From: Octopus bimaculoides
Lineage: Eukaryota
Assembly: GCF_001194135.2 (NCBI RefSeq)
Contig: NC_068981.1
Location: forward strand, 98,929,424 to 98,964,236
Length of the DNA stretch: 34,813 nt
Direction of reading: 5' to 3'
Shown: one piece after another, positions 1 through 34,813 of the stretch
How positions within the stretch are numbered: the stretch's first letter is position 1
Layout of the letters: each line of letters starts with the position of its first letter
Made by a program: the position numbers and the translations under genes
The notes under the pieces: model-generated
What the model was told of the DNA's origin: nothing
Databases searched by the model: none
The model's input: only the letters and a program-made list of their open reading frames with translations

Positions 1-1109
1 ATATATATATATACATACATACATACATACATACATATACGTATATATATTACATATGTTTCTACGTACTTGCATTTCGCATATATATATATATGCTTGC
101 ATGTATATGTGCATATAATTATATACTTATATGTGTGTTTGTGTATATATATGTATTTATAAATATATATGCATCCATACACACACACACATATACATAT
201 ATCATGTTTATTTCCCCAAGGATTCTATTGCATAAAAATATGTAAGCTTTCGGTAATTGCTTTCTCTGTTATTATTGTCTTCTGCAATAGAATTTCTTGT
301 GCTGAAATTTGCCTTCAGCTTACGTTTTCTTATTTATCTACTTATCTCTTGACCTACCAGATTATTTGTCTGCCCGCTTGTCTCATCTGCGTATACGTAT
401 AATGTGTGTGCACACATACACGTTTGCTTGTGTATGTGCTATTGCTGCTAATGCCGTGCGTACGTAGCATCGCCTTCAATGCTATTATCCTTAGCGTTGC
501 CGTAGCCACAGTCGTCTTTTTTCATCATCATTGACATTGTCATTATCGTCTGCTTTATCGTCACGATTTACTTTGCCATTATCGTCTGCTTTACTGTCAT
601 CTTTGCCTACATTCTTATCATCCTTATTTTTACCACCTGCTTCGTCGTAAACTTTCTTCAGAGAAGAACCATAAAACCTTTATAATGTGGATCCAATAAC
701 AAGGCCTGCTCCTATTCAACCAGAGAAAAGCCAGATTCGATTGGTCACCAAAATCCACGCTCTTATCTCTGAATATCAAAGATGCATTTTATGTGATAAA
801 CTCAATCCAATGTCTGGTTTGGCGCCATCACATTTTTCTTGGCTATCTTGAGCGGAGCATAGTATGTTGCAAGCATATTATTTTGGAATAATATTAATCT
901 TCTATTAATCTGTAGCGATATGCAACAAAAATATGAAAGCTGAACAGTCTATTCTGAAGCGCAAATCAGGATGATTTTGGGAGTATTTATCTGCCTTACG
1001 TTACTTAGCAAGTATGTACTTTGTTTTTACAGTTCTAATTTCCAGGAACGAAAATTCCATTTGAAGAAGGAATTTTAGCCCCGAAAACACTCACAAACGG
1101 TATTTTATT

Positions 1110-1200
1110 CTTTTCTTGAGTTCAGCCTTTGGACTGCTGTTGTACTGGGGTACCATCTTGAAGGATTTTAGTCGATTATATTGACAAAGTATTTTCCCAG
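1110..1200 (-). mobile_element. Decayed family A SINE 3' end
   Basis: ttcagcctttggactgctgttgtactggggtaccatcttgaaggattttagtcga is the reverse complement of the family A tail. Confidence 0.6.
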
Positions 1201-3194
1201 ACACCATGGTGGGTGAAAGGCAAAATCGGTCGGGCGTAAAAGAACATAACTTGCTAAGACAGATTAAAATATCACGAGGTATTTTAGTTGGATGCACCGA
1301 TTCAATCAGGCTACATCGATTCACACATATATACACATCTATAACTATATATCATTTTATGGCTCATACAAGAGAAAAAAGGGTTCTAACTACGAAGGCT
1401 AAACTTTTAAAGTTTATTTTATTTCATATGAAAATTTCACTCACCGTTACTCTGAATTTCACGTTTCCGATCTTCGTACGGCAGTAATTGTTGAACAGTG
1501 TACAATAAAAATATATAGCTTCTGTCATATAAAATATACGCGAAAATATATAAATATCATCTCGAGTCTTGTCTGGATGCTGAAGGGAGGAACCATCGTA
1601 TTATTGTATTCTAGTAATGAGCATTTATATGTTTAATACTTAATTTGTTTTTAAAGAGCATATGAGCATAAAGATTGTTATGTAATAAGAATATATGATA
1701 GAAAATTATAATTTATGCAACACTTATAGATATGTATATGAATTACACATAAGAATATAAATTTATAAAATAATAAACATACTTTATTCTTCATATTCAC
1801 GATTTTACTCTCTTTTTTACACACACGTACATAAGTCCCACACTCGCACACTCACATGTTTATACACACTTCTACTCGCATAGATTTACATACATACATG
1901 CATGCTTATATACATACATATATATATACACGTATATATTCCTTTATACATGAAATGTATTTAGACGAATTGAATTGGTAATTGATGGGTAAAGAATAAA
2001 AAATAGCTGATGAAACTTAAAAGTGACAGAAGATTTTTTTTTAAATGTTTATCTCATGTAAAATGTGTAGATTATGCGATAAATATATGATAAAAACCTT
2101 AAATTTATAGAAATTCGTTAAATAATATATCCTACAATTTAAATAATATAAATAAAATAAAATAGGAATAAAATAGAAATATCTGTACGCGTAGGAAAGC
2201 AATTATTAGTACAATACATAAAATGTCATGGTTTAATAATAATAATCTTTCAAGTTAAAGGCCTAATTCGTCTAATGAAGAAATGCTTTCTGTCTTTTCG
2301 AGATTTGAATTTAGGGTTAATAAATTTAGTATCATCTATATCACTAATATTTTATATGTCATTATTATTGTAATATGCGTTCCATTTTATCCTATTTAAA
2401 ACATCCTTAATATTATTGATTAATTATATGATGAATTGCTTTCTTGAGGGTATCGGAATATCCATCAAAGACGAATCCCAGTCTAGTGGTTCTATCTTGC
2501 CTGTAAGTTCCATAACAAACGAAAATTGGGAGTTGAAAATAATCAATTACGTTTATTATAAGTATATATATAGAAATATTATAATATTAGGGAATGTCAA
2601 AATCCAAACTTACAAGGATATTCAATTTAGTAATACCAAATTGAATTTTATAATAAAAAATATATTAATAATTTAGAGAAGACCCACCAAGATGCAATCC
2701 AAACAATGAAGGAGATCAGACACCATCAAGAAAAAACGTACTCTACAAAATACTGATTTAAAAATCTATAAAATCTAAAAGAAAAGTTTATAATCCATAA
2801 AATCTATAAAATATTCGATTAAAAATTTAATTCAATTTAGTAAGTTTATAAAAAAGAAAGTGAATTATAGACTACGCACGTTCGTGGCCACATTATAGTA
2901 GAAAAAATCTGTGCAATTTACAATAAATCGATCAAGATAAATTCCACTTAGAATGAAGTCACTCTTCAGGTCTTATAAATTCAATAAACGTATCCTACTA
3001 TTTCGTCTGCGACTGATATTTCTGGGTCTTTAAGCACTAAACGTCTTTACGAGATGCTCTCTCAAGACGAATACCGCAGTATTACGGCATTCTTACAATA
3101 CATCCACGTTAAGCAGTATATACAAATTGCTTTTCGGTGCTAATAGCGCTTCCCTCGCTAATATATATATATATATATATATATNNNNNNNNNN

Positions 3195-3234
<40 letters not shown>

Positions 3235-3299
3235 CGTGTGCACGCGCGCGTGTGTATTTAATGACCTACATTTTAAATGCAGGGTAAGTGTGTATTAGT

Positions 3300-4400
3300 A
3301 GTAATCTGGCAGACATGAGAAATAAGTTTAAAAGGCGATTCAGTAAAGTAGGCTCGACAGGGAAGATAATACATAAGCTAATGAACACCTTTAAACACAT
3401 GGGCTCCGTGCACGATAAAAAAATGTGGATGGCTACATATGTCAGAAGATAAACGTGATTGTAGTGAGTGAATCGAATTCTCAATGAGGATCCATGAACA
3501 TCTGTTTCCCTCAGCAACGCACAGACTCACATTTTCAAAATTCAGGAAATGTATTTGCATAAAGAGTGTTATCATTTGCAAATTTATCCTGAGATTTCCT
3601 GCAACAGGTGTAGCGCGTACTGCTTTGGAGAATGTATTCACAGTAAAAACTTTATGGAGAACATTTCCGTGATTAAGTAATATTCTATATGTGTTAAAGA
3701 GTAAATCACCACAACTGCCGTATTTGGACAGATGAACGTTCAAAGAACCTTGCTCAACATTTGGAAAGGGCCACGTCTAAGGTTAATGTCTGGATGGGTA
3801 TGACAAATCTAAGATTTATGGATATCGGTAATTTTTTACATGACCGATTTTTCGGCTAGCTGCATATTAAATAATAATCACTTTCGCGTTTCAACAAGAT
3901 TACACCCCTTGGCATTATGCCACAATTGTTAAGAATTATATTCACGATGTGGAGGCACGTGGCTTAGTGGTTAGAGTGTTGGACTCATGATCGTAAGATT
4001 GTGGTTTCGATTCCAGGACCGGGCAACGCGTTGTGTTCTTGAGCAAAACACTTCATTTCACGTTGCTCTAGTCCACTCAGCTGGCAAAAATGAGTAATCC
4101 TGCGACGGACGGGTGTCCCGTCCAGGTAGGGAAATAAATATATACGCCATGGAAACCGGGAAACCGGCCCTTATGAGTCTGTATGACTAGGGAAGGAACT
4201 TTACTTTTACCTTATTATATTCACGAAAGTTTTGAGGTCGATGAAATGGACAGACCAGTGCTGATGACATGGTGTGCAGCTGAAAATAACTCTGCTCACA
4301 TACCCGTGGTAACGTTAGAAAGTTTCTCCGTAAAAGTTATTCTCAATTTGAAACAAACACGTTGTTATTCTAAATCATTCATTGTTCAACGTGCAACAAT
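3300..4400 (+). mobile_element. Degraded Tc1/mariner-superfamily transposase (DUF4817-type HTH plus DDE/D domain), interrupted by a SINE
   Basis: Manual translation across frameshifts gives NKFKRRFSK..IHKLMNTFKHMGSVHDKK (HTH), ..SD*..RVNHHNCRIW..ER..SKVNVW (first catalytic D region), FQQDYTPWHYATIVKNYIH (second D, FQQDGAPPH-like) and, after the SINE, (H)ESF/GR*NG. Multiple stops and frameshifts. Confidence 0.85.
3948..4213 (+). mobile_element. tRNA-derived SINE (family C) with 13-bp target-site duplication
   Basis: tRNA-like head ggaggcacgtggcttagtggttagag..gtttcgattcc (A- and B-box-like) and central block tgtgttcttgagcaaaacacttcatttcacgttgctctagtccactcagctgg. Flanked by ATTATATTCACGA at 3935-3947 and 4214-4226. 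Confidence 0.9.
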
Positions 4401-4629
4401 CGTTCGTCAAGTTCACTGAAAATAAGTTCACCTGTGGCATGTGTAGACAGATGACTAAGAGACATGTCCTAATGTCGCTCTTATAAGTCTGAAAGTCAAG
4501 GTCAACCACACACAGTACTAAAGTCGTGAGTACTTGCAGTAACTGGTTGTTGCGCTGGTTTAAAAATTCGGTTTCTCTTTGGAGAAAGCTAATAATCTTG
4601 TAATTATTTAAAGGCACAAATGGAAACAT

Positions 4630-4716
<87 letters not shown>

Positions 4717-5036
4717 TATATACATGCATACATATTCGCACACACACGCGCACACAGATACACACGGACTCACACAAATAGACTCATCTCCTCAAGAATG
4801 TGTATTCATGTGACATATACACGCACAAAACGCAAGCAAATGACAATGCAATAAGGAGATTAGTGAAATTAAAATGAAAATACCTGAACTATAAAAGAGT
4901 CTAGGTCTAGAGGGTGTAGAATGTTATGTAATATAGTAACACACACTTATTAATAAAAGTATGTGGGTCAGTTTTCAGTGTTAGCTTTTAGGGAGGTCAG
5001 TCGGTATAAAATGCTTTACTAAGAAAATAAACATCG

Positions 5037-5111
<75 letters not shown>

Positions 5112-5564
5112 GGTGCTTTGCAAATGAAATCCCTTGAGCTATTCTTATTCTACATTGTATTACACATTCTGTCATTCTTGCTGTCAGTAAAAGCAATGAA
5201 CCCGTTATTTGTCCATTGGAAACATTTAACCAAAGACGCTGAAGTTCACAAATAATGCTATAAACTAATAATGAATATTAAATTTCACTTTTGTTTATTA
5301 AATGTCACACTTTGTTTAAAGTTTGCTATTATCCTTAATGATTTTTGTTTTATCCCCAACGACCATTGACATCTATAGTATCGTGGCCAGCTAATGAATG
5401 ACTATTAAAAAAACAAAAAAAAAACAGCATATTTTCCAGTTTTTTCATAACGATAAGATCTGTAACCATTAAAAAAAAAACTTTTAATTTCTTAAGGACC
5501 TAGATTGAAGCGCAATGAGTAAATCAATCTCTTGATTTATCAGTCATTTAAGCACTTGTGTTGT

Positions 5565-5620
5565 TGTTGGCACTCCGTCGCTTACGACGTCGAGGGTTCC
5601 AGTTGATCTGATCAACGGAA
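5565..5620 (-). mobile_element. Probable 3' tail of a SINE running into an assembly gap
   Basis: ttgttgttggcactccgtcgcttacgacgtcgagggttccagttgat matches a tail I recall from octopod SINEs; no second copy in this window to confirm it. Confidence 0.45.
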
Positions 5621-6319
5621 NNNNNNNNNNNNNNNNNNNNNNNNNNNNNNNNNNNNNNNNNNNNNNNNNNNNNNNNNNNNNNNNNNNNNNNNNNNNNNNN
5701 NNNNNNNNNNNNNNNNNNNNNNNNNNNNNNNNNNNNNNNNNNNNNNNNNNNNNNNNNNNNNNNNNNNNNNNNNNNNNNNNNNNNNNNNNNNNNNNNNNNN
5801 NNNNNNNNNNNNNNNNNNNNNNNNNNNNNNNNNNNNNNNNNNNNNNNNNNNNNNNNNNNNNNNNNNNNNNNNNNNNNNNNNNNNNNNNNNNNNNNNNNNN
5901 NNNNNNNNNNNNNNNNNNNNNNNNNNNNNNNNNNNNNNNNNNNNNNNNNNNNNNNNNNNNNNNNNNNNNNNNNNNNNNNNNNNNNNNNNNNNNNNNNNNN
6001 NNNNNNNNNNNNNNNNNNNNNNNNNNNNNNNNNNNNNNNNNNNNNNNNNNNNNNNNNNNNNNNNNNNNNNNNNNNNNNNNNNNNNNNNNNNNNNNNNNNN
6101 NNNNNNNNNNNNNNNNNNNNNNNNNNNNNNNNNNNNNNNNNNNNNNNNNNNNNNNNNNNNNNNNNNNNNNNNNNNNNNNNNNNNNNNNNNNNNNNNNNNN
6201 NNNNNNNNNNNNNNNNNNNNNNNNNNNNNNNNNNNNNNNNNNNNNNNNNNNNNNNNNNNNNNNNNNNNNNNNNNNNNNNNNNNNNNNNNNNNNNNNNNNN
6301 NNNNNNNNNNNNNNNNNNN

Positions 6320-6377
<58 letters not shown>

Positions 6378-6379
<2 letters not shown>

Positions 6380-6604
6380 GGGAGGCGAGCTGGTAAAATC
6401 GTTAGCGCACCGGGAAAAATGCTTAGCTGCATTTACGTTCAGAGTTTAAATTCCGCCGTGGTCGACTTTGCCTTTCAACCTCTCGGAGTCGATGAAATAA
6501 GTAGTAGTTGAACACTGGAATCAGTGTAACCGACTTGTCCCTTCCCCGAACTTGCTGGCCTTGTGCCAAAATTTGAAATCGTTATTATTATTATTATTAT
6601 TATT
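6378..6604 (+). mobile_element. tRNA-derived SINE (family B) with (TAT)n tail
   Basis: ggaggcgagctggtaaaatcgttagcgcaccggg..gagtttaaattccgccgtggtcgactttgcctttca..ggccttgtgccaaaatttgaaa(tat)n. Homologous copies at 21011-21229 (-), 27124-27282 (+), 14065-14137 (3' part) and 7187-7214 (head remnant). Confidence 0.88.
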
Positions 6605-6740
6605 GAGTGAGAGAGCAGTGCATGCCATCAAAGTGACAGTGGGGTAAAATATACGAAGCCCAATATACCCATCATGACTACCCGTCTGATAAGGGTACAC
6701 CAGGCACTACTACTACTATTATTATTATTATTATTATTTT

Positions 6741-7082
6741 ATTGCCTTTGCACAGCTTCTAACGCTAGAGATGTACTACGGTGTCAGCTGTTAACTACTA
6801 GTGAACTAAGGTAAAATCCCTTATTTTTCGAGCACCATCCAGAGTATTCGAGCGGTTCCAAGCAGTGCTGTTTTCTGCAAGTGCTCCACCCTTATTGCAG
6901 CCCCTATTTGTTCCATGTACTTCCTCGGGGCTCCGACAATTATTGGTACTACTACCACCTTTTTTTACCAACCACAACTGCTTAACCTCCCAAGCCAACC
7001 AATCATATCTATCGACTTTTCTTTCTTCCTTATCGCATACCTTGTCAGCTGGGCATGCTATATCTATGATCCAGCATCATTT
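6741..7082 (-). mobile_element. 3' fragment of an R4/Dong-like non-LTR retrotransposon (restriction-like endonuclease C-terminus)
   Basis: Minus-strand translation with frameshifts: IIDIACPADKVCDKEE/KVDRYDWLAWEVKQLWLVK/VVVVPIIVGA/..EHLQKTALLGTARILWMVLEK*. This is the typical REL-endonuclease end. Flanked on both sides by (TAA)n arrays. Confidence 0.82.
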
Positions 7083-7092
7083 GATTATTATT

Positions 7093-7167
<75 letters not shown>

Positions 7168-8707
7168 TTCAAGGCTTTGAGCTAACAAAACCGTTGAATC
7201 GTTAGCACACCGGGTATCGATCTAATTGGGACATCCATCCTACTACTAATTTTAATATCGTACTATCGAGATTTGTTTATGTAATAATTAGCCTATACAC
7301 CGTCCAGTTATAGAAGCTCTACATTCTTGAAAAGTTTAGAAGTAATATGGTAGACACTTAACTAGAAAGCGACCAGGAGATATGGATGACAATATCCCTT
7401 TTTGACAAATAATGTTTTAGAGTGAGAATATTTGCTTCTTATTGCTCGTCATTTGTCGGATATCTTCAGTTGATTGAATATCTGAGTGCCATTCTGGTAA
7501 GTCAAGTGAGTCAAGAATGCACTAAGAACATTTGACTGGACATAGAGATAGAGTACTGTTTAGAATGGGAAATCTGCAGATGCAGTTCCAGGTCGGGACT
7601 AATCAAGAAGACCAAGTTCATCCATCTTTAACAGAGTAGAGTGATATTTGAAGGAGATTCAGTTGTTAATTTTAGCAGGTCGAGCTAACTGGAACAGAGG
7701 AGATCAATCTCAACAGCGTCATTCAGCAGACGACGAGACAGCAAACGACGAGAACTGAGAGGTGAGACTTTAAATGTTGACAAGAATTCGAAGAAGATAT
7801 GTTAGTGGAATTTTCAGAACCTGGTTTTTGTGGCCCCCTCTCAGTTGTTTCTCAAGTTTAGTTAAGATGTATTCTTAGTTGAAATAACTAAGTCAAACTA
7901 TAAGGAGTTATAATAGATCCTGAATTACTACTGAATGTATATATGAATATTATACTGTATGAACTTCACAACTTCTCAGTTTCTCTCCCTTTTAAATCTT
8001 ATACTTTTTATCGTTTGTAAGGAATTAATATTTTCTGCCTAAATACTCAAACGCTGCAAATAATAGACCAAAGTAATTTTCAGAAGCAAGAGCTCTTGGA
8101 ACTTGGCCATTTGACCGCACCCACCCACCAACAATGTTGGAAAAAATACAATTACTTTTGGAAAGGATCGCGAATATTATTCCCTTTTCCCACCTCTTTT
8201 AAAATATTCACGTTTGATGATTGTTCTCGTGGACGATTTCTTTTTGTTTTGTTAGTTGCGTACGATTAGCAGTAAGATTGTTTAATGAATTTCGTAGATA
8301 TGATTAAAAGAGAAAAATGATATAATCAGTGAATTTCTGAGAGCAGGGTGGTTATTCATGGACCTTAACAGATATCTCTCAAAGGTGCAGACGACATAGA
8401 GTAAGAATGCTTGGGATGATGGATTTCTTTATACAAATACTAACATGAAAAGAAAGCAAGAATGAAAAAAAGGGAGAAAAACACAAAAGAATTATATATA
8501 AAAAAGGAAAGGTACAAAGAAGAAAAATAAAATTAAACGATGATAGAAAAATGAGGAGAAAATCTTCTAAAAGAAAACGAAAACAAATAGAAGAAACAGA
8601 AGAGGAGAAAGAAGAAAACAAGAGAAAAATGAACTGTTTATCGACATTTAATCTTTTTATTTCATAACGTTGAGATAGTAAAATAAGATAGTAAATATAA
8701 ATAAACC

Positions 8708-8870
8708 CAGGCACAGACATAACTATGGCATAAAGAAGTTTGCTTTGTAACCACGTGGTTCTCACTTCGTTCTCTTAGCGTGGTACGTTGATCAACATTC
8801 TTCGACTATAGTCTCAGTTTGACAAATGCCTCATAAGAGGAATTTTGTAAACGGATTGCTGTACAGGAGC
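8708..8870 (+). mobile_element. Decayed family A SINE head
   Basis: aggcacagacataactatggcataaagaagtttgctttgtaaccacgtggttctc.. aligns by eye with 13779-13935. Confidence 0.6.
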
Positions 8871-9072
8871 ACATCGTGCGTCGTGCATGTGTGTACACAA
8901 ACCGATATGCATATATATGTGTGTGTGTGTGCGAGTATTTAAATATCTACCAAATATTTTGGTAAAATAAGTATTGTAACTGTTACCAAAGTAGCAAAAT
9001 TCTCACATGAAAAGTTGTTTATACTTTGTTTAAATATAATGACTTTCGTATAGGTGATACAATTTTGGGTGC

Positions 9073-9361
9073 ATATCAATTGAAATAAGAGCCATGACGC
9101 AATCCTATATATTAATAAATCTTGATCATTATCCTATGCGCATTTCGATGCAACATCCCGACTGACTCTTGTCTGAGATAAGAAATTAGGGCCTTCCATC
9201 TCTTCAGGGTCAAGTTACTTTAATTCACAAAAAGATGGAAGGCCCTAATTTCTTATCTCAGACAAGAGCGAGTCGGGATCTTGCATCGAAATGCGCATAG
9301 GATAATAAACAAGTTTTATTAATATATAGGATTGCGTCATGGCTCTTATTTCAATTGATAT
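9073..9361. repeat. Long inverted repeat (foldback): 129-bp arms, 31-nt spacer
   Basis: Left arm 9073-9201 is the reverse complement of right arm 9233-9361, with 6 mismatches counted by eye (about 95%). The right end runs into a (TA)n tract. Confidence 0.97.
9129..9213 (-). ncRNA. Minimal type-I hammerhead ribozyme motif (Penelope-like/retrozyme type) with palindromic helix III
   Basis: Minus strand reads UUGACC-CUGAAGA-GAUG[46 nt]CAUC-GAAA-UGCGCAU-A|GGAUAA. All core nucleotides are present: CUGANGA (plus 9201-9207), GAAA (9143-9146), G10.1-C11.1 helix II closure, AUA cleavage triplet. Helix III is the palindrome AUGCGCAU (9136-9143). Helix I is 6 bp with one A-A mismatch and one G-U pair. 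Confidence 0.72.
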
Positions 9362-9954
9362 ATATATATATATATATATATATACCAGAGTAAGTGCATA
9401 AATGTGAAACAAGGTGGGGAAAAATAGTACTCGAATACCGGAGGTAGATGAATATGTTTTATTATTAAAGCTGCAAAAACATCATAAATGTGATGCTGAC
9501 TGGTGAACCAGTTTTTTGGGGTTGCATCGAGCTGTACCAATATAATGTAGGATAAATATAATAATAATAACAATAATCCTGCGCGCATTTCCACAATACA
9601 TGTGTCTCTTAAGATCACAGTCCGTATCCTGGGATGATTACGGTGTAGTCCGTAGGATCCGCGGCTAGTGGGTAGATCATCAGCATGGATTCATTTCTTC
9701 AGGCGATAAAACATTAAGGGATGTTTAACTGAGGGCTGTTTATCCCTTTTGACCAGTGAGGAGGTTGATTGAGTTCTGTGGGTATTTCTGTGTATACTTT
9801 GTGAGAAGGAGGAGGAGAAAGTGATGGAAAAAAGCGAAAGGAATGGTAGTTATATGGAGATGGAGGTGCGTGTGGTGATGTTGGACTTACTTTGCTATTC
9901 AGTCAGCAGATGTCAAGGATGGGTAGTATATTCCTTTGTTCGATCTCATATACA

Positions 9955-10262
9955 TACTTTGGGATTGAAAGCTATACTAATCACTAGAGAGGACGCTATT
10001 GCGTAGTACCAAAGATCCCGCCATCTCCGTCCAGAGTAAAGAACCCAATATTGTTACAGTTTAAAGTTCAAAAGTCCAAAACTTTTCAATATATTGCCAA
10101 AAGGCCTCAGAGGTCCATAAGATGTAGATGTGGATGTGTTCAACTGGACCAATTTTTTATGTAATATGCCAGAGGAACCCACACCATGATAAGAAATATA
10201 AAGAGAGGCAGTTCTGTTCAACCCACTACTTCATCAGGCCGATTCCGGAATCAAAACCAGCC
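9955..10262 (+). mobile_element. 3' ORF2 fragment of a CR1/L2-group LINE
   Basis: GIESYTNH*RGRYCVVPKIPPSPSRVK/SLKFKSPKLFNILPKGLRGP*DVDVDVF..FLCNMPEEPT; LFNxLP..DxFL..xPDEP is the typical post-RT C-terminus. Confidence 0.7.
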
Positions 10263-10682
10263 AGTGAGTTTAAAATACGCAAACATTGGCGTTAATGGTG
10301 ATACCTTTGAATGGTCATAGCCTCAAACTGAAACTGGTAATAGAATAATGGAATATATGTTAGTGCGTTTGTCTGTACCCGTAATTATGTTTATGCGTTT
10401 AACCGCTGGTCACAAAACAAACAAACAAATAATTTGATTAATACAAACAAACAAAACAAAAACAAGAAAACCAGTGTTGTCTTAAAATTGTAAATTAACC
10501 CATCGATAATATGTAAATCGATAAAAACATTACTTGAATGAAATAACTATTTGGAATCACTATAAACTATTAAATAAATAAAAATCCTGAACACAATACC
10601 CCAACAAAGACTCTATCCAAAGTGATTAAACACCTGAAATCATAATTGCCTAAAGAAACCATCACTGTTACGTCATATAAAC

Positions 10683-11154
10683 CAGTGTTTCTCAACAGAA
10701 AAGGGGCTTTAAGGAACGAAAAAGAGGCTTAAAAAGTGCCACGTTTAATACAATTAATAATTTTAAACTCTTCAAAATTGTCCAACATCGTATATAGAAA
10801 AAAGAATGATTTGTTTATCTGTTTAATTGCATAAATCAGATATATCCACTCAAAATTTCATTACACTTTACTGCGCAAAGCAATTTTATATACCAATCTA
10901 TCTTTTGTCGAGGAACTTCATGTTTAAAACTATTTCTTGATAAGATGTTTACTGAGATAAAGCCACTTGAAGAAAATACCAGTTCTATTTTTGATAGATA
11001 TTTAACATCATTACTGGGATAATTATGAAATTTAATTTCACTGTTAAAGGGTTAAACTCTATTTTGTTTCCTCACTGGTAGAAAAGGTGAGTTTCGCTAA
11101 TTTATATTTTTAAAGGAGGAGATTGGTCTGGTATGTGTCCGTTGAAAAGTGCTG
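10683..11154. mobile_element. Possible old non-autonomous hAT (Charlie-like) element
   Basis: Left end CAGTGTTTCTCAAC; right end GTTGAAAAGTGCTG (10/14 match as an inverted repeat); flanking 8-mers ATATAAAC and ATCTAAAT (6/8), consistent with a decayed 8-bp TSD. Confidence 0.45.
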
Positions 11155-11793
11155 ATCTAAATTGTTAATTATAAGTATAATTTGAACCCACTTCTCTCAA
11201 TCATTTCGAGAGAGCTTGGCGAACAGATGAGAGAACCACTACGCGGTCGCTCAGTTTGCTAGAGATAAAAGTCAAATTTGCCTCAAACTCACACCCTGCT
11301 CTTTAAAAACAAAACAAAACAAAAAAAAAAGGTCAGATTGGACAATATAGCCCCTTGAGACACAAAATAACAGGTTAGTCACAACTGGAACACTACAACA
11401 ACAACAGCAACGGCAATAACAACATCTTCGGCACCCCTCTTTAAACACACCATATAAGAAGACTTGAACAGATTGTAAAAATTCTGTACGGTTGATTCAT
11501 TTGTAAGAATCCCACTACAAGCAGTCGTCGTCTGTGTCTTGCTGTGCAATGCTCTGCTATACAACATGTAGACGTAATGAGATCCTCTTTAAGATATACA
11601 AATTGTCTGATATAGATAGAGAAAACCGAAACACATCAAACAAAACAAAACTTAATTGGATTTCAGGGAAATTAATGAGGCAAAATACGGCAGAAAATCT
11701 AGATTAGGTGTTTGTCAGTGTGCGTGTATATGTGTGATTAGGTGTATGTGTGGGCACACACATTTGTGTGTGTGTGTGCGTTTGGGTGCGTGC

Positions 11794-11896
<103 letters not shown>

Positions 11897-12289
11897 CGTG
11901 CTAAATCGAAAGTTGTTGTTTAATTCAAGGTCAGTCATGATGGAGCAGACTAAAGGCGTCCCGGAAGTGACCATCTTCTTTTTTTTTGCGTAATTTGAAC
12001 TATAATCATTTAATGTGTCATTTCTTTTTTAGATACTGTAGATTTGAAATGATGGATATTTGACCGCTGAATCTAGCAGCTTGAGAGAACACATTGAAGT
12101 TTCCGACGTATGGTAATATTGTCACTTACACATTACACGTATATTACATACAACACAGCTATACACGGGCAATCAAATACGCACAAACACAAACATACGT
12201 ACATCCGAAACATACGCATGCAAACATCCGAACGAGTTTTATTTTCAAACACTAGTGAAGTAGAATAGACTTATTAGTTGCTGAAATGT

Positions 12290-12620
12290 GTAGAATGGCA
12301 GTTCTTTTATTATAGAGTCAAAAGGAAAGGAGCGGCACCCATAGTCTTTACAGGCCTTTCAAGGTTAATGAAGTTTATACAGTTGAAAGTTAAATTGAGC
12401 TTCTATAGGCTAACACCTGTAGGGAAAAAGTGTTGCAGCTCCGAAGAGGAAATGTCAGGCGAAGAGTAGCAAACGGCTTTTTTGTGATGATGAGAGAAGG
12501 GAAGAAGTTTGCATTGTGTCGGATGAGGCGGATTAGTAAGTAGCCAGCTACATATATGGAGCAGGGACTGTTGTATTAGTTGTTCGAACGGTAGGTAGTC
12601 AGCCGAAAGATTAGGTGTGA
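12290..12620 (-). mobile_element. Highly decayed 3' end of an L2/CR1-group LINE
   Basis: Minus-strand pieces YNSPCS.. and ..HFFPTGVSL*K..NCINF resemble the YNGLCS..LWNSLP..VFP..NL..FK end expected for the family at 17285-18350. Confidence 0.45.
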
Positions 12621-12920
12621 CATACAGACCCGCTGTTCCGAATATACCATGTTTCTATCTAGATGAGAAACATATGAACGCTCCAAAACGATGTGATGAA
12701 TATGCAGTGCAGAATGGCAGTCTCTTATGCATTCTTTCTACTGTCCGTTCTATTTCTGTATGCTTGTTGTTGTTTAACCGCAAATTTGCTCTTACCGAGC
12801 TAACATAGGATCAAAGGCTTTCCGGCCATGATCATCCAGTCTTATTTTCAAACACAGGATATCAAGTACTACATTATCCAATCTCTCCTGTCCTTTTTTA
12901 GATGGTAGGGTGTGATCGTA

Positions 12921-13050
12921 TGGGTGCATGACATGGTTGTTAGGTTATTCGACTCACGATTGCAGGGTCGTCGATTCCATTCCCAAACGAATGGAAAGTT
13001 ATGTCCATGGGCAAAGTACTTCATTCCAAGTTGCTCCTTTCCTTTTAGCT
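12921..13050 (+). mobile_element. Decayed family C SINE head
   Basis: tggttgttaggttattcgactcacgattgcagggtcgtcgattccattccc..ttatgtccatgggcaaagtacttcattccaagttgctcc aligns by eye with 3948-4080. Confidence 0.6.
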
Positions 13051-13385
13051 AAAAATGTGTCGTATTTTGTACAGAACGGTGCTTCGCATGCTATTAGCCC
13101 CAAATCTTGTAAATACAAGATAACAATAGTGCTTGATGGCTACGATGCACAGGATGAAGAAAGAATGATTCGAAGTAGATTTGGCTATTGTTTCTACCAA
13201 GTCGCACAACTGCATGTAAGTTCCTTCGTTGCCATATCTGTATGTCCACATATTTTGTGTGCAGATTCTGGTGGTGACTACATCGAAATGATTAATGTGG
13301 ACTCACTCAGAACGTGACAGTTGCTGTTCCTTTGCATCTATTATTGTTGGTTTGCATCTTAACACAGTATTTGATGTATATGAAG

Positions 13386-13476
13386 CAACAGATATTTCTA
13401 CCAACAGATATTTCTATCAACAGATATTTCTATCAACAGATATTTCTACGTATACCGACGCAACAGATATTTTTAC
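13386..13476. repeat. 16-bp minisatellite (CAACAGATATTTCTAY) x4 plus one separated copy
   Basis: Four adjacent units at 13386-13449, an 11-bp spacer, and a fifth unit at 13461-13476. Confidence 0.95.
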
Positions 13477-13559
13477 GTATATGTGGGTTTTGTTGGTTTG
13501 TCTGACTTGACCGGAAAATGGTGCTTTTAGAATGCTGATGTAGTAGCTTTCGGGCTAGA

Positions 13560-13728
13560 TTCTGTCCGCATCAAATTCATTAATTTCTCTTCCCTTATTT
13601 CTCCCTTTTCATCTCTTTTACTTACTACGGATGCCCATTCCAACCAATAGAAAGATGTAATAGTGTTTCTCATCTCTAAGAGAAGGGACTACTCTGAAAT
13701 TGTCAACTATCAGCCTATCACTCTCATA
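13560..13728 (+). mobile_element. Short LINE reverse-transcriptase N-terminal fragment
   Basis: ..*KDVIVFLISKRRDYSEIVNYQPITL resembles the WK.A.V.PIPKKGD.S...NYRPISL motif. Confidence 0.6.
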
Positions 13729-13778
13729 ATAGCTCAAGAACAGTAAAAGTAATTAGTATAGCCTTCGTAGAACGAGAT

Positions 13779-13935
13779 AAGGAGCAGGAACTGTAAGAAG
13801 CTTGCTTCCTAACCACATGGTTCTCCGTTCAGTCCCAGTGCGTGGCACCTTGGGCAAGTGTCACCCACTATAGCTTCGGCCCGAGCAAAGACTTGTGAGT
13901 GGATTTGGTAGACGGAAACTGAAAGAAGTGCGTCG
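13779..13935 (+). mobile_element. Family A SINE 5' half followed by (TG)n
   Basis: taagaagcttgcttcctaaccacatggttctccgttcagtcccagtgcgtggcaccttgggcaagtg..gatttggtagacggaaactgaaagaag. Confidence 0.85.
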
Positions 13936-13951
13936 TATATATGTATATATA

Positions 13952-14030
<79 letters not shown>

Positions 14031-14135
14031 ATGTGTGTGTGTGTGTGTTATTATAATAAAATAAGGAGCAGTTGAAGACTGGGGTCGATGTAATCAACTT
14101 CCAGAAATTACTGGCCTTGTGTCAAAATTTTAAAC

Positions 14136-14187
<52 letters not shown>

Positions 14188-14189
14188 GT

Positions 14190-14987
14190 TTTCATTATCA
14201 TCTTCTTTCAATTCTGTTTACATTTCTTGCCGAGTGTCTTCTTGACACCTAGAGCAAGAAATGGTAAGCCATTAAAATAAACACACCAAATTGTCCATTT
14301 ATAAAAGTCATGTGATGGAAAAAAGGGGAAGAAAGACAGAGAGAAAAATACAAAATAAAATATAAAGAAGTAAACGAAGAAAATAAAGGGGAAAAAGGGA
14401 ATGAAAATTCACAGCTACAATGCTCTTCTCAATACGTGTGACGTGCCAGTTAAGGCAATCTTTTGCACTTCCTGTATGGATGGTAAGCCAGGGATCATTC
14501 TTAAATAATTTTCAGTTCCTTTTTTGATCATTCCAAGTGCTCCTACAATCACTGATATTGTAACTGTCTTGAGATGCCACATCTTTTCGATTTCGATGAG
14601 CAAATCTTTATATTTTCTGAGTTTATTAAATTCTTTTGCCGAGATATTATGGTCACAAGGTATGTTCAAGTCAATCAATAAACAGACTCTATTGTTTTGG
14701 TCTTTCACAACAATATCTGGTTAATTTGCTTTGATGGTCCAGTCTATACATACTGGGAAGTCCCAAAGAATAGTTACATTTTCTCCCTCAGTTACAGCCT
14801 CATGGTGGTGTTTGTACTACTTGTCGGCAGTTTTATTTTCATAATGCCAACACATTATCCAGTGTAGATATTGGCCAACTCTGTCATGTCTTGATTTGTA
14901 TTCTACAGATGCTAAAATCTTCCATCCAGAGAATAGGTGGTCCACTGTTTCGATCCCATCGGCACTTTGTATCTACACCATTTTTCA
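14190..14987 (-). mobile_element. 3' part of an R4/Dong-like REL-endonuclease LINE (degenerate CCHC knuckle, endonuclease, 3' UTR, (TAA)n tail)
   Basis: KCR../ETVDHLFSGWKILASVEYKSRHDRVGQYLHW..VTILWDF..KAN*PDIVVKDQNNRVCLLIDLNIPCDHNISAKEFNKLRKYKDLLIEIEKMWHLKTVTISVIVGALG..LQ-like EVQKIALTGTSHVLRRAL* (stop at 14415). 3' UTR, then (AAT)n at 14137-14188. The 5' side enters an N gap. Confidence 0.9.
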
Positions 14988-15713
14988 NNNNNNNNNNNNN
15001 NNNNNNNNNNNNNNNNNNNNNNNNNNNNNNNNNNNNNNNNNNNNNNNNNNNNNNNNNNNNNNNNNNNNNNNNNNNNNNNNNNNNNNNNNNNNNNNNNNNN
15101 NNNNNNNNNNNNNNNNNNNNNNNNNNNNNNNNNNNNNNNNNNNNNNNNNNNNNNNNNNNNNNNNNNNNNNNNNNNNNNNNNNNNNNNNNNNNNNNNNNNN
15201 NNNNNNNNNNNNNNNNNNNNNNNNNNNNNNNNNNNNNNNNNNNNNNNNNNNNNNNNNNNNNNNNNNNNNNNNNNNNNNNNNNNNNNNNNNNNNNNNNNNN
15301 NNNNNNNNNNNNNNNNNNNNNNNNNNNNNNNNNNNNNNNNNNNNNNNNNNNNNNNNNNNNNNNNNNNNNNNNNNNNNNNNNNNNNNNNNNNNNNNNNNNN
15401 NNNNNNNNNNNNNNNNNNNNNNNNNNNNNNNNNNNNNNNNNNNNNNNNNNNNNNNNNNNNNNNNNNNNNNNNNNNNNNNNNNNNNNNNNNNNNNNNNNNN
15501 NNNNNNNNTCTCTGTCTCACACTTATTCTCCCACTCACTCTTTCACACATTCTCTTTCACAAACACACACTCTCTCTCCCTCTCTCTTTATCTCTTTCTC
15601 TCTCTTTATCTCTCTCTCTCTCTTTATCTCTCTCTCTCTCTCTTTATCTCTCTCTCTCTCTCACACACACACATGATTTTGATAGTAAGCAATAAATAAA
15701 TAAATAAATTGGA

Positions 15714-15872
15714 TGCGCAGGCGTGGCTGTTGGTAAGAAGCTTGCTTCCTAACCATGTGGTTCTAGGTTCAGTCCTGGAACTGCGTGGCATATTGGGCAA
15801 TTGTCTTCTACCATAGTCTCGGGCTTGTGATTGGATTTGGTGGACGGAAACTGAAAAAGGTCCGACGTATAT
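15714..15872 (+). mobile_element. Family A SINE 5' half
   Basis: gcgcaggcgtggctgttggtaagaagcttgcttcctaaccatgtggttctaggttcagtcc..gatttggtggacggaaactgaaa. Confidence 0.85.
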
Positions 15873-15993
15873 ACATGCACAATTGTCACTAAATGTGACT
15901 AGAGTGCTAAAAAACACCTACATTGCTAGAAATAAGAGCTAAAATGGTCTAATGCTGTAGTTAACATACATGAAAGAAAACATATACACTAAC

Positions 15994-16490
15994 AGGTGCA
16001 GGGGTGGCTGTGTGGTAGGTAGCTTTCTTACCAACCACATGGTTCCGGGTTCAATCCTACTGCAAGTGTCTTCTACTATAACCTCGAGCCGACCAAAGCC
16101 TTGTGAGTGGATTTGGTAGACGGAAACTGCAAGAAACGTGACGTATATATATACACACACACATATACATATATGTGTGTGTGTGTGAGTGTGTGTGTGT
16201 GTGTGTGTTTGTGTGTCTGTGTTTGTCCCCCCACCATCGCTTGACAACCGATGTTGGTGTNNNNNNNNNNTGTGTGTGTGTGTGTGTGTTTGTGTGTCTG
16301 TGTTTGTCCCCCCACCATCGCTTGACAACCGATGTTGGTGTGTTTAGGTTCCCGTAACTTAGCGGTACAGCAAAAGAACCGATAGAATAAGTACTAGGCT
16401 TACAAAAAATAAGCCCTGGGGTCGATTTGTTCGACTAAAGGCGGTGCTCCAGCATGGCCGCAGTCAAATGACTGAAGTAAGTAAAATAAT
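15994..16490 (+). mobile_element. Near full-length tRNA-derived SINE (family A) with internal (TA/TG)n microsatellite
   Basis: Head ggtgcaggggtggctgtgtggtagg..aaccacatggttccgggttcaatcc; body gccgaccaaagccttgtgagtggatttggtagacggaaactg; internal microsatellite; tail ggggtcgatttgttcgactaaaggcggtgctccagcatggccgcagtcaaatgactgaa. Confidence 0.9.
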
Positions 16491-16840
16491 AATATATAAA
16501 TATATATATATACATATATATANNNNNNNNNNNNNNNNNNNNNNNNNNNNNNNNNNNNNNNNNNNNNNNNNNNNNNNNNNNNNNNNNNNNNNNNNNNNNN
16601 NNNNNNNNNNNNNNNNNNNNNNNNNNNNNNNNNNNNNNNNNNNNNNNNNNNNNNNNNNNNNNNNNNNNNNNNNNNNNNNNNNNNNNNNNNNNNNNNNNNN
16701 NNNNNNNNNNNNNNNNNNNNNNNNNNNNNNNNNNNNNNNNNNNNNNNNNNNNNNNNNNNNNNNNNNNNNNNNNNNNNNNNNNNNNNNNNNNNNNNNNNNN
16801 NNNNNNNNNNNNNNNNNNNNNNNNNNNNNNNNNNNNNNNN

Positions 16841-17055
16841 GTGTGTGTGTGTGTGTGTGCGTCTTTGTATTTGTGTTTGTCCACCACCACCGCTTGACGA
16901 CCGGTGCCGGTGTATTTACGTCCGATAGAATAAGTACCAGGCTTAAGAAAAGGAAAATAAGAACTGAGGTCTGTTCATTCAACGACAACATTCTTGTAGG
17001 GGGTGCTCCAGCATGGCTGCACTCTAATGACTGAAACAAGTAAAAAAAAAAAAAG
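16841..17055 (+). mobile_element. Family A SINE 3' half (separate copy)
   Basis: ccaccaccgcttgacgaccggtgccggtgtatttacg..ggtgctccagcatggctgcactctaatgactgaaacaagtaaaaa; diverged from the 16271-16490 copy. Confidence 0.8.
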
Positions 17056-17284
17056 GTAGCCGTCTAACTCAGGATCAGACTTTTACTTATCGACAAACTA
17101 CAAACCGACGTGGAAGGCCTGTGGACTCTTTGCAGACTTACATCACCATCTTTATATATTCAGAAAATTACTCATCATGACTGAGAAATATATCCACTGA
17201 ATTGTCATGAGTTTTAGGCGGGATAAAACCGTTTCACATTTCATCAATCACATGCAGCCAATCGTAATTCGTTCTCGTATACAG

Positions 17285-18350
17285 ATCTAGTGTGTTAACA
17301 GCATTAGGGAACGTTGGAGTAGAGTACAAAGGCCATTAAACAACCCCTTTGGTCATGGATGACCATGGAATTGCCCCTAGAAAGTTACCCTCCAAGACAC
17401 AAGCCGGGGCAAGGTTGTTCATGGAAGACAAGCAATCGCTCATGTATACTAGCTCATGTATACTAGCCTCCCCTCTCCACGCCACCAATGTTATCCAAGA
17501 GAAGGAAGATACAGCTTGGCACCTGTGATGTCGCAACTCATTTCTACAGCTGAGCGAACTGGAGCAACGTGAAATAAAGTGTCTTGCTCAAGAACACAGC
17601 ACTCAGCTCGGTCCTGCAAGCGAACTCATTACCTCATGATTGTGAGCCAGATGCTCTAACTACTAAGCCATGCGCCTTCACAAAGGCTACTATAATAGTG
17701 ATATAGAAACAAAGAGAGGAGATAATGCGTCTGTGGGCCAAAGGCAAGAGCGTGGATTTTCGACCAATTAGACTGGTAAATTTTTTTCTGAGTCCAGTTT
17801 AGTATGTCAATGTACAGCAGCACTGCCCCAGATTTTAGAGCAGTACTATATTGTGGGCTGCACCTGAGCTTTATAGAATATTTGTAAGCGATGAATTGCA
17901 TTCTGGCTCTGAAGATGTGGTTCTTGCTGTGTCAAAGATCTGTTGTGAGTGAAGCCCAATAATTGGAGCAATTTGTGAGGGTTCTAGCTGCGTGCTTCAA
18001 AGGATGAAGTAGGGTGTGACGTTTTCTTGATATCAGTAGCGTTAGTGTTTCCTTGCTTTTGAAAGAGACAAGATTAGAATATCCCCAGTGGAGGATACTT
18101 TCAGTATCACTGTTTTCAGTTGGTGTGTGGGTTTGGCGTCTGGCATCTGGCGTATGGCATGTAGGTTGTGAATGGATGGTGCATGGACGGGGAATGACAG
18201 GGAGGAAGTGTTACCTGTGTAAGAGTGAGTGTTAATGGATGTGGCAGCAAGTAAGTCATTGACGTGTACAAGGAAAAGGATGAAGGGAAAAGCCAACCGT
18301 TGGGTACGCCGGCGTTGATAGAATGAGGGATAAAAAAAAAAGAGCTCCGT
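17285..18350 (-). mobile_element. Degraded L2/CR1-group LINE ORF2 (RT domains 4-7 and C-terminus), split by a SINE insertion
   Basis: HSINAGVPNG/..ILFLVHVNDLLAATSINTHSYTGNTS (decayed GVPQG and YADD), DTESILHWGYSNLVSFKSKETLTLLISRKR, LIGRKSTLLPLAHRRIISSLC/YHYYSSLC. The frame resumes after the SINE with (N)GLC..SLM..LTH. Confidence 0.85.
17339..17679 (-). mobile_element. tRNA-derived SINE (family C) inserted in the LINE, 13-bp TSD
   Basis: Minus head gaaggcgcatggcttagtagttagagcatctggctcacaatcatgagg and the same central block as 3948-4213. Flanks ACAAAGGCCATTA (17326-17338) and ACAAAGGCTACTA (17680-17692). Internal 14-bp tandem duplication ctcatgtatactag. Confidence 0.88.
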
Positions 18351-19950
18351 CTGTACACATTTGAACGGAGCGATCAGATAGGAAGACAGAATGCAGTGGT
18401 ACTGGCAGAATACGAAGTACTAATCTCTCATCCATTTTTTTAATTCCCCCCTCTCTCTCTCTCACGCAAACACACACGCACAAACATTTATATACACATC
18501 CAAGAAAATACATTGAATGGCTACAAACTTGCACGTATAAACACGTGCATATGCACATGCATTCACATGCACACATATGTATACGCATGCATATGCATGG
18601 ATATACGGATATCCATACACACATCTACACGTTTACAGACAGGCACAAATATTCACACAGACATATATATAAGTAAAGGCATACGCAAGTACAGATATAT
18701 GAATCTCACATGTACACACACATCAATACATGCGTACAAAAGTGCACATGCACACACATACACGCGGGCACGAGTATATTTGTGTATACACACACTCACA
18801 AACATATATAAACACACCCACACGCTCGCGCACTCATGAAAAAAAACTAGGCTTTGGGTCATATTTTAATGAAACCAATTGAATAATTCTGAAGTATTCA
18901 CTTGAATAAGTTTGTATTATGGCGGTGTGGTGATGGTGATAACTTTGGAGGTGAGACGATGAAGGTGATGCTACGGGTTTATATAGTAGCGATGTTACAG
19001 GTGAAGAAGCAGGAGGAAGGTGTGGTGATGGTGGTGGTGGTAGTAGTAGCAGAGTTGATAAGAGTAGAGAATGAGATGAGAGTAGGAGGAGACATAAGAG
19101 AAAGAAGAGTGAGAAGAGAGTGTTAGATAAAGAAAGAGAATGAGATTGGAGAAGGAGAGTTACTAGCAGAAGCACAAAGATGGGGCAAACATGGCGAGAT
19201 GGAACAAATGGAAAAGACGAAGAAAGAGATGATATAGAGAAAAAGCAGAGAGGAAAGAAAATGCAAAATGCTATAAATTCATGTAGATAAGAGAAAAATG
19301 AACAATGTACATACATAGATACACACATGCATACATACATACACACACACATACATACATACATGCATGCATGCATGCATACATACATACATACATACAT
19401 CATCGAATTGTTATCTAACACTCCGTTGACTTACACACACACACACACATTTATACATGCATGCATACAAACGCATATGCACACGTACATACATACATAC
19501 ATACATAATACATACTTGCATGCATATATGCATGAATACATACATGCGTAAATGCTCTAGGCTAGCTCCCATATGTGAATTTCCTGCTCTAGACATAAGA
19601 ACACATCTGCACATGCTGATGGAATGCATGAACACGCAAACACTTGTAAACTAAAGAAGCAAAAGTGTGAAGCATAGGCTCTTGTATACTCAAGATAAAT
19701 ACATATCCATAACACAAATACGAATTATCGATGAGCAAAACCATGCATATATAGACTCACCAACCGATTCAGACAACCACAAACCCTCAAGATTTGTCTT
19801 AACTGAAACAACTGAAACATTGGTTAGTGGCCAATGTGAATCCTCCAAACGAAAGAATCTAAATAAATCCAAACGAAAATACACACACACATACACACAC
19901 ACGCGCGCGCGCACGCGCACGCATACACACATTCGTTTCTCTCTCTTCCC

Positions 19951-19996
<46 letters not shown>

Positions 19997-20224
19997 AGTC
20001 TATCTCTCTATGCATACACACACACACACGCTTACACACACACACACACACAAATACGTACACAGCATGCACATACACTCACGAGCAAGCATACAGGTTC
20101 AAAAGAAAGTGAAAATAGTACTCAAATACCAAAGTTAGATTAAAATATGGTGCGACGATCGTGTGTGTGTGTGTGTTTACATACCGAATTTTGTCCATTT
20201 TCAAGAAAAGTCGCCACTAGTTAC

Positions 20225-20330
20225 TTTTGAAGTCTTCTTTGAACAGTCAGTTTACCTGGGAAGAAACATTGCAGTTACTGATAAGAAAATTTGAAATTAA
20301 TGCGTGCAAGATTTCACAGCTCTAACCTGA
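20225..20330 (+). mobile_element. Possible tiny RTE-type RT remnant
   Basis: FEQSVYLGRNIAVTDKKI resembles the F.YLGS.I...EKD motif; very short. Confidence 0.35.
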
Positions 20331-20394
20331 CACTTCATAGTCAGAATAAAAAAAATTTCACCCCACACCCATAGATGTGTATTTTCATTCTTAT

Positions 20395-20515
20395 ATTCTT
20401 TTACTCGTTTTTGTCATTGGACTACGCTCTTGTTGAGGTACCGCCTTAAAGAGTAATTTGGTCGATGAAATTCACTTTGATACATATTTTTAAAGTTTGT
20501 TCTTATTCTGTCGGT
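20395..20515 (-). mobile_element. Decayed family A SINE 3' end
   Basis: tcttttactcgtttttgtcattggactacgctcttgttgaggtaccgccttaaag..tcttattctgtcggt. Confidence 0.6.
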
Positions 20516-21010
20516 GTCTAAACAAATGACCACGGTTGTTTATCAATCTGTTTGTCTATCTAACTTTCTGCCTGTTTGTCTGTTTACCTATCTGTTTGTT
20601 TGTCCGTCTGTCCGTCTGTCCGTCTGTCCGTTGTTTATGTGGCCACGTAAACGTTTATTATCTACCTGTCAGTCTATTTGTAAGTCTATATATCTACAAA
20701 CGTTTAACGTATGTCTATCTATCTGTCTGTCTCTCTCTATATATATCCACATCTATCTCTCTATGTTTGACAGTCTATCTATTATTCAGTATGTTAGTCT
20801 GTATTCCTGTGTATTTGTATATATGTGTGTGTTGTGGGGTTGGGTATTAGGAAATGTGTATTAAGTTTGGTGAAAACTTCAAACTAACAGTAATTGATAA
20901 GAATTAATGACAAAGATTTTAAAGACATTATGGATAAAACATTGAGAAATAAAATAATCGTCGAAATTCTACGGTTATTTTGGAAAGTGTAAAACTTTTG
21001 AAGGTTTATA

Positions 21011-21229
21011 ATTTCTACTCTAGGAACAAGGACTTGAAAAGTTTGGAGGAATGGGGCTAGCCGATTACATAGACCCAGTGAATAACTGGTACTTATTTAA
21101 TCGCCCCCGAAAGGATGAAAGGCAAAGTCGACCTCGGCAGAATTTGAACTTAGAACGTAACGGCAGACAAAATACCGTTAAGCATTTCTCCCGGCGAGCT
21201 AACGATTCTGCTAGCTAGCTGCCTTACTC
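21011..21229 (-). mobile_element. Family B SINE with 13-bp TSD
   Basis: Minus head gagtaaggcagctagctagcagaatcgttagctcgccggg..ctgccgaggtcgactttgcctttcatcctttcggggg. Flanked by TTGAAGGTTTATA at 20998-21010 and 21230-21242. Confidence 0.9.
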
Positions 21230-22118
21230 TTGAAGGTTTATAGAGAACCATGAAATACATAGTTTTCTTTTGAAATTGTATTTTTTTCTGAAGTGGTTAA
21301 TTCTTGAAGATAATGTAAAGTCCAGGTAGGTGTTAATGGAGGTTCTGTGTTTGACGTTAACATCACTTATAAACTATATTCTTTATTATACACTAGTCAA
21401 AACCTCTTCCCCGAGTGTTGTTAGCTAATAATTATATATTTTTGTCAAGAAATGAACGTGCTTTAGAAAAAGCTATCTAGAGTTCATACAACTTGTTCTT
21501 GAGAAAATACTGGTTCACAAAGAAATAATGCAACTTTCTTGAGTGTTTGTCCTTGAGGAATATTATTAGCTATGGAAACCGATCTCTTTCTCTAAAACAA
21601 AAGGTAAAGTGGCATCACTTGGATAGAGTTTGATCCATGGGATTAAACCTTTAATCCTACTCGCACATTACTAATCAACTCTTCTATGCAGATGCCATGT
21701 AGATTAATTCATTGTTATTTCCTTACATAATCCTTACTGGATGGATATATTCAGAACATAATTATTGCTCTAAACCTTTAAATTTAATTTATGAGTCGGT
21801 ATTTACTACAGATAACACTGTCTCCTGTTTCTTTTTAATTTATGTTGAAACACCTTTCACAGATTCGTATTCTAAATTGACATCGAATTTGGAATCTTAA
21901 GAATCTCTAAAATTTCCCCCGTATCTCTTAATTCGTTCTTTTGCTGATCTTCTTTGCTTTTCCTTTGGGACTAAATATGTTATTAAAATTATTGAAATTT
22001 CTTGAAAGAATTACGTATATGATAAACGTTTTAATCAACTTAAAATAGGGAACAGTACCACTCCGTTGTCATAACAAATCTTAATACGAAACTGATAGGC
22101 GCAAGAGTAGCTGTTGCT

Positions 22119-22363
22119 GAGTATTTATGGTGCATTTTAGAAAAGCAAGTAAGGAGTCGATATCCTCCACCATCACTACAAGAACTGGGGACTGTTTTAG
22201 CTGAAGAATGGACAAAAATTCCTTTGGAAACAATTCAAACTTTGTATGAGTTCATACCTCGTGGAATTCAAGCTGTAATTACTACCAAAGGTGGTCCTAC
22301 CCTATATTAGAATAAATTTGTTTGAAATTTTAAGGTTCTTTCCATTATTTTGTCCAACCCCTG
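22119..22363 (+). mobile_element. 3' end of a Tc1-family transposon: transposase C-terminus, right TIR and TA
   Basis: Uninterrupted 63-aa frame EYLWCILEKQVRSRYPPPSLQELGTVLAEEWTKIPLETIQTLYEFIPRGIQAVITTKGGPTLY* (22119-22310). TIR-like ccattattttgtccaacccctg ends at 22363 and is followed by TA. Confidence 0.9.
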
Positions 22364-22371
22364 TATATATA

Positions 22372-22725
22372 TTACTGTACCACTGTACCAAACAGATGAC
22401 CAGATGTTGTCGTACGCCGTTGGCCACAATGCGGTTTAAATTCTTGATTGCCCCATTCTTTTCCACTTTGTCCCAAATCACTTAGCTAAATCGTGTGTAC
22501 CGATCGTCGTAGAGGCCTTCTTTGTGGCTTTTTCCGATCTCTTGGATATCGCTCAGCAACAGCACGGGAACTAATGTTGTGTGTGAATCTTGCGACATGT
22601 CCGGCCCAGCGGAACTTGTATTTACGATATTCTGCGATCACACCGCTCACTCTACTCTGTTCTCGAATTATCGCATTTCGAATATGCTTTCATAAGGGTA
22701 TTCCTAGCATGTATTTTATATAAAC
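22372..22725 (-). mobile_element. 3' end of an RTE-clade LINE
   Basis: MLGIPL*KHIRNAIIREQSRVSGVIAEYRKYKFRWAGHVARFTHNISSRAVAERYPRDRKKPQRRPLRR (RWAGHVAR motif); ends in a short tandem tail (tggtacag)x2. Confidence 0.88.
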
Positions 22726-22727
22726 AT

Positions 22728-23580
22728 ATTTAATAATGCTGCCTCCTGTATAACAATGTCCTCAAAGCTAGTGGATTTAAAGAGGAAATAGGTTATATAC
22801 ACCCATACTATTAGACCAGAAATAAAGAAAAGGAAACATAGACACAGGAAAATTATCTGGTTCACCCCCACCCTTATTCCCTCGAAGTGACTTTTAATAT
22901 ATTTAAATATTTCTTGTCACTTATAGATAGACATTTTCCAATACATCACAAATATAGAAAACTCTTTAATAGGTATAACCTAAAAACTAGTTTTAGTTAA
23001 ACCCCAAATTTTAAAAACACAATCACGCACAATACAGCACAACACCACGAAGCCAGCTGTTCCTGCAGGGATAAAGACATGTGCCCACTAAATAAAGCTT
23101 GTATGACCGAGGCCATAATTTATGAAGCTACTGTAAATTCCACCAACGCTAATAATACAGTTTCATCCAAGAGATATGTGGGTTCCACAGAGAGATATTT
23201 CAAAGCAAGATTTAACAATCACACCTTAAGCTTCAGACACTAGAACAAAGGAAAGACTACTAAATTATCCAGTGATGTATGGTTCTTAGAAGAACAAGGT
23301 GTCAACTACAGTATTTATTGGAAGATCTTAACCAAGTGTAAACCTTATACCAATGGTAGTGGTAAGTGTGGTCTTTGTAATATGGAAAGATAGCTCACCT
23401 GGAAAAGTTTCTTAGACCCCGCTACATGTTTAAATTCAATAACTTAACTCTTTCGATCATGTCTACATGTCCCAAAATACCTATAACGGTTTTGGCCCCC
23501 CCCCCTCAGGATCACAGCTAGAGTCCACATTTCTACTATGTCCCTGCACAAACTTTCCCACACGTTTTAACACCAATAAA
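22728..23580 (+). mobile_element. Penelope-like element 3' fragment (Neptune-type linker plus GIY-YIG endonuclease)
   Basis: FNNAA/YNNVLKASGFKEEI..RHRKIIWFTP/PYS..FKYFLSLIDRHFP..KLFNRYNLKTSFS*TPNF..SCSCRDKDMCPLNKACMTEAIIYEATV..KRYVGSTERYFKARFNNHTLSFRH*..LSSDVW..WKILTKCKPYTNGSGKCGLCNMER*..CLNS..LFRSCLH..YL* (stop 23484-23486). AATAAA at 23575-23580. Confidence 0.9.
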
Positions 23581-23942
23581 ATTTAAATTTTTATTTTTGT
23601 TTTTATATATATTTCCTTGTTTTCCATTTTCCTTTTCATGTGTGTGTATGTGTTTGTATGTCTATGTATGTATGTATATTATATGTATATGTGTGTGTGT
23701 TTATGCATGCCTATGAGTGTAAGACAGTGTCCGGTGCATATGTGCGATTTTCATGTGCACATGCCCCCTTCACCTATATGGATATGCATATGTTTGTACA
23801 TGTGCGGGTGTATGTGTGTGATGGGAGGGCGTATATATGTGTATATAGGTATATTTATACGTATAAATATATGTCTAAATATATATGTATTCTGTTATGT
23901 GTATGCTTGTAAGCACCTATGTGTATATGAGGATGAGGTTGA

Positions 23943-23985
<43 letters not shown>

Positions 23986-24564
23986 TGTGTGGGTGTGTGT
24001 GCAGGTATGTGTGTATGCATGAGCACGTACATACATATATGTTTGCGCGTGTGCGTGCATGCACGTATACATGTTTGTGCACGTGTATACGTATGTAGAC
24101 GTTGTGAACGCAGGTGGTTTATGTCAATGTATGTTATTTTTCGTGAGAATATGGCTGCGTGTATATTATGTATATATTTTTTGAATACATTTTTATCATA
24201 TTCTTATCTTTTTTCTTTTTCCATCTGAGTTACTTCCCTTATATTTAACAGTTTTTCGTAGCATCTGTTGCCATTAAAAGTCGACGAGAATGTATCGTAG
24301 CTTTTCGCTCCGACTTTCGAAACTCTGAGTACTATAATGACAACCGTTTACTGTTTGCTGTAATTTATAACATGTAAAATAATCTATTTCTACAAATATC
24401 GAGGTCTCATTCTTTTGTTGTTATACATATCATTATCATGTTTCTTTTTCTTCTTTCTTCAAATTTTCTTCCATTTCTCGCCGAAGGCGTTTTCTGTACA
24501 CCTAGGGCAGAGAGAAGCTCATTGTATGCATTCCCAGTTTACACACGCAAATTCACAGGTAAAA

Positions 24565-34813: not shown

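What the first reader, a model, noticed from the sequence alone, without database searches (positions are those of the whole stretch)
9129..9213. Complete minimal hammerhead ribozyme hidden on the minus strand of a foldback
Seen in sequence: the minus strand has every invariant hammerhead nucleotide in type-I order. These are helix I 5' strand UUGACC, CUGAAGA, helix II GAUG/CAUC closing a 46-nt loop, GAAA, loop-less palindromic helix III AUGCGCAU, cleavage triplet AUA (predicted cut between plus coordinates 9135 and 9134), then GGAUAA pairing back to helix I. Established knowledge: minimal type-I hammerheads with a palindromic helix III work as dimers and mark the pseudo-LTRs of Penelope-like elements and derived non-autonomous retrozymes. 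Inference: this is a PLE/retrozyme-derived self-cleaving RNA module in a cephalopod-like genome. The 46-nt loop II is unusually long for the minimal class.
Basis: partly seen in the sequence, partly recalled or inferred. Interest (0 to 1): 0.82.

Follow-up and report, generated by a model that had tools for sequence, protein, structure and literature searches.

The report
Hammerhead ribozyme relic in retroelement foldback
This short stretch has every sequence hallmark of the self-cutting "hammerhead" RNA carried by Penelope-like jumping genes, but it is most likely a dead, truncated copy and an ordinary find in such a genome.

Summary
Minus strand 9213..9129 reads UUGACC-CUGAAGA-GAUG-(46 nt)-CAUC-GAAA-UGCGCA-U-A-GGAUAA, a sequence-complete type-I hammerhead with no helix III. 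It is the only such hit in the window. I expect 0.003 per window by chance, or about 6e-5 if a 6-nt palindrome is required.

It lies 62 nt from the outer end of one arm of a 289-bp foldback (132-nt arms, 95% complementary). The foldback looks like two 5'-truncated retroelement 3' ends joined head to head beside an (AT)13 microsatellite. [quoted passage not shown] The window also holds a PLE-type GIY-YIG endonuclease remnant 14 kb away.

Evidence against:
- No other copy could be retrieved, so there is no test of conservation or covariation.
- The 46-nt helix II insert is atypical.
- The helix II closing stem has a predicted probability of about 0, against 0.83-0.93 in two control PLE hammerheads.
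- The partner arm lacks CUGA, and no tandem copy exists.

The Rfam negative is uninformative, because Rfam also misses the controls.

Verdict: probably a decayed member of a known class (confidence about 0.6). This copy is unlikely to be active. Interest is low to moderate.

The parts
9129..9213 (-). Sequence-complete type-I hammerhead motif without helix III. Helix I 9213-9208 / 9134-9129; CUGAAGA 9207-9201; helix II GAUG 9200-9197 / CAUC 9150-9147; GAA 9146-9144; palindrome AUGCGCAU 9143-9136; A17 9135; predicted cut 9135|9134.
   Evidence: Read directly. Only full descriptor hit in the window. 0.0033 expected per window. 0 in the reversed decoy.
9151..9196 (-). 46-nt insert inside helix II. 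On its own, the 54-nt helix II domain (9200-9147: this insert plus its GAUG/CAUC closing stem) folds into an irregular extended hairpin closed by GAUG/CAUC.
   Evidence: The 54-nt domain has MFE and centroid of -11.2 kcal/mol and z = -0.13 against shuffles. In context the closing stem has probability of about 0.
9073..9204 (-). Left arm of the foldback, read as a 5'-truncated retroelement 3' end. Its 5' end continues into the spacer at least to 9213; its 3' end is at 9073.
   Evidence: Inverted repeat I1, 132 nt, 95% complementary. Arm sequences.
9205..9229 (.). 25-nt unique spacer where the two 5'-truncated copies join. On the minus strand it supplies C3-U4-G5 and the helix I 5' strand.
9230..9361 (+). 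Right arm, the second copy in opposite orientation. It holds GAUG...CAUC-GAAA-UGCGCA-UA-GGAUAA (9234-9305) but has CACAAAAA in place of CUGAAGA, so it has no catalytic 5' box.
   Evidence: It differs from the left arm at 7 positions, including G8 to A.
9358..9384 (.). (AT)13 microsatellite abutting the 3' end of the right arm. It is the likely insertion target.
   Evidence: TRF, sequence. (TA)n bias of PLEs: PMC8557442. Same arrangement in control locus L008.
9571..9703 (-). Possible older, degenerate relative in the same orientation: CCUGAAGAaAUG (9703-9692), then about 100 nt, then GAAAUGCGCgcAGGAUuAU (9591-9573). U16.1 is lost and there is no helix II. Low confidence.
   Evidence: (I3). Chained alignment is reached by 1 of 1000 shuffles and 1 of 888 background windows. 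Score 34.5 against a background maximum of 30.5. Not significant with looser scoring.

Best explanation
The 85-nt stretch is a relic of a Penelope-like-element (PLE) type minimal hammerhead ribozyme.

Shown: all core nucleotides are present in type-I order, with a G10.1-C11.1-closed helix II, an 8-nt self-complementary A15.1...U16.1 segment in place of helix III, and a 5/6 helix I.

Shown: it lies 62 nt from the outer end of one arm of a 289-bp foldback. The two arms share their outer ends, differ at their inner ends, and abut an (AT)13 array.

Inferred: the foldback arose in one PLE-type target-primed reverse transcription event in which both DNA strands were nicked and extended. Each strand copied the last 135-155 nt of the same RNA, which gave two head-to-head, 5'-truncated 3' ends inserted into a (TA)n microsatellite.

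Inferred from the established dimer model (Forster 1988; Cervera and de la Pena 2014): in the source element, two hammerheads pair through the AUGCGCAU palindrome to form an extended helix III. Each core then cuts after A17, which processes multimeric or tandem transcripts.

Inferred: at this locus the motif is probably inert. Only the left copy keeps CUGA. There is no second complete motif in 34.8 kb. A read-through transcript would fold into a 132-bp hairpin. The 46-nt helix II insert favours a competing fold.
For: - The motif is complete and is the only hit in the window. Expectation is 0.0033 per window at the loose setting and about 6e-5 with a 6-nt palindrome. The reversed decoy gives none.
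- The foldback has common outer ends, unequal inner ends and an (AT)13 flank.
- Control locus L008 holds a homologue of the window's EN remnant. It has head-to-head arms 9391-9959 / 10667-11235 at 99% complementarity. It also has two solo fragments of about 100 nt, each with a textbook minimal hammerhead 29-43 nt from a 3' end that abuts (TA)n.
- Literature. PLE insertions are highly 5'-truncated, often with an adjacent inverted 5'-truncated copy. Hammerheads sit near their 3' ends, and they favour (TA)n targets (PMC8557442). Paired minimal hammerheads on opposite strands 100-700 bp apart occur in S. mansoni (PMC4209133). A PLE protein nicks and extends both strands, and its hammerhead cut site lies about 85-92 nt upstream of the RT start sites (PMC11167929).
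- PLEs inhabit this genome. A GIY-YIG remnant lies at 22936-23612. It has 1443 homologues, and 8 of 50 aligned homologues hit Pfam GIY-YIG, best E = 6.7e-7.
- The dimer MFE uses the AUGCGCAU intermolecular duplex.
- A possible diverged second copy keeps just the two catalytic boxes.
Against: - No other copy of the arm could be retrieved, so there is no test of conservation or covariation.
- The hammerhead-compatible monomer fold is -12.8 kcal/mol against an MFE of -21.3. The helix II closing pairs have probability of about 0. The domain-swapped dimer hammerhead is -40.1 against a dimer MFE of -48.7. Two control PLE hammerheads give 0.83-0.93 for helix II.
- The two boxes are 54 nt apart and no base is bulged after A9. 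The controls have 11 and 18 nt plus a bulge, and the published class has 6-8 bp of helix II.
- No RT or EN domain lies within 6700-11640 in any frame. The window's PLE remnant has an unrelated 3' end and no hammerhead.
- TA dinucleotides flanking TCAATTG...CAATTGA would also fit a TA-targeting MITE.
- The similarity to the possible second copy disappears under looser alignment scoring.
Confidence: 0.6

Rival explanations
1. Chance motif in an unrelated foldback repeat. The 289-bp palindrome would be a miniature inverted-repeat (foldback) DNA transposon that targets TA. The hammerhead boxes would be coincidental, with CUG and helix I contributed by loop sequence that has no function.
For: - TA dinucleotides flank TCAATTG...CAATTGA, and the right flank is (AT)13.
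- No RT or EN domain lies nearby.
- The hammerhead fold is not favoured thermodynamically (z = -0.58; helix II probability about 0).
- The helix II domain is no more stable than shuffles.
- The relaxed descriptor gave one look-alike with a long spacer and a 6-nt palindrome in control DNA (L008 16411).
- At 0.0033 per 35 kb, a genome of several Gb holds hundreds of loose chance hits.
Against: - Expectation for this one window is 0.0033 at the loosest setting and about 6e-5 with the palindrome. Decoys give none.
- The motif's orientation puts the 5' ends at the centre, and it lies about 60 nt from the outer end. Both match what a PLE 3' end predicts.
- The termini do not resemble the Tc1/mariner, hAT or piggyBac ends I know. 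This rests on my own knowledge and was not tested.
- The TA flanks carry no information inside a TA repeat.
Confidence: 0.28
2. Active non-LTR retrozyme locus. The element would be transcribed, self-cleave and circularise into a small circRNA that spreads by retrotransposition.
For: Type-I hammerheads in molluscs and other animals are mostly carried by such elements (PMC7229834). Retrozymes are proposed to derive from PLE pLTRs (bioRxiv 10.64898/2026.07.22.740005).
Against: - Retrozymes are tandem direct repeats of about 170-400 bp. Here there is no direct repeat, only an inverted pair.
- There is only one complete core.
- The cis partner is on the opposite strand and lacks CUGA.
Confidence: 0.03
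3. The functional unit is the hairpin and not the hammerhead. Read-through transcription would give a 132-bp near-perfect dsRNA that is a substrate for Dicer or ADAR, and the hammerhead would be irrelevant. This reading is compatible with either origin.
For: The 316-nt minus-strand transcript folds at -219 kcal/mol into one hairpin. Rfam gives only generic hairpin and miRNA-precursor matches below threshold.
Against: No Rfam family reaches its gathering score. There is no evidence of transcription, and nothing sets this apart from any inverted repeat.
Confidence: 0.08

Closest known systems
Minimal (dimeric) hammerheads of Penelope-like elements (Cervera and de la Pena 2014, PMC4209133; Lunse, Weinberg and Breaker 2017, cited in PMC6765202)
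   Same: Type-I order, full catalytic core and a G10.1-C11.1 pair. The palindromic 15.x-16.x segment replaces a helix III hairpin. Helix I is short and imperfect. The motif lies near the 3' end of a 5'-truncated insertion, and a partner copy sits on the opposite strand about 100 bp away.
   Different: There is no unpaired base between A9 and G10.1. Helix II is a 4-bp stem carrying a 46-nt irregular insert instead of a compact 6-8 bp. The palindrome is 6 nt where 0-4 is usual. No PLE ORF adjoins it, and family-level conservation is unknown.
Double-hammerhead of newt satellite 2 and avocado sunblotch viroid (Forster et al. 1988, as cited)
   Same: A weak or absent helix III is rescued when two copies pair through a self-complementary segment. 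The predicted dimer MFE of this sequence uses that duplex.
   Different: Those RNAs are made as tandem multimers, which supply the second copy in cis. This locus has no tandem copy.
Metazoan non-LTR retrozymes (Cervera and de la Pena 2020, PMC7229834)
   Same: A type-I hammerhead in a short non-coding, AT-rich repeat of an invertebrate-like genome.
   Different: Retrozymes are head-to-tail tandem repeats with loop-loop tertiary contacts. This is an inverted pair with a single intact core.
'HHR_half_core' motifs of Naiad PLEs (Craig et al. 2021, PMC8557442, Methods)
   Same: CUGANGA and GAAA boxes lie in a PLE 3' region at unusually long distance (35-50 nt there, 54 nt here), so they escape the standard descriptors.
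   Different: In those cases no convincing stems were reported. Here the boxes are bracketed by a G-C-closed 4-bp helix II, a palindromic helix III segment and helix I. No link of this element to Naiads was shown.
Foldback / MITE-type DNA transposons
   Same: A short non-coding element that is an almost perfect palindrome, flanked by TA.
   Different: The inner ends are asymmetric. A complete ribozyme core is oriented from the centre outwards. The termini are not ones I recognise. No copies were available to test for TIR/TSD behaviour.

Membership tests
Hammerhead ribozyme (any type) | Invariant core in order: C3 U4 G5 A6 N7 G8 A9 ... G12 A13 A14, A15.1-U16.1, H17 not G | tested here: met
   CUGAAGA 9207-9201; GAA 9146-9144; A15.1 9143; U16.1 9136; A17 9135.
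Hammerhead ribozyme (any type) | Three helices around the core, with helix II closed by G10.1-C11.1 | tested here: inconclusive
   Helix II has 4 Watson-Crick pairs with G10.1-C11.1, and helix I forms 5 of 6 pairs. Helix III is possible only between two molecules.
Hammerhead ribozyme (any type) | The hammerhead fold is a favoured structure of the RNA | tested here: not met
   Hammerhead fold -12.8 against MFE -21.3 kcal/mol; helix II pair probability about 0; z = -0.58. Two control PLE hammerheads give 0.83-0.93. Tertiary contacts and co-transcriptional folding are not modelled.
Hammerhead ribozyme (any type) | Match to an Rfam hammerhead covariance model | tested here: not met
   No hit at gathering score, nor at E<=10 on 601 nt or 107 nt. 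The test is uninformative for this class, because Rfam also misses both textbook minimal hammerheads of control locus L008.
Hammerhead ribozyme (any type) | Conservation of the core and covariation in the helices among homologues | not testable with these tools
   No second copy in the window. No hit in the protein, metagenome or exact-ORF look-ups. The two arms differ only at unpaired positions and at G8.
Hammerhead ribozyme (any type) | Site-specific self-cleavage after H17 | not testable with these tools
   Needs in vitro transcription of monomer and dimer constructs.
PLE minimal (dimeric) hammerhead | Palindromic 15.x-16.x segment or loop 3 that allows a dimeric helix III | tested here: met
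   AUGCGCAU is self-complementary over 8 nt, and the dimer MFE uses this duplex.
PLE minimal (dimeric) hammerhead | Unpaired nucleotide between A9 and G10.1 and a compact 6-8 bp helix II | tested here: not met
   There is no bulge, and helix II is a 4-bp stem plus a 46-nt insert. Controls have a 1-nt bulge and 11 or 18 nt between the boxes.
PLE minimal (dimeric) hammerhead | Lies in the pLTR / near the 3' end of a PLE insertion | tested here: inconclusive
   The architecture fits: head-to-head truncated copies, 62 nt to the outer end, an (AT)13 flank, and the same layout in L008. However, no RT or EN domain lies within 2.5 kb, and the window's PLE remnant has a different 3' end.
PLE minimal (dimeric) hammerhead | A second motif nearby (in tandem or within 50 kb) to form the dimer | tested here: not met
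   Only one complete motif in 34.8 kb. The neighbouring copy is on the other strand and lacks CUGA.
Metazoan non-LTR retrozyme | Head-to-tail tandem repeats of about 170-400 bp, each with a type-I hammerhead | tested here: not met
   No direct repeat of the unit.
Foldback / MITE DNA transposon | Terminal inverted repeats bounded by a target-site duplication, with many copies sharing the same ends | tested here: inconclusive
   The inverted arms are present. TA/TA flanks are possible but meaningless next to (AT)13. Copy number is not testable.

The most novel reading that the evidence does not exclude
The element may represent a PLE-associated hammerhead class whose helix II carries a structured insert of about 50 nt, so that the two catalytic boxes lie 54 nt apart. 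Such a class would escape Rfam and the RNAmotif descriptors in use. It could be what the unexplained 'HHR_half_core' motifs in PLE clades said to lack hammerheads really are. If the family is conserved and cleaves as a dimer, hammerheads would be more universal in PLEs than currently thought. The alternative fold that sequesters CUG would then act as an on/off switch.
Probability: 0.1. Interest if true: 0.55.

Novelty: new member of a known kind. Interest (0 to 1): 0.3.

Why it matters
If real, it adds one more example, possibly from a cephalopod, to a class known since 2014 and present in thousands of copies per genome. That is useful for repeat annotation, and it shows how PLE insertions create foldbacks that confuse assemblies and MITE finders.

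Two points have some wider value:
- Rfam's hammerhead models miss this candidate. They also miss two textbook minimal PLE hammerheads in a control locus. Routine Infernal/Rfam annotation is therefore blind to this class.
- A hammerhead core split by a 46-nt helix II insert, if conserved in a family, would widen the search space that should be used for PLE ribozymes.

Nothing here bears on a long-standing open question.

Tried and rejected
- Rfam at gathering and at E<=10 on 601 nt and 107 nt gave no hammerhead, only generic hairpin matches. I treat this negative as uninformative after the control.
- A six-frame pseudo-protein of the element against the 5.8-billion-protein index gave nothing.
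- Exact 21- and 22-mers of the element against the metagenome contigs gave 0 hits.
- An 18-base box pattern against the viral contigs gave two hits, both phage coding sequence with no further similarity, so chance.
- Exact-ORF look-ups of four window ORFs, three of them overlapping or next to the element and one the distant PLA2 ORF at 31092-32585, found nothing on record.
- Searching with the PLA2 exon to identify the organism gave nothing. Searching papers for the SRA run prefix gave an irrelevant paper. The source organism remains unverified.
- Six-frame Pfam over 6700-11640 gave no domain.
- tRNA/SINE origin is not supported, since ARAGORN finds no tRNA in the window.
- I considered that the AUG in stem II opens the N-terminus of a PLE ORF, as in the Anolis element. 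The frame has one stop in 88 codons, but 11.5% of random frames in this window do as well, so I dropped the idea.
- Region B (9571-9703) as a second copy is kept only as a possibility, because its significance depends on the scoring scheme.
- Further PLE loci (L007, L009-L011) held no hammerhead by the descriptor.
- A profile of the EN family against PDB sequences gave no match.

Full report
THE OBSERVATION. On the minus strand, 9213..9129 reads UUGACC CUGAAGA GAUG (46 nt) CAUC GAAA UGCGCA U A GGAUAA. In hammerhead numbering, C3-A9 is 9207-9201. Helix II is 9200-9197 paired with 9150-9147 and includes the conserved G10.1-C11.1 pair. G12-A14 is 9146-9144, A15.1 is 9143, U16.1 is 9136 and A17 is 9135. 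A15.1 through U16.1 spells AUGCGCAU, an 8-nt palindrome that cannot form a hairpin but can pair with a second copy. Helix I forms 5 of 6 pairs and can be extended by CUUGA/UCAAG after a 7-nt bulge. The stretch lies in a 289-bp foldback with arms 9073-9204 and 9230-9361, each 132 nt, 95% complementary, separated by 25 nt.

IS IT MORE THAN CHANCE? I wrote a type-I minimal-hammerhead descriptor. It requires CUGANGA, 0-1 bulged base, a helix II of at least 4 bp, a loop of up to 60 nt, GAAA, A15.1-(palindrome of 0-8 nt)-U16.1-H17, and a helix I with at least 4 of 6 pairs including the first two. The window holds exactly one full hit, the finding itself. The reversed-sequence decoy holds none. In 3000 first-order Markov simulations of the window the mean was 0.0033 full hits. 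Hits with a palindrome of 6 nt or more make up about 1.8% of that (shares), or roughly 6e-5 per window. The same descriptor recovers real PLE hammerheads in a control locus (see below). The motif is real and improbable for one window. At the loose setting, a genome of several Gb would still hold hundreds of chance matches, so context matters.

THE SURROUNDINGS. Read from the centre outwards, the two arms are the same sequence. Both contain GAUG...CAUC-GAAA-UGCGCA-UA-GGAUAA followed by a 56-nt tail ending ...CAAUUGAUAU. They differ at 7 positions: three at unpaired positions of the helix II insert, three in the tail, and G8 to A. The inner ends are unequal. On the minus strand the left copy continues through CUG and the helix I strand into the 25-nt spacer. 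The right copy has CACAAAAA where CUGAAGA should be. The right arm's outer end runs straight into (AT)13. No other copy of the element exists in the window. No Pfam domain is found in any frame between 6700 and 11640, and there is no tRNA-like sequence. About 210 nt beyond the right arm, on the same strand as the complete motif, 9703..9573 holds CCUGAAGAaAUG and, about 100 nt further on, GAAAUGCGCgcAGGAUuAU. That chained similarity is reached by 1 of 1000 shuffles and 1 of 888 background windows. It is not significant under looser scoring, so I keep it only as a possible old relative.

WHAT THE LITERATURE SAYS.
- Type-I hammerheads of animals have a 1-2 bp helix III capped by a palindromic loop and work as dimers. 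Minimal versions without helix III are conserved in the pseudo-LTRs of Penelope-like elements. Their recurrent traits are a bulged base after A9, G10.1-C11.1, a 6-8 bp helix II, a short helix I and palindromic 15.x-16.x. In S. mansoni, pairs of such motifs 100-700 bp apart on opposite strands were noted (PMC4209133; review PMC6765202).
- PLE insertions are strongly 5'-truncated and often carry an adjacent inverted 5'-truncated copy that creates inverted repeats. Their hammerheads sit near the 3' end, and they show a microsatellite bias: (TA)n in Naiads, and hypothesised for Neptune. Some PLEs have the two catalytic boxes 35-50 nt apart ('HHR_half_core') (PMC8557442).
- A purified PLE protein nicks and extends both DNA strands. 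Reverse transcription starts 111-118 nt into the ORF, while the hammerhead cut site is 26 nt into it, so the ribozyme lies about 85-92 nt from the insertion's 3' end (PMC11167929).
- PLEs are abundant in coleoid cephalopods. I could not verify that the window is from a cephalopod.

RELATED SEQUENCES FROM ELSEWHERE. No copy of the element itself could be found. A six-frame pseudo-protein search, two exact-word scans of the metagenome contigs and three exact-ORF look-ups of ORFs overlapping or next to the element were empty. Two viral hits were chance matches in phage genes.

The window did give an indirect route. ORF 23001-23240 (+) has a weak GIY-YIG match (E = 0.024, below cut-off) preceded by a CxC...C...C motif. 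A full HMMER search found 1443 homologues. Eight of 50 aligned homologues hit Pfam GIY-YIG (best 6.7e-7). By my own reading, not a tool result, one homologue (P0073) carries an RT-C-terminal-like stretch upstream. I read this as the remnant of a PLE with a C-terminal endonuclease. It is 76% identical over 684 bp to Logan contigs whose 3' end abuts (TA)n. Its own 3' end carries no hammerhead and is unrelated to the foldback arms. It shows that PLEs live in this genome, not that it is the parent element.

One homologue lies in a 976-kb eukaryotic contig (L008), which served as a positive control. That PLE copy is built as head-to-head inverted arms, 9391-9959 / 10667-11235 at 99% complementarity, with common outer ends. 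Next to it, two solo fragments of about 100 nt each carry a textbook minimal hammerhead: CUGAUGA-A-GGC-UUGU-GCC-GAAA-CG-UU and CUGAUGA-U-GGUUUG...CCAAGCC-GAAA-CAUG-UC. These lie 29 and 43 nt from a 3' end that abuts a (TA)n array. The foldback in the window has the same layout on a smaller scale.

TESTS THAT COUNT AGAINST THE HAMMERHEAD.
- Rfam finds no hammerhead at gathering score or at E<=10, even on 107 nt. Rfam also misses both control hammerheads in L008, so this negative says nothing about the minimal class.
- Folding is more telling. The hammerhead-compatible monomer is -12.8 kcal/mol against an MFE of -21.3. The MFE pairs CCUGA (9208-9204, covering C3-A6) with UCGGG inside the insert and locks GAAA into the loop of an AUGUUGCAU/AUGCGCAU hairpin. 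The helix II closing pairs have a probability of about 0. The domain-swapped dimer hammerhead is -40.1 against a dimer MFE of -48.7, although that MFE does use the palindrome duplex.
- The helix II domain alone closes with GAUG/CAUC but is no more stable than shuffles (z = -0.13). In the two controls, helix II has a probability of 0.83-0.93.
- A transcript that spans both arms folds into one hairpin of -219 kcal/mol.
- The motif also lacks the bulged base and has 54 nt between the boxes, against 11 and 18 nt in the controls.

MOST LIKELY EXPLANATION (confidence about 0.6). The foldback is the product of one PLE-type integration into a (TA)n tract, in which both nicked strands primed cDNA synthesis on the 3' end of the same RNA. 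This gave two head-to-head 5'-truncated copies, one long enough to keep the whole hammerhead and the other cut off or decayed at CUGA. In the source element the hammerhead would act as a dimer through the AUGCGCAU palindrome and cut after A17. The following are shown: the sequence anatomy, the chance statistics, the arm architecture and its match to a real PLE locus. The following are inferred: the integration mechanism, the dimer mechanism and the PLE parentage. This particular copy is probably inert.

RIVALS.
- A chance motif in a TA-targeting foldback transposon (about 0.28). This is favoured by the poor folding, the atypical helix II, the TA flanks and the lack of a nearby ORF. It is disfavoured by the statistics and by the orientation and position of the motif.
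- An active retrozyme (about 0.03). This fails for lack of any tandem repeat.
- The hairpin itself as a dsRNA source (about 0.08). This is compatible with either origin and is untested.

COMPARISON AND NOVELTY. In working principle it resembles the PLE minimal hammerheads and the classical double-hammerheads. As a member of that class it meets the core, G10.1-C11.1 and palindrome criteria. It fails the bulge, compact-helix-II and nearby-partner criteria. It cannot be tested for family conservation or cleavage. I file it as a probable new, decayed member of a known kind. The only unusual trait is the 46-nt helix II insert, which recalls the unexplained long-spacer 'half-core' motifs of some PLEs. 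The interest is modest. The decisive step, collecting genomic copies from the source assembly, could not be done with the collections at hand.

Noticed in passing
window 22936-23612 (+), ORF 23001-23240: Remnant of a GIY-YIG endonuclease ORF with an upstream Cys-rich (CxC..C..C) motif, read as a Penelope-like element with a C-terminal EN. It has 1443 homologues in the representative library, and 8 of 50 aligned homologues hit Pfam GIY-YIG. It is 76% identical over 684 bp to Logan contigs SRR11869384/90/91/94. Its 3' end runs into low-complexity TA/TG sequence and has no hammerhead.
   Followed up: partly
L008 9391-11235 and 11424-11730 (ENA ERZ25067903, 976-kb contig): Control PLE locus. It has head-to-head inverted arms (569 nt, 99% complementary) and two solo fragments with textbook minimal hammerheads whose 3' ends abut a long (TA)n array. 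Rfam hammerhead models detect neither, even at E<=10.
   Followed up: yes
L008 11163-11200 (+): A third hammerhead-like stretch, about 40-70 nt from the 3' end of the PLE arm: CUGAUGA-GUGC-UUAG-GCAC-GAAG-CUC. It has G where A15.1 is expected, so my descriptor does not call it. It may be this PLE's own variant ribozyme.
   Followed up: no
window 9571-9703 (-): CCUGAAGAaAUG and GAAAUGCGCgcAGGAUuAU lie about 100 nt apart on the same strand as the complete motif. This may be a degenerate older copy of a related element. Its significance depends on the alignment scoring.
   Followed up: partly
window ~32390-32582 (+): Exon-like stretch matching Pfam Phospholip_A2_2 (E = 1e-24), with the PGTKWCG and CCREHDYC motifs of group-III-type PLA2. 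It is a host gene fragment. No homologue was found in the word-indexed protein search.
   Followed up: partly
window 22201-22260 (+): CUGAAGA...GAAA with a short helix II but no helix III or cleavage site. It lies inside a Tc1/mariner-like ORF and is a chance partial match.
   Followed up: yes
window 22044-22307 (+), 22489-22689 (-), 14418-14720 (-): ORF fragments that by eye resemble a Tc1/mariner transposase C-terminus and two LINE ORF2 C-termini ('WAGHVAR', 'PDIVV...GALG'). Pfam gave no hit, so these identifications rest on my own knowledge only.
   Followed up: partly
window, ten runs of N (e.g. 5621-6319, 14988-15508, 25562-26281): 4357 bases are masked as N. The window is otherwise very rich in microsatellites (72 TRF rows) and AT-rich (GC mostly 0.2-0.4), typical of a large invertebrate genome. 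The organism was not identified.
   Followed up: no
window 9199-8951 (-): The AUG inside stem II opens a frame with a single stop (the UAG of the cleavage triplet) in 88 codons. This recalls the Anolis PLE, whose ORF starts in stem II. However, 11.5% of random frames in this window are as open, so it is not significant.
   Followed up: yes
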